A stretch of 64,000 nucleotides of DNA from positions 9,199 to 73,198 of the forward strand of contig DASPZU010000069.1 in assembly GCA_035636095.1 (NCBI GenBank). The letters run 5' to 3'. The position numbers and the translations under genes were made by a program. The notes under the pieces were generated by a model that saw nothing but the letters and a program-made list of their open reading frames with translations, was not told where the DNA came from and searched no databases. Shown here in pieces: positions 1 to 64,000 of the stretch (its first letter is position 1; every line of letters begins with the position of its first letter). This DNA comes from Thermoanaerobaculia bacterium (GTDB lineage: Bacteria; Acidobacteriota; Thermoanaerobaculia; Gp7-AA8).

Positions 1-643
1 ACGGTGTCCAGATCGACATCACTCCGGTGCTCGAGCAGCTCGAACAGTGAGGGATCGCCGATCACACCGCCTTTCAGCGTTTCATACAGTCCGCTCAATT
101 TTTCGCGGGGCGGGAGTGTGGCCAGAACGGCGGTGTCAGAGAGGACTGCCCGCGGGGGAAAAAAGCTGCCCATCAGGTTTTTCCCGAGCTCGTGATTGAC
201 CGCGACCTTTCCTCCGATCGAGCTGTCGACCTGCGCCAGAAGCGTCGTCGGAACATGCACCAGATCGATTCCGCGCAGAAAAATCGAAGCCGCGAAGCCG
301 GCGGTGTCTCCGATCATGCCTCCGCCCACGACCACCGCCATCGAATCGCGTCTGCCTCCGCGATCGAGAAGCTGGGTGACGATGGTATTGACGGTCGCGA
401 GCGTCTTGTTGGCCTCCCCTTCCTCGATTGTCACGATCTCCGCTGATGGCTCAAACGAGGTGGCGACGCCCACTCCGAACCTCGTCAGCCCGCGCGAGGT
501 GATCACGAAGACCTTGCCGCGCGGCTTGACCAGTTTGCCGACCGAGTCGAGCAGACCGGGTCCGACGTAAACCGGGTGGTTCTGTACCGTCAGAAAGGGA
601 AGAGGGATGAGGGATGAGGGCTGATCGATTTTTTCATCCCTCA
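1..643 (-). CDS. aroB: 3-dehydroquinate synthase, N-terminal portion (gene runs off window start)
   Basis: Own minus-strand translation of 1-600 gives ...GGGMIGDTAGFAASIFLRGIDLVHVPTTLLAQVDSSIGGKVAVNHELGKNLMGSFFPP, the AroB signature. No stop before position 1. Start ambiguous (ATG at 643 lies inside repeat element; alternative start near 615-630). Confidence 0.8.
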
Positions 644-665
644 TCCCTCTGCCCTCATCCCTTCA
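596..665. repeat. heptamer-palindrome element family A copy 1: (GGGATGA)x3 - centre GGGCTGATCGATTTTTT - (TCATCCC)x4
   Basis: Direct reading. Right arm ccctcatccctctgccctcatcccttcaa identical (29 nt) to copy at 2441-2469. Contains stop codon of aspS. Confidence 0.9.
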
Positions 666-2436
666 ATCGAATTCCCAGCTCATCCAACTGTTTCGGGCCG
701 ACGCGCGAGGGCGCCTCGCTCATGAGGTCCTGCGCGCGCGCCGTTTTCGGGAAGGCGATGACGTCGCGCAGCGACTCGCCGCGGGCCATGAGCATCACGA
801 TGCGGTCGAATCCGAGGGCGATGCCGCCGTGGGGAGGAGCGCCGTAGCGGAAGGCTTCCAGAAGAAAACCGAATCGCTCCTTCGCTTCCGCTTCGTCGAT
901 ACCGAGCGCACGAAACATTCGCGACTGGATCTCGGGACGGTTGATCCGAATGGATCCGCCACCCAGCTCCAGGCCGTTGAGCACGACGTCGTAGGCGCGT
1001 GCCAGCGTTCCGCCGGGATCGCTTTCGAGTTTGTCGATATCCGACACTTTCGGCGACGTGAATGGATGATGACGCGCGAAATAGCGCCGCGTCTCTTCGT
1101 CCCATTCCAAGAGTGGAAAATCGACGACCCACAGGAAGTTCCACGTCTCGGGCTTGATCATCTGCTGCTCTCGGGCAACGCGCGTGCGAAGGCTTCCAAG
1201 GACATCCCACACGACTGTGGTTTTGCCGGCCACGATCAGCGCGAGATCACCTTCGTTCGCGCGAAGGGCGTGCCGGAGCACGTCGAAAGAAGAGTCGGTC
1301 AGGAACTTTTTGATCGAGGAACCGCGCTGCGCGTCGTATTTGACCCAGATCAGGCCTCCCGCGCCCAGCTTCTTGGCCTCTTCGGTCAGATCATCGATCT
1401 TCTTGCGCGAGAACGTCGCGCCGCCGGGCACGACAATGGCGCGGACGCTCTGCGCCTCGCGGAAGGCCGGAACCTCGATCGATTGCGCAGCGCTGCTGAT
1501 GTCGATCAGCTCCATCCCGAATCGCGTGTCGGGACGGTCGCTGCCGAAACGATCCATGGCCTGCTGCCATGGCAATCGCGGAAAGGGTGTGCTGACGGGG
1601 ATGTTGGCCAACGGGAAAATATATGCGAAAAGTCCTTCTATTAATTGATACACAAATTCTTCGTCAATGAAGGAGCTCTCGATGTCGACCTGCGTGAACT
1701 CCGGCTGACGGTCGCGCCGGAGGTCCTCGTCGCGAAAGCAGCGCACGATCTGGTAGTAGCGCTCCATGCCCGAGACCATCAGCAACTGCTTGAAGATCTG
1801 CGGCGACTGCGGCAGCGCGTAGAACATCCCGTGATGGATGCGGCTGGGTACGAGGTAGTCGCGCGCACCTTCGGGGGTCGATCGCGTCAGCATCGGCGTC
1901 TCGATCTCGAGGAAGCCTTGCCGGTGCATGTAATCGCGAACGCCGAACGCCACCTTGTCGCGCAGGGCGATGTTGTGCGTCAGCGACGGGCGTCGCAAAT
2001 CCAGATAGCGATACTTCAGCCTGAGCTCCTCGGCCGCCTCCGTTTGGTCTTCGATCGGAAAGGGCGGAGTCTCGGAGGTATTCAGAATCTCGATGCTTCT
2101 TCCGAGGACCTCGACATCCCCGGTCGGCAGCTTCGGATTGCGCGACTCTTCGGCGCGCGCGATGACATCGCCGTCGATGCGCACGACAAATTCCGCGCGA
2201 ACCTGCTTGGCCGCCGACAGCAGCGTCTCGCCTGCTCCGCGCGCCTTGTCGATGACGACCTGACAGAGGCCGCTCCGGTCGCGAAGATCGATGAACAGCA
2301 GATCGCCGAAGTCGCGCTGTTTCTGCACCCAGCCGGCCAGAGAGACCGAGCGGCCAACGTGTTCGGTGCGGAGCGTCCCGGCAGGAATTCGATTCATAGG
2401 GCTGAGGGATGAGGGATGAGGGATGAGAGTCTCCAT
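655..2436 (-). CDS. aspS: aspartyl-tRNA synthetase
   Basis: Translation matches AspRS throughout (LRTEHVGR..LAGWVQKQRDFGDLLFIDLRDRSG; class II motifs). N-terminal 13 codons are encoded by the repeat element, so the true start may be the internal Met at 2397. Confidence 0.93.
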   Translation of the reverse strand: METLIPHPSSLSPMNRIPAGTLRTEHVGRSVSLAGWVQKQRDFGDLLFIDLRDRSGLCQVVIDKARGAGETLLSAAKQVRAEFVVRIDGDVIARAEESRNPKLPTGDVEVLGRSIEILNTSETPPFPIEDQTEAAEELRLKYRYLDLRRPSLTHNIALRDKVAFGVRDYMHRQGFLEIETPMLTRSTPEGARDYLVPSRIHHGMFYALPQSPQIFKQLLMVSGMERYYQIVRCFRDEDLRRDRQPEFTQVDIESSFIDEEFVYQLIEGLFAYIFPLANIPVSTPFPRLPWQQAMDRFGSDRPDTRFGMELIDISSAAQSIEVPAFREAQSVRAIVVPGGATFSRKKIDDLTEEAKKLGAGGLIWVKYDAQRGSSIKKFLTDSSFDVLRHALRANEGDLALIVAGKTTVVWDVLGSLRTRVAREQQMIKPETWNFLWVVDFPLLEWDEETRRYFARHHPFTSPKVSDIDKLESDPGGTLARAYDVVLNGLELGGGSIRINRPEIQSRMFRALGIDEAEAKERFGFLLEAFRYGAPPHGGIALGFDRIVMLMARGESLRDVIAFPKTARAQDLMSEAPSRVGPKQLDELGIRLKG

Positions 2437-2469
2437 TCAGCCCTCATCCCTCTGCCCTCATCCCTTCAA
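2400..2469. repeat. heptamer-palindrome element family A copy 2: (GGGATGA)x3-4 - centre - (TCATCCC)x4
   Basis: Direct reading. Fills the whole aspS / gamma-CA intergenic space. Contains gamma-CA stop codon. Confidence 0.9.
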
Positions 2470-2970
2470 ATACTTCTCCTTGTATCCGACGTAGTTCTTC
2501 CACGACTGCTCGAGATGCGCCAGCTCGTCGGTGGTGAGCTGGCGTTTGATGCGCGCCGGCACACCGACCACCAGCGTCCGCGCCGGCACCTGCATCCCCT
2601 CCGGAACGAGCGCGCCCGCGCCGACCAGCGCCAGCTCCCCCACCAGAGCGCCGTCCAGCACGCGCGATCCCATCCCGATCAGCGCCCGCCGCTCGATGGT
2701 GCAGCCGTGCACCACCGCCGCGTGTCCGATGGTCACTTCCTCCGCGATCCGAACCGGATGCGTGCCTTGCGTGACGTGCAGCGTGCAGTTGTCCTGAATG
2801 TTCGTTCGCGCGCCGATGCGGATCGAGTGCACGTCGGCGCGGACGACGGCGCTGTACCAGATCGAGCAGTCATCGCCCACCTCGACATCGCCGATCACAG
2901 CCGCGGTCTCGGCCACGAACACACGAGCGCCGAAACGCGGCTCTTTCCCCTCGTAGGCGCGGACGATCAT
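2458..2970 (-). CDS. gamma-class carbonic anhydrase family / hexapeptide-repeat protein
   Basis: MIVRAYEGKEPRFGARVFVAETAAVIGDVEVGDDCSIWYSAVVRAD..ARTNIQDNCTLH is a typical gamma-CA (YrdA/PaaY) left-handed beta-helix. ORF track extends to 3123 but the upstream part is low-complexity. Start taken at Met 52. Confidence 0.8.
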   Translation of the reverse strand: MIVRAYEGKEPRFGARVFVAETAAVIGDVEVGDDCSIWYSAVVRADVHSIRIGARTNIQDNCTLHVTQGTHPVRIAEEVTIGHAAVVHGCTIERRALIGMGSRVLDGALVGELALVGAGALVPEGMQVPARTLVVGVPARIKRQLTTDELAHLEQSWKNYVGYKEKYLKG

Positions 2971-3004
2971 GCCGGCGGAGATTAGCACGATTAGAATCGT
3001 GGCC

Positions 3005-3685
3005 ATGGCGCACAAGATGCCGTTTCGATATCGCTCGCACGAGGTGTCGCGACTGGAGGCATTCAGCGATGTGATCTTCGGGTTCGCGCTGTCGCTGATC
3101 GTCGTCTCGCTGGAGGTTCCCAAGACTTACGATGAGCTGATCGAGACCGTGCGCGGCGTTCTCCCCTTCGGATTCTGCTTCCTGATTTTTATCGGACTGT
3201 GGCTGGCGCACCATGAATTCTTCCGACGCTACGGACTGCAGGACAAGATCACCATGGCGTTGAACATCACGCTGCTCTTCCTGATCCTGTTCTACGTCTA
3301 TCCGCTGAAGTTCATGTTCGTGTTGATGGCCAAGGGGATCTACGGTCACCCGGTGGCCACCTCACTTGATCAGGCTCGGATCTTGTTCACGATCTACGGA
3401 GCGGGCTTCGCGGCGGTGAACGGGCTGCTGGCGGCGATGTATTGGCACGCGGAACGTCAGGCCGACAAGCTCGATCTCAACGCGGTCGAGCGGCTCGACA
3501 CGCGCGAGAGCATCTACGATTTCATCTGCACCGGCGCGTTCGGCGTTCTCTCGATCATCCTGGCGTATACCGCGATCCAATTCGCAGGTCGGGTTTACTT
3601 TCTTCTCGCGATTCCGAAAACCGCTGTGCCGTGGATCATGGGCGTGAGGAGAAGCAAACTCGAGGAAGCGTTGTCGCCCCTGTAA
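3005..3685 (+). CDS. TMEM175/DUF1211-family membrane protein (putative K+ channel)
   Basis: RLEAFSDVIFGFALSLIVVSLEV motif and a second RxxxFxD-like TM repeat. About 6 TM helices. Start uncertain (3005 or 3017). Confidence 0.6.
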   Translation: MAHKMPFRYRSHEVSRLEAFSDVIFGFALSLIVVSLEVPKTYDELIETVRGVLPFGFCFLIFIGLWLAHHEFFRRYGLQDKITMALNITLLFLILFYVYPLKFMFVLMAKGIYGHPVATSLDQARILFTIYGAGFAAVNGLLAAMYWHAERQADKLDLNAVERLDTRESIYDFICTGAFGVLSIILAYTAIQFAGRVYFLLAIPKTAVPWIMGVRRSKLEEALSPL

Positions 3686-3730
3686 CGCTTGCGCTTCTGT
3701 GGGAACTGACAAGCTGATGCGGGTCTGGCG

Positions 3731-4240
3731 ATGGCCGTCCTCCTCGCTGCAGCGCAATCTCCCCCTATCGATTACTCGGTCTCGTTCTGGCCAGCTCCGG
3801 GCGTCATCCCCGACAAGAGGATGGCGGGAGTCGAGCGTCAGTTCGCGGTGGTGATCAACCTCGCTGACGGCGCGGGGACGCACCCATACAAGCTGCTGCT
3901 GCGCGCATTCGCGCCCGACGGATCGCTAGCCTGCGAGACGACCACCACCGTCGCGCCGTGGCCGGGAAAATCGACGATGAAACGCGTGGCGTGGTTCGAA
4001 GCGGCCTACTCCGACAAGGCCGGGGACCGAAAAGTGCGCCCGGGAAAGTATCTCCTGCGGGCGTACCTCACCGAACAAATCGCCCAGGGCCAGCAGGCCG
4101 AGGACGCCAATCTGAGCAACAATCAATTTCCGTTGGAGCCGCCGCAGTACACGCCGGTCGAATTCGAGGTGCGTCCGGGCGCCGCCGAGATCCGTTGCGC
4201 GGTGCCGTCGTTCGCGCCCGCGCCTGAGCCGCCACACTAA
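3731..4240 (+). CDS. small secreted protein, CARDB-like (tentative), paralog of 13167-13640
   Basis: Shares PPxDYxVS..., ...YLL/FK... and D.D.N.SNN C-terminal motifs with the ORF at 13167. Confidence 0.5.
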   Translation: MAVLLAAAQSPPIDYSVSFWPAPGVIPDKRMAGVERQFAVVINLADGAGTHPYKLLLRAFAPDGSLACETTTTVAPWPGKSTMKRVAWFEAAYSDKAGDRKVRPGKYLLRAYLTEQIAQGQQAEDANLSNNQFPLEPPQYTPVEFEVRPGAAEIRCAVPSFAPAPEPPH

Positions 4241-4737
4241 GCCAGTTTCCCGGCGCGCTCGTAGGTCAGAAACGAGTAGGGATACTGATTCTTTTCGTCG
4301 GCCTCGCGATGCTCGGCGTCGACGAGGTCCCACTCCGTGACGTCGTCGAATTCGGGGAAGAACGCGTCGCCTTCGATCTCGGCGTGGACGCGCGTCAGAT
4401 ACATGCGATCGGCGCGATGCAACGACTGCTCGAAGATTTGTCCGCCGCCCGCGATGAATGGCTCGTCGTCGAGCCGCGCCAGATCGATGGCGCGCTCGAT
4501 GGACGGGGCGGTCAGGATGCCGTCGGGATGGAATTCGCGGTCGTGCGTGATCACCACGATGGTGCGGCCGGGAAGCGGATACTCCAGCGACTCGTAAGTC
4601 TTCCGTCCCATCAGCAGGTGATGTCCCATGGTCAGCGCTTTGAATCGCTTCAGATCATTCGATTGTCGAAAGGGCAGCCGATTTCCTCGGCCGATCACAT
4701 TGTTATCCGACAGGATCGCGATGATCGACAGCGTCAT
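4237..4737 (-). CDS. folA: dihydrofolate reductase
   Basis: [51 protein letters not shown]. 166 aa. ATGA overlap with thyA stop. ORF-track ORF 4237..5349 is an upstream over-extension. Confidence 0.92.
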
Positions 4738-5528
4738 ACGGCAATGGGAGCCTTGATGCTCGGATGGGGATCGTAATTCTCGAGCGTGAAGTCGCCGAAG
4801 CGGAAATCGAAGATCGACTTCACGTCCGGATTCAATGTCATCGACGGCAGCGGTCTCGGGTCGCGTGTCAGTTGCAGGTTCGCCTGCTCGAGATGGTTCA
4901 GATACAAATGCGCGTCGCCCAGCGACAGAATCAGTTCGCCCGGGCCAAGGTCGCACACCTGCGCGACCATCATGGTGAGAAGCGCGTACGAGGCGATGTT
5001 GAAGGGCAGGCCCAGGAAAACGTCGGCGCTGCGCTGGTACATCTGACACGACAGCCGACCATTGCCGACCCAGAACTGCATGAAGGCGTGGCAGGGCGCC
5101 AGCGCCATTTTGTCGATGTCGGCCACATTCCAGGCGCTCACCATCAGGCGTCGCGAGTCGGGATTGCGCCGGATCTGCTCGATCACCTGCGAAATCTGGT
5201 CGATATGTTGACCATTTGGGGCGCTCCACGATCGCCACTGGTAGCCGTACACCGGACCGAGCTCGCCGCTGGCGTCCGCCCATTCGTTCCAGATCGTGAC
5301 GTTGTTTTCCTGCAGCCAGCGCACGTTGGTCTCGCCGCGCAGAAACCACAGCAGCTCGTAGATGATCGACCGCAGATGCACTTTCTTGGTGGTCACCAGC
5401 GGGAATCCGGCGCTCAGATCGAATCGCAGTTGATAGCCGAAGGTGCTCAGTGTGCCGGTGCCGGTGCGATCCGATTTCTTGGTGCCGTGATCGAGGATGT
5501 GACGGACGAGTTGCAGGTATTGCTGCAT
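4734..5528 (-). CDS. thyA: thymidylate synthase
   Basis: [48 protein letters not shown] is canonical ThyA. Confidence 0.95.
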
Positions 5529-5529
5529 G

Positions 5530-5553
5530 ATTAATTTTAGCGCGCAGAACCTA
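5530..5553 (+). promoter_or_regulatory. candidate sigma70-type promoter for lysA (perfect TATAAT at 5547-5552, weak -35 TTAATT)
   Basis: ttaattttagcgcgcagaacctataat with lysA ATG 15 nt downstream of the -10 implies a near-leaderless transcript. Confidence 0.35.
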
Positions 5554-5566
5554 TAATCCGCGCTCC

Positions 5567-6784
5567 ATGCTCAAAGTCGGTGAGCTCGCTGCCGAAGATC
5601 TCGCTGGCAAATACGGAACCCCACTCTACGCTTACGACGCCGCCATCATCCGACGACAGATCGCGCGGGTCAAAAAAGCTTTTGCTTCCCTCCCCTTCCG
5701 CCCGTTCTACGCCATGAAGGCCAACGGCGCACTGGCGATCCTCGACCTGATTCGTGACAATGGCTTCGGATGCGATTGCGTCTCTCCGGGCGAGATTTAC
5801 CTCGCGCGTCAGGCCGGCTTCACTCCCGACGAAATCTGGTTCACATGCTCGAATGTTTCCGACGAGGATCTTGGCGCGATCGGCGATCCGCGCATCGTCG
5901 TGAATGTCAACTCCGTCTCGGAGATCGACCGGGCCCTGACCCTCGACCTGCACAACCCGATCGCCTTGCGCGTGAACACCGATGTCGGTGCCGGGCATCA
6001 TGCCGACGTCGTCACGGCCGGCGGCGGCGTGAAATTCGGAATCGATCTCGCCCAGATCCGCGATGCCCGCATGATCGTGGAGGACTCCGGACGAAAAGTC
6101 GTCGGCCTGCACGCGCACATCGGATCGGGCATCGATGATCTCGCGCCGCTCATCGAGTCCGCACGCCGTCTGCTCGAGCTCTCTGGTGATTTTTCGAATC
6201 TCCGCTGGCTCAATTTCGGAGGCGGCATTTCGATTCCTTATCGTCCGGGCGATCCGGAGTTTCCGATCGACGACTACGGACGCGAGCTGACGCGAATTGC
6301 CGACCGCCTTCTGCGCGGGCGTGATCTGACTGCCATTCTCGAGCCCGGACGCTACGTCGTTGCGCAATCGGGCTACCTGCTTGCGCGCGTGACCGCCAAG
6401 CGAGTCAGCGGAGGATTGTGGTGGCTCGGCTGCGACACCGGATTCAATCATCTGGTCCGACCGTCGAAGTACGGCGCCTATCACCACATCGTGAACGCCT
6501 CCCGCAAGGCCAAGACGAAAGAGGAGTACGTTGTCGCCGGCAATCTGTGCGAGTCCGGCGATGTCTTTACGCGCGACGCCATGGGCAACGTGATTCCGCG
6601 CAAGCTCGATCACACCGAGGTCGGCGATCTGATCGCCTTTTGCGATGCCGGGGCGTACGGCTTCTCGATGGCCTCGCATTACAACGCGCGGCTGCTGCCG
6701 CCTGAGATCATGGTCGACGGCGCAGCGTCTCGACTCGTCCGTGAGCGGCAAACGCTCGAAGATCTCGTGAAAGGACAACGATGA
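5567..6784 (+). CDS. lysA: diaminopimelate decarboxylase
   Basis: PLP fold-III decarboxylase motifs ([29 protein letters not shown]). Confidence 0.9.
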
Positions 6785-8406
6785 AGCGACTGGCGATCCT
6801 CGCGATTTTTCTCGCGGCGTGCGCGACGACGCAGCAGAGGAAGATGCTCGATCTCAAAATTACCAACGGCCGCATCCTCGACGGCACGGGAGCGCCCTGG
6901 TATCGCGGCGACATCGGCGTTCGCGGCGACGCCATCGTCGCGATCGGCGACCTTTCCTCGACCTCTGCCGCGACGACTCTCGACGCGCGCGAGAACATCG
7001 TTTCCCCCGGCTTCATCGACCTCCTCGGCCAATCGCAAATGTCGGTGCTGATGGATCCGCACCTGGAAGCGAAAGTGCGGCAGGGCGTGACGACCGAGGT
7101 CACCGGCGAGGGAACATCGCCCGGTCCGGCCATTGCGAATCGCGAAACGGGACAGGCGCCGCGTTTTCCGCGCTTCGCGGACTACCTCGAGGCGCTCGAG
7201 AAGAATGGCAGTGCCATCAACTTTGCGTTGTTCGTCGGCGCGTCGAATCCGCGCGAGATCGTGATCGGCAATATCAACCGCCCGCCCACTGCCGACGAAG
7301 TGCGCGAGATGGAGAAGATCATCGATCAGGCCATGCGGGAAGGCGCGATCGGCATCTCGACTTCGTTGATCTATCTGCCCGCCATGTTTTCGACGACCGA
7401 GGAAATCATCAACATGGCCAGGGTCGCTTCGAAGTACGGCGGCGTGTACTTCAGCCACATTCGCGACGAGGGAGAGAAGATCGACTCTGCGCTCGACGAG
7501 GCATTTCAAATCGGCCGCGAGACCCACATCCCCATCAATATCTGGCACATGAAAGTCAGCGGTCCCGCGAACTGGGGACGGATGCCGCACGTCATCGACC
7601 GCATCATCGCGGCGCGCGGCGAGGGGATCGACGTTGCCGCGAATGTCTATCCCTACATCGCATCGTCGACGTCACTCAGCACTCTGGCGCCCGACTGGGC
7701 GCTGGAAGGCGGCTACTCGGAATTCAAAAAACGTCTCGCCGATCCGGAACAACGCGCGAAGATCGCGGCGGCGTTGCGCGATGAGGTGGCGCGGCGACGC
7801 GAACGCGGGATCTACGTCGCGCGCATTCCCAATCCTGCGCTGGCGCAGTACGAGAAGAAATTCATCGAGCAGATCGCGAGCGAGATGGGCGTGACCACCG
7901 AAGAGGCGCTGATGCGGCTGTTCAGCGAAACGCCCATGTCGCCGAGCGTGATCTATTTCTCGATGAACGAGGATGACGTCCAGTACGCGCTGAAGCAGCC
8001 CTTCGTCTCGATCGGCTCCGATTCGGGGTCGCCCACGCCGCAGGCCCGCGCCACCCAGGCGGGAGTGCATCCTCGCGCCTACGGTACGTTTCCCCGCGTT
8101 CTCGGACGCTACGTGCGCGACGCAAAACTCTTCACGCTCGAAGAGGCTGTCCGCAAGATGACCTCACAAGCCGCCGATCGCGCACAGCTCAGCGACCGCG
8201 GCGTACTGCGTCCGGGCATGAAGGCGGATATCGTGGTCTTCGATCCCGAGAAAATTCGAGATGTCGCGACTTACGAGGACCCGCATCATTTCAGCGAAGG
8301 CGTGATCGACGTGATCGTGAATGGAGTGCCGGTGCTGCGGGACGGCGAAATGACTGCGGCGCTGCCGGGACGAGCATTGCGAGGACGAGGATGGGAGAAA
8401 AAATGA
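6781..8406 (+). CDS. N-acyl-D-amino-acid deacylase (D-aminoacylase) family amidohydrolase, lipoprotein
   Basis: Lipobox LAAC. DITNGRILDGTGAPWYRGDIGVRGDAIVAIGDL and SPGFIDLLGQS metal-dependent hydrolase motifs. ATGA overlap with lysA stop. Confidence 0.8.
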   Translation: MKRLAILAIFLAACATTQQRKMLDLKITNGRILDGTGAPWYRGDIGVRGDAIVAIGDLSSTSAATTLDARENIVSPGFIDLLGQSQMSVLMDPHLEAKVRQGVTTEVTGEGTSPGPAIANRETGQAPRFPRFADYLEALEKNGSAINFALFVGASNPREIVIGNINRPPTADEVREMEKIIDQAMREGAIGISTSLIYLPAMFSTTEEIINMARVASKYGGVYFSHIRDEGEKIDSALDEAFQIGRETHIPINIWHMKVSGPANWGRMPHVIDRIIAARGEGIDVAANVYPYIASSTSLSTLAPDWALEGGYSEFKKRLADPEQRAKIAAALRDEVARRRERGIYVARIPNPALAQYEKKFIEQIASEMGVTTEEALMRLFSETPMSPSVIYFSMNEDDVQYALKQPFVSIGSDSGSPTPQARATQAGVHPRAYGTFPRVLGRYVRDAKLFTLEEAVRKMTSQAADRAQLSDRGVLRPGMKADIVVFDPEKIRDVATYEDPHHFSEGVIDVIVNGVPVLRDGEMTAALPGRALRGRGWEKK

Positions 8407-8492
8407 ATTAAGAATTTCGAATTTCAAATGAAAAATTGAGAATGGGCTGATCTTTCATTTTTCATTCTTAATTTGAAATTTGAAATTTCATA
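8407..8492. repeat. heptamer-palindrome element family B copy 1 (AT-rich): (GAATTTC/AAATTTC)n - AAATGAAAAATTGAGA - centre GGGCTGATC - mirror
   Basis: Direct reading. Roughly 25% GC island in a 65% GC genome. Shares the GGGCTGATC centre with family A copy 1. Confidence 0.9.
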
Positions 8493-8498
8493 TTTCGC

Positions 8499-9767
8499 AT
8501 GGCAGATACGAAAAACGAGAAGCTCGTCCGCGCGGTCGGCCTTTGGGGCCTGGTGGCGATGTGCATCAACGCCGTCATCGGCAGCGGCGTGTTCCTTCTG
8601 CCGTCCGAGTCCTACAGACTCCTCGGTCCGTTTTCACTGTGGGCGCCGCTGATCTTCGCGCTTCCGGTTTTCATTCTGGCGCTGTGCTTTGCGGAAGCGG
8701 CCAGCCATTTCAGCGAGCCTGGCGGTGCGTACCTCTACGCACGGACAGCGTTCGGCGATTTCATCGGATTCGAGACTGGATGGATGAACTGGCTGGCGCG
8801 CGTCACCTCGCTGGCGTCGCTGTCGAACGGATTCGTGGTCTCGCTGGCGCGATTCTATCCACCGCTCGGCTCCGGCGTGCTGCGTTGGAGCCTCATCATC
8901 GGCTCGCTGCTCATCCTCGGAATCATCCACTTCGTCGGCGTCAAGTACGGTGCAGTTTCGATCTACGTCTTTACGTTCGGCAAGGTCGTGCCGCTGGTGG
9001 GATTCATCATCATCGCCTTGATTCTGTTTCGCCACAATCCGATTCCGGGGTCGCTGCATCTTCCGGGGCGGGGGACTGACTGGGGCGGCGCTGCCCTGTT
9101 CATGCTCTTCGCCTACGCTGGTTTCGAAAACCTCGGCGTTCCGGCGGGCGAGTACAAAGATCCGCGACGCGATCTTCCAAAAGCGCTGCTGATCGGACTG
9201 TTGATCATCGGCGTGATCTACGTTCTGGCGCAGCTCGGCGCCATGTCGGCGCTGACGAATCTCGGCGACAGCAAGACCCCGATCGCCGACGCAGCTGCGG
9301 CGCTGGTCGGCACGTGGGGCGCGGTCATTATCACGCTCGGCGCGGTGCTGTCGATGGCGGGAACGAATTCGGGCACCGTGCTCGAAGGCTCGCGCATGCT
9401 GTACGCGCTCTCGCTCGATCGCAAGTTGGGGCCGATCAGCTACGTGCATCCAAAGTTTCGGACGCCGTCCTACGCCATCGTCGTGCACGTCATCGTCGCG
9501 ACCGTCCTGGCGCTGATCAGCACCTTCGCAAACATGGCACTTTTTTCGGCCGGCGCGCGCCTGACGACGTATCTCTTCACCTGCGCCGCGCTTCCGCGTT
9601 TGCGGAAAATCAATCAAGGATTTCGAACGCCGGGGCTGTGGATGCCGATCCTCGGCACGCTGATCTCGATCGCCCTCGTGGTGAGCCTGGATAGGCAGAA
9701 GCTGATCGCCGGCGCGGTCGCTTTAGCCGTCGGCGCGGCGATCTGGCTCGGGACGCGCCGCAGTTAG
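8499..9767 (+). CDS. APC-family amino acid permease
   Basis: 12-TM permease with AVIGSGVFLLPSE signature. Confidence 0.85.
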   Translation: MADTKNEKLVRAVGLWGLVAMCINAVIGSGVFLLPSESYRLLGPFSLWAPLIFALPVFILALCFAEAASHFSEPGGAYLYARTAFGDFIGFETGWMNWLARVTSLASLSNGFVVSLARFYPPLGSGVLRWSLIIGSLLILGIIHFVGVKYGAVSIYVFTFGKVVPLVGFIIIALILFRHNPIPGSLHLPGRGTDWGGAALFMLFAYAGFENLGVPAGEYKDPRRDLPKALLIGLLIIGVIYVLAQLGAMSALTNLGDSKTPIADAAAALVGTWGAVIITLGAVLSMAGTNSGTVLEGSRMLYALSLDRKLGPISYVHPKFRTPSYAIVVHVIVATVLALISTFANMALFSAGARLTTYLFTCAALPRLRKINQGFRTPGLWMPILGTLISIALVVSLDRQKLIAGAVALAVGAAIWLGTRRS

Positions 9768-9768
9768 G

Positions 9769-10047
9769 CGTAAGGGCGCGCACCGCGCGCCCAACTCTTC
9801 AGACGGTAGAGAAATCTTGACGGCGAGGCCGCCGAGGTACTCTCGCTCGATGCTGACGAGTGCGGGCAGACCCTATCGTCGAACGATACGGCTGAAGGAT
9901 TTCAACTATCGAGGCGCGATCTATATTTGTGACGATCAACTTGCAACACCGTCGAACATACATCGCAGAGAATCCTCGACGGTGGCAGGATCGGCGGCGA
10001 GGTCTGTTGGCCCGATAGGTTGCGGGCGCGCGCTGCGCGCCCTTACC
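9769..10047. mobile_element. MITE-like orphan segment bounded by inverted GC hairpins (GTAAG-GGGCGCGCaccGCGCGCCC ... GGGCGCGCgctGCGCGCCC-CTTAC)
   Basis: 22-bp near-identical inverted termini at 9769-9792 and 10024-10047. Interior of about 230 bp is lower GC, non-coding, and has a TTGACG-N16-TACTCT promoter-like motif. Sits between convergent genes. Confidence 0.3.
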
Positions 10048-10579
10048 CGAACATCCACGTGCACACGGCGACCGCGACGATGGCCGCGACGAGATCGCCG
10101 ACCAGCGCTGCTGGAATCGCATGGCGTGTCCGCTTGACGCCGATCGCGCCGAAGTAGACCGCCAGCACGTAGAACGTTGTCTCCGATCCGCCGTAGATCG
10201 TCGCGGCCGTGCGGCCGATCAGCGAATCGGGCCCGAATTGTTTAACGATGTCGGTGGTCAGTGCCAGCGATCCGCTGCCGGAAAGCGTTCGAAGGATCAC
10301 GAGCGGGAAAATGTCGGGCGGAAAGCGCGTCGCGCGGAGCAATGGGGCAAGCGCAAAGGTGAGGATGTCCATCGCTCCGGAGGCGCGGAACATTCCAATC
10401 GCCACCAGAATCCCCACCAGGAACGGGATAATCCGCACAGCGACCTGAAATCCTTCCTTTGCGCCTTCGATGAAAACGTCGTAGACCTTGATGTTTCGAG
10501 CCATCCCGATGAGTGGGATGCCGACCAGGAGGACGGGGATCGCCCACAGCGAGATGGCGCCGAGGATCTGGCGAATCAT
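10043..10579 (-). CDS. spmB: spore-maturation protein B-like nucleoside-recognition membrane protein
   Basis: SpmB-like Gate-domain membrane protein. Overlaps spmA by 4 bp. Confidence 0.7.
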   Translation of the reverse strand: MIRQILGAISLWAIPVLLVGIPLIGMARNIKVYDVFIEGAKEGFQVAVRIIPFLVGILVAIGMFRASGAMDILTFALAPLLRATRFPPDIFPLVILRTLSGSGSLALTTDIVKQFGPDSLIGRTAATIYGGSETTFYVLAVYFGAIGVKRTRHAIPAALVGDLVAAIVAVAVCTWMFG

Positions 10580-11196
10580 TGTGGAGCGCCGCTGACCTCA
10601 GCGGCGGCGTTCTCCTGGTACGGAAAGAATCGCTGCAGGATCTTCGAGGTCGTCACTGCGGCGATCGCGCCGCATACTGTCGCGATGACGGTGGTGGAGA
10701 TGATCGCCGTCGGATTCTTCGATCCCGACGCCGCGAGAACTCCGATGATCGTGGCGGGGATGAATTGAATGCCGGCGGTATTCAGTGTCATGAACGTCAC
10801 CATGGCGTTCGATGCTGTTTCTTTCTGCGGATTGAGCTCCTGCAGCTCCTCCATCGCTTTGATGCCCAGAGGCGTAGCGGCATTCGAGAGGCCGAGCATG
10901 TTGGCGGCGATATTCAGGATCATCGCGCCGACTGCCGGGTGGTCGGGCGGGATCTCGGGGAAAAGCAGCCGGCTGATCGGACGCAGCGCGCGACCGAGAA
11001 GCGAGATCAGGCCCGCCTTTTCCGCGACCCGCATGATGCCGAGCCACAGCGTCATGATGCCGACCAGGCCGAGCGCGATCTCGACCGCCGTCTTTGCAGA
11101 ATCGACGCCGCCCTTGGTGAGCGCAGCCGCAGTTCCGTTGAACGCGGCGACCAGCAAGGCGATCGCCATCAGGGCGAACCAGATGTAGTTGAGCAT
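10576..11196 (-). CDS. spmA: spore-maturation protein A-like nucleoside-recognition membrane protein
   Basis: SpmA-like Gate-domain membrane protein. Confidence 0.7.
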   Translation of the reverse strand: MLNYIWFALMAIALLVAAFNGTAAALTKGGVDSAKTAVEIALGLVGIMTLWLGIMRVAEKAGLISLLGRALRPISRLLFPEIPPDHPAVGAMILNIAANMLGLSNAATPLGIKAMEELQELNPQKETASNAMVTFMTLNTAGIQFIPATIIGVLAASGSKNPTAIISTTVIATVCGAIAAVTTSKILQRFFPYQENAAAEVSGAPQ

Positions 11197-11201
11197 GCGC
11201 G

Positions 11202-13124
11202 ATGTTAACCTGCGGGCCGATGCGCAAGCTCCTCATTCTGTTCGCGCTGAGCGCATGCGCGAAAGTCGAGACGCCGCCTCCCCGCCCGTCAATTCTGCTC
11301 ATCACCCTCGACACCACGCGCGCTGACGCGATGCGGCCCGAGGTCGCGCCGAATTTCACCGCCATCGCGAAGCGCGGCTTGCGATTCACGCAGGCCTACA
11401 CACCTGTTCCGCAAACCCTGGCCGCGCATTGTTCGATGATGACCGGACTTTATCCGGCGGGTCACGGCGTGCACGAGAACGGACGCTATCTCTCCGATCG
11501 CGTTCCCGTGCTGGCCGAGGAAATGAAGGCGGCCGGTTATCGAACAGCGGCGTTCGTTTCTGCTTTTGCGCTGGCACGTCGATTCGGCCTGGGGCGCGGT
11601 TTCGACGTTTACGACGAGGATTTCGGCGACGGCCGCGCCGAGCGGAACGCCAAGGAGACGACTGACCGAGTGGTCCAGTTTCTGACTCATCAGTCAGGTG
11701 CTCCGCTCTTCCTGTGGGTGCATTACTACGATCCGCACTTTCCCTACACTCCCCCGCCGCCCTTCCACGGATACCACGGCGAAGTCTCGTTCATGGATCA
11801 GCAGCTCGCGCGCGTCGTATCGGCGTTTCGGGGCGCGGTCATCATCGTCGGCGACCACGGCGAGGGGCTCGGCGAGCACGGCGAGGCACAGCACGGCGAT
11901 CTTCTGTATCAGGCGACGATGCACGTGCCGCTGTTGTTGATCGGACCGGGCATCAGTCCGGGCGCGACCGACACGCCGGTGAGCACGCGCCGCGTGTTTC
12001 ACACCATCCGCGACTGGGCGGGCCTCGATGCGACGCATTCACTGCGGCGCAGCGAAAACGAAGTCGTGGTCGGCGAAGCGATGAAGCCTTTCCTCGATTA
12101 CGGATGGCAGCCGCAGGTCATGGCGCTGGAAGGGCGGCTGAAGACGATCTCGGCGGGAAAGATCGAAGTCTACGACGTCGTCGCCGATCCGGCGGAAGGG
12201 CACGATCTTTCGTCATCGGCGAATCTTTCGCGTCCGGTTCGCGCCGCGATTCAGCAGTATCCGATTCCGTCGTTCGCTCCGCCGCCGAACGATGAAGAGT
12301 CGCACAAACAGCTTGCAAGCCTCGGCTACGTCGCATCGGTGGCCAGGCCGGTCGTGCGAAAAGATGCGCCGCGGCCCGCCGAGATGGCGCATCTTTTTCC
12401 GCTACTCGACGAGGCCGCGCATCTGTTCGTGGAGGAGCGCTATCGCGAGGCCATTCCGCTGCTGGAGCGGATTCTCAAAGATGATCCGCACAATCTCGAT
12501 TCGGCGCTTCGGCTCGCTACCGCGGAATCTTCCCTCGGTCACGACGCAAAAGCCGTGGCCGCATTTGAGAAAGCGCAGGCGATCGATCCGAGTTCAGAAG
12601 ACGTCCGCACCTACCTCGGTCTGCACTACGCCCGCGGCAAGAATTGGCAAAAAGCAGCTCCGCTTCTCGAGGAAGTTGTTGCGAAGAATCCCGCGCGTCT
12701 CCCGGCTGTGGAAGGGCTAGCGATGATTCGCGAGCGACAAGGCCGGCTCGAGGATGCCATTCGACTTCGACAACAGATCCATGCGCAGCGCACGCCGACG
12801 GCCGCGGAGCTCGTTCGCCTCGGCAGGATGGCCATGGCCGTCGGGCAAACGTCGGTCGCCATCGATGCATTCGAGAAAGCCCACAGCGATCACGACCTCG
12901 AATTAGGCGTGCTGTATCTGGCCGCAGGACGGCTTCAGGAAGCTCGCGACGCGCTCGACCGCGTTCCGCAGACGAGTCCCGATTATCCGATGGCGTCGTT
13001 CAAGCGCGCGCAGGTCAGCGTGCTGCTGCATGAACCGGATGCGTCGGCGCACATCGAGAATGCGCGACAGCACGCCGATGCGACCACCAGAGAGTTGATC
13101 GCGCGCGAACGTTTGTTTCGGTAA
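11202..13124 (+). CDS. sulfatase (alkaline-phosphatase superfamily) fused to C-terminal TPR repeats, lipoprotein
   Basis: SILLITLDTTRADAM ... CSMMTGLYPAGHGVHENG ... GDHGE sulfatase motifs, then TPR-like helices. Probable start MRKLLILFALSAC at 11220. Confidence 0.75.
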   Translation: MLTCGPMRKLLILFALSACAKVETPPPRPSILLITLDTTRADAMRPEVAPNFTAIAKRGLRFTQAYTPVPQTLAAHCSMMTGLYPAGHGVHENGRYLSDRVPVLAEEMKAAGYRTAAFVSAFALARRFGLGRGFDVYDEDFGDGRAERNAKETTDRVVQFLTHQSGAPLFLWVHYYDPHFPYTPPPPFHGYHGEVSFMDQQLARVVSAFRGAVIIVGDHGEGLGEHGEAQHGDLLYQATMHVPLLLIGPGISPGATDTPVSTRRVFHTIRDWAGLDATHSLRRSENEVVVGEAMKPFLDYGWQPQVMALEGRLKTISAGKIEVYDVVADPAEGHDLSSSANLSRPVRAAIQQYPIPSFAPPPNDEESHKQLASLGYVASVARPVVRKDAPRPAEMAHLFPLLDEAAHLFVEERYREAIPLLERILKDDPHNLDSALRLATAESSLGHDAKAVAAFEKAQAIDPSSEDVRTYLGLHYARGKNWQKAAPLLEEVVAKNPARLPAVEGLAMIRERQGRLEDAIRLRQQIHAQRTPTAAELVRLGRMAMAVGQTSVAIDAFEKAHSDHDLELGVLYLAAGRLQEARDALDRVPQTSPDYPMASFKRAQVSVLLHEPDASAHIENARQHADATTRELIARERLFR

Positions 13125-13166
13125 CGCTTCCGCCGCAACGGGAACTCACATTGCGGAGGAAGTCAC

Positions 13167-13640
13167 ATGAGAACCGTTCGCTTCGCGTTTTTCGCGTTGG
13201 GAGTAACCGTCGCGGTCAGTGCTGCTACCCCGCCCTACGATTACTTCGTCAGCCTCTATCAGCCACCCGGAACAACTCAGGTCGCCGTCAACCTCGGCAA
13301 CAATGCGTTCACTGGCGCGGCGCCGGCCGGTCCCGCCTACAACGCGTACGTGCGGGTGTCGAATGCCGCTGGCCAGGTTTGTACCGCGGAGGATGGACAG
13401 GCACCCCCGATTCCGACCGGCAAGGCGTGGGGGGCGTACCTATTCAAGGTGACGTATCCAAAGATCGTCGGCGGACCCCTCAAGAAGGGGACGACGACGT
13501 ACACGATTACGGCAGCGATCAATCCCGAACACTTCGACGCCGACAAAAATCATTCGAACAACATGGCGACACAGACTTTCACCTTTCCGGCCGGTGGAAC
13601 AGCTTCGTGCACGCCACTGCCCCGTCCGACATTTCACTGA
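13167..13640 (+). CDS. small secreted protein, CARDB-like (tentative), paralog of 3731-4240
   Basis: Signal peptide MRTVRFAFFALGVTVAVSA. GGAGGA RBS. Shared motifs with 3731-4240. Confidence 0.55.
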   Translation: MRTVRFAFFALGVTVAVSAATPPYDYFVSLYQPPGTTQVAVNLGNNAFTGAAPAGPAYNAYVRVSNAAGQVCTAEDGQAPPIPTGKAWGAYLFKVTYPKIVGGPLKKGTTTYTITAAINPEHFDADKNHSNNMATQTFTFPAGGTASCTPLPRPTFH

Positions 13641-13643
13641 AAA

Positions 13644-13680
13644 TAAAAAGGCCCGGCGTCGCCGCCGGGCCTCTTCGCGA
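13644..13680 (-). terminator. rho-independent terminator (GGCCCGGCG-tcgc-CGCCGGGCC followed on the minus strand by TTTTTATTTT), possibly bidirectional
   Basis: Direct reading. Lies 3' of the minus-strand TonB receptor and 3' of the plus-strand ORF at 13167. Confidence 0.7.
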
Positions 13681-13693
13681 GATTTCAATCGTC

Positions 13694-16600
13694 TCAGAAC
13701 TGAACGCGAGCTGTGAGCTGGAACCGGCGCGGTGCGTAGTGCGACTGTGCGAAGGGCGCTCGCACCGCCCAATCCGCGCGGTTGAATGTTGCGTTCGGCG
13801 AGAGCAGCGGCTTCAGCACTGCATCGGAAATCGAATCCGGAATCGGAACGGTCTTCGTCGTCGAGTTCTGCGTGATGTTGACGAAGCCGAGAGAGTTCGT
13901 CGAAACCGCCGTTCCTGTACCGATGCGCGTCTCGAAGTTGTAGCCGGTCTGCCTGTTCAGCAGATTGAAGACGTCGGCCGCCAATTGGAAGTTGAGACCC
14001 TTGGGCAGCCGGAAGCTCTGCGTGTAGTTGAAGTCGAATTGGTAATGCGACGGCGAGGTGCGGTTCCCAGCCGGTTCTGCGTAGCGGTTCGTATCGCTCG
14101 CTGACGTCGTGAACTGACGGTACGGCAACACGCTCTCGAGCTGATAGGGCTGGCCGGTCTGGTATAGGAAGAACAGGCCGCTCGTCGCCTGCCAAGGAAG
14201 CGCATACGTACCGTTGAGTTTCAGATTGTTGCGACGGTCGCCGCGAAGGTTTCCGTACTTCATGTTCCACAACTGCCGGCCCGGTCCATCACCGATGTTC
14301 GATGAACCAATGAAGATGGCCGCGTCATTAGCAAAGCTGAACGAGGAGTTGTCCTGGTCGAAGTTTCCGTAGTAGTGGCTCCAGGTGTACGAGCCGCCGA
14401 CGGTCAAATTCCGCGCGCGGTACTCCGACTCCGCGGTGGCCTCGTAGTACTTCGTGAAGGCGCCGTCGAGATTGGCGATGACGTAAGTCGAACCGCTGCC
14501 GATCGCGCCACGAATCGTGTTCGGGCCGCAGGTCGCAATTCCGGTATTGCAAAGGTTCGGAACGTAGTCCGTGGTTGGGATTCCCGCGGGCGCTCCGAAA
14601 TCGGCGCGAGCGGTGTTGTTGGTGTCCTCGAGGTAGTGATCGCCCTTGCGGTAGCGTGTGTAGAGGCGCGACGACCAGTTCGAGCTAATCTGGCGGCTCG
14701 TGCCGATCATGAACTCCTTGATCTCGGGATGCTTGATCCCGTCCTGCCACCACTTGCCGGACGACGACGCATTCGGCGCGATGCCAAGCAGATTGGCGTT
14801 CTGGTCGAAGTAGACATTGAGCTGCTGGACGAGATTGCGGTCCCACGATGCGGCGCGGGCGTCGGAATTCGCCGGGGGCATGTAGCGTGCGAAGCTCGCC
14901 CACACCGTGCCCGACGGGTTGTACGCCCACGTCGCGCCGAGGCGCGGCTGGATCATGTCCCCGAAGCTGAATCGGTGCATGAGGTACTTCGTGCCGGGCG
15001 ATGCGATGAAGCCGGCGACGTTGTCCGCCTTCTTCAAACCCTGTCCGTAAAGCGTGTCCTGGCTATCGAGGACGCCGACGTTGAACGTCCAGTTGTTGAA
15101 GTGGATCGTGTCGTTGAGCTCCAGGTTTGTGGTGTGGATCTCGGAGTGAATCGTCGGAACGCCGGTGGCACCCTGCTGACTGACCTGCGCGCGGAAGTAC
15201 GAATTGGTGGCCGTCCCGCAAACGGTTGCCGGGCACACCGTGCCCGCCGCACCGGTCCCTGCCGGTACGTCGATGACTCCCCATCCGTTCGACAACTGAA
15301 ACCGATCCTCGGAATCCTTGAGTTGCTGGAAGCCGATGTGCAGGTCATTCGCGACATTCGTTCCCAGCGTGTAGTTGTAACCGGCCTGCCCGGCCTTACG
15401 ATAGAAGCTGTCGTCGTCGCGCGAGAACTGTCCGAAGCCGACCGTCCCGCCGCCGGTCTTCGCACCCGGAGTGCAATTGAGATTGAGCTGCGCCGGGTTC
15501 TGCGGGCAGATGAATCCATATTGATTCACGAACGGCGCGACGAATGCGCTTTGCGCCGCATTCGACGAGATTGGGCTCGGAATGATGAGACGTCCCTGGT
15601 TCGCGAGCTGCGTGATGTCGAGGTGTGTGCCCTTCGCGAAGTTCGGAACAACGGAGGCGACATTTGACGCCGTGCCTGTTCCCGGATTGCGGTAGTCATA
15701 AACCTTTGCGGTCGCGAAGCTCTTCGGGTTAATAACCCACGAGCCCTCGAGGGTGCCGATCTTTAGTTTGACCTTCGAGTCGGTGCCGGTCGTCGCGGCC
15801 TGTGTCGAACCGAATGACGACGGCGTTTCATCAGTCTTTGAGTCGCGATAGCTTCCGTTGATCAGCAGCGATCCGAGCGGTGTGAAGGTAGCTTTGCCGA
15901 ACCAGTCCGTCCGCTTCAGCTCGTACTTCGGCAGATCGCCGTAGACGTTCGCCTGATTCGACTTCGTGAACTGCGGACGGTAGTAGGAGCCGTAGAAATA
16001 GAGCCGGTCGCGGAGGATCGGACCGCCGGCGTTCACGGTCGCCCACGTGCGGTCCTGCTGATAGGTCAGGATCTGCGATCCGCTCTGATTCGCGATGAAG
16101 TTCTTGTTCAGCACTTCGTAACTGGCTTCGCCGGTGAGCTTGTTCGTTCCCGACTTCGTGACAGTGTCGATCTGGAAGCCGCCGGCGCGATCGAAGTCCG
16201 TCGCCTTCGCGCCGCCGCGAATGACGGTGACCTGCGCGATGTCGTGATTGTTGGGATCGGACGATGTCGCATTCAGGACGCCGAACAGCGGCATGGTGAT
16301 ATTCACGCCGTCGAACAAGTACACGTTGTCCTGACCGCTCGCGCCGGCGCTCGGGCCGCGGAACGTGTCGGGGTTGTACATGACGCCTGGGATGAATTTC
16401 TGGAGGTCGCTGTAATTCTGCGTGATCGGCAACTGGCGGATCTGATCGCTCGTCAAGCCGCTCTGCAGCGCGGTCGACTCTTTATCGACCAGCGTGGCCG
16501 CGGCGGTGACAGTGATTGTTTCGGCCACCCCCTGCAGTCCGAGCTTCACGTCGGCGACCACGTTTTGCGAAAGAACGACTGTCGCCTTCCGTGTCACGGT

Positions 16601-16858
16601 CTGCATCCCGGCGAGACTGTATGTGACGGTGTAATCGCCCGGCACGAGTGCCGGAAGCCTGTAATCCCCGTTCGTGTCGGTGGTGGTGAGGCGAGGCTGG
16701 GGCAGCACGTTGGACCGCGCTTCGATAGTGACACCCGGGAGCGCCGAGTTATCGGTGGCGGTCACTCGGCCGCTGATCGAGCCGGTTTGCTGGCCCAGGA
16801 GTGCGGTACAGCAAAGTAATGTGATGACGAAGATGCATAGCGGAGCACGCAAGCGCAT
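13694..16858 (-). CDS. TonB-dependent receptor with carboxypeptidase-regulatory-like N-domain
   Basis: Signal peptide. CarbopepD_reg-like segment (ISGRVTATDNSALPGVTIEA..TDTNGDYRL). Plug (DNVYLFDGVNI). Long beta-barrel with C-terminal F. AAGGAGAG RBS. Confidence 0.85.
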   Translation of the reverse strand: MRLRAPLCIFVITLLCCTALLGQQTGSISGRVTATDNSALPGVTIEARSNVLPQPRLTTTDTNGDYRLPALVPGDYTVTYSLAGMQTVTRKATVVLSQNVVADVKLGLQGVAETITVTAAATLVDKESTALQSGLTSDQIRQLPITQNYSDLQKFIPGVMYNPDTFRGPSAGASGQDNVYLFDGVNITMPLFGVLNATSSDPNNHDIAQVTVIRGGAKATDFDRAGGFQIDTVTKSGTNKLTGEASYEVLNKNFIANQSGSQILTYQQDRTWATVNAGGPILRDRLYFYGSYYRPQFTKSNQANVYGDLPKYELKRTDWFGKATFTPLGSLLINGSYRDSKTDETPSSFGSTQAATTGTDSKVKLKIGTLEGSWVINPKSFATAKVYDYRNPGTGTASNVASVVPNFAKGTHLDITQLANQGRLIIPSPISSNAAQSAFVAPFVNQYGFICPQNPAQLNLNCTPGAKTGGGTVGFGQFSRDDDSFYRKAGQAGYNYTLGTNVANDLHIGFQQLKDSEDRFQLSNGWGVIDVPAGTGAAGTVCPATVCGTATNSYFRAQVSQQGATGVPTIHSEIHTTNLELNDTIHFNNWTFNVGVLDSQDTLYGQGLKKADNVAGFIASPGTKYLMHRFSFGDMIQPRLGATWAYNPSGTVWASFARYMPPANSDARAASWDRNLVQQLNVYFDQNANLLGIAPNASSSGKWWQDGIKHPEIKEFMIGTSRQISSNWSSRLYTRYRKGDHYLEDTNNTARADFGAPAGIPTTDYVPNLCNTGIATCGPNTIRGAIGSGSTYVIANLDGAFTKYYEATAESEYRARNLTVGGSYTWSHYYGNFDQDNSSFSFANDAAIFIGSSNIGDGPGRQLWNMKYGNLRGDRRNNLKLNGTYALPWQATSGLFFLYQTGQPYQLESVLPYRQFTTSASDTNRYAEPAGNRTSPSHYQFDFNYTQSFRLPKGLNFQLAADVFNLLNRQTGYNFETRIGTGTAVSTNSLGFVNITQNSTTKTVPIPDSISDAVLKPLLSPNATFNRADWAVRAPFAQSHYAPRRFQLTARVQF

Positions 16859-16911
16859 CGATCTCTCCTTCTGCTAAAAAAAAGTGACGAGCTGCGCGGG
16901 ATTCTACACCG

Positions 16912-17933
<1,022 letters not shown>

Positions 17934-17937
<4 letters not shown>

Positions 17938-18032
17938 CCTCTCCCCGCTTCGCGGGGCGAGGGACCTCGAGATCGTCCGAGATCCTTCTCCCCGCCTGCG
18001 GGGAGAAGGTGCCGCGAAGCGGCGGATGAGGG
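17934..18032. repeat. GC-rich REP-like multi-hairpin element (family F copy 1): CCACCCTCTCCCCGCTTCGCGGGGCGAGGG ... CTTCTCCCCGCctgcGGGGAGAAG ... GCCGCgaaGCGGC
   Basis: Direct reading. First 30 nt identical to the copy inside leuS (52573-52662). Confidence 0.85.
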
Positions 18033-18037
18033 GCTCT

Positions 18038-19315
18038 TCACGCCCTCTGCTCTTCTTCGATTTCCTGCCATTCCGGATCGCGCGTCACTTTTACGCGGTA
18101 GATACGGCGACGGTCGGCGCGGTCGACCTCGAATCGATATCCGTTCTTGCTGATCACCGTCCCGGCTTTCGGAACGCGTCCTAGGGTCGTGAAGATCATT
18201 CCGGCGACAGTTTCGTAATCCTCGCCTGCGAAGCTGGCATCGAGCATCTCTTCCAGCGTGTCGATGGGAAGCATGCCGCTGATCAGGTATTCGTCGTTTC
18301 CGAGATCGACCACCGTCGCTTCGACCGACTCGTGCTCGTCGGCAATCTCCCCGACGATGTCCTCGACGATGTCTTCGATGGTGATCAAGCCGGCCGTCCC
18401 GCCGAACTCGTCGACCACGATGGCCAACTGCATGTGCTCGCTCTGAAATTCGCGCAGCAAGTCGGAGACCTTTTTCGTCTCCGGGACGAAGTAAGGCGGA
18501 CGCGCGAGATCAGCGACCGTTTTCGGCTCCTTTCTCATGACATAATCAAATACATCTTTAATGTGTACAATTCCTGTGATGGCGTCGATGCTCTCCTGAT
18601 AGATCGGAATTCGTGAGAATTTCGATTCGCTGAATAGCCGCGCCAGTTCATCCAGCGACTTGCGTGCATCGAAGGCCAGCATGTCGATGCGCGGCGTCAT
18701 CAGCTCGCGCGCCATGCGATCGCCGAACTCCACCACCGAGGCGATCATCTTCCCTTCGCTGGGCTCGAGGATCCCTTCCTCCTCCCCCACGTCGATGAAG
18801 GCCTGCACCTCTTCGTCAGTCACCGTCTCCGGCTCCGCCTCTTCCTCTTCCTGACGATCGAGGCGCGCGAACATGCGTCGCATCGGAAAGAGCACCGGCC
18901 AGAATAGGTAGTAGAAAAAATGCGAGAACGGGATCATGTGTTTCAGCGCGATCTCACCGATGTCATCCGGCACGAGCGCAAGGCCGAACTTCCACAGAAT
19001 CACGATTGCCAGCCACAGGCCTCCCGCGATCGCGACGGCACGAGCGATCGGGCGCGGCTGAACCGCCATCACGGTGCATGCAAACGACACCACCAGCGCG
19101 GTCTGCAGAAGCGCGCCGCTCATGAGCTGCAGGTTGCGCGGATCGTAGGAAAACCAGCGGCTGCCGCGCTCCAGCTCCGGATCGCCGCTCCATCGTCGGA
19201 GCGTGACCGCGCTGACCTGCTGCGCGAAATGGCGGACGGCATCGAAGAGGAGGTAGAAGACGCCGCTGACGACGGTCGCGGCAATCCATTCTCCGTGCGA
19301 GAGGCTACTTCCCAT
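18038..19315 (-). CDS. corC: CNNM/CorC-family protein (DUF21 TM + CBS pair + CorC_HlyC)
   Basis: Domain order is evident from the translation. Confidence 0.8.
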   Translation of the reverse strand: MGSSLSHGEWIAATVVSGVFYLLFDAVRHFAQQVSAVTLRRWSGDPELERGSRWFSYDPRNLQLMSGALLQTALVVSFACTVMAVQPRPIARAVAIAGGLWLAIVILWKFGLALVPDDIGEIALKHMIPFSHFFYYLFWPVLFPMRRMFARLDRQEEEEAEPETVTDEEVQAFIDVGEEEGILEPSEGKMIASVVEFGDRMARELMTPRIDMLAFDARKSLDELARLFSESKFSRIPIYQESIDAITGIVHIKDVFDYVMRKEPKTVADLARPPYFVPETKKVSDLLREFQSEHMQLAIVVDEFGGTAGLITIEDIVEDIVGEIADEHESVEATVVDLGNDEYLISGMLPIDTLEEMLDASFAGEDYETVAGMIFTTLGRVPKAGTVISKNGYRFEVDRADRRRIYRVKVTRDPEWQEIEEEQRA

Positions 19316-19336
19316 CGGGCGTGGGGCGGAATTCTA

Positions 19337-19798
19337 TCAACTGAGGAAGAGCGCAACTATGGCAACAACAAGTGCCGATTTCATCAGTAGTTCCGCGCGA
19401 TGATGAAGCTTTCCGAACACGGCGGCGTCCCCCCGATTCCGCTCCATCGCCGGTTCGAGATAGGCAATTTCGTAAACGACGGTCAGGGCAAGCAGCGCGA
19501 TCGCGACCCATCGAACGGCGATCCAGGGACTCTCGGCATTGCGCTCCCACCCGACATACTTCGCGGCCGCGCCTGTGATGATCAGGACCACGGCGATGAC
19601 TCTTAACCGCGAGAACCGGCGCAGCGTCGGACCGAAAATTGCCCCCGCCTCCGCCCTCGGAAGGGCCTTGAACAGGGCCGGCGCGACCAGGGCACCGAGG
19701 GCGATGCTTCCTCCGATCCAGAGGGCCAGGCCAACTTGATACAGGAAATTGATCGCTAGATACGACCAGTTTGGCATACTGAAGGCTAACAGCTTCAT
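19337..19798 (-). CDS. DUF4149-like small membrane protein
   Basis: Four hydrophobic helices. Start taken at MKLLAFSMPNW. ORF track over-extends to 19939. Confidence 0.55.
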   Translation of the reverse strand: MKLLAFSMPNWSYLAINFLYQVGLALWIGGSIALGALVAPALFKALPRAEAGAIFGPTLRRFSRLRVIAVVLIITGAAAKYVGWERNAESPWIAVRWVAIALLALTVVYEIAYLEPAMERNRGDAAVFGKLHHRAELLMKSALVVAIVALFLS

Positions 19799-20447
19799 GA
19801 CCGCGTTGCTCCTCATCACCGCCCTGACAATCCAGACCAACACGCTGGTGCTGCGCACCGGAGATCGCATTGCAGTGGAGGGAGTGGTGCGCGTGGACGG
19901 CCCGCAAGTTCTCTTCCGAGCCGGTGGCGCGCTGTACACGATTCCGACGCAAGACGTCGACCTCGATGCCAGTCGCAGCGAAGTGTTGCCGGCACCGATT
20001 CGGGCAGAGACACGGGGAAGGTTGCGCGTGACGCCTGAAGAGCGCGATCGGCTGCTTCGCGATCTCGAGCAGAATCACACCGGAACTGCGCCGCCTCCCG
20101 CGCCGCTCGAGGTTGTCGCTTCGCAAGCTCCTTACGAGCGACGACAGATCAACGAGGACGAGTGGTCTTGGCGGAATCGGGTCCACGCTTACGAAGAAGA
20201 CATCCGTCGCGCTCAGGAAGACGTCGATTACCTGGAGAACAAAGCGCAAGCCCTCAAGGCCCACATCGCCGGTCTTCTGTCCCTCGGATTCAAACCGAGT
20301 CAGTTTACATACGACACGACGCTGCTCGTGAACACGGTCGACCAGATTCCGCGCGCGCAACTCGAAGTCGTGCGCGCACAGCGGCTGTACGACCAATTCC
20401 GCGACGACGCGCGCAAGCAGGGCGTGACGCCGGGCTGGCTGCGTTAG
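19797..20447 (+). CDS. hypothetical secreted protein
   Basis: MTALLLITALTIQ signal-like N-terminus, then a charged coiled-coil-like region. Confidence 0.45.
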   Translation: MTALLLITALTIQTNTLVLRTGDRIAVEGVVRVDGPQVLFRAGGALYTIPTQDVDLDASRSEVLPAPIRAETRGRLRVTPEERDRLLRDLEQNHTGTAPPPAPLEVVASQAPYERRQINEDEWSWRNRVHAYEEDIRRAQEDVDYLENKAQALKAHIAGLLSLGFKPSQFTYDTTLLVNTVDQIPRAQLEVVRAQRLYDQFRDDARKQGVTPGWLR

Positions 20448-20460
20448 CGCGCTTCGCGGG

Positions 20461-20514
20461 CGTTGTCGGTTGTCGGTGTTCGGTTGTCGACAACTGACAA
20501 CCGACAACTGACAA
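20461..20514. repeat. heptamer-palindrome element family D: (GTTGTCG/G)x4 abutting (CAACTGA/CAACCGA)x4, centred on GTCGAC
   Basis: Direct reading. Loopless 54-bp palindrome between convergent genes. Confidence 0.85.
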
Positions 20515-20516
20515 CG

Positions 20517-21170
20517 TCAAGGCTCCGGTCCAAAGCTCTCCACGATCACTTCCGCGGTGTCCATCCCGTTCGCGCGCAAGGCCGACTGCACGCGCGCCAG
20601 GAAGCCATCGAATCCGGCCGTCATCTTCAGCGAGCCTTCGAGTGTTTTTCGATTGCGTCCGATGAGCATCTCGATCTTGCCGCTTTCGTGAACGATCGCG
20701 CCCGTGCGCGCGAGCGGATCGAAATCGCCCGCGTACAGAATGTGCCGCTGATCGGGCTCATACAGCACGGTGATCTTGCGGCGATCGCCGACGGCCAGCA
20801 TGTGCAGCACGATGCTCCGAATCGGCGCGATTCCGGTGTCCCCGGCCAGGAAAACCACCGGACGGCCATCGGCCTGCGGTAGGACGAAGTCGCCGTAGGG
20901 CCCGTCGATGGAGACATCCGCGCCGGGCTCGAGCCTCTTGAGAGCTTCGCCCCCCTTGCCTGCTCCGACGCGGACGCATAGCTGCACGGCTTCCGGTAGT
21001 TGCGGCGCCGACGCGATGGTGTACGCACGCGAAACCCCTTCCGGAAACCCGAAGTTCACCCATTGCCCGGGCTCGAAGTGGAAATCGCGATCGTTCAACG
21101 CCACCGTCAACTGAACGACCGAGGGGGCGAGCTCTTCGATCTCGGTGACGGTCGCGGTGTGCTCCGGCAT
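20517..21170 (-). CDS. ferredoxin-NADP reductase-like FAD/NAD(P)-binding oxidoreductase
   Basis: RAYTIAS...GKGGEAL...FLAGDTGIAP motifs. Confidence 0.7.
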   Translation of the reverse strand: MPEHTATVTEIEELAPSVVQLTVALNDRDFHFEPGQWVNFGFPEGVSRAYTIASAPQLPEAVQLCVRVGAGKGGEALKRLEPGADVSIDGPYGDFVLPQADGRPVVFLAGDTGIAPIRSIVLHMLAVGDRRKITVLYEPDQRHILYAGDFDPLARTGAIVHESGKIEMLIGRNRKTLEGSLKMTAGFDGFLARVQSALRANGMDTAEVIVESFGPEP

Positions 21171-21183
21171 GCAGCCGAAACGT

Positions 21184-21696
21184 TTACCACATCCCGGCCT
21201 TGGCGAGTTTCTGAATCTTCTTCACGATGCGGTCGCGCTTGAATCCGCGCAGGCGATCGACGAAGAGTTTGCCATCGAGATGATCGATCTCGTGGGAGAT
21301 GGCACGGGCCATCAGTCCCTCTCCCCACATGTCGCGCGGCTCGCCATTGCGGTCGAGAAAGCGAACGTGCACGCGTTCCGGCCGCACCAGCGTCTCGGTG
21401 AAATCGGGGACCGACAGGCAACCCTCGTCTTCCGTCAGCTTTCCTTCCAGGGCATCGATTTCGGGATTGACCAGAACGTGCAACTCCCCCGGACGTTTGC
21501 CGACGGAGAGATCGATGACAGCCAGGCGCTTGCTGACCCCGATCTGGTTCGCAGCGAGCCCGATCCCGGGCGCGGCGTGCATCGTCTCGACCATGGCGTC
21601 GATCAGCTTCTGCAGCGATGGATCGAATGATGTGACCGGATCCGTCCGGCGGCGCAGGACCTCGTCGCCGAATTTGCGAATCGGGAGGACCGACAA
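21184..21696 (-). CDS. def: peptide deformylase
   Basis: GIGLAANQIG, EGCLS and HEIDHLDG motifs. Confidence 0.93.
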   Translation of the reverse strand: MSVLPIRKFGDEVLRRRTDPVTSFDPSLQKLIDAMVETMHAAPGIGLAANQIGVSKRLAVIDLSVGKRPGELHVLVNPEIDALEGKLTEDEGCLSVPDFTETLVRPERVHVRFLDRNGEPRDMWGEGLMARAISHEIDHLDGKLFVDRLRGFKRDRIVKKIQKLAKAGMW

Positions 21697-22455
21697 TCAG
21701 CTTCCCCGTTTTTTGAGACTCTCGATCATGGCCTCGACGGTGTGCTTCGCGCGTTTCTTGTAAAACTCGTCGAGAACTTTCTGGATGCCGGGATACTTGC
21801 CGAGGGCGTTGTCGAGTTTCTCCTTATCGAGTCGCAGAAGCTCGGTGGGCTGCGAAGCCGTGATGGTCGCGGTGCGCGGCTTTCCAGTCAGGACGCTCAC
21901 TTCGCCGAAGAAATCGCCCTCGCCCAGCTTGGCGAGATAGACGCTGCCGCCCGTCTGGCCTGTGCCGCGCGTGTAAACCTTCACTTCACCGTGGGCGATG
22001 ATGTACATCGAGGAGCCGGACTCCCCCTCCGAGATGATGATGTCTCCTTCGCGATGCTGCTCCAGGTCCATCTCCTTGACCAGCGCGGCGCGTTCTTCGT
22101 CGCTCAACACCTCGAACAACGGACTTTGAGGCAAGTCGCGGCTGAACATCGGTTCGCCTTTGGCTGGCGCACCGCCAGGGGGCGCTGCCGTGCCCGACGA
22201 TTCGCGAACCTTCTCGGCCTTCTTGCGGACGGCGATCGCCTGCACGGTCAGGCCGTTGTCTTCATAGTACTTGGCGGTGTGCTCGTATTGCGCGGCCGCT
22301 TCTTCGAAGTCTCCGTGGCCGGCCAGCGCGTCGGCGTACTGCAATCGGATGCGCGGATTGCTGGGATATTTGTCGAGGTCGTCTTTCAGCAGAGGAATTG
22401 CCTTGGCGTAATCCTTCCGCGCGAGCAGATTTGCGCCACTAGTCTCTTCAGCCAT
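21697..22455 (-). CDS. TPR + cyclic-nucleotide-binding domain protein
   Basis: N-terminal TPR-like helices. C-terminal cNMP-binding fold (GDIIISEGESGSSMYIIAHGEVKV...FGEVSVL). Confidence 0.7.
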   Translation of the reverse strand: MAEETSGANLLARKDYAKAIPLLKDDLDKYPSNPRIRLQYADALAGHGDFEEAAAQYEHTAKYYEDNGLTVQAIAVRKKAEKVRESSGTAAPPGGAPAKGEPMFSRDLPQSPLFEVLSDEERAALVKEMDLEQHREGDIIISEGESGSSMYIIAHGEVKVYTRGTGQTGGSVYLAKLGEGDFFGEVSVLTGKPRTATITASQPTELLRLDKEKLDNALGKYPGIQKVLDEFYKKRAKHTVEAMIESLKKRGS

Positions 22456-22481
22456 GCGTCGTTATTGTATCGGACGGCGCG

Positions 22482-23180
22482 CTAGTACTTGATCCGCTGC
22501 AGTTCCTGCTTCGCGGACGCGGCGGCAGTCGAGTAGGGATATTTGCGGATACATTCCTCGAACGTCTTCCGCGCCATTCCCAGGTCGCTGATTTTCTCGT
22601 AGGTAACGCCGAGTTTGAGCATCGCGTCGGGGGCTTTGTTCTCGGTCGCGAACTCTTTGGTGACCCGTTCGTAGAAACGCATCGCTTTGTTGTAGTCGCC
22701 GGCAGCAAAGTAGGTTTCGCCGATCCAGAAAAGGGCGTTGTCGGCGAGCTGGCCGGTCGGGTCGCCGTCGAGCACCTGCTGGAACATCGCGCGCGATTCG
22801 GCATGCTTTCCCTGGCTGAACAGCATCAGCGCGCGGCGGTAAGTTTCGGCGACGTCGGCGACGTGGAGCGCCGGCGACCTCGCCGGCGCGGTCGTGGAAG
22901 TCGCCGCCGGGGTCGGCGGCGCTCCACCTTCCAACTTCGAGATGCGGGCATTGAGGACGTCGAGGCGGTCGAGCAGCTCGGTGAGCGACGTCTGAAGGTC
23001 GACGAGCTGTTTGTCGACCGTAGGAGAGGAAGCCGGCTGGGGCGGCGGGACGAGTGACGGCTCATCCGCTGGCTGCTTGGAGGAAGCGCATGACAAAGTC
23101 AGAAGGCAGAAGGCAGAAGGCAGAAGGAAGCGGAGCGCGGCTCTTACTGCTGCCTTCTGCTTTCTGCCTTCTGCCTTCAT
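22482..23180 (-). CDS. ybgF: Tol-Pal system YbgF/CpoB-like lipoprotein (coiled coil + TPR). Signal peptide encoded by a palindromic repeat
   Basis: ATG at 23180 overlaps bamD TGA (ATGA coupling). N-terminus MKAEGRKQKAAVRAALRFLLPSAFCLLTLSC (lipobox LTLSC). C-terminal TPR with GETYFAAGDYNKAMRFYE. Confidence 0.7.
   Translation of the reverse strand: MKAEGRKQKAAVRAALRFLLPSAFCLLTLSCASSKQPADEPSLVPPPQPASSPTVDKQLVDLQTSLTELLDRLDVLNARISKLEGGAPPTPAATSTTAPARSPALHVADVAETYRRALMLFSQGKHAESRAMFQQVLDGDPTGQLADNALFWIGETYFAAGDYNKAMRFYERVTKEFATENKAPDAMLKLGVTYEKISDLGMARKTFEECIRKYPYSTAAASAKQELQRIKY
23099..23178. repeat. heptamer-palindrome element family C copy 1: (CAGAAGG)x4 - centre - (CCTTCTG)x4, located inside the 5' coding region of the ybgF-like gene
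   Basis: Direct reading. Confidence 0.9.
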
Positions 23181-23965
23181 GCCGTCTTCATCTGATCGAG
23201 CCACCGTTTCGCCCGGTCGGCGTAGTTGCTCTTGGGAAACTCCGAGATCACGCGCTCGAAGTAGAGTCGCGCTTCCGCTTTTCTACCCAGTCCCGCCAGC
23301 GCCGTGCCCATGTCGTAGAAAACGGCATCGCGCTCGCGATAGTTCGGATAGGTGTCGATGATGTAATTCAATCGCTGGATCGCCGAGGGGTAGCTGCGCC
23401 GCTTCATGTAAAAGCGCGCGATGATGTGCTCATGTTTCGCGAGACGATCCAGCGCGTCCTGCAGCCGCTTATCCGCTTCGGGACGCAAGGCGCTGTTCGG
23501 GAAGGTGTGGATCATGTCGTTGAACTTCTCGACCGCTTCGCGAGTTTTCTGCTGATCGCGGTCGGGCTTTTCCATCTGTTTGTACGCCACCATCGCGATC
23601 TGCAGCATGGCGTAATCGGCGCGGTCGCTTCCGGGATAGCGATTGATGAAGTCGCGGTATTTGTACTGCGCTTCGACGAGATTCACCGGATCGCCCTGCG
23701 CGTAGTACGTGTCGGCAACCCGCAGAAGAGCGCGGCGTCCCAGCGGATCGTTGGGATGGTTTTCGTAGATGTAGCTGTAGTAGGTCCGCGCTCGCGGGTA
23801 CCGCTTTTTCCCGAATTGCTCCTCGCCGCGGTCGAAAAGCTGCTCTTTGCTGAGCTTCGTCAGCTCAGGATCGACGGCCGGCCGGATCGGACGTGGTCCG
23901 CCGTGACGGCAGGCTGCGAGCGACAGCGCGATCGCTGCCAGGAGAACGATTCCAGTTCGTTTCAA
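23177..23965 (-). CDS. bamD: outer membrane protein assembly factor BamD (YfiO) lipoprotein
   Basis: Lipobox LAAC. TPR-like repeats typical of BamD. Confidence 0.8.
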   Translation of the reverse strand: MKRTGIVLLAAIALSLAACRHGGPRPIRPAVDPELTKLSKEQLFDRGEEQFGKKRYPRARTYYSYIYENHPNDPLGRRALLRVADTYYAQGDPVNLVEAQYKYRDFINRYPGSDRADYAMLQIAMVAYKQMEKPDRDQQKTREAVEKFNDMIHTFPNSALRPEADKRLQDALDRLAKHEHIIARFYMKRRSYPSAIQRLNYIIDTYPNYRERDAVFYDMGTALAGLGRKAEARLYFERVISEFPKSNYADRAKRWLDQMKTA

Positions 23966-23970
23966 TTGAT

Positions 23971-24636
23971 TTACACCTTCAATGCTGTAACAGAGGCGCG
24001 GATCAACTCCATTGCCGCTGTTCGGTCCTGATGCCCGAAGATCGCCGATCCCGCCACCAAAATCGTGGCGCCGGCGGACACCACCCTGGGCGCCGTCTTG
24101 GCGTCAATGCCGCCGTCGACCTCGATCTCCACCGGAAGTCCGCGTTCGCGGATCATCTGAGCGATATGACGTATCTTGGGCACAACAGGTTCGATGAAGT
24201 GCTGTCCGCCGAATCCGGGATTGACGGTCATCACCAGAACGAAATCGCAGAACTCGATCGAGGTGCTCAGGGATTCCGCCGGGGTAGCGGGATTGATGGC
24301 GATCCCCGCCCTGGCCCCCCCGTCCCGGATCAACTGCAGCGCTCGCTGGAGGTGCGGCTCGGCCTCCTGGTGGATGGAGATCATGTCGGCGCCGGCGTCG
24401 ATAAACCGCTCGATGTAGAGCTGCGGCTGCTCGATCATCAGGTGGCAGTCGAAGGTTAGTTTGCTGACCGCGCGACACGCTTTCACGACCGCCGGTCCCA
24501 TGGTGATGTTCGGGACGAAATGTCCGTCCATGACATCGAGATGCAGCAGGTCGGCCGATTTCTCGACGCTCGCGATCTCCTCCGAGAGTTTCGCGAAATT
24601 TGCGGAGAGCAGTGATGGAGCGATTTTGATGTTCAC
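23971..24636 (-). CDS. rpe: ribulose-phosphate 3-epimerase
   Basis: SLLSANFAKL, HLDVMDGHFVPNIT, MTVNPGFGGQ motifs. Confidence 0.93.
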   Translation of the reverse strand: MNIKIAPSLLSANFAKLSEEIASVEKSADLLHLDVMDGHFVPNITMGPAVVKACRAVSKLTFDCHLMIEQPQLYIERFIDAGADMISIHQEAEPHLQRALQLIRDGGARAGIAINPATPAESLSTSIEFCDFVLVMTVNPGFGGQHFIEPVVPKIRHIAQMIRERGLPVEIEVDGGIDAKTAPRVVSAGATILVAGSAIFGHQDRTAAMELIRASVTALKV

Positions 24637-24638
24637 AT

Positions 24639-25390
24639 TTAACCCGGTGGCGGCTGTTCGACGATGGCAGTCTCTTCGTGTCGGCAGACGACGATGCTGA
24701 TCGGATCGCGCGCGCTTACCGGCGCGCCACGAAGCGGGAACTGCCGGATGATTATGCCATCGGCGATTCCCGGATAGGCCTCGAACTTGACGTTCGACAC
24801 GACCAGGCCGTGCGCCTCCAGATACGGCCGCACCTTGTCGAGTGGACGATCGATGATGTCGGGCATGATGAACGTCAGCGGCGGAGGCGTCGCACCGACC
24901 AGCAATGACACCGGCGTTTGCGCCGCTACCACCGTTCCTTTGGGCGGATCGGCGGCTAGAATTCCCTGCTCCGGCCCCTCGACATAGGACATGCTGCCGG
25001 GCTTCAGATTTTGCTGGCCGAGGCGCAACACGGCGGTCCCGGCGCGTTCACCCCTGAAATCGGGAACGCGCAGCACCAGCGGACCTGTGCTCAGCTCGAC
25101 CTGGATTGTCGTGCCGCGTTTGATCAGATTCGTCGCGCCCGGCGCGCGGTTCTGCCACACGATGTTGCCGGCTGCCACCTTGTCCGAATTGCGGCGGTGC
25201 TCGGTGTCGACCTGCAGGGTGACGCCGAGGTCCGAGCAGATCGCTTTCGCTTCATCGACGGATTTTCCGATCAGATTTGGCGTCGACACCGATTTGCCGC
25301 GGATGAAGAAGGTGAAGCAGACGTAGCTGCTCACACCGAAAAGAAGGACCGTGAGACAGGCGAAGAGTAAGTTTCCCAGGCAGCCGGACT

Positions 25391-25394
<4 letters not shown>
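24639..25394 (-). CDS. PASTA-domain membrane protein
   Basis: N-terminal TM, then three PASTA-like repeats. Confidence 0.7.
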
Positions 25395-27859
<2,465 letters not shown>

Positions 27860-27949
27860 CGTGCGCTACACTGATTTGTGACCGCGCTCAACTACATCGG
27901 CATACAAATTGTAGAAAATGCCGGTGGGTTGAACAATCATTCTGAACCA

Positions 27950-28924
27950 ATGAGTGCACCGGCTTCGACGGTCGTGGTGTCCGATCCGACGCTCAAACGC
28001 GCCGATTTGCACTGTCATAGCCGCTTTTCGATCTTCAAGTATTTCCGGCGGGCCAACACCCGAGACTGCTACAACGCCCCGGAAGACGTCTACAGGATCG
28101 CAAAAGAGCGAGGAATGAGCTATGTCACCCTCACCGATCACGACTCGATTGATGGCGCGCTGTACCTGTTGAACAAGCATCCCGATCTAAAGGATTTCTT
28201 CATCGGTGAAGAAGTCGAAACCTACTTCCCCGAGACCGGGCAGCGCATCCACGTGGGGGTGTGGGGTCTCAGCGAAGCGCAGCACCGGGAGATTCAGCGA
28301 TTGCGGCCCAACATCCGGGAGCTCATCCCTTACATGAAGTCGGAGCGGCTGCTGTTCGGCGTCAATCACCTCTTCCAAAACTACCGGATGAAAAACGTGG
28401 CGGGCCGCTATATCGCGGAGCTGCTCGACATGTTCGACGTTTTCGAAGTGCTCAACGGTGCCATGGCGTCGTTCCACAATCGGATGGTGCAGCAGCTCAT
28501 CGACACGGTGCAGCGAGAGCATGGCCGTCGCATTTCGATGGTCGGCGGCTCCGATGCCCACACCCTCAAACACGTCGCGAAAGTGCACACCGTTTCGAAG
28601 GGCGACACCGTCCCCGAATTTCTTGCCAGCGTCCGCGCCGGCGATTGCTTCGGCTGGGGCGAAGAGATGCGCTTCCGCGACCTGGTTGCCGACATCTACA
28701 TTCTGTTCCTCGCCTATCACGGCGAAACCGGCGCCGATCTCCGGTCGCGCGACTACACGCCCGCCGACAAGATGATCCAGCTCGCGACGCGCCTGGCGTC
28801 GATTCCGACCGCGATCTCAGGTCTGCCCGCCGCGATCACGTCGCTGAACTACCTCAAGCAGATCGTGATCACAAAAGGCATCTCGATGCGCTTCGATCGC
28901 CTGCGCGAAGAAATCCGCCGCTAG
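27950..28924 (+). CDS. PHP-domain metal-dependent phosphoesterase
   Basis: ADLHCHSRFS...LTDHD motifs. Start at 27950 (MSAP) or upstream 27878. Confidence 0.7.
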   Translation: MSAPASTVVVSDPTLKRADLHCHSRFSIFKYFRRANTRDCYNAPEDVYRIAKERGMSYVTLTDHDSIDGALYLLNKHPDLKDFFIGEEVETYFPETGQRIHVGVWGLSEAQHREIQRLRPNIRELIPYMKSERLLFGVNHLFQNYRMKNVAGRYIAELLDMFDVFEVLNGAMASFHNRMVQQLIDTVQREHGRRISMVGGSDAHTLKHVAKVHTVSKGDTVPEFLASVRAGDCFGWGEEMRFRDLVADIYILFLAYHGETGADLRSRDYTPADKMIQLATRLASIPTAISGLPAAITSLNYLKQIVITKGISMRFDRLREEIRR

Positions 28925-29022
28925 TAGGTGCCGCGCCTACAGTTTTCAGTTTTTTCCACCTATGGGAGAGACGTTCTACGACCTGCAGAACAAGGCGAAA
29001 ACTGTAGGCGCGGCACCTACTA
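28921..29022. repeat. long hairpin with perfect 26-bp arms (CTAGTAGGTGCCGCGCCTACAGTTTT ... AAAACTGTAGGCGCGGCACCTACTAG); likely bidirectional terminator
   Basis: Direct reading. Each arm contains the TAG stop of one of the convergent genes. Confidence 0.8.
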
Positions 29023-30849
29023 GAAATTGACGGCCAGGCCGCCGATGTACTTCCGGGTCGTTCCGTCGGGATCGACGGTGTCGAGCAGGAAGGGCGAATT
29101 CGCGGCCCGCACGACTTCGACGCCCAGAAGCACTTTGAGGTCCAAGGGCAGATGGAGGTCTTGCGCGACCCGCACGTTCACGCGCTGCGACCGGTACTCG
29201 GCGTTGGCGTTGGGCCTCGGCTCATGGAGTTGTCGGTACGAGACGGCGAGGGTCGTGCCGGATGGATGGTAAGTCGACTCGACATCGCCGGTGACGTAGA
29301 CCTTCTCGGATCCGCCGATTGCCGGCGTCGCCGCTCCGGCACTCGATGACATGTCGATCAGGAGATACCGGCCCAGCTCCTTGCGATAAGTCAGGCGCAA
29401 GTCGCGGCGGATGTCGCCGGTGTCGACGTAGAAACCATCCCAGAACTGCTGGAAGCCATCGGTGAACACAACGCGCAGAGGCGAGTCTGCGGCGCTGACC
29501 GTGGCGATTGCGGAAACGTGATTGCGCGCGTCATCGCTGGAAACAAATCCGAACGAGTACGCGTACCGCGGCAGCACGCGCGATTCATCGGTCCACACCA
29601 CGATGCTCGGCATCATGTTCTGCCGCTGCTGGTCGTAGACCTTGTACATGCCGGTGACGATGAAGGAGGTGTCCTTCGACAACTTGAATTGCGCTCCTGT
29701 TCGTGGGGCCCACTCCGTACCGTAGAGTCCCAGCCGGCTGGACACTCCGTAGCGGAGAATGAACGACGGCACGATCTCGAGGTTCGCGTTGGCGGTGAGG
29801 TCCGCCGTCCGGAAAGTCGCGTTGGCGGTGTTGTGCAGACTCTCCTGCGTCACGCGCAGTGCGACGCCGACTTCGTTGCGCCGCGTCTGCATCACGGTGG
29901 TGTTGCCGGCGATCTCGATCAGATCCGATCCTGGATTGCCGACGAACAGATTCTGCTGCGCCAGGTACCGCACTTCGACGCGCGCGTCGCCGTGCTCCCA
30001 TTCCAGATTGTGCGCGCGGATGTCGGCCTCATGCTGCGGGCCCGGTTCGCCATCTCTGTAGCGCCACCAGCTCTTCATCGACCCGACCCGATACGCTTCG
30101 GTCGCCGAGGAGCGCAGCTCCATCTGCATGGCGCTCGATTGCGCGATCGCACCGCCGAACGGTGTGTCGTCGGTCGGATCGTCGATGCGATGGATGTTTC
30201 CTTTGAATCCGAGCTGCCACGAGTCGCCCAGTCTGCTCTGAACACCGACCGCAGTCTGTGCGAAGCTGGGAGTCGACTGATCGGCGACCCCGGTCATCGA
30301 AACCATCTCGCCCTTCAGGCGCGGGATCTGATAATCGGCGGCCGCGCCAACCGAGAGGGGCTGCGCCATGGCCATGTCGAGCTCGCGAAGGATGTCGGGC
30401 GGAAGCGAGCCGCGAAGCTCCCAGATTTCCTGATTGGTACTCCTGCTGGCGCGCTTTTCGTTCTCGAGACGAATTGCGAGCTTCACATCTTTTCGCGTCG
30501 GAACGATCATCGCGACGGTCGGCGCGAAACCCTGCTTCACCGCGATGACGCGATAGACCGCCGCCGGAAGTGCAGGAAGCGAGAAGGTGCCGTTGTTGGC
30601 GCTGAAGGTCTGCATCGCTTCGAGCGTGTTGAGATTGAGCGCGATCACAAGCACGTGCTCGACGGGCCGTGCCGCCGTCGTGACGATGCCGATGATGTTG
30701 AGGGCGGTCGGGAGCGGCAGGGAGTCAGGGCGAGCAGTGCCCGCCATAGCGAGCGTGGCGCAGATGACGGTGGTGAAGTTTCGGCGCAAAGCTCCCCTTT
30801 CTATCCGCTCGGGCGAGTCTACGGATTGCTCGCACGCGAAGTCAAACAC
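29020..30849 (-). CDS. outer-membrane beta-barrel protein with carboxypeptidase-regulatory-like N-domain
   Basis: Signal-like RRNFTTVICATLAMAGTA. Prealbumin-like segment. C-terminal ...GGLAVNF. Confidence 0.6.
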   Translation of the reverse strand: MFDFACEQSVDSPERIERGALRRNFTTVICATLAMAGTARPDSLPLPTALNIIGIVTTAARPVEHVLVIALNLNTLEAMQTFSANNGTFSLPALPAAVYRVIAVKQGFAPTVAMIVPTRKDVKLAIRLENEKRASRSTNQEIWELRGSLPPDILRELDMAMAQPLSVGAAADYQIPRLKGEMVSMTGVADQSTPSFAQTAVGVQSRLGDSWQLGFKGNIHRIDDPTDDTPFGGAIAQSSAMQMELRSSATEAYRVGSMKSWWRYRDGEPGPQHEADIRAHNLEWEHGDARVEVRYLAQQNLFVGNPGSDLIEIAGNTTVMQTRRNEVGVALRVTQESLHNTANATFRTADLTANANLEIVPSFILRYGVSSRLGLYGTEWAPRTGAQFKLSKDTSFIVTGMYKVYDQQRQNMMPSIVVWTDESRVLPRYAYSFGFVSSDDARNHVSAIATVSAADSPLRVVFTDGFQQFWDGFYVDTGDIRRDLRLTYRKELGRYLLIDMSSSAGAATPAIGGSEKVYVTGDVESTYHPSGTTLAVSYRQLHEPRPNANAEYRSQRVNVRVAQDLHLPLDLKVLLGVEVVRAANSPFLLDTVDPDGTTRKYIGGLAVNF

Positions 30850-30910
30850 ACGCCTGCAAATTATTGTCCGCTTCCAAATTTAGCGGTGAACAATGAGCAA
30901 ACTCAACTAC

Positions 30911-30988
30911 TTGAAGGCAGAAGGCAGAAAGCAGAAGTCAGAAGGGCTAACCGTTCTACTTCTGCCTTCCGCCTTCTGCCTGCTGCTT
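30911..30988. repeat. heptamer-palindrome element family C copy 2: (GAAGGCA)n - GGGCTAACCG - (TGCCTTC)n, intergenic 3' of pyk
   Basis: Direct reading. Confidence 0.85.
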
Positions 30989-30989
30989 T

Positions 30990-32420
30990 TCAGATGCGAA
31001 CCCTGTGAACTCTGAGGAGATTGGTCTTGGCGCGCTGGTAGATCGGGGATCCCATGAGGATCACCAGCGGGTCGCCCGGGGCGACGATGTCGCGGCTCAG
31101 GAGGAAATCGTCGACGCGCTCGACGATTTGCTCGTGGTACTCGCCTACCTCGCGAAGGACGAACGGCTGCACGCCCCACAAAATGTTCATGCGCCGCGCA
31201 ACCCAGCTCGACGGCGTCAGCGCGATGATGGGCTGCATCGGACGGAACTTGGACATCAGTCGCGCCGCGAAGCCTGTCTGCGTGAAGACGACGATGTACT
31301 TCGCATCGAGCTGCTCGGCGGCGTAATTGGCAGCGCCCGCCAGCGCGTCGGTGAATTCATCGGCTTCGGAGACCTTCCGGAACGGCTCGCGTCTGACGCG
31401 AGCGACCAGCTCGCGATTCTGTTCCGCGGCCATGATGATGCGGGCCATCATCTGCACGGCTTCGGTCGGATAATTTCCCGACGCCGTTTCTGCCGACAGC
31501 ATCACGGCATCGGATCCGTCGAAGATCGCATTGGCGACGTCGGACGCTTCCGCGCGCGTCGGCCGCGAGCTGACCGTCATCGACTCCAGCATCTGGGTGG
31601 CCGTGATCGCGAATTTTCCCCAGCGGCTGGCGCTGGCAAGAATTTTTTTCTGCACGATCGGCACGTCTTCCGGCGGCAGCTCCACGCCCAGGTCGCCGCG
31701 CGCGACCATGACGCCGTCGGAGACCTCGAAAATCTCCTCGAGCTGCTCGATGGCCTGCGCCTTTTCGAGCTTGGCGATGACGTTGATCTCATCGCCGCCC
31801 AGCGCACGCAACAGCGCGCGAAGCTCCTCGATATCCGAGCGTCGCCGAATGAATGACGCCGCGATGTAGTCGAGTTGATGCTCGACTACGAACTTCACAT
31901 CTTCGCGGTCCTTTTCGGTGATCGCCGGGATCTTCAGGTCGGTGTCGGGAAAATTCATCCCCTTCCGCGACGAGATCGGGCCGCCGTGCAGCACCCGCGT
32001 CGTCACTCTCTTTTCGTCGATCGCGGTGACGACCAGCTCCACCAGTCCGTCGTTGATGAGAATGCGATGGCCAAGCTGCACTTCCTGCGGCAGGTGCGTG
32101 AATGGAGTCGACATCATCGTGGCATTTCCCTGCACCGGCTCCGTCGTGATCACGAAGGTCATGCCGTTTTGCAGTTGCACGACCCCATCGACTTCGCCGA
32201 TGCGCAGCTTCGGTCCCTGGATGTCGCCGACGATCGGAATGTACTTGCCATGCTCCGTGGCGGAATGGCGAATGATTTCGATCAGACGCACCCGCTCCTG
32301 CGGAGTACCGTGCGAGAAATTGAGGCGGAAGACGTCGACGCCGGACGTTAAAAGACGCTGGATCGTTTCTTCAGTGCTACAGGCGGGACCGAGGGTGGCG
32401 ATGATTTTGGTTCTTCTCAA
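30990..32420 (-). CDS. pyk: pyruvate kinase
   Basis: MRRTKIIATLGPA..FRLNFSHG...MVARGDLGVE. Confidence 0.95.
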   Translation of the reverse strand: MRRTKIIATLGPACSTEETIQRLLTSGVDVFRLNFSHGTPQERVRLIEIIRHSATEHGKYIPIVGDIQGPKLRIGEVDGVVQLQNGMTFVITTEPVQGNATMMSTPFTHLPQEVQLGHRILINDGLVELVVTAIDEKRVTTRVLHGGPISSRKGMNFPDTDLKIPAITEKDREDVKFVVEHQLDYIAASFIRRRSDIEELRALLRALGGDEINVIAKLEKAQAIEQLEEIFEVSDGVMVARGDLGVELPPEDVPIVQKKILASASRWGKFAITATQMLESMTVSSRPTRAEASDVANAIFDGSDAVMLSAETASGNYPTEAVQMMARIIMAAEQNRELVARVRREPFRKVSEADEFTDALAGAANYAAEQLDAKYIVVFTQTGFAARLMSKFRPMQPIIALTPSSWVARRMNILWGVQPFVLREVGEYHEQIVERVDDFLLSRDIVAPGDPLVILMGSPIYQRAKTNLLRVHRVRI

Positions 32421-32434
32421 TTTTTTCGCAGTTT

Positions 32435-32528
32435 ATCCTGAGCGAAGCGAAGGATCTCCGGTGCAACAGCTGCGCAGTTAGCCGCAGCGGCAGCTGCTCC
32501 ACCGGAGATCCTTCGCTTCGCTCAGGAT
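32435..32528. repeat. long hairpin with perfect 29-bp arms (ATCCTGAGCGAAGCGAAGGATCTCCGGTG ... inverse) and a nested palindromic loop
   Basis: Direct reading. Lies between pyk start and DAHP-synthase stop, in the pyk 5' leader. Confidence 0.8.
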
Positions 32529-32532
32529 GAAG

Positions 32533-33567
32533 TTATCGCGCAGCCAGCGCCGGTTGCAGCGTCCGCCCCAGCACCTGCGCGATCGCGTCGACCTCGCGCA
32601 CGAGTTGCTCGAACGCCTCCGGCAGAATCGCCTGCGGCCCGTCCGACAACGCCTCCTCGGGCTTGTGGTGCACTTCGATCAGGACGCCGTCCGAGCCCAC
32701 CGCGATCGCCGCGCGCGACATCGGAAGCACTTTGTTTCGCTTGCCAGTGCCATGGCTGGGATCTACCAAAATTGGAAGGTGCGACATTCGCTTGATCGCG
32801 GGCACAACCGACAGATCAAGCGTATTGCGGGTGTGATCGGCGAATGTGCGGACGCCGCGCTCGCAGAGGATCACGTTGTAGTTGCCTTCCGACATGATGT
32901 ATTCGGCGGAAAGCAGCAGCTCTTCGAGCGTCGCCGACATGCCGCGCTTCAGCAGCACAGGCTTTCGGGCGCGGCCGGCCGCCTTGAGGAGCGCGAAATT
33001 CTGCATGTTGCGCGCGCCGATCTGGATGCAGTCGGCGTAGCGATCGACGAGGTGTAGCGACTCCTGATCGATCGCTTCGGTCACGATGGGCAGATCGAAT
33101 TCGTCGCGGACGCGCGCCAGAATCTCGAGGCCGGGTTCGCCGAGGCCCTGAAACGAATACGGTGAGGTGCGCGGCTTGTACGCGCCGCCGCGAAAGAGCT
33201 GCCCGCCCGCGCGCTTGACGCCCTCCGCGATCGTGCGCGTCTGATCGAGCGATTCCACTGCGCACGGCCCACCCACCACGACCACCCCGTTGCCCCCGAC
33301 GTCCACGCCTCCGACACTGATCACGGAGTCGTCGGGCTTGGCCTCTCGACTGACGAGCTTGTACGGCTGCGTGACGAGAATGACTTCCTTGACGCCCGGG
33401 AAGTTCTCGACGTTGGCCGGGTCTTTGGTGGCCTGCTGACCGGTGACGCAGACGGCTGTCCGGAAAGCACCCGGAATCGGGAGCGCTTTGAGCCCCAGCC
33501 GTTCGATGTGCCGTACGACGGCATCGATCTGTTCCGCCGAGGCGGCGGCTTCCATCACGACCAGCAT
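32533..33567 (-). CDS. aroF: 3-deoxy-7-phosphoheptulonate (DAHP) synthase, class I-beta with N-terminal regulatory domain
   Basis: KdsA/AroG-type TIM barrel ([25 protein letters not shown]) after a roughly 90-aa N-domain. Confidence 0.85.
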
Positions 33568-33593
33568 CGCGAGCCAGTATAATCGACGGTCTA

Positions 33594-34313
33594 ATGCGGA
33601 AATTGCTCGTCACCGTCGCCGCGTCGTTTCTCCTTTCGACTCAGGCATTCGCAGCGTACTTCATCGTTCTGAAAGACGGCACGCAGTACAAGGCCCGACA
33701 GAAATGGACGGTCGTCGGTGGCAAGGCGACCTTCCAGCTCGAGAACGGACAGACGTTGCAGCTCGATCCTGCTTCCATCGACGTCGCGAAATCCGAAGAA
33801 GCTACCAAGTACGGCGGCGGATCGGTCCTCGGACAAGAGCAGCTACAGCCCACCGGCGGGACCAAGCCGGCGCAGTCAAACCTCGGCGGCGCGTTCAAGC
33901 TCCGCAAACTGCCCACCGAGCAACCTGCCGTCACGAATCCGAATGCACCGCCGCCGGTCGCGCCCATCAGCGGCATTCCGCTTTCCAGCGATGTGATCGC
34001 CAAATTCGAGCGCGCCTACGAGAACGTCGGGATCTTCGAGCACAAACTGACCCCGACCGGAGCGCACACATTCCGAGCCGAGCTGGTGACCGATAACGAG
34101 GAAAAAGTCTTCAACGCCCTCAGCGCGACCGCATTCCTGATGATGCACGAAGCGGGTGTTCCGGGGACGAAGATCGACATGGCGGAGCTGTTCATGCAAA
34201 CGACCATCGGCGTCGCGGCCGGTCGCTTTCAAATGACGCATGCCGATGCCGAGACGCTCGATTCGAAGAAGATGACACGCGAAGAGTATTTCATTCGCAA
34301 AGTGGTTTTCTGA
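33594..34313 (+). CDS. hypothetical secreted protein
   Basis: Signal peptide. No recognised domain. Confidence 0.5.
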   Translation: MRKLLVTVAASFLLSTQAFAAYFIVLKDGTQYKARQKWTVVGGKATFQLENGQTLQLDPASIDVAKSEEATKYGGGSVLGQEQLQPTGGTKPAQSNLGGAFKLRKLPTEQPAVTNPNAPPPVAPISGIPLSSDVIAKFERAYENVGIFEHKLTPTGAHTFRAELVTDNEEKVFNALSATAFLMMHEAGVPGTKIDMAELFMQTTIGVAAGRFQMTHADAETLDSKKMTREEYFIRKVVF

Positions 34314-34322
34314 CGCCCGCGT

Positions 34323-35279
34323 CTACTGAATGACGGCCACGCTCGCCTGACCCCCGTACACCATCACATAGCGAAACGAGCGTTCCTCGGGGTCAAGGAT
34401 CGTTTTTTCACCGGCCGCAAAAACAAATTCTTCGACCGGGCCTTCGACGGTGATCAATTCCAAGCGATCGTTCGCAAACCGCACCTGAATGGAGCGCGCC
34501 ACTCCGTTGTCGTAGTTGATCGCGAATCGCGCACGCCCGTGGATCCCGCCGAAATCGTAAGCCGTCGCGGCGCTCGGTCGCGATCCGACAACCGGAACGC
34601 CGTTGACATCGCGGATTTCCGGGATGGCGGTCTTGAAACTGAACGCCGTCTTGGGCGGAACGATCTTCTGCGGCGGTGAAGCGAAGATGCCCGCGCGCTG
34701 CGACAGGAAGTTCCAACGTCCAATCGGTGGACGCCCGATCAGCATCGGTGGCGTCATCCACGATCGGGGGGGATCGCGAGTCAGCAGATCGTCGCGCCAC
34801 GCGCGCACGATGGTCCAGGTGCTGCCGGTCGGTTCGACATTCTTGTAGGCGTCGGTGATGTCGATAGAGGCGATCACGCCGCCGACGCCGTTCGCGCTGC
34901 GGGCCGCGATCACGATGCGGTTGCCGCGGTCGCGTGCGAGCTTGCTGACATCGTAGACATCGAGCGCGCTGTCCTCGCGAATTCGCCGGCCGCCAATCTG
35001 GACACCGTTGAAATAAAGCGTGTACTCCGGATCGACCGCGACTTTGATTCGGGTGAATTGGCGATTGGGAGGGAGATCAAAGTTGTGAGTCGCGAAGAAC
35101 GCGACCGGAATGTTGCGGCTGAGCTGATGCTGCGCCCAGATCCACTGCGCCCGGCCGGAGACATCGAAGAATTTGTGGGCGTAAAGCAAATAGAGACGAT
35201 CGTACGCGGCGACGAAACCGAAAATCGCGAGGACCCCCATGGCCATGCGGCGCATCAGGCTATGATCGGACGCGTTCAT
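34323..35279 (-). CDS. membrane-anchored hypothetical protein with galactose-binding-like (rhamnosidase-N-like) repeats
   Basis: N-terminal TM. TRIKVAVDPEYTLYFNGVQIGG...DVYDVSKLARDRGNRIV pattern. Confidence 0.5.
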   Translation of the reverse strand: MNASDHSLMRRMAMGVLAIFGFVAAYDRLYLLYAHKFFDVSGRAQWIWAQHQLSRNIPVAFFATHNFDLPPNRQFTRIKVAVDPEYTLYFNGVQIGGRRIREDSALDVYDVSKLARDRGNRIVIAARSANGVGGVIASIDITDAYKNVEPTGSTWTIVRAWRDDLLTRDPPRSWMTPPMLIGRPPIGRWNFLSQRAGIFASPPQKIVPPKTAFSFKTAIPEIRDVNGVPVVGSRPSAATAYDFGGIHGRARFAINYDNGVARSIQVRFANDRLELITVEGPVEEFVFAAGEKTILDPEERSFRYVMVYGGQASVAVIQ

Positions 35280-35288
35280 GAACGCAGT

Positions 35289-36050
35289 TTAATGCGGCGT
35301 TATGACAGTCACATGCTGCGTTTCATTGTTCGTGACACTAACGAAAGCCCAGAATCGCATGCCCGGAGAGACTGGCTCGATTTCGATTCGCAGCAATGTC
35401 GTCGAAAGAAGCTGCGGGAAATCTCTGGTGAGCCATAGGTACTGCGCGAATCCCGGTTCGAACTCCGATCCGCTCGCCGACGGCAGAGCGACATTGATAT
35501 CGACAAGCGGCGTTTTCCCGTCGAGCTCGAACATTCGAAGCCGTGCGACGCCGGCGCCTCGCAAGTCGGTCTCGTAAATCCGGAGCGCTTGTCGGAAGCG
35601 AGAGTCGGTCGGAATTCCGAGAAGGACGATCTTGCGCGTTGAGAGCTCCGATTCGCGTACGACCGGAATCTCTGTCCCCCACGTTTGCGCTTGCCGCGAG
35701 ACATCCTGGACGCGAAGATTGAAGTGAAGGTTCGCTTTGTCGAATCCCTCCGGATATCCCAGCCAGAAAATCGTTCCAGGCACGTCACTGTGGTCGAATC
35801 GGACCGAGAGAAAACCGTTGACCGTGCTTAACGGCGCGATGCGGAAACCTGGCGATGTAGGAGTAATGCCGACTTCGACGGACGAATCATTGCGGATCAA
35901 ATCCTTTGTTTCCCATAACGAACCGTTGACGCCCTTCACGTTCTGAACGGAAACCGGGACAAGGATTCGCTCGCTCACGATCACGATATTCTGGCCGGCA
36001 AGACGAATCGTTGAACATGCCACAATGATTGAGAGCAGAGCGCGGTGCAT
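35289..36050 (-). CDS. hypothetical secreted protein (inside lower-GC islet)
   Basis: Signal peptide MHRALLSIIVACSTIRLAG. Confidence 0.5.
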   Translation of the reverse strand: MHRALLSIIVACSTIRLAGQNIVIVSERILVPVSVQNVKGVNGSLWETKDLIRNDSSVEVGITPTSPGFRIAPLSTVNGFLSVRFDHSDVPGTIFWLGYPEGFDKANLHFNLRVQDVSRQAQTWGTEIPVVRESELSTRKIVLLGIPTDSRFRQALRIYETDLRGAGVARLRMFELDGKTPLVDINVALPSASGSEFEPGFAQYLWLTRDFPQLLSTTLLRIEIEPVSPGMRFWAFVSVTNNETQHVTVITPH

Positions 36051-36062
36051 TCGTTCCCCTTT

Positions 36063-36905
36063 TCACCAGCCGATTTGTAACGGCGTGTCGCCGCATAGTC
36101 CGGTCCAGTCGACTGCTCCGTTCATGATGCAGGCCTGTGGGCCGATACACTGGCCAACTTCGCAATTGCGATTTGGAGCGGTTGGTCTCGGGCCTCGTCC
36201 CCGTGTACACGAATTGCAGCCTGTGCGGAAACAGCCAGCGTTATATTCATCGCACGCCCAAAAAACGTGGCCAGTTTCATGGCTTAGCACACGATCAAAA
36301 TTGTTGGATCCCCAGTAATCGTTGATAAACAACGTCTGCACCCAGGGGCCGCTAAGGTCGTACGTATAGGCGTAGATGCCACCGGAACCCGGAAAGAAGC
36401 TCGGCGCCCCGGGAGGATTATAGGCAACGAATACGGAGAAAGCGCCGTCGTAAGGCGGCGATACGCGATTCAGCTGATCGTGATTGTATTCCTCGACTCT
36501 GGTCGCCACGTTATCGCGACTGAAGATGAGCGCCGGCGGCGCGCTTACACCGTATCCCTCGGCCCTGCAACCGCTAAACGGTGGTCGACACTGCTCCATG
36601 ATTTGATTGATCCAGCGAAAATCATCGAGGACGTTATGAGTTATCGGCTCGTAACGCTGGTTCACCAAGCTGTTGTATGGCTCCCAGACGCCAATGATAA
36701 AACCGAGACTGATACCGCGAGCGGCTGCTTGGTTACGCCAGAAACTGAGGCTATAAATAGCCTGATTGGTAATGTTGCTGTACTCGGCGCCAGTCCAAGT
36801 ATAGGTGTTGAGATCACCGGGACTCTGGTCCGGATCGGAGGGTGTGGGTGTCACTTGGCCAGAGCTTTCGACTTCGAACACTTCGACGTTAATCAAGCCC
36901 CGCAT
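36063..36905 (-). CDS. putative zinc metalloprotease (HETGH...DEY) with Cys-rich C-terminus; possibly frameshifted continuation of 36893-37528
   Basis: SHETGHVFWACDEY HExxH motif. No own signal peptide. Upstream ORF has signal peptide and is +1 out of frame. Confidence 0.45.
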   Translation of the reverse strand: MRGLINVEVFEVESSGQVTPTPSDPDQSPGDLNTYTWTGAEYSNITNQAIYSLSFWRNQAAARGISLGFIIGVWEPYNSLVNQRYEPITHNVLDDFRWINQIMEQCRPPFSGCRAEGYGVSAPPALIFSRDNVATRVEEYNHDQLNRVSPPYDGAFSVFVAYNPPGAPSFFPGSGGIYAYTYDLSGPWVQTLFINDYWGSNNFDRVLSHETGHVFWACDEYNAGCFRTGCNSCTRGRGPRPTAPNRNCEVGQCIGPQACIMNGAVDWTGLCGDTPLQIGW

Positions 36906-37528
36906 CTGCGGGTTAGCCCGCCTAAGTGGTCATTTGGAACGACAGCTTGCCTGGCAATTCTCCGTGGACCCGTCAGATTTCCGCTGTTACTCGGCGGGCT
37001 GGAGACATTCGCGGTGACGGCCGAATTCCACTCCGCAGAGATGCAACCGGTAATTGGACGAGGCGTCACCTGCAGCGCGGCTTCCTTCTGTCGAGCGATT
37101 TCGCCGGAAACCACTGCGTTGAAGAAACGTAGAGCGATTCCTGCCTGCTTTTCTAGGAACGGGAGTTGCGGCAGACTTGGTTCGTCGAGGCGCAGTGAGC
37201 GCGCGTCGACGGCCGCCCGTGTTATCGCGAGAATTCCATGTTGACCAATAAGAGTACGGTCAAGTGCAGGATTAACCCAACCGAGCATGATACGCGGCGT
37301 AATGACAGCAATTCGTGCGCCTTGCTGCTCGGCAAAGTCCCGTGCCGCGCGGGCTTCAGTTTCTGTCGCGTTTGTCGTGATTATTGCCGTGTAACCTTGG
37401 AGCCAGGCAGTAGCGCGCAGACAGCGCTCGGTTCTACATTGCGCGAATGCATTACCTGCAAAGAAGGTACAAGTGATTACGGTCAAGATGCGGACAGCAA
37501 CCGTGAAGTCGCGATTAAACCTACTCAT
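36893..37528 (-). CDS. hypothetical secreted protein (possible N-terminal part of a frameshifted metalloprotease gene)
   Basis: Signal peptide MSRFNRDFTVAVRILTVITCTFFAGNAFA. Confidence 0.4.
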   Translation of the reverse strand: MSRFNRDFTVAVRILTVITCTFFAGNAFAQCRTERCLRATAWLQGYTAIITTNATETEARAARDFAEQQGARIAVITPRIMLGWVNPALDRTLIGQHGILAITRAAVDARSLRLDEPSLPQLPFLEKQAGIALRFFNAVVSGEIARQKEAALQVTPRPITGCISAEWNSAVTANVSSPPSNSGNLTGPRRIARQAVVPNDHLGGLTRRCGA

Positions 37529-37611
37529 ACCGCCTCCTTTTCAGCGAGTGGGAAGCAAACTGCATTCCCTCCGTATTTACACTTAGACGGCACGAATCAG
37601 ATGAGAAACCA

Positions 37612-37747
37612 GCTGCTAGATAACGGTGACATCCAAGAATTTGTGGGCATAGAGCAGCTAGAGGCGGCTGTACGCGGCAACCAGCGCGAAGAGCACGAGC
37701 ACCCCGATCGCTATGCGGTGCATCAAGCTATGATCGGACGCCTTCAT
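37612..37747 (-). pseudogene. N-terminal relic of a paralog of the 34323-35279 gene (MKASDHSLMHRIAIGVLVLFALVAAYSRL*) with in-frame TAG
   Basis: Own translation of the minus strand. Part of the duplicated junction. Confidence 0.5.
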
Positions 37748-38453
37748 GAATGCCGTGATTGTAATTCCCGCGCGCTGGGCGTCGACGCGCTTCCCTGGAA
37801 AACCTCTGGCGATGATCGCGGGAACTTCGCTGATCCGGCGCGTTTACGAGCGCGCCAACCTTGCACGTCGCGCGAGCGCCATCTTCGTCGCCACGGATGA
37901 CGATCGCATCGCCGATCACGTGGCCAAGTTCGGCGGAAAGGTCGTGCAGCCCAAAGGCGATTTTCAGTCGGGTACCGACCGCATCGCCGCCTCGCTCGAT
38001 CTACTGGGTGGAGAGTTCGATCAGGTCATCCACCTCCAGGGCGACGAGCCGCTGATCGATGCCGCGAGCATTGATGCTCTCATCGAGAATCTGCAGAGGA
38101 CCAAGGCCGACATGGTGACGCTGGCCTGTCCCTTTGAGAATGACGGAGAGCGAGAGTCACGAGACATCGTCAAAGTCGTCACCACCCTCGACGGCACCGC
38201 TCTCTACTTCTCGAGGGCACCTCTCGCGGGCTCCCGGCATCACATAGGACTCTACGGTTACCAGACTGGGGTGCTCCGCGCTCTGGCGAAGCTCGAACCC
38301 TCTCCGCTGGAGCGTGCCGAATCTCTCGAACAGTTGCGAGCACTGCAAAACGGTTTTAGAATCCAAGTGCTCCACACCCGACGGCCTCACCTCGGAATTG
38401 ATCGACCGGAGGACGTTTTGCGTGTGGAGCAGGAGTTGGCGAAACATGGCTGA
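37746..38453 (+). CDS. kdsB: 3-deoxy-manno-octulosonate cytidylyltransferase (CMP-Kdo synthetase)
   Basis: MNAVIVIPARWASTRFPGKPLAMIAGTSLIRRVYERA is canonical KdsB. Confidence 0.93.
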   Translation: MNAVIVIPARWASTRFPGKPLAMIAGTSLIRRVYERANLARRASAIFVATDDDRIADHVAKFGGKVVQPKGDFQSGTDRIAASLDLLGGEFDQVIHLQGDEPLIDAASIDALIENLQRTKADMVTLACPFENDGERESRDIVKVVTTLDGTALYFSRAPLAGSRHHIGLYGYQTGVLRALAKLEPSPLERAESLEQLRALQNGFRIQVLHTRRPHLGIDRPEDVLRVEQELAKHG

Positions 38454-38530
38454 TCGGGAGGCAAATTCGTGAGCGTAAGGCTCACGATCATCGAAGTAAA
38501 ACAAGCTCAGCCGGACTTTCCCCCCTCAAA

Positions 38531-40299
<1,769 letters not shown>

Positions 40300-40300
<1 letters not shown>

Positions 40301-40713
40301 TGGTCTGGCGAAGAATCGGCGCCACCATCCTCGGAATCATCGTCGCCGCGCTGATCGTTCAGTGCGCCGAGTTGATCGTCCATTTCTTGTACCCGCCGCC
40401 GCCCGGCTACAACATGCGGAACATGGATGAGGTGAAAAAGTTCGTGGCGGCACTGCCGGCGCTCGCGATGGTAGTGGTGCTGATCGGCTGGTTGATCGGA
40501 ACGCTGGCGGGAACATTCCTGGGCGCGAAAATCGGACGCAGTCGCGTGCCTGCCTACATCATCGGTGCATTGCTGTTCCTGGGCGGAATCGCGAACGCGA
40601 CGATGATTCCGCAGCCGGTGTGGTTCTCGGTCGCGTCGTTCGTGATTTACATCGGCGGGACCATCGCCGGCGCCATGCTCGGGCGGCCTGCGGTACCATC
40701 CCCGGCGGGATGA
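40300..40713 (+). CDS. small 2-4 TM membrane protein of unknown function
   Basis: GTG start overlapping pyrG stop. ATGA overlap with kdsA start. Hydrophobic. Confidence 0.45.
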
Positions 40714-41540
40714 CCACGCGCACGATTCGGATCACCAACGACATCGCGTTCGGCGGTGATCATCCTCCCCTCTTCATCGCCGGACCGTGTGTGATCGAGT
40801 CGCGCGAGCACGCACTTGCGATGGCACGTACGCTGCGGAAGCTGCGGGACGCGCTGAAGATCAACCTGGTCTACAAATCGTCATTCGACAAAGCGAACCG
40901 CTCGTCGATCGACTCCTTCCGCGGACCCGGGCTCGAGGAAGGGCTCGACATTCTCCGCGCTGTGAAAGAGGAGACGGGCTTGCCGCTGATCTCGGACATC
41001 CACGAACCCGATCAGGCGGAGCCGGCCGCGAAGGTTCTCGACATCCTCCAGATCCCGGCCTTTCTCTGCCGCCAGACCGATCTGGTCGCGGCGGCGGCGC
41101 GCACCGGAAAGCCGGTCGGCGTGAAAAAAGGCCAATTCCTTTCTCCGGAGGAAACCAAGAACATCCTCGAGAAGGGCCACGAAGTCGGCAACGACCGCAT
41201 CTTCATCACCGAGCGCGGATCGTCGTTCGGCTATCAGAATCTGGTGGTCGACATGCGCGCGTTTCCGATCATTCGCGGATTCGGCGCGCCGGTGGTCTAC
41301 GACATCACGCATTCGATGCAGAAGCCGGGCGGCGAAGGAAAGCAGACCGGCGGCACGCCTGAGTTCGCGCGGCCGCTGGCGCGCGCGGCGGCGGCGGTGG
41401 GCGCGGACGGATTTTTCATGGAGGTGCACGACAATCCGCCAGCGGCGCTGTCGGACCGCACCACGCAGATCCGTCCCGACGCGGCGCGGTCGATCATCGA
41501 GGACGTGCTCGCAATTCGGGCGGCGCTGCAGCCCATCTGA
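40710..41540 (+). CDS. kdsA: 3-deoxy-8-phosphooctulonate synthase
   Basis: MTTRTIRITNDIAFGGDHPPLFIAGPCVIES...ITERG..HDNP. Confidence 0.93.
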   Translation: MTTRTIRITNDIAFGGDHPPLFIAGPCVIESREHALAMARTLRKLRDALKINLVYKSSFDKANRSSIDSFRGPGLEEGLDILRAVKEETGLPLISDIHEPDQAEPAAKVLDILQIPAFLCRQTDLVAAAARTGKPVGVKKGQFLSPEETKNILEKGHEVGNDRIFITERGSSFGYQNLVVDMRAFPIIRGFGAPVVYDITHSMQKPGGEGKQTGGTPEFARPLARAAAAVGADGFFMEVHDNPPAALSDRTTQIRPDAARSIIEDVLAIRAALQPI

Positions 41541-43246
41541 TGATGCGACGCGTCATCGCGATCGTCATCGCCGCCTACCTTGTGCTAGTTCTTTTCAACG
41601 GCTTCGTCCTGGTCGAGCTGTTTCTGCGGCGTGTCGGGATCCCGATTCTCTTCGCGGTCGCGGCGTCTCTCGCCTGCATCGGCAGCGGTTTTCTCGCGCG
41701 ACGGCTGCGCCCCGACATCGCGCTGAACTTCATCGTCGGATATCCGATTTTCGGCGCGATTTGTTTTCTGGCCGCGCTGATGAAGATCTCCGCCTGGACG
41801 ATGGTGCCGATGGTGGGGATCCTGGGTGGTGTGGGAGCGGCCGCCCTCGGCCGCTCAGCAGCGGGCGAGGCGCCCGCCGCCACACCGAAGCCCGCCACCA
41901 CGCTCGCCCTCGCGCTCATCGGCCTCTCGGCATTGATCGAGGCGCAAGCACCCCCCTCCACGCTCGACGAGCTCGCCTATCACCTCGCGGTGCCGTGGAC
42001 GTGGGTGAAGGAAGGGCGTGCGATCGATCTTCCGCTCGTTTCGCATTCGTACTTCCCTCTGGGCATCGAGTCGGCTGACATTCCCTTTCTCGCGATCCTC
42101 GGAACCGGCGGCGGCGTGGCGTCGCATTTCCTGCATCTCTTCGCGGCGATTGCCGTCGTCGTTGTCCTGCTTCGCAATACCAAGGATTGTCCGATCATGA
42201 CCGTCGCGATCGTCGCGACTCCGGCTCTGGCGCTGACCGCCGGCTGGTCGCTGGTCGACTGGATCGTTCTCGGCGTTTCGCTCGCGCTCGTGAACGCTCT
42301 CGAGAATGATGATGTCGCCACCGTTTCGGCAGCCGTCGCTGCCGGGCTGCTGACGAAATACACCTTCGTTCCGATCGCGCTGATTGCGATTCTCGTTACG
42401 CGAAGATTTCGGGGTGTGCTGCCTGGGGTAGCGGTCGGATCGATCTTCTTCATCCGAAATCTGATTCTGACCGGCAATCCGATCGCCCCCTTCTTCGGCG
42501 CGTTGGCACCGCACGTCGCCCACTATCGGGCCGGAGCGTTTTTCTCCGATTACGTTTTCGACGGCCGATTTATCGACGAGAGCCTGGGCGCGTCGCTCTT
42601 CATCGCATGCACGTTAACGGTTGGATTGCTGCCGTGGATCCTGATGGCAGCCGGTGCGCTTCTGTTTCTCCTCGCGCCCTCGGCGCGTCTTCTCGTCCCG
42701 TTCTTCGCGATCCCCGCCGCCCGCGCCCTCCCGCCCACCCGCCCGATCCGCGTGGCGCTCGCGATGGCGGTGGTCATGCAGCTTTTCCTGGTCGCATTTT
42801 TCACCGATCGCACGGAAGCATTCGCGCTGCTCTCCGGGCGTCTGGACGAAAAGCAATATCTGGCGACCATGCGGCCATCGACGACGACCATCGCGTCGGT
42901 CGACGCCGCGCTGCCGCCCAACTCGTGCACGCTGCTGATCGGTCTCAACGAGACCTACTGGTTTCAACATCGCGTGCGAGGAGGCGGCAACTTCGACGGT
43001 CAGCGCATTTCGGCGTATCTCGACGCCGGCAATTCCGATGCGCTTTACGCGCGGCTGCGTCGGGACGGGATCACGCACATCGCGGTATTCGCGACGCCAC
43101 CACCAACGGCAGTGGAGACCAAAGTCGAAGAGCGCCAGACCATTCTGTCGACGGGAGCAGGGCGCACGCTAGCGCAGACTCTCGATCGTCACACGCTCAG
43201 CGTCACGCAGCGCGGAAACGCAACTCTGTTCGCGCTTAAACCGTGA
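41540..43246 (+). CDS. polytopic membrane protein, ArnT/PMT-like glycosyltransferase (GT39/GT83-like), tentative
   Basis: About 11 TM helices then a soluble C-domain. DE motif in first loop. LPS context. Confidence 0.4.
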
Positions 43247-44402
43247 CCACTTCGCGCACGCCCGACGCCGATCGCAGCGCTGCCGCCTTGTCGGCGGCCT
43301 CCCACGAGAATTCCGGCTCCGTGCGGCCGAAGTGGCCGTACGCAGCCGTCTTCTTGTAGATCGGGCGTCGCAGGCGCAGCGACTCGATGATGCCGCGCGG
43401 CGTGAGCTGGAAGTGTTCGCGGACGAGGTCGGACAGGCGCTTCGGATCGATGCGGCTCGTCCCGAACGTCTCGACGTAGACCGAGACCGGGTCGGCCACC
43501 CCGATGGCGTAGGCCAGCTGCACCTCGACTTCATCGGCCAGGCCGGACGCGACGATGTTCTTGGCGATGTAGCGCGCCATGTAGCACGCCGAGCGATCGA
43601 CCTTGGTCGGATCTTTTCCTGAGAAAGATCCGCCGCCGTGACGTCCGCGTCCGCCGTAGGTATCGACGATGATCTTGCGTCCCGTCAGGCCGGTATCGCC
43701 CTGCGGACCGCCGATCACAAATCTGCCGGTCGGATTGATGTGGAACACCGTTTCCTTATCGAGAAATTCGGCTGGGACGGTCGGCTTGATCACCTTCTCG
43801 GTGATCACTTCGCGCAGATCGCGATTGCTGACGTCGGGCGAATGCTGCGTCGAGATCACGATCGCCTGCGCGCGCACGGGACGTTTTCCTTCGTACTCGA
43901 TTGTGACTTGCGACTTGCCATCAGGGCGCAGGAAATCGAGCTCGCCCGATCTGCGTGCTTCAGCCAGACGACGCACCAGCTTGTGCGCCAGCGTAATCGG
44001 AAGCGGCATGAGCTCGGGAGTCTCGCGGCACGCAAAGCCGAACATCAGACCCTGATCGCCCGCGCCACCGGTGTCGACGCCCTGCGCGATATCGGGCGAC
44101 TGGGGATCGATCGATGAAATCACGGCGCACGTTTCGCTGTCGAAGCCGTACTTGGCGCGCGTGTATCCGATTTCTTTGATGGTGTTGCGAACGATGGAAG
44201 GGAAATCGACGTAGGTCTTGGTCGTGATTTCGCCGGCGATCATGGCCATGCCGGTCGTCACGAGCGTTTCGCAGGCCACCCGGCCCACCGGATCCTCGGC
44301 CAGGACGGCGTCGAGGATGGCATCGGAAATCTGGTCTGCGATCTTGTCCGGATGACCCTCGGTCACAGACTCCGAGGTGAATAAAGTTCGATGCATCGCC
44401 AT
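43236..44402 (-). CDS. metK: S-adenosylmethionine synthetase
   Basis: [26 protein letters not shown]...GGGAFSGKD. Confidence 0.95.
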
Positions 44403-44448
44403 GGTCGGGGAAGCTCCTTCGAGGAAATCGACGAATCGTAGCATACGA

Positions 44449-44520
44449 GTGCTTAGTGCTGAGTCCTGAGTGCTGAGTCCCGCCCACTCAGGACTCAGGA
44501 CTCAGCACTCAGGACTCAGA
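44449..44520. repeat. heptamer-palindrome element family E copy 1: (CTGAGTC/CTGAGTG)x3 - CCGCCC - (ACTCAGG/ACTCAGC)x4
   Basis: Direct reading. Contains lptE TGA stop. Lies in the metK leader. Confidence 0.9.
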
Positions 44521-45025
44521 ATCCCTCGAGCAGATTCGTCACCAGCGTCTCCGCGAAGCGCTGCGCGATCTCGGCGATGGCGCGTGTTTCCTGGTCGAAG
44601 GCGTCCGTCGATTCGAGGTTGACCTGGTAGTTTTCGGCGAAACGGTATTGATCGTTCTTCCACAGCACCTTGTCTTCGTTGCGGTGGTCGACCAGCTCGA
44701 TCTTGGCGGTGATCGAGATCTGATACTGCGTCGCGCGCCCTTGCGGATTGAAGGCGATCGGAAAGATCCCGAAGCTGTCGATGGAGCCGCGCAGGATGGC
44801 GTCGGCGCTGTTGGGATTGCTGACCAGCTTCAGGCGGCCGCGCGCGACCACCTCGTCGGCCACCGATTGCGTGACCAGCTGCTCCAGGCCCACGCGCGTG
44901 GTGCGATTGACAAAGGCCGGTACCTCGACCGTGTGAATCTTCGGATCGAGAGAATTGCTGCGGCCCACGAGCGCATAGCCGCACGCGGACAGCATCGCGA
45001 GTGGCGCGAGGAGCGCTTTTTTCAC
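44516..45025 (-). CDS. lptE: LPS-assembly lipoprotein LptE-like
   Basis: Lipobox LSAC followed by GYAL (as in CGWHLR of LptE). Size and beta-rich pattern fit. Confidence 0.5.
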   Translation of the reverse strand: MKKALLAPLAMLSACGYALVGRSNSLDPKIHTVEVPAFVNRTTRVGLEQLVTQSVADEVVARGRLKLVSNPNSADAILRGSIDSFGIFPIAFNPQGRATQYQISITAKIELVDHRNEDKVLWKNDQYRFAENYQVNLESTDAFDQETRAIAEIAQRFAETLVTNLLEGF

Positions 45026-45045
45026 ATCGAAGAGGTTAGCACGCG

Positions 45046-45852
45046 CTAAAGCCCGGGCGCTGTCGCTTTCGGTCGGCTCAGCTCCGCATCAATCACCTTC
45101 GCGAACTCTTCGTACGGCTTCGCGCCGGACAAGAAATGACCATTCACGAAAAACGCCGGAGTTCCGCTGACCCCGAGCCCTTTGGCCTCGGCAATGTCTG
45201 CATCGATGGCACTCTTGCCGCGCGTGCCGTCAAGGTCGGATTCGAAGCGCTTCATGTCCAGGCCGAGGTCGCGCGCGTACTGGAGCAAGTACTGACGTTG
45301 AATCTTCGGCTGATTCGCGAACAGCTTGTCGTGATACTCCCAGAATTTTCCCTGATTCTGTGCGGCCATCGCTGCGAGATGCGCCAATGGTGAGTCTTTG
45401 TGAAAATCGAGCGGATAGTGTTTCCAAACGATTCGCACCTTGTCCCCGTAGGTTTTTCGGATCTGCTGGAGAGTCGGACCGACTCTCGAACAGAACGGTC
45501 ACTGGAAATCGGAGAATTCGGCGATCGTGACGGCTGCCGTGATCGGGCCTTCCATCGGCGCGCCGTCGATCTTGACAGGATAGACGCGATTGGGATCAGG
45601 TCCACGCTGTCCAGGCGCCGCGCTGCGCGCTGCGACCCGCTCCACGTTTGCGGAGAGCTTCGCAAGGCGAGAATCGATCTGGTCAAGTCGAGACTCGAGG
45701 TTGTTAGCTGCCGTGCGAGTCGATCGGGCATTGAAGTAACTGGAGACGAGGAGAACGGACAAAACCGCGATCGTCGCACCCTGCACCATGACCGCGAGCG
45801 AGGATCGGCGCTCCTCGGATTCGATTTTGGGTGGTTCTCGATGTTTACCCAT
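45046..45852 (-). CDS. DsbA-like thioredoxin-fold oxidoreductase with in-frame TGA at the first CxxC position (candidate selenoprotein, UPFC)
   Basis: ORF-track pieces 45499..45852 and 45046..45438 are one reading frame joined through TGA at 45501..45499. EFSDFQ[TGA]PFC aligns to EFSDFQCPFC of the upstream paralog. 7-bp hairpin GAGAGUC-GGUCC-GACUCUC lies 11 nt 3' of UGA. Confidence 0.6.
45469..45487 (-). ncRNA. candidate bacterial SECIS hairpin inside coding sequence
   Basis: Perfect 7-8 bp stem, apical loop GGUCC (contains GGUC), 11-nt spacer from UGA. Confidence 0.45.
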
Positions 45853-46644
45853 CTAGCGAGTTCCCCCACCTCCGCCTGGCGGCATCAGAACAGAGTCGAT
45901 CGCCGACTTGAACTCCGCGTACGATTTGGCGCCAACGAGCTTTTTGGTGATTTTCACGGAACCGTTTGGCTGGACGACACCGATGAGAAATGACGGCGTT
46001 CCCGAGATGCCTGCACCGCCCGCGTCGGCGATGTCTTTCTTGATCTCGGTGGCGAAGCGCCCGCTGTCGAGACATTGCTGAAAGAGCGAAACATTCAGTC
46101 CCAAAGCTTCAGCGTGCTTGGGAAGATCGGCGGCTGCGATGTTCTGCTGATTGGCGAAGAGGCGATCGTGCATGTCCCAGAATTTCCCTTGCTCGCCGGC
46201 ACAATGCGCCGCCTCGGCCGCCTTTTCGGCGTTCTGATGAAAGTCGAGCGGATAGTCGCGCCACACATACTTCACCTTGCCGGTGTCTACGTAGTCCTTG
46301 AGGATTGCGGGATATGTGTCTTTGTCATACCGGCCACAGAACGGACACTGAAAGTCGGAGAACTCAATGACGGCCACTTTCGCGTTTGGGTTCCCCTTGA
46401 ATGGTTCTTTGTCGACATTGACAGGCGCAATGGGAAGCGCATCGGCCGCGGGTCGCCCTTGCCCCTGCTGCGCGAGTAATTTGTGAATCTCTTGCAGTTC
46501 TTTCAGGATCGCCTTCTGGCTCTCACTTAGAGAATCGATTGCCTTCTTAAAGTCATCGGTCTGTGTCCCTTGGGCCGATGCGGCAACCGGTGCGATCACC
46601 ATCAGCAATGCAACCATCGTTCGAGCGAAACGCGCCTTCTTCAT
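45853..46644 (-). CDS. DsbA-like thioredoxin-fold oxidoreductase (Cys paralog, CPFC)
   Basis: VIEFSDFQCPFCGRY...GTPSF motifs. Signal/TM MKKARFARTMVALLMVIAPVAASA. ORF track over-extends to 46695 through a hairpin. Confidence 0.8.
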   Translation of the reverse strand: MKKARFARTMVALLMVIAPVAASAQGTQTDDFKKAIDSLSESQKAILKELQEIHKLLAQQGQGRPAADALPIAPVNVDKEPFKGNPNAKVAVIEFSDFQCPFCGRYDKDTYPAILKDYVDTGKVKYVWRDYPLDFHQNAEKAAEAAHCAGEQGKFWDMHDRLFANQQNIAAADLPKHAEALGLNVSLFQQCLDSGRFATEIKKDIADAGGAGISGTPSFLIGVVQPNGSVKITKKLVGAKSYAEFKSAIDSVLMPPGGGGGTR

Positions 46645-46685
46645 GAACCCCCCTCGTTTGGGCGATGACGATTCAAGAATGAGGC

Positions 46686-46719
46686 CCGTCCGCACGTGCG
46701 GGCGCGCACGTGCGGACGG
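46686..46719. repeat. perfect 15-bp-arm hairpin CCGTCCGCACGTGCG-ggcg-CGCACGTGCGGACGG
   Basis: Direct reading. Intergenic within minus-strand operon. Confidence 0.8.
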
Positions 46720-46723
46720 AACC

Positions 46724-47206
46724 CTATTGGATCGTCATGCTCCCCTGATTGACCGTTGCCGTCGGCAGCGCGGTCTGGCCCAGGAGCACGCCGATCGTCC
46801 CTTGATCGTTGGCGTTTGTCGTGATCGTGGCCGTGAACGGGACACCAAGAAGCGGCGGGGTGCCGTCGCCCATGTTGATCGTGCACGTGCCGGAGAAAGT
46901 AGCGATGTTCGCCGCGTTTCGGGAACCGCTGGTGGCCTTGCCTTCAATCACGATGTTTTGCTGCAGACCTCCAAGAGAAACACCGAGCAGAATTGTGCAA
47001 AACTGGCCAAGCGATCCCGTGGTATCGATCTGCACGCCGTAGCCGGACTGCAGGCCGTTGATCGGAACTCCATTGAAAGTTGTACCAGGCGGAAAGATCC
47101 CGCCCGCGCCGGCCGTCACCGAGGTCTGCGCGAGGGCGGGCGGACTCCCGCCGAAAATCACGCCGAGGGCGATGGCGGTGAGCAAAACTGCAAACCTGAT
47201 CTTCAT
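46724..47206 (-). CDS. small secreted Gly/Thr-rich hypothetical protein
   Basis: Signal peptide MKIRFAVLLTAIALGVIFGGSPPALA. Confidence 0.5.
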   Translation of the reverse strand: MKIRFAVLLTAIALGVIFGGSPPALAQTSVTAGAGGIFPPGTTFNGVPINGLQSGYGVQIDTTGSLGQFCTILLGVSLGGLQQNIVIEGKATSGSRNAANIATFSGTCTINMGDGTPPLLGVPFTATITTNANDQGTIGVLLGQTALPTATVNQGSMTIQ

Positions 47207-47217
47207 CTCTAGTCTCC

Positions 47218-50200
47218 TTAGTTCGTCGGATGCTTCTGGATGTTTCCGTTGCTCAGCGTATGGCAGCCGGTATCCATCATCAGGGTGCAGGAAGTGGGCG
47301 CATTGGGATCCTGGTCGCTCGGGAGGCGCTGAATGCGGATCCTGTCCGAATTTGCTCCAGGCTCTGTGTTGTCTTCGACTGTAACCCTGTAGATGCAGCC
47401 CGTCTTCTTATCCCTCACCTTGAACGTGATGCAGTTGGTGCAGCTGGGGCAGTCGCCGTTATTGCCGCAAGGAGTTACCAGTCCGATGACTGGCCCATTG
47501 ATGTGGAACCCCGATGTGTGGTCGAGGCCGTTGAACTCGCCATCGGTGGGCCCGTTCGAGGGTGTCCTGAAGTTGAAACCGAAGCTCCACTTGTTGCCGT
47601 TGGTGGCGATGAATTGACCGCCGCCGGTGTACTTAACGGCCGTGGGGGTACCGGTGCAGATGCCGCCGCTACAGGTGTCGTTGCTGGTGCAGGCATCCCC
47701 GTCGTTGCACGGAGCGGTGTTGTTGTTGTGCACGCAGCCCGTCGCTGGGTTGCACGAGTCGTCGGTACAGACGTTGTTGTCGTTGCAGTTGGGCGGCGAC
47801 CCGCCCACGCACGAGCCGAGGGCGCAGGTGTCGTTGGTGGTACAGGCGTTCCCGTCGCTGCACGGGGCGGTGTTGTTGGTGTGCGCGCATCCCGTGGCCG
47901 GGTTGCACGAGTCGTCGGTGCAGACGTTGCCGTCATCGCAGTTGGGCGCAGGCCCGCCTATGCAGGTTCCACCACTACAGGTGTCATTGGTCGTACAGGC
48001 GTTGCCGTCGCTACAAGGATTGGTGTTGTTGGTGTGCACGCAGCCCGTGACCGGGTTACAACTGTCATCGGTGCAGACATTGTTGTCGTTGCAATTGGCA
48101 GCCGGCCCGCCGACGCATGCGCCCGCGGCGCAAGTGTCATTAGTCGTACAGGCGTTCCCGTCGTTGCAGGGGCCGGTGTTGTTGGTGTGCACGCAGCCTG
48201 TGGCCGGAACGCAGCTGTCGTCGGTGCAGACGTTGCCGTCATCGCAGTTGGGCGCCGGCCCGCCGACACAGGTTCCACCACTACATGCGTCATTGGTCGT
48301 ACAGGCGTTTCCGTCGCTACACGGGTTGGTGTTGTTGGTGTGCACGCAACCCGTCTGTGTGTTGCAGGTGTCGGTCGTACAGACGTTGCCGTCGTCGCAG
48401 TTGGGCGCCGGCCCGCCGACGCACGTTCCGTTGGCGCAGGTGTCGCTCGTGGTGCAGGCGTTCCCGTCATTGCACGGGTTGGTGTTGTTGATATGTGTAC
48501 ATCCGCTGGCCGGGTTGCAGGCGTCGGTCGTACAGACATTCCCGTCGTCGCAGTTAGGCGCAGGCCCGCCGACGCAGGTTCCACCACTACAGGTGTCATT
48601 GGTGGTACAGGCGTTCCCGTCGCTACAGGGATTGGTGTTATTGGTGTGCACGCAGCCCGTGGCCGGGTTACAACTGTCGTCGGTGCAGACATTGCCGTCG
48701 TCGCAGTTGGGCGCAGGCCCGCCTACGCACGCGCCACCCGCGCAGGTGTCATTGGTAGTACAAGCGTTCCCGTCGCTGCAGGGGTTGGTGTTGTTGACAT
48801 GCGTACACCCACTGGCGGGGTTGCAGCCGTCGGTCGTACAGACATTCCCGTCGTCGCAGTTAGGCGCAGGCCCGCCGACGCACGCTCCCGCGGCGCAAGT
48901 GTCGTTGGTCGTACAGGCGTTCCCGTCGTTGCAGGGGGCGGTGTTGTTAATGTGCACGCAGCCCGTGGCCGGGTTACACGAGTCGTCGGTGCAGACGTTA
49001 TTGTCATTGCAGTTGGGAGCTGGCCCGCCGACACACGTTCCACCCGCGCAGGTGTCGTTCGTGGTACAGGCGTTCCCGTCGTCGCAGGAGGCGGTGTTGT
49101 TGGTGTGCGTGCATCCGCTCGCCGGATCGCACGCATCGTCGGTACAGACGTTGTTGTCGTTGCAGTTAGGCGCTGGCCCGCCCACGCACGTCCCACCCGA
49201 ACACGTGTCATTGGTGGTGCAGGCGTTCCCGTCGCTACAGGAGGCGGTGTTGTTAGTGTGCACGCAGCCTGTGGCCGGATTACAGCTGTCGTCAGTGCAG
49301 ATGTTGCCGTCGTCGCAGTTGGGCGCAGGCCCTCCTACGCACGTGCCACCCGCACAGGTGTCATTGGTGGTACAGGCGTTCCCGTCGTTACAGGGGGCGG
49401 TGTTGTTGGTGTGCACGCAGCCTGTGGCGGGGTTACAGCTGTCGTCGGTGCAGACATTGTTGTCGTTGCAGTTAGGTGCAGGCCCTCCAACGCAGGCTCC
49501 ACCGCTACAGGTGTCATTGGTGGTACAGGCGTTCCCGTCGTTGCAGGGGGCGGTATTGTTGGTGTGGAAGCATCCGCTCGTCGGGTCGCAAGCATCATCG
49601 GTACAGACGTTGCCGTCGTCGCAGTTGAGTGGGGCGCCGGGGTTACAGGTCCCCCCACCGCACACCTCATGGCCATTGCACACCGTGTTGTCATCACATG
49701 AGGCGGTATTGTTGGTGTGTACGCACCCTGTCGCGGGATTGCAGCTGTCGTCAGTGCAGACGTTGTTGTCGTTGCAATTGACCGCGCTGCCCTCGCAGAA
49801 CCCCAGGGAGTTACAGGTGTCGTTGGTGGTGCAGGCGTTGCCGTCGTTGCAGGAAGTCCCAGTGGCCGGAGTGTGGCGACAGGCATGCAAAGTCGTATCG
49901 CATGTATCGGTGGTACACGGGTTGCCGTCGCTACACTGCGAGGCGTCGGTGCATCCCTGAAAAAGGATACAGTCCGAAGGGTCGGAGTTTGGTATCTCGG
50001 ACGGATAGGAGCACGCGTCAACCAACGTGGCGCTCGTGCCCGCCCCGAAGTCGGCAAGATCGACCGAGCAAGTGGCGACTGTGTCCGAGGGGTAGGCGTC
50101 ATCGGGTGGGAAGGGATCGGTGTTCTGCTGCGACACCGAGCACGTGGTGTTCTTGCCTGGCCCCGGCATACAGGCACCACCGCCGAGGCAGCCCGATTCG

Positions 50201-50772
50201 CTTGAGCAGGGGGCGCCGGCATTGGTCCCGCCGACACACATGTTCCCAGCGATCTGTACACTACCAGTACACCTGTCAGGCCTACTGTCGCTGCAGTTGA
50301 ACAGCCTCACTGCTCCCAGTGTGGCGAATTGGCCATGGTCCCTTATGGTCACGCAGACCGCGAGGTTGACATTGCCATTACCGTTGGTGTCATAGAGGGA
50401 GCAGGCATCGCCGGTGTTTCCGCCGGAGAGAGTTACGAGGTCCCAGTCCCACTGTGTAAAGACCTCGAACGGGCTAGTTCCGGGCTCCACACAGAATCGT
50501 GTCAGGTCCTTCTGACCAGGTACGTCGTTGGCCCCTTGCACGTCGTTTTGACAACTAACGAACACGGGCTGGGCAGCCGCCGGAGGTGCGGCCAGCGCAA
50601 TCAGCGAAATCAAAGTCGCTATGAGACAAAGAGACCGGAAGGTCAGCCCGAAGCTTCTATTACGGCTGCATCGGGTCAACCTTCCGGCGTTGCTTCTATA
50701 GCTGCTTTGAGGGGCGTTAAGTAGAGAGGCTGCGCACAGCCGCGTACAGCGGCAGGAATCTGGGTCTCGCAT
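47218..50772 (-). CDS. giant secreted cysteine-rich protein with about 17 tandem 46-aa Dictyostelium-CTDC-type repeats (CxDGNxCTxDxCxxxTGCxHTNNTxPCxDGNACTTNDTCxGGxCVGGPAPN)
   Basis: Translation is strongly periodic with about 190 Cys. Signal-like LCLIATLISLIALAAPPAAAQP. N-terminal start uncertain (first Met far upstream of signal peptide). Confidence 0.85.
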   Translation of the reverse strand: MRDPDSCRCTRLCAASLLNAPQSSYRSNAGRLTRCSRNRSFGLTFRSLCLIATLISLIALAAPPAAAQPVFVSCQNDVQGANDVPGQKDLTRFCVEPGTSPFEVFTQWDWDLVTLSGGNTGDACSLYDTNGNGNVNLAVCVTIRDHGQFATLGAVRLFNCSDSRPDRCTGSVQIAGNMCVGGTNAGAPCSSESGCLGGGACMPGPGKNTTCSVSQQNTDPFPPDDAYPSDTVATCSVDLADFGAGTSATLVDACSYPSEIPNSDPSDCILFQGCTDASQCSDGNPCTTDTCDTTLHACRHTPATGTSCNDGNACTTNDTCNSLGFCEGSAVNCNDNNVCTDDSCNPATGCVHTNNTASCDDNTVCNGHEVCGGGTCNPGAPLNCDDGNVCTDDACDPTSGCFHTNNTAPCNDGNACTTNDTCSGGACVGGPAPNCNDNNVCTDDSCNPATGCVHTNNTAPCNDGNACTTNDTCAGGTCVGGPAPNCDDGNICTDDSCNPATGCVHTNNTASCSDGNACTTNDTCSGGTCVGGPAPNCNDNNVCTDDACDPASGCTHTNNTASCDDGNACTTNDTCAGGTCVGGPAPNCNDNNVCTDDSCNPATGCVHINNTAPCNDGNACTTNDTCAAGACVGGPAPNCDDGNVCTTDGCNPASGCTHVNNTNPCSDGNACTTNDTCAGGACVGGPAPNCDDGNVCTDDSCNPATGCVHTNNTNPCSDGNACTTNDTCSGGTCVGGPAPNCDDGNVCTTDACNPASGCTHINNTNPCNDGNACTTSDTCANGTCVGGPAPNCDDGNVCTTDTCNTQTGCVHTNNTNPCSDGNACTTNDACSGGTCVGGPAPNCDDGNVCTDDSCVPATGCVHTNNTGPCNDGNACTTNDTCAAGACVGGPAANCNDNNVCTDDSCNPVTGCVHTNNTNPCSDGNACTTNDTCSGGTCIGGPAPNCDDGNVCTDDSCNPATGCAHTNNTAPCSDGNACTTNDTCALGSCVGGSPPNCNDNNVCTDDSCNPATGCVHNNNTAPCNDGDACTSNDTCSGGICTGTPTAVKYTGGGQFIATNGNKWSFGFNFRTPSNGPTDGEFNGLDHTSGFHINGPVIGLVTPCGNNGDCPSCTNCITFKVRDKKTGCIYRVTVEDNTEPGANSDRIRIQRLPSDQDPNAPTSCTLMMDTGCHTLSNGNIQKHPTN

Positions 50773-51147
50773 TTCTGGGCCTCCTCGAACCCAAAGGCGC
50801 CCGGAGCCGAAACTACCTTCTGTGGTGAGGTTGTGTGCGCGGGCCTGGCGGCAGCACTACGAACACCGGACACCCGCTGTGCATGAGGTGTGCCGCAAAT
50901 GTTGCGATTTTGTGCCAGGCCTCGATTGCATTGCGCATCCTGAAAATCGGTGACCGAGTTTTGTGCAGGCCAATGTTCCGTCAATGCAACGGTTCTTGTG
51001 CAACCGAAAGGATTTGAACCTGCACGAGTTCGTTTGCACCTATCGCAAAAGAAACTGCACAATTGTTTTTTCGCGATCGAAGGCCGTAATGATGGAAGAC
51101 AATGAGGTTGGAAAGTTATCGCCGCTCGCGCGCGTCAAAAATGTTAC
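50773..51147. promoter_or_regulatory. lower-GC upstream region of the giant gene with an array of TGTGCA/TGCACA hexamers and three imperfect direct repeats of about 35 bp (TTTTGTGCAGGCC...TTGCAnTGCA)
   Basis: Direct reading. About 8 TGTGC/GCACA-type sites in 250 bp. Confidence 0.4.
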
Positions 51148-53739
51148 TCAGCGAACGACAACGTTTACCAATTTTCCTGGTACATAGACCGTTCTTACAA
51201 CTTGCTTCCCGCTCACCCATTGTTGAATCTTGTCGTTGCTCTGCACTGCAGCCAGGATCTGCTCCTCGACCGGAGGATTCGGCACCTCGACGTGCCCGCG
51301 CAGCTTTCCGTTGACCTGCACCACGATCGTGATGATGTCCTCCTGCATCAGCTTCGGATCGGCGACCGGCCACTTCGACTGCAGGACGAAGCGCTTGTTG
51401 CCGAGCATCTCCCACAACTCTTCGGTGATATGCGGCGCGAACGGATGCAGCAGCTGCAGTAGAACGGTGTAGCTTTCGCGCACGTTGGCGCCGGCGGCCA
51501 GCGCCTCGCCGATCGCGTTGGAGAGCTCCATCAGCGCCGAGATGGCGGTGTTGAACTCGAAACGCTCGATGCGCTGCGTCACGGCGGCGATGGTCTGGTG
51601 GATTTTGCGGATGAGTGCCGCCGAGGCCGGCGGCGCTCCACCGGCGGCTGCACTGTCGGCCATGTTCCACACGCGGCTGAGGAAGCGATACGCGCCGATG
51701 ACGCCCTCGTCCGACCAGGCCGCTTCCTTCTCGGGCGGGGCGATGAACAGCGTGTACACGCGTTCGGTGTCGGCGCCGTAACGTTCGATCAGCGCGTCGG
51801 GCGGCACGACATTGAACCGCGACTTCGACATCTTCCCCACCTCGGGAATCAACTCGACGCCGTTGCGAAAGGGTTTTTTGTCGCGAAACTCGACCTCATC
51901 CAGCGGAACCCAGCTCAGACCGCATGACGGATCGCGAAAACCTTCCTTCGTGATCATGCCCTGGTTGAAGAGCCGCGCGAATGGCTCTTCGAAGCTGACC
52001 AGGCCCATGTCATACAGCGTGCGGCAGATGAACCGCGAGTACAGCAGATGCAGGATGGCGTGCTCGATGCCGCCGATGTATTGATCGACGGGCAGCCAGC
52101 GATTGGCCATCTTCGTATCAAAGATTCTTGTTTCGTCGCGCGGCGAGATGAATCGCAGGTAGTACCACGACGAGTCGACGAATGTGTCCATCGTGTCGGT
52201 CTCGCGGCGAGCCTGGCCTCCGCAGGTCGGACAGGTCGCGTTGACGAACTTGGGATCCTTGGCGAGCGGATTTCCCTCTTTGCCCGTGAACTGGACGTCC
52301 ACCGGCAGCACGACCGGCAAGTCCCTTTCTTGTACCAGAACAATTCCGCATTTGTCGCAGTACAAAACCGGAATCGGCGTTCCCCAATATCGCTGGCGCG
52401 AAATCAGCCAGTCGCGCAGCCGATAGCGCACCATCTTTTTGCCGATTTTGCGACGCTCGATCTCCGCGATGATTTTCTCGATCGCCTTCGGCGTGGGAAG
52501 GTCGGTGATGATGCCGGAGTTGACCGAGATACCGTTTTCTTTGTCGACGTAAGCCCCCTCACCCGGCACTTCGTGCCACCCTCTCCCCGCTTCGCGGGGC
52601 GAGGGCCCTCCCGCCGAACTCCCTCGCCCCGCTTGCGGGGAGAGGGACGGGGTGAGGGGTGCCACCACCATCCGGACCGGCAGCCCGTACTGTTTCGCGA
52701 ACTCGAAGTCGCGTTCATCGTGTCCCGGCACGGCCATGATCGCGCCGGTGCCGTACTGCATCAGCACGAAGTTGCCGAGCCAGATCGGGATCTTTTCTTC
52801 CGTGAAGGGATTGATGGCGTACTTGCCGGTGAAGCGGCCTTCCTTCCCCGCCTCCTGGCGCTCGAGCGCGCTCTGATTGCGCACGCCCGCGATCCAGCGC
52901 TCGAGCGCGGTCCGGTCCGGACTGTCCGCGATGAGCGCAGCAACGTCGGGATGCTCCGGCGCGAGCACCATGAAGGTCGCGCCGTAGATCGTGTCGGGGC
53001 GCGTTGTGAAGACGCGAATCGGATGACCGAGGTCGGGTATGGGGAAGTCGACGTCGGCGCCGAGGGACCGGCCGATCCAGTTGCGCTGCATGACTTTGAC
53101 CTGCTCGGGCCAGTGCTCCAGCGCGTCGAGGCCGTCGTCGAGGCGATCGGCGTAGGCCGTGATCTTGAGGAACCATTGCTCCAGCTCGCGCTGCACGACT
53201 TCCGTACCGCAGCGTTCGCATCGGCCGTCGATCACCTGCTCGTTCGCGAGCACGGTCTGATCGCTGGGGCACCAGTTGACCGGAGCCTTGCCGCGGTACG
53301 CCAGGCCGCGTTTATAGAGCTGGATGAAGAGCCACTGGTTCCACTTGTAGTAGCCGGGATGGCATGAGGCGATCTCTTTGGACCAGTCGTAGAGGATCCC
53401 CCATCGCTGGAACTGTTTTTTCTCGCGCGCGATGTTCGAGAGCGTCCACTCGCGTGGATGGACGCCGCGATTGATGGCCGCGTTTTCGGCCGGCAATCCG
53501 AAAGCGTCCCAGCCCATCGGATTGAGGGCCGCGCGGCCGCGCATCATCAGATATCGATAGAGCGCATCGCCGAGGATGTAGTTGCGTCCGTGCCCGACGT
53601 GCAGATCGCCCGACGGGTACGGAAACATGTTGAGCATGTAGTACTTCTGGCCGGGCTTCGAGACATCGATCTCGGCCACGCGGGCATCGGCCCATGCGCG
53701 CTGCCATTTCTCTTCGATTGCTTTTGGGTCGTACGGCAT
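51148..53739 (-). CDS. leuS: leucyl-tRNA synthetase (contains in-frame REP-like insertion)
   Basis: HVGHGRNY...KMSKS and editing domain. ORF track start 53799 is translated repeat, so start taken at [13 protein letters not shown]. Confidence 0.95.
52573..52662. repeat. GC-rich REP-like element (family F copy 2) inserted in-frame in leuS, encoding roughly [29 protein letters not shown]
   Basis: First 30 nt CCACCCTCTCCCCGCTTCGCGGGGCGAGGG identical to intergenic copy at 17934. Second hairpin CCCCGCTTGCGGGG. Confidence 0.8.
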
Positions 53740-53755
53740 GAGGATCGCGAAGTAT

Positions 53756-53829
53756 AAGTCCTGAGTCCTGAGTGCTGAGTCCTGAGCACGCCCACCCACT
53801 CAGGACTCAGGACACAGGACTCAGGACTC
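53756..53829. repeat. heptamer-palindrome element family E copy 2: (TCCTGAG)x4 - CACGCCCACCC - (ACTCAGG)x4
   Basis: Direct reading. Contains dtd TGA stop. Lies in the leuS leader. Confidence 0.9.
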
Positions 53830-54258
53830 GTAGACGAACGTCACCGGCCCGTCATTTTCGAGCGAGACGATCATCATTTCGCGAAAGCGTCCGGTCTTGA
53901 CGGGAATTCCTGTGGCGCCAAGCTCGGCGACGAAGACGTCGAACATCGCGCGCGCCTTCTCCGGCTCCTCGGCATTGTCGAAGCTGGGGCGACGTCCGCG
54001 CGCCAGCGAGCCCGCCAGAGTGAATTGAGAAACAGCCAGGATCGATCCGCCGATTTCTGCGACGTCGCGATTCATCTTGCCGGCGTCGTCGCTGAAGACT
54101 CGAAGCTCGCGGATCTTGCGCGCGGCATCCCGCATGGTCTGCTCGCCATCTCCTTTCTCCACTGCCGCCAGCACCAGGAGTCCCGCGCCGATCTCCGAGA
54201 TGACTTCGGCCGCCACCGAGACGGACGCGCGCCGCACGCGCTGAATGACACATCGCAC
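53821..54258 (-). CDS. dtd: D-aminoacyl-tRNA deacylase
   Basis: MRCVIQRVRRASVSV...SQFTL..GRRPSF is canonical Dtd. Confidence 0.9.
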   Translation of the reverse strand: MRCVIQRVRRASVSVAAEVISEIGAGLLVLAAVEKGDGEQTMRDAARKIRELRVFSDDAGKMNRDVAEIGGSILAVSQFTLAGSLARGRRPSFDNAEEPEKARAMFDVFVAELGATGIPVKTGRFREMMIVSLENDGPVTFVYES

Positions 54259-54287
54259 AAATCGGATTCTATGTGCTAGGGTGAAGC

Positions 54288-54917
54288 ATGGTCCGCGGCG
54301 AGCGATTCAACAGCATTACCCACCTGGTCGGCACCGTACTGGCGCTGATCGCGACAGCGGTTGTGGTCACGCTGGCATCCCTGCGGGCCGACGCCCGTGC
54401 GGTCACGGCGGTCGCGATCTACGGCACGATGCTGGTCGTGCTCTACCTCAGCTCGACGCTCTATCACAGCCTGCGAGGCAAGGCCAAGAACGTGTTCCGG
54501 GTGTTCGATCACACCTCGATCTATCTGCTGATCGCCGGAACGTACACGCCCTTCACGCTCGTCACGCTGCGCGGTCCGCTGGGATGGACGCTGTTCGGCA
54601 TCGTCTGGACGCTCGCGATCCTCGGCGTGACGAAAGATGCCGTCTTTCACGGACGGTTCCGCGGGGTGTCGGTGACGCTCTACGTGATGATGGGTTGGCT
54701 GATCGTGCTGGCGTTCGTGCCGCTGCGTCGCGCGCTCCCGCCGGCGGGCATTGCGTGGCTCGTTGCCGGCGGCATCGTCTACACGGTCGGAATTGTTTTC
54801 TATGCGCTCGGGAAACGCGTCGCGTTCACGCACGGTGTGTGGCATCTGTTTGTGATTGGCGGCAGCGTGTGCCACTACGTCGCTGTGCTCCGATACGTGG
54901 CACTCTACACGCCGTAG
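54288..54917 (+). CDS. hemolysin-III/PAQR family membrane protein
   Basis: 7 TM helices. HSLRGKA...FDHTSIYLLIAGTYTPF...HLFV motifs. Confidence 0.85.
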   Translation: MVRGERFNSITHLVGTVLALIATAVVVTLASLRADARAVTAVAIYGTMLVVLYLSSTLYHSLRGKAKNVFRVFDHTSIYLLIAGTYTPFTLVTLRGPLGWTLFGIVWTLAILGVTKDAVFHGRFRGVSVTLYVMMGWLIVLAFVPLRRALPPAGIAWLVAGGIVYTVGIVFYALGKRVAFTHGVWHLFVIGGSVCHYVAVLRYVALYTP

Positions 54918-54967
54918 AAAAACGACGGTTGTGCGTCCGTTCGCAGTAAACTGCCACTCGGAGACTA

Positions 54968-55402
54968 ATGATGATCAACAAAGTCATTCTCGTGGGTCGC
55001 CTTGGAAAAGACCCGGAGATCCGCTCGACACCGAATGGCAGCACAGTCGCGAAGTTCACGATGGCCACGGACGAGCGCTTCACCGACAAGAGCGGAGAAA
55101 AGCAGGAACGTACCGAGTGGCATGACATCGAGGCGTGGGATCGGCTGGGAGAGATTTGCGGACAGTACCTTCGTAAGGGCAGCCTCGTGTACATCGAGGG
55201 GACACTTCGTACCGATACTTGGGACGATAAAGAGACCGGCCAAAAGCGATCCCGAAAGAAGATCGTCGCGCGCGAGATGAAAATGCTCGATAAGAAACGC
55301 GACGATAGCGGCGCTCCCAGCGGCGGCAGCTACGCCGGCGCACGCAAGGGCGGCGCCGCGACGGCGACTCAGGTCGAAGAAGAGGACGAAGTTCCGTTCT
55401 AG
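54968..55402 (+). CDS. ssb: single-stranded DNA-binding protein
   Basis: [19 protein letters not shown]...TEWH OB fold. Acidic tail EEEDEVPF. Confidence 0.93.
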
Positions 55403-55409
55403 TCTGCTG

Positions 55410-56633
55410 TTGACCGCTCTCCTGGTCGCGTCGATCGCGCGCGGGCAGGACATCGTCGTCGTCGACTCCGACAACTTCGCGCGCGGCTTTCATCCTCCCT
55501 CCATGGAGCAGAGCGTTTCGTGGACGGCGGCCTTCTACGACCTCTCGCATCGCGCCATCGCCCGCGCATGGGGAGATCGCGAACAGTGGGCAAGGACGAG
55601 CATCGCGCTGTTCGACGGCGCCGCCGAAATCGTCCTTGCTCTCCCGCTGAGCGACGCGTGGGTGCACGAAGAATTTCATCGCGCCGTCCTCGGCAATCGC
55701 GGTGTGGCGAGCTTCAATGATGTCTATCGCTTCCGGCCTTTTGCGGACGCGATCGCGGTCAGTCACGTCCGCGACGACAATCTCGCGCGGATGAAGCGCG
55801 AGCATCCGGCGGACCTCGTTCGCGCGCACGAGGCCGGCATCGAGGGCGAACACGCGCTGGTGCTGCGCCTGGAGCGGCAACATTTCTTCAACGGCGCAAC
55901 GTCGTGGAACGTGCCCCTGTACTGGCTGGTGAAGCTGAATTCGATCGCGTATATCGCTTCCGGAACGACCAACGAGGCCAACACCGCTACCGACAAATGG
56001 GAACGCGACGAAGGCGCCCACATGAGCCGGCGCGATTTCACCGGTCACGATTTCACGGCCTGGGTCTACGATCTTTTTCGCCCCAACGAACCCTACCCCG
56101 CTCGCGGACCCCATCCCTCCGGCGTCGGCATCCGTCGCTACATTCGCGAACGCGATCTGACTCCGGCGGAACATGACTTCTTGCATCGACAGGGACAACT
56201 CTCGCTCATCAATCTCCTCGATCCGAACTTGATCGGTTTGACGGGCACCAGCCGTTTCAACATGTCGGCCGGACACCTTCTCACTCCGTTCGGCTACTCG
56301 ATCGACGGCAATCTTTTTTTGCGGAAGCCGAGATTGTTCGTGACGCTGCACGACTACGTGAACCACGAGCGCAATTTCGTGGGCGTCGATGCGACGCTCG
56401 ACGAGCGTTATCGCGTCGCGCTGTGGCGTCAGCCCGAGCATCAGATGTTCCGCGATCGCGACGGGCGGTTGGGCGGGTTGGTGGCCGCGCGCATGCAGCG
56501 CGGCAAATGGTTCGGAGAGGTGGAGGCCAAGAGTGCCGGGTGGGTGGAGGGGAACGTTCACCTCGACCGCAGCATCACACTCCGTATCGGTCGTGCAATA
56601 CTTTCAAATGATGCCGTTCGTGGCCGAGGATGA
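55410..56633 (+). CDS. hypothetical exported protein, no recognised domain
   Basis: TTG start per ORF track. Hydrophobic N-terminus LLLTALLVASIARG. 3' end overlaps convergent DinB gene by 59 nt. Confidence 0.45.
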   Translation: MTALLVASIARGQDIVVVDSDNFARGFHPPSMEQSVSWTAAFYDLSHRAIARAWGDREQWARTSIALFDGAAEIVLALPLSDAWVHEEFHRAVLGNRGVASFNDVYRFRPFADAIAVSHVRDDNLARMKREHPADLVRAHEAGIEGEHALVLRLERQHFFNGATSWNVPLYWLVKLNSIAYIASGTTNEANTATDKWERDEGAHMSRRDFTGHDFTAWVYDLFRPNEPYPARGPHPSGVGIRRYIRERDLTPAEHDFLHRQGQLSLINLLDPNLIGLTGTSRFNMSAGHLLTPFGYSIDGNLFLRKPRLFVTLHDYVNHERNFVGVDATLDERYRVALWRQPEHQMFRDRDGRLGGLVAARMQRGKWFGEVEAKSAGWVEGNVHLDRSITLRIGRAILSNDAVRGRG

Positions 56634-57090
56634 TGTAGGCCAGGCCGAGGACATTGACCGCGACTTCATTGGCCACGCCTCTGCGCGCCCAAGCGGCGTC
56701 GGGAATTCCGCGAAGCATCGCGATGGTCGAGCGCCGCGCAGCTTCGTAGTCATCGGCGAGATCGCGAATGGAGCGGCGATCGAAGTCACCGGCCTCTCCG
56801 TATGAGTTCTCGTCGAAGCCCGGAAGCGACTTGGTCTCGCCGCGCGCGATCGCCAGCGTCCGGTAGCAGAAGATGCGCTCGGCATCGGTGAAATGGCCGA
56901 CCACCCCCTTCACGCTCCACTTTCCCGGCGCGTATTGGAAAGCAGCCTTCTCCTCGCTGATCCCGCGCAGGATGGCGGCGGTCTTCCTGGCCTGATCGAC
57001 AATCGCTTTTTGAATGTCCTCTTCCGGAACGAGATCGACATAGCGTTGATAGACCGGAGGAATTTCGGTGGCGGCAGGTCGCGTGCTCAT
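56575..57090 (-). CDS. DinB/YfiT-family (DinB_2) metal-dependent protein
   Basis: HFTDAERIF...HERHHL motifs. Start taken at MSTRPAATE. Confidence 0.7.
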   Translation of the reverse strand: MSTRPAATEIPPVYQRYVDLVPEEDIQKAIVDQARKTAAILRGISEEKAAFQYAPGKWSVKGVVGHFTDAERIFCYRTLAIARGETKSLPGFDENSYGEAGDFDRRSIRDLADDYEAARRSTIAMLRGIPDAAWARRGVANEVAVNVLGLAYIILGHERHHLKVLHDRYGV

Positions 57091-57104
57091 GACAACATCA
57101 TCGC

Positions 57105-57575
57105 ATGGTTGCGATCCGGCCTCCGGCCGGCGAAAAAGAAGCACGGCGATGCGCCGAGATGATGTGTTCCACCGAGCCGTGGATCACGATCGGCCGCAAT
57201 TTCGACGAATCGTTCGCCATCGTCAGCGATCCCACGCGCGAAGTCTATGTCGCCGAGAATGATGGCCGCATCGAGGGCTTCATCATTCTCAACATGCGCG
57301 GCGCGTTCATCGGTTACATCCAGACCGTGTGCGTCGATGCTGCGGCACGGGGCGGCGGACTCGGCACGCAGCTCGTGCAATTCGCCGAGGAGCGCATCTT
57401 CCGTGAGACGCCCAATATTTTCCTGTGCGTTTCGTCGTTCAACCCGCGCGCTCGCCAGCTTTATGAACGACTCGGATACGAGCTGATCGGCGAGTTGAAG
57501 GACTATCTGGTCCGCGACGCGTCCGAATTGTTGATGCGCAAAACCATCGGGCCGCTGCGCGAATCTCTGTGGTGA
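57105..57575 (+). CDS. GNAT family N-acetyltransferase
   Basis: VCVDAAARGGGLGTQLV acetyl-CoA-binding motif. Confidence 0.8.
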   Translation: MVAIRPPAGEKEARRCAEMMCSTEPWITIGRNFDESFAIVSDPTREVYVAENDGRIEGFIILNMRGAFIGYIQTVCVDAAARGGGLGTQLVQFAEERIFRETPNIFLCVSSFNPRARQLYERLGYELIGELKDYLVRDASELLMRKTIGPLRESLW

Positions 57576-57579
57576 CCTG

Positions 57580-59001
57580 TTAGTGTGACTCGAGGCGTTT
57601 CAGAGCTTCTTCACCATTCGTATTTTTCGGATTCAGCTCCAGCGATTTGCGGTAGTTCTTCACCGCCAGGTCCCGATCGCCATGAGCCGCATAGGCCTCA
57701 CCGAGGCTGTCGTAGACGTTCGAAGATTGCGGAAATTTCTCGACGTTGAGTTGAAAGATTTCGATGGCGTCGGCGATGCGGCCGCGCTGCAGGAGCATGT
57801 AGCCGAGGCGGTTCATCTCTGCTTCCCGGAAATCCGCCTTCGACTCCCGATAGTGCGCGACTGCCTGTTTGGCATCCGTGGTCGCGAGACTCTTCATCAA
57901 CTCATCGACGACCGACGCCCGCGCCTGCGGCGCTTCGACATCGTGGAGGATGTCGGCGATTCCGCGGCCGAGATCGTCGATCTTGTCCCCGCGCGAAGTG
58001 TTGTCGAGAAGGACGATCAGATCCTGGGTGTCGGGGAATCGAACGATGGTGGAGTTGAAGCCGTTGATGCCGCCGTCGTGTGAGATGACATTCACTTCGC
58101 TCTTGTCGTCCAGCTTCACTTTGTGGACCGCCCAGCCGAAGGCGTAGTTGTTCAGCACAGGAGTAAAAACGATCTTCTCGAGCTCAGGCGACAGCAGCTT
58201 GTCGGAGTAGAGCGCGCGATCCCATTTGTAGAGATCTTCGACCGTCGAGTAGAGCGAACCGGCAGCGAACGGAATCGTCATGTCGAGATAGGTCGCATTC
58301 TGGTAGCCGTCCGGCGTGAGGAGATATCCCGATGCGCGCCTGGGGATCACAACATCGGAGCGATCGTATCCGCTGTTCTTCATGCCGACCGGATCGAAAA
58401 TGCGTTCCTTGAGATTCTGCTCGTACGACTTTCCGGTAACGCGCTCGATGATCGCGCCGATGAGAAAATATCCGGAGTTATCGTAGGAGAACTTTGATCC
58501 AGGCTCGAACTCGAGATCGCCGCTGGTGTACTTCTTCACGAAATCAGCGACCGTGTACGGGTCTCGCGACTCATTCTTGAAGAATCCCGGCTTGCTGGTG
58601 TAGCTCGGGATTCCCGATGTGTGGCTCAGAAGGTTCCGCACCGTCACCTTCTCACCGGTGTCCTTGCGGTAATCCGGAAGATAAGTCGCGATCTTTTCGT
58701 CGAGCTTGATTTTTCCTTCGCTCACCAGCTGCATCACCACCATGGACGTGAACTGCTTCGTGATCGAGCCGATGCGGAATTTCGTGTCGGGCGTGTTCGG
58801 AATCTGCCACTCCATGTTGGCGAGTCCGTAGCCCTTGGCGAGGATGACGCTCCCTTTTTCCGCCACCAGCGCCGAGCCGTTGAACTGCCGCAATTTGTTG
58901 TAAGAGGAGATCAGCGCATCGATGCGTTCGGCACGCGTTGCGGCGAACGTTGGCAGAGCGAAGAGAAAGAGGGCTGTAACAAGCCGCGTGATTCTCGACA
59001 T
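57580..59001 (-). CDS. beta-lactamase-related serine hydrolase with C-terminal TPR
   Basis: Signal peptide. SITKQF (SxxK) motif. C-terminal TPR-like helices. Confidence 0.8.
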   Translation of the reverse strand: MSRITRLVTALFLFALPTFAATRAERIDALISSYNKLRQFNGSALVAEKGSVILAKGYGLANMEWQIPNTPDTKFRIGSITKQFTSMVVMQLVSEGKIKLDEKIATYLPDYRKDTGEKVTVRNLLSHTSGIPSYTSKPGFFKNESRDPYTVADFVKKYTSGDLEFEPGSKFSYDNSGYFLIGAIIERVTGKSYEQNLKERIFDPVGMKNSGYDRSDVVIPRRASGYLLTPDGYQNATYLDMTIPFAAGSLYSTVEDLYKWDRALYSDKLLSPELEKIVFTPVLNNYAFGWAVHKVKLDDKSEVNVISHDGGINGFNSTIVRFPDTQDLIVLLDNTSRGDKIDDLGRGIADILHDVEAPQARASVVDELMKSLATTDAKQAVAHYRESKADFREAEMNRLGYMLLQRGRIADAIEIFQLNVEKFPQSSNVYDSLGEAYAAHGDRDLAVKNYRKSLELNPKNTNGEEALKRLESH

Positions 59002-59011
59002 GGGCGAGATT

Positions 59012-61180
59012 CTAAACGGCGCGCACGACGACGAATGTTACGTCGTCGTTAGGAGGTTGCTCCCCGTGCCAGCGGCGCACCGCGTCCGCGAGTGCGGCAA
59101 TCACGCTGTTGCTGTCGCCCGCCTTTGCGGCATCGGCGAAGGCATCGGCGGCCGCTGTGTAACCGAGCTGCTGGGCGGCGGCGTTCATCAATTCGGGGAA
59201 GCCGTCGCTCATGAGCAGCAGCGTGTCGCCGGCCGCCAGATCGAGCTCGATGTCGTCGTAGGTATCGCCGAGTGTTCCCAGCGGAGTGGCGCTGTGCGCG
59301 ATTTCTTCGACGGCGCCCGTGGAGCGACGATGGATGTACGCCGGCGGCATTCCGGCCGACGCAATGGTCACGCGGCGATTCTTGAATCGCGCCAGCTGGA
59401 GTGCCATGGCCATGCGGCCGAGGTCCATGCGCCGGATTTTTTCGGTGGCGTCGTGGAGAAAATCAGCGGGCGTCTGCGCGCCGCTGTAGCCCGCAAAGAG
59501 AGCTTTGATGACCGCGACCATCGTTCCGGCGCGCGCGCCGTGGCCGGTGGCATCGCCGATGGTGATCGACAGCGTGCCGTCCGCGTCGACGTGAAAGTCG
59601 TAGTAGTCGCCGCCGACCTCAGTGGCCGTCTGCGTGAAAACCGCGATGTCATAGTCCCCAAGCCGCGGCACTTCCTTCGGCAGCATCGACAACTGGAAGC
59701 GTCGGGCTTCCTCCAGCTCCGCCGATTTGCGTTCGTACTCGATGGCCGCGCGTTCCTGCTCGACGATCCGCTCCTGCTGCAGGCTGAGGTCTTCGGCCAT
59801 GCGATTGAAGGCCGATGCTAGATGTCCGATCTCGTTTCTCGAGCGCACCGGAATGCGCGTGGTCAGGTCGCCGTGCGCGATGCGTTCCGCTCCCCCTTTG
59901 ACCAGATCGACGTCGCGCGTGATGTGGTTTGCGATGGGCATGATTCCGATCAATGCCACGAAGATGAGCGCGATGCCGTATCCGAAATTCTTCGCCGCCG
60001 TTTTGCGGAGTTCCTCCAGGTCCTCACCGAATGGACGAGCGACGCCCACCCGCAACTGACTCTGCGGATCCTGATGCAGAACCACGACCCAGTTCGGGAT
60101 GTCGTTGAGAGGCCTCCCGGTCGCGACGCGCGCCAGAACGCCGAGATTCTCCAGCGTCTTGCGGTCCTCGGGCGTCCGGATGTAGACGTTTTTCTCGCGA
60201 TCGATCGCGAACGTGATCTCGCTGCGATCCTCATTCGATGCGTCCAGGACGCGGCGGATGACTTCTTCGCCGCTGACCATGGCGTGCACTTGTCCGATCA
60301 CCGTGCCCTGATTGGTGAGCGGAACGTTGAAGCGTTGACCGAACAGCAGGTTCGCCTGTTTCTCACGCATTCTCCAATGCTGTTTCTGCTGCTCGCTGGC
60401 TTGCGCTTCCTCGACGACGTTGGCGGCCGCTTCTTCCTGTGCTTCCTGTACGGCCTGGGCGGCGTCGGCCGCCTTTTCCTGTTCTTTCTCGTTGCGATCC
60501 TGCTGCGCCTCGCGTTGGGCATCCTGGCGCCGTTTCTGACGGAGTTTCAAGTGCTCATCGCGCGCCTCGAGCGCGGCCGACAGATCCTCATTGAATTTCT
60601 TCGATGTCACTTTCATCGACTCGCTGAAGGCGGCCTGTGCGGCGTTGAGCTCCTTCTGCAGCCGATCGCGCTCTTGCGGAGTCAGCTCGTTGCGCCGCCT
60701 TCCCAGCTCGCTTCCGAGCTGGGACATTTTTTTCAGATACTCGCGCTGCTGATCGGTAAAGGTGAATCGCGGCAGTTTCGGCGCCGTCGGCATGTCGATG
60801 ACAATCGGGTGAGACGGCGGCGGTGGGACGGCCGATGCGTGTGCCGCCGGCGCGGCCGAGGCCATGGGCCGGATTTCGATCGAATCGATGAGCGATGCAG
60901 CATCGCCCATGGTCATCAGGACGTTCTTGACGATCGGAGCCTTCTGCTTCTCCGCGGCCGACAGATCCGGCAGAGCCGAGACTTCGGCCAGCCGCTGTTC
61001 GAGCACATCGCGAATGTTGCCGAGGCGGCGATCCATCTGCGCCGTCAGTCGTGCCGCTTCGGCGTGATACGCGTTCCGCAGCGCGGACCGCGAGCTGTAG
61101 TACGAATAGACCACCAGTCCGCCCAGCGGAAGCGCGGAGAGGAGAAAGAGCGCGATCACCAGGGAGGTGCGGATCTTCAT
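59012..61180 (-). CDS. membrane sensor with HAMP and PP2C/SpoIIE phosphatase domains
   Basis: N-terminal TM, long coiled-coil region, second TM, then HAMP (GDLTTRIPVRSRNEIGHLASAFNRM), then PP2C (GGDYYDF...GDATGHG...SDG). Confidence 0.85.
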   Translation of the reverse strand: MKIRTSLVIALFLLSALPLGGLVVYSYYSSRSALRNAYHAEAARLTAQMDRRLGNIRDVLEQRLAEVSALPDLSAAEKQKAPIVKNVLMTMGDAASLIDSIEIRPMASAAPAAHASAVPPPPSHPIVIDMPTAPKLPRFTFTDQQREYLKKMSQLGSELGRRRNELTPQERDRLQKELNAAQAAFSESMKVTSKKFNEDLSAALEARDEHLKLRQKRRQDAQREAQQDRNEKEQEKAADAAQAVQEAQEEAAANVVEEAQASEQQKQHWRMREKQANLLFGQRFNVPLTNQGTVIGQVHAMVSGEEVIRRVLDASNEDRSEITFAIDREKNVYIRTPEDRKTLENLGVLARVATGRPLNDIPNWVVVLHQDPQSQLRVGVARPFGEDLEELRKTAAKNFGYGIALIFVALIGIMPIANHITRDVDLVKGGAERIAHGDLTTRIPVRSRNEIGHLASAFNRMAEDLSLQQERIVEQERAAIEYERKSAELEEARRFQLSMLPKEVPRLGDYDIAVFTQTATEVGGDYYDFHVDADGTLSITIGDATGHGARAGTMVAVIKALFAGYSGAQTPADFLHDATEKIRRMDLGRMAMALQLARFKNRRVTIASAGMPPAYIHRRSTGAVEEIAHSATPLGTLGDTYDDIELDLAAGDTLLLMSDGFPELMNAAAQQLGYTAAADAFADAAKAGDSNSVIAALADAVRRWHGEQPPNDDVTFVVVRAV

Positions 61181-61223
61181 CGAGCCTCAGGTAAGACGAA
61201 AAACTACGTAGAAAGTTTGGGCA

Positions 61224-62357
61224 TCAGGTCCATTCCTCGCGTCCCGTCCGCCCGCCCCGTGGTTTTTTGCGCTGCTCCGCTTCCGAGACGTAAACCTCAT
61301 GCGGACCGCGGGTCTTCTCGAAGGCCTCGACAAAACGTTTGACCTCCTCCGCCACGGCCTCGAAACTCGTTGCCGGCGGTGCCTCGCGTCGAAAATGGTC
61401 AACATATTGACGATATTGCGCCGCCCGCTGTGCGGCTTCATTCACACGCGAGCGCAAGATGGCGTCGGTGCGCGTCCTGGCCTCCAGGAATCGATGAATG
61501 TCGGGAACGCGCTCGATGTGACTGGCGAACATCACCACATCGTTGCCGGCCAGTACGGCGCGCTCGGAGATGTCTTCGTACGATCCGAAATCGGACACCG
61601 CGTGCATCTCCATGTCATCGGTGATCGCGAGGCCCTCGAATCCGGCGACCTGGCGGAGCAGATCGAAGGCGATGCGGCGGCTCAAGGTCGCCGGAAGGTC
61701 GGGTTCATCGATCTGGGGATAGGTGCCGTGTCCGATCATGATCGCTCCCGATTCGTTGCCGAGGCGCGCATAGGGAACGAGGTCGCGCTGGACGAGCGCA
61801 TCGAGTGAGATGTCGATGACGGTTGCACCGTAATGCGGGTCGGCCGATCCGATGCCGATCCCCGGAAAATGTTTGAGGCACGAGCCGGTGCCGGCTGAAT
61901 GCAGACCGCGCATGAACGCGCCGGCGAGATCGATCACCGTTTCGGGATCGGCGCCGAAGGTTCTTCGCTCGAGTCCTTTCGGCGCCTGCGGGCCGCGCAC
62001 ATCGACCACCGGCGCGAGATCGACTTCGATGTCGAAATACCGCAGCGCGGCGCCGATGACTTTTCCCATCCATGTGGAGAGCTCCACCGACTGATTCCCT
62101 TCCCCGAACAATTCCGCGCTCGGCAACCCGGGGATGAGATGACGCAGCCGATCGACGCGTCCACCTTCTTCATCGATCATGAGCATCGGCGGCCGCTTCG
62201 CGATCGATTTCACTTCCCGGACCAGATCGGACAGCTGCTTCGGGTCGGCGATGTTGCGGCCGAACAGTACGATGGCGCAGGGCTCGACCTCTTTGATGAT
62301 GGTTTTTTCAAGATCGCTCAGAGCCTTGTCTGTCAAGCCGATGCCGAGGATGCCCAC
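61224..62357 (-). CDS. nagZ: beta-N-acetylhexosaminidase (GH3)
   Basis: IDEEGGRV...KHFPGHG-like (KHFPGIGIGSADPH) ... ITDDMEM. Confidence 0.88.
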   Translation of the reverse strand: MGILGIGLTDKALSDLEKTIIKEVEPCAIVLFGRNIADPKQLSDLVREVKSIAKRPPMLMIDEEGGRVDRLRHLIPGLPSAELFGEGNQSVELSTWMGKVIGAALRYFDIEVDLAPVVDVRGPQAPKGLERRTFGADPETVIDLAGAFMRGLHSAGTGSCLKHFPGIGIGSADPHYGATVIDISLDALVQRDLVPYARLGNESGAIMIGHGTYPQIDEPDLPATLSRRIAFDLLRQVAGFEGLAITDDMEMHAVSDFGSYEDISERAVLAGNDVVMFASHIERVPDIHRFLEARTRTDAILRSRVNEAAQRAAQYRQYVDHFRREAPPATSFEAVAEEVKRFVEAFEKTRGPHEVYVSEAEQRKKPRGGRTGREEWT

Positions 62358-62366
62358 CGAGAAATG

Positions 62367-64000
62367 CTAACTTAGCTTGTCTTTCAGGCGTTGAAGTTCG
62401 TTCAAAGCCTGAATGGGCGTCATCGCGTCCGGCTGCAGCACTCGGAGAGCATCGACCACTTCGCGTTCGCGCGAGTCGAACAGCGAAAGCTGCCGCGACG
62501 GCATAGCAGTCTCTTCCACCAGATCGCGCTCTTTGCGCTCGAGGGTGTTGAGGATCTCGCGGGCGCGGTCGGTGACCGATCGCGGAATGCCGGCCAGCCG
62601 CGCCACCTGGATGCCGTAGCTCTTGTCGGCCGCCCCCGGCAGGACCTTGCGCAGAAAAATGATCTGATCGTTCCACTCCTTCACCGCCACGTTGAAGTTC
62701 GCAACGCGCGCTTTCGTCCTGGCCAGATCGGTGACCTCGTGATAGTGCGTCGCGAACAGCGTGATGCCGCTGCGATTGGGATGGTCGTGCAGGAACTCGA
62801 TGATGGCCCAGGCCAGCGAAAGGCCATCGAAGGTGGCCGTGCCGCGACCGACTTCATCGAGAATGATCAGCGATTGGTCGGTGGCGTTGTTGAGAATGTT
62901 GGCGGTTTCGTGCATCTCGACCATGAACGTCGACTCGCCGCGCGCGAGCTGATCCGAGGCGCCCACGCGCGTGAAGATCCGATCGAAGATGCCCAGGCGG
63001 GCCGAGCCGGCCGGGACGAAGCTGCCGGCCTGATTCAGCAGCACGATCAACGCGACCTGCCGAAGATAGGTCGACTTTCCTCCCATGTTCGGCCCGGTGA
63101 TGATCTGGATGCCGTTGCGGTCGCGGGCGATGTCGCTGTTGTTGGGAATGAAACGTTCTCTCGCGATCGACTCGATGACGGGATGGCGGCCGTCTTCGAT
63201 CACGATCTCCGACTCCTCGGTCAGCGTCGCACGGACGTATCGATTGCGGGTCGCGATCGACGCGAACGAGCAGAGCGCATCGATCTGCCCGACCGCGCTG
63301 GCGGTGGCCAGAATCCCGGCCGCCGATTGCGAAGCGAACTCCAGCAGCGCTTCGTAGAGCCGGATCTCGATGGCCTTCGACTTTTCTTCAGCGCCGGTGA
63401 TCTTCTCCTCCAGCTCTTTCAGATCGGGCGTGATGAATCGCTCGGCATTCACGAGCGTCTGTTTCCGGATGTAATCGCCCGGCACGCGAGCGAGGTTCGA
63501 TTTGGAGACTTCGATGTAGTAGCCGAAGACGTTGTTGAATCGCACCTTCAGCGAGTGAATGCCAGTGCGTCCACGCTCGCGGGCTTCAATGTCCATCAGG
63601 ATCGATTTCGAATCGCGGGCGATGGCGCGGAGCGAATCGAGCTCGGCATCGACGCCGCTCTTGATCACGCCGCCCTCGCGAGCGCTGAGCGGCGCGTTGT
63701 CGGCGATGGTGGTGGCAATGCGGCCGACAACAGCGGGGACTCCATCGAGGCCATCGCGGATCGACTTGAGCAGCGGACCGCGCAAGGGCGTGGTCACCTC
63801 ACGAAGATCGTCGACCGCCATGAGCGAATCGGCCAGCGTCAGGCATTCGCGGGGCGAGGCACTCCGAAGCGTGACGCGGGCCGCCAGCCGTTCCAGGTCC
63901 GCGATCGATGCCAGGCGCTGCGCCATCGGTTCGAGAATGGCGCGCGATCGCGTGAGCTCGTCGACGGCGTCGTGCCGATCGAAGATGGCCTCGCGCTTTT
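62367..64000 (-). CDS. mutS: DNA mismatch repair protein MutS, C-terminal two-thirds (gene continues beyond window end)
   Basis: Walker A GPNMGGKSTYLRQ. DE..RGT. Frame open to 64000 with no upstream Met. Confidence 0.93.
   Translation of the reverse strand, partial: KREAIFDRHDAVDELTRSRAILEPMAQRLASIADLERLAARVTLRSASPRECLTLADSLMAVDDLREVTTPLRGPLLKSIRDGLDGVPAVVGRIATTIADNAPLSAREGGVIKSGVDAELDSLRAIARDSKSILMDIEARERGRTGIHSLKVRFNNVFGYYIEVSKSNLARVPGDYIRKQTLVNAERFITPDLKELEEKITGAEEKSKAIEIRLYEALLEFASQSAAGILATASAVGQIDALCSFASIATRNRYVRATLTEESEIVIEDGRHPVIESIARERFIPNNSDIARDRNGIQIITGPNMGGKSTYLRQVALIVLLNQAGSFVPAGSARLGIFDRIFTRVGASDQLARGESTFMVEMHETANILNNATDQSLIILDEVGRGTATFDGLSLAWAIIEFLHDHPNRSGITLFATHYHEVTDLARTKARVANFNVAVKEWNDQIIFLRKVLPGAADKSYGIQVARLAGIPRSVTDRAREILNTLERKERDLVEETAMPSRQLSLFDSREREVVDALRVLQPDAMTPIQALNELQRLKDKLS

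Follow-up and report, generated by a model that had tools for sequence, protein, structure and literature searches.

The leuS gene in the window (the whole 64-kb stretch of DNA analysed here) carries within its reading frame a GC-rich palindromic segment, part of which recurs between two other genes. This raises the question of whether an essential aminoacyl-tRNA synthetase gene has taken up a dispersed repeat, to which family the repeat belongs and on what terms it is kept. Our data make it very likely that a 105-nt dispersed BoxC/PIT/TM element was inserted in frame into a leuS loop and is tolerated there as near-neutral selfish DNA, which supports the core reading of the initial annotation, i.e. 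a dispersed GC-rich palindromic repeat tolerated in a LeuRS loop.

The leuS gene and its product

The features of the locus are listed in Table 1. The LeuRS of the window (Q in comparisons with relatives) is identical to database protein P0001 (100%), and the T. thermophilus LeuRS (1H3N) shows full-length similarity to it (E = 2.7e-250). The HVGH, KMSKS, TTRPDT and HDERDFEF motifs are all readable in the translation, Pfam reports tRNA-synt_1, tRNA-synt_1_2 and Anticodon_1, and the protein has the characters of a bacterial LeuRS, i.e. class Ia with a CP1 editing domain, HIGH/KMSKS, and the T-rich and Asp editing motifs. Three retrieved contigs (one from ENA, two from JGI), each from a different sample, carry the insert-bearing leuS DNA at 100% identity, and five contigs on record carry the window LeuRS protein; since at least three independent assemblies carry the identical gene, an assembly artefact is ruled out. 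Compared with relative L127, leuS is 72% identical at third codon positions and 86.6% over all positions, which argues that the gene is under purifying selection and not a pseudogene.

Table 1. Coordinates of leuS, its in-frame element and the intergenic sister copy in the window
Feature	Position	Strand	Remarks
leuS (leucine-tRNA ligase)	51148..53739	minus	863 aa counted from ATG; mechanical ORF reaches GTG at 53799
Whole in-frame element	52555..52659	minus	105 nt = 35 codons (PLTPS...PGEG); two triplex-motif units, head to head
Terminal block CCCCTCACC (GGTGAGGGG on coding strand)	52555..52563		Third-strand block of right-hand unit
Mini-hairpin linker CGGCAC-TTC-GTGCCA	52564..52578		15 nt
Hairpin 1, CCCTCTCCCCGC-TTC-GCGGGGCGAGGG	52579..52605		One T/C mismatch; within the 30-mer shared with 17934-17963
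Spacer separating hairpins 1 and 2	52606..52620		15 nt; recurs in L230 with one change
Hairpin 2, CCCTCGCCCCGC-TT-GCGGGGAGAGGG	52621..52646		Arms pair perfectly with hairpin 1 arms too
Third-strand block GGGGTGAGGGG	52649..52659		2-nt linker AC separates it from hairpin 2
42-nt segment (14 codons) missing in P0122 and P0004	52585..52633 including repeats		Bounded by 7-nt direct repeat CCCCGCT, 52585-52591 and 52627-52633
Intergenic sister copy	17917..18033		Between CorC/CBS-type gene (stop 18038) and era (start about 17913)
Sister copy, left part	17937-17963 (hairpin)		Degenerate left end; hairpin; spacer
Sister copy, right part	17984-18009; 18010-18024; 18025-18033		Hairpin CCTTCTCCCCGC-CT-GCGGGGAGAAGG; mini-hairpin; block GATGAGGGG

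Architecture of the element

The ends of the element at 52555 and 52659 are the exact ends of the tract identical to relative L127. The initial annotation had placed it at 52573-52662 with about 30 residues; the element itself stands, but its edges had to be moved to 52555-52659 (35 residues, 18 nt more on the left), the former left edge having left out the terminal block 52555-52563 and the 15-nt mini-hairpin 52564-52578. Other parts of the description held, i.e. the 30-nt sequence common to leuS and the intergenic element (an exact 30-mer at 17934-17963 and 52576), the second CCCCGC hairpin, which is the inner part of hairpin 2 (CCCCGC-TT-GCGGGG, 52627-52640), and the in-frame insertion, the leuS translation reading straight through without a frameshift. 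The terminal block at 52555-52563, which we set against the published TMECO block GGGTGAGGGG (PMC4666352), pairs with 52651-52659 (CCCCTCACC / GGTGAGGGG) to give a 9-bp terminal inverted repeat. At the two variable stem positions of the mini-hairpin, 124 metagenome copies have G..C (107), C..G (13), T..A (1) or unpaired combinations (2), while the A..T form of the leuS copy is common only to L127 and occurs in 0/124 of them.

The element is about 80% G+C and its RNA is predicted to fold with -80.5 kcal/mol (z = -5.1). Stop codons are absent from four of its six frames, so leuS is not interrupted and gains a translated segment of 35 residues rich in Pro, Gly, Ser and Arg. Permissive Rfam scans of the leuS and intergenic copies returned only noise (miRNA and antizyme; E >= 0.06, far below the gathering scores), and a promoter/terminator scan gave no terminator-like site or other signal at the leuS element.

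Two family copies lie within the window, and the architecture of the intergenic one is the commonest double form in the metagenome sample. Exact matches to the 30-mer CCACCCTCTCCCCGCTTCGCGGGGCGAGGG are confined to two places in the window (17934 and 52576), and its 27-mer core, allowing up to three mismatches, has two matches in the window vs 0 in 100 shuffles. In a window this rich in GC, searches for a single block (GGGTGAGGGG or GGGGAGAGGG, one mismatch) show no enrichment relative to shuffled sequence, which leaves the composite of blocks as the sole informative signal.

Family assignment

On sequence grounds the leuS element is a member of the BoxC/PIT/'TM' intrastrand-triplex family and not a classical REP. 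The TM motif consists of a pyrimidine block, a complementary purine block with which it forms a hairpin, and a third, G-rich block that is mirror-symmetric to the purine block. Such a triad is present on the plus strand (CCCTCGCCCCGC-TT-GCGGGGAGAGGG-AC-GGGGTGAGGGG), with the other unit on the coding strand, and the whole may be viewed as two head-to-head units, each with a CCCTCNCCCCGC/GCGGGGNGAGGG hairpin and the G-rich third block GGTGAGGGG. Three blocks, CCCTCGCCCC, GGGGAGAGGG and GGGTGAGGGG, equal those published for E. coli TMECO/BoxC (Table 1 of PMC4666352), and hairpin 2 with GGGGTGAGGGG fits the TMECO layout of hairpin, 2-3 nt and then GGGTGAGGGG (PMC4666352). Short loops are defined for ITxF as 1-6 nt; here both hairpins have loops of 2-3 nt, and the linker measures 2 nt in one unit and 15 nt, forming its own hairpin, in the other. 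Linker lengths across the pooled sample fall into two clusters, 2-3 nt and 11-14 nt.

The many dispersed and conserved copies expected of a TM family are also found: besides the two in 64 kb, the core is present in at least 119 genome stretches (Proteobacteria, Verrucomicrobiota, Planctomycetota, Myxococcota, Acidobacteriota and Dormibacterota) and in at least 119 metagenome stretches. Three-way covariation links the third block to the hairpin (C,G,G 193; T,A,A 47; discordant 5/245) and is consistent with triplex formation, the change from C:G*G to T:A*A being concordant in 240/245, a result that linkage within two subfamilies could also give.

The label 'REP-like' of the initial annotation is accordingly loose, the ends being CCCCTCACC and GGTGAGGGG with no GTAG/CGTC tetranucleotide at the end of the stem-loop, and the blocks being those of the BoxC/PIT/TM triplex motif. 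Like MITEs the element has terminal inverted repeats (9 bp), and like the Rickettsia palindromic elements (RPE) it lies in frame in genes for functional proteins (leuS and 12 Pfam-verified host genes). Homology in sequence to RPE-1 to RPE-10 is unlikely given about 80% G+C and a host in the Acidobacteriota.

The family likeness to BoxC/PIT/TMECO, a G/C-rich class II intrastrand-triplex motif (Holder et al. 2015, PMC4666352; earlier work by Bachellier, Hoyne and Maher is cited there), covers the block sequences (CCCTC(G/T)CCCC, GGGGAGAGGG, GGGTGAGGGG), the order of hairpin, short linker and third block, the same position of the T/G 'mm' mismatch in the stem, the head-to-head 'palindromic' pairs that are partly collapsed in relatives, and the multi-copy, highly conserved occurrence across phyla. 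The leuS element differs in a stem lengthened by GC to 12 bp, in one linker that is a 15-nt mini-hairpin instead of 2-3 nt, and in its location, since the E. coli copies were reported as always intergenic whereas the leuS copy and many others are translated in frame. Holder et al. found no transposase or other mobilising function for the E. coli elements (PMC4666352).

The leuS loop in relatives

The insertion site had been described as a variable LeuRS loop, and relatives do vary there; it lies in the CP1 editing domain just past the HD-RD-EF aspartate motif and aligns with a short loop of the T. thermophilus LeuRS (residues about 363-379, as mapped by sequence only). The proposed alignment of LeuRS orthologs for presence or absence of the insert gave empty sites in many relatives, the distance from anchor to anchor being 74 aa vs 105 in Q. 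The closest empty-site relative, P0002, is about 91% identical, its loop reads VVEGGDLPFVDKENG with the same state in outgroups P0010, P0012 and P0007, and the net gain over it is 31 residues. These empty sites argue for an insertion rather than an ancestral loop, and the short, empty loop of P0002 contradicts the possibility, named in the initial annotation, that all close relatives have a loop of similar length without hairpin DNA. No target-site duplication is visible at the junctions. The empty-site relative shows an 18-nt replacement and not a clean gap; where the ancestral loop had EGGDLP there is now A...A, which calls for either an imprecise mechanism or a second event.

That the similarity is coincidental or an artefact of assembly, and the loop an ordinary lineage-specific LeuRS extension, has a negligible probability. 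A GC-rich genome does make G/C-rich 10-mers common, and single one-mismatch 10-mer blocks are not above shuffles, but the exact 30-mer has an expectation of 0, the sequence is identical in independent assemblies and relatives have empty sites. Moreover, L230 has a copy differing at 4/105 nt (101/105 match) in frame in another gene, for an MFS transporter, with nearly the same peptide.

P0122 and P0004 have a 63-nt form of the element at the same leuS site, and other relatives fill the loop with unrelated repeats, i.e. GTAG-REP dimers (P0100, P0022 and P0003) and (CGACAAC)n heptamer arrays (P0006 and others); a CCCTCTCCCGC variant is present in the same loop of P0119. The loop of the P0032 protein reads TLSPPGGERG. 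In the P0124 protein the element is translated in a different frame before the LeuRS sequence resumes, by a real frameshift or an assembly error.

Double and single forms

Slipped-strand deletion at the 7-nt direct repeats AGCGGGG is the most likely origin of the 63-nt form, with the 105-nt form as its precursor; such a deletion would merge two mismatched hairpins into one perfect hairpin. The basis for this route is that the 42 nt are bounded by the direct repeat and that L127 matches the window copy throughout the remaining 63 nt (0/63 mismatches outside the 42-nt segment), and the same partial collapse was described at palindromic TMECO pairs by Holder et al. (PMC4666352). Growth in place in the other direction, by inverted duplication or by a second hairpin entering the loop of the existing one, is possible but less probable: the single form is found in two lineages (P0122 and P0004) and the double in one, and single forms flanked by both third blocks exist elsewhere (L027, L063 and L101). 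Set against this are the unrelated locus L230, where the double form is complete and has this 15-nt spacer, the junction of 'extra' and 'shared' parts, which is a standard unit present in the intergenic sister copy, and the direct repeats that bracket exactly 42 nt, a signature of slippage deletion.

We argue from shared junctions and the rare A..T hairpin variant that the inserts of Q and P0122 would go back to one event; those of Q and L127 go back to a single event, since this mini-hairpin is in none of 124 other copies. The neighbour-joining topology (P0002,(Q,P0122)) was rejected, because bootstrap supports the trio (184/200) but not a pair within it (Q+P0122 83/200, Q+P0002 99/200). The insertion, earlier called datable, can therefore be bracketed, while a precise date was dropped on account of this trifurcation.

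Copies translated in other genes

Copies were counted as in frame only with Pfam domains on both sides of, or spanning, the insert; read-through ORFs that run from stop to stop past copies in GC-rich contigs are often spurious, and those lacking such domains were left uncounted. Pfam-flanked in-frame copies are found in UvrA, LigA, RecQ, two Ser/Thr kinases and the MFS transporter, and also in an M61 peptidase, an NRPS A domain, LpdA, a class II RNR, Mfd and an FAD oxidase. With about 8/124 sampled family copies in frame in Pfam-verified genes, and with intragenic palindromes documented (PMC3733652, PMC10969869), the insertion cannot be called uncommon, as it was at first. Our literature search found no paper on repeats in LeuRS or on in-frame BoxC.

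Tolerance or function

We read the leuS segment as a loop insertion that is tolerated and probably disordered, comparable to the Rickettsia palindromic elements and intragenic REPs. In the AF2 model, residues 364-399 have pLDDT below 50 and are without secondary structure; the model is poor overall (whole-enzyme mean pLDDT 69), which makes this weak evidence for disorder. The insertion lies past the HDxRDxEF motif, in a CP1 editing-domain loop that is surface-variable; a disordered excrescence there would leave aminoacylation and editing undisturbed, and for that reason the element may persist as near-neutral selfish DNA.

Pure neutrality has a point against it, since it does not predict 0/63 mismatches vs L127 next to 13.4% in the leuS flanks (binomial P = 1e-4); conservation of this degree is reached by just 1% of the 63-nt windows of the gene. 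The same figures speak for the alternative that the insert is kept for a function, through mRNA or DNA structure (a pause between CP1 sub-domains, supercoil or triplex) or as a new LeuRS surface, as do the rare A..T mini-hairpin common to Q and L127, unchanged since one event, and a compensatory pair difference in the mini-hairpin between Q and L002. However, the same element occurs in proteins unrelated to one another, in both orientations and in more than one frame, close relatives are without it or have unrelated repeats instead, the region is predicted to be coil, neither an Rfam family nor a terminator-like site was found, and self-correction of the palindrome, or gene conversion with other copies as donors, could keep the sequence constant in the absence of a function. 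We regard a function as quite improbable and a tolerated insertion as the preferred reading.

Is the loop a target?

The loop may be a recurrent landing or retention site, occupied repeatedly because insertions there would survive selection, and resident non-B DNA may promote further rearrangement. Whether the elements also target the loop, by sequence or structure preference or by insertion into a resident palindrome, is doubtful. At least five repeat types lie on the same few codons in relatives (the TM type in Q, P0122 and P0004), Q and P0004, from different clades, have the same left junction VVA|P, and the empty loop GAGGGAGGC resembles the end of the element; but insertion points are several codons apart between repeat families, and the same families occupy many other loops and linkers in other genes, as a selection filter predicts.

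A still wider reading, in which BoxC/'TM' is pan-bacterial, actively maintained and routinely colonises coding sequence, including essential translation and DNA-repair genes, with its three-block architecture preserved there and the LeuRS CP1 loop as a targeted hotspot, appears unlikely. If true, in-frame copies would give precise empty and filled sites for working out the mechanism of propagation or homogenisation.

Comparison with known systems

In-frame palindromic repeats are already known as RPE and GTAG/CGTC REPs, and an in-frame BoxC/PIT/TM copy is an addition to these. The RPE (Ogata et al. 2000, reviewed in PMC10969869) are likewise in-frame palindromes in functional, often essential proteins to which they add a surface peptide; they are AT-rich, Rickettsia-specific, about 100-150 nt long and encode one conserved peptide, whereas elements of the leuS type have about 80% G+C and 63-105 nt and are read in several frames. 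GTAG/CGTC REPs (Di Nocera et al. 2013, PMC3733652) are also short palindromes, often head-to-head dimers, in known genes, with 20-30 residues, and replication and repair hosts are frequent among them (uvrA, recB and others; here UvrA, LigA, RecQ and Mfd; PMC3733652). Different REPs lie at about the same site of recB in related species (PMC3733652). The leuS element lacks the GTAG/CGTC tag, in contrast to the true GTAG-type dimers in the leuS loop of P0100, P0022 and P0003. ERIC/RU (Delihas 2007, PMC2759123) and MITEs resemble it in being small and non-autonomous, in their terminal inverted repeats and in open frames that become fused to host ORFs; the leuS element is much shorter, with no target-site duplication seen and no known parent IS.

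Implications

In a soil member of the Acidobacteriota, the gene for an essential leucyl-tRNA synthetase hosts a translated palindromic repeat, and the known function of LeuRS is unchanged by this finding. The BoxC/PIT/TM family has hitherto been treated as intergenic and of unknown origin; here it is translated in essential genes of Acidobacteriota and other phyla. One codon position in leuS holds a natural series from the empty site through the 63-nt and 105-nt forms to other repeat families, which fixes the ends of the element with single-base precision and points to one route of change, the probable 42-nt slippage deletion. For annotation, odd Pro/Gly/Arg-rich loops in conserved proteins (...LSPQAGRG..., ...PSPRKRGEG...) become recognisable as repeat-derived, and the LeuRS editing-domain loop is a permissive engineering site at which 0 to about 50 extra residues are tolerated.

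Presence and anatomy of the leuS insert

The reading frame of leuS was found to run uninterrupted across a GC-rich nested palindrome when the window DNA was translated, which bears out the claim in the initial annotation of a palindromic insert without frameshift. The 30-mer said there to be common to the insert and an intergenic copy (CCACCCTCTCCCCGCTTCGCGGGGCGAGGG) has exact matches in the whole window only at 52576 and 17934, and its 27-nt core gave no match in 100 shuffles, even with up to three mismatches. The RNA of the region has a fold of -80.5 kcal/mol (z = -5.1). Assembly error is excluded as the source of the insert, since three contigs, each from another sample, carry base-for-base identical leuS DNA including the insert; the LeuRS protein with the insert is recorded on five contigs, and the database copy P0001 (100% identical to the window leuS) begins at ATG 53739. 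The finding is real and its earlier interpretation essentially right. The element does occupy this site, but its left edge had been placed at 52573, which left out the mini-hairpin and the terminal block (corrected boundaries in the table). Its termini form a 9-bp inverted repeat, each large hairpin has one T/G mismatch while the arms pair perfectly across the two hairpins, and four of the six frames lack stop codons. A site scan predicted no terminator-like or promoter-like site on the element.

Features of the window and repeats in the leuS loop of relatives
Feature	Position (strand)	Description
leuS, mechanical ORF	51148-53799 (-)	ORF reading of the window
Whole leuS element	52555-52659 (coding on -)	105 nt, exactly 35 codons
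Block 1, coding orientation		CCCCTCACCCC, then GT
Block 2, coding orientation		hairpin CCCTCTCCCCGC AA GCGGGGCGAGGG
Block 3, coding orientation		AGTTCGGCGGGAGGG, between the two large hairpins
Block 4, coding orientation		hairpin CCCTCGCCCCGC GAA GCGGGGAGAGGG
Block 5, coding orientation		mini-hairpin TGGCAC GAA GTGCCG
Block 6, coding orientation		GGTGAGGGG, terminal
Intergenic copy B	17917-18033	30-mer at 17934-17963
Inverted heptamer array	595-666	
Inverted heptamer array	2398-2469	
Inverted heptamer array	8406-8496	
Inverted heptamer array	20461-20516	
Inverted heptamer array	23087-23188	
Inverted heptamer array	30900-30998	
Inverted heptamer array	38511-38631	
Inverted heptamer array	44447-44519	
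Inverted heptamer array	53757-53829	
Cys-rich protein gene	47218-50772 (-)	1184 aa
Long palindrome	32432-32531	intergenic
Long palindrome	28921-29023	intergenic
leuS loop of P0100		GTAG-type REP dimer GTAGGACGGGC...
leuS loop of P0022		GTAG-type REP dimer GTAGGACCGGC... and tandem copies
leuS loop of P0003		GTAG-type REP dimer, GTTGTAGGACCGCCGCC twice
leuS loop of P0119		CCCTCTCCCGC double hairpin, ends CCCTCACCC/GGGTGAGGG
leuS loop of P0006		(CGACAAC)x4, translated DNRQPTTDN

Family identity

The E. coli triplex motif TMECO (CCCTCGCCCCTTTGGGGAGAGGGTTAGGGTGAGGGG; older names BoxC and PIT element) adopts an intrastrand triplex structure in vitro, has been connected with local genome instability, has no linked transposase and is in E. 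coli "always located intergenically" (Holder et al. 2015, PMC4666352). The leuS element shares with TMECO the three blocks, the mismatch in the stem and the arrangement in head-to-head "palindromic" pairs (PMC4666352), and the insert reads as two TM units head to head, with a linker of the canonical 2 nt in one unit and of 15 nt, itself a hairpin, in the other. The label "REP-like" is therefore replaced by BoxC/PIT/TM: a GTAG/CGTC REP was ruled out because neither tag is present. No Rfam match for the element was found. In a pooled sample of 245 units the third block changes in step with the hairpin (C:G*G in 193, T:A*A in 47, 5 discordant), a pattern that a triplex would require and that linkage within two subfamilies would also give.

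For the genome scan we used the pattern CCCTCTCCCCGC-N2-3-GCGGGGNGAGGG and one genome per species. At least 119 stretches carried it, and among the matches listed the hosts include Alpha-, Beta- and Gammaproteobacteria, Verrucomicrobiota, Planctomycetota, Myxococcota, Acidobacteriota and Dormibacterota, with CCCCTCACCCC 2-3 bases to the left, or GGGGTGAGGGG 2-3 bases to the right, of nearly all copies.

Insertion and history in LeuRS relatives

The best 120 LeuRS homologues (Acidobacteriota, class Thermoanaerobaculia, by the names of their sources) were compared. HDxRDxEF and YRLRDW lie 74 residues apart in many of them, 80-85 apart in others and 105 apart in the window LeuRS. The ortholog alignment proposed in the initial annotation thus returned an empty 74-residue state in many homologues, together with a 63-nt form at the same position in P0122 (90.5% identical) and in P0004 (82.5% identical and from a different clade). 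In P0002, which is 91% identical when the loop is left out, the loop reads VVEGGDLPFVDKENG, a state also present in the outgroups P0010, P0012 and P0007, and the 105-nt segment is accordingly an insertion. The 63-nt form has a single perfect hairpin, with the same end blocks and mini-hairpin on its flanks. The only difference between the window copy and that of P0122 is a segment of 42 nt present in the former, with the 7-nt direct repeat AGCGGGG at its borders (CCCCGCT on the + strand at 52585 and 52627). We favour slippage from the double to the single form, because a complete double form exists elsewhere and direct repeats bracket the 42 nt; the reverse direction is less probable. Such a change would match the "palindromic effect" observed in E. 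coli strains (Holder et al. 2015, PMC4666352).

Bootstrapping united the window LeuRS, P0122 and P0002 in 184 of 200 replicates, without support for the order inside the trio, in which P0002 retains the outgroup-type loop. A single insertion common to the window gene and P0122 is most likely, given their identical junctions and an A..T variant of the mini-hairpin that both carry (0 of the 124 other copies among the metagenome matches listed). P0004, outside the trio and with another right junction, would most simply represent an independent insertion.

The 63 common nt are identical in the window and L127 (the DNA of P0122), whereas elsewhere leuS differs at 13.4% of positions (binomial P = 1e-4); such conservation is matched by just 1% of 63-nt windows of leuS, and the identical tract ends exactly at the edges of the element. 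Third-position divergence in the rest of the gene (28%) exceeds the overall value, which points to purifying selection on leuS. Compared with L002 (the DNA of P0004), 5 of the 63 nt of the element are changed, versus 20% of the flanking sequence; two of these 5 changes make up a compensatory pair. Pure neutrality would not predict this DNA-level conservation, which may reflect palindrome self-correction, gene conversion from other copies or structural selection.

In P0124, a leuS relative on an SRR5213593 fragment, the upstream leuS codons and the element lie in another frame and the LeuRS frame is regained at AFVDKETG, either by an assembly frameshift in the hairpin or as an out-of-frame variant.

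The loop as a hotspot

In the alignment with T. thermophilus LeuRS (1H3N) the insert falls opposite a short loop, approximately residues 363-379, in the CP1 editing domain immediately past the conserved HDQRDYEF, and the E. coli LeuRS alignment is interrupted at the same point. In the AF2 model, which is poor overall (mean pLDDT 69), residues 364-399, which lie between two short strands, have pLDDT <50 and no secondary structure. Catalytic and editing motifs are intact. Other repeat families occupy the same few codons in the DNA of relatives (see table), and the peptide DNRQPTTDN, or decayed versions of it, occurs in several further homologues among the best 120. Most simply, a selection filter operates by which only insertions in a tolerant loop survive; the loop may instead be targeted by repeat elements, not merely tolerant.

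Dispersed and in-frame copies

The metagenome scan, using the lineage-specific right half GGGGAGAGGG-TGGCNCGAAGNGCCN-GGTGAGGGG, gave at least 119 stretches, mainly from soil, with 124 copies among the matches listed; the commonest architecture of these is a double element resembling intergenic copy B. At least 8 of the 124 are in frame, a minimum estimate given the shortness of many contigs, so that such copies are not rare in this family, contrary to the initial description of the leuS case as uncommon. The copy in L230 matches the leuS insert at all but 4 of 105 nt and is read through as 35 residues in an MFS transporter. Others, with flanking or spanning Pfam domains, lie in UvrA and RecQ, in the activation loop of two Ser/Thr kinases, at three sites of a single LigA gene, and in an M61 peptidase and an NRPS adenylation domain; the genome scan added the lipoyl-FAD linker of LpdA, a class II ribonucleotide reductase, Mfd and an FAD oxidase. 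Among the window copies that in leuS alone is intragenic. The full 105-nt form is thus a dispersed unit, and its family is commonly found in frame.

The LigA gene of L165 (metagenome contig Ga0155441_107) apparently holds three separate in-frame repeat-derived segments, including one 35-residue stretch and PLTRPAPREERDTLSPKGARGNKEE, with the surrounding Pfam ligase domains intact. In two different NRPS genes (metagenome contigs L217 and L219) an in-frame double TM element occupies the same site, directly before the AYxIYTSGSTG core motif, possibly a second hotspot. In the Betaproteobacteria MAG contig JBKDUF010000056.1 (L004, approximately 1808-1833) a double TM element joins two adjacent MmgE/PrpD-like coding regions in an open frame of 970 codons, with no stop codon between them, possibly through repeat-mediated gene fusion or the loss of a stop codon.

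Other repeats in the window

A second, different class of intergenic palindrome consists of a tandem heptamer array followed by its inverted complement, in one architecture with differing units: (GGGATGA)n, (AAATTTC)n, (GACAACC)n, (GAAGGCA)n and (CTGAGTC)n. One array sits between dtd and the leuS start, and relatives have the (CGACAAC)n type in frame within their leuS loop. Heptamer direct repeats are on record for Beggiatoaceae, Xanthomonas and Nostoc; our literature search found nothing on inverted arrays of the window type. The Cys-rich protein has 14 tandem 153-nt (51-aa) repeats (CNDGNACTTNDTC...; Pfam Dicty_CTDC on record), and its gene is called differently in L129 and L130, two other assemblies of the locus, pointing to collapsed repeats or true variation in copy number. 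Of the two long palindromes, neither with a long ORF reading through it, one has 42-nt arms with 93% complementarity and contains ATCCTGAGCGAAGCGAAGGATCTC, and the other has 36-nt arms.

Conclusions

The literature search found no report of BoxC/TM elements within genes or of repeats in LeuRS. Of greater interest in the leuS case are the recurrence of insertions in the loop as a hotspot and the unusually strong conservation of the element. By analogy, the element seems to work like the Rickettsia RPEs and intragenic REPs (PMC10969869, PMC3733652, PMC2759123), such that selfish or structure-prone palindromic DNA probably persists in coding sequence wherever a harmless loop results.
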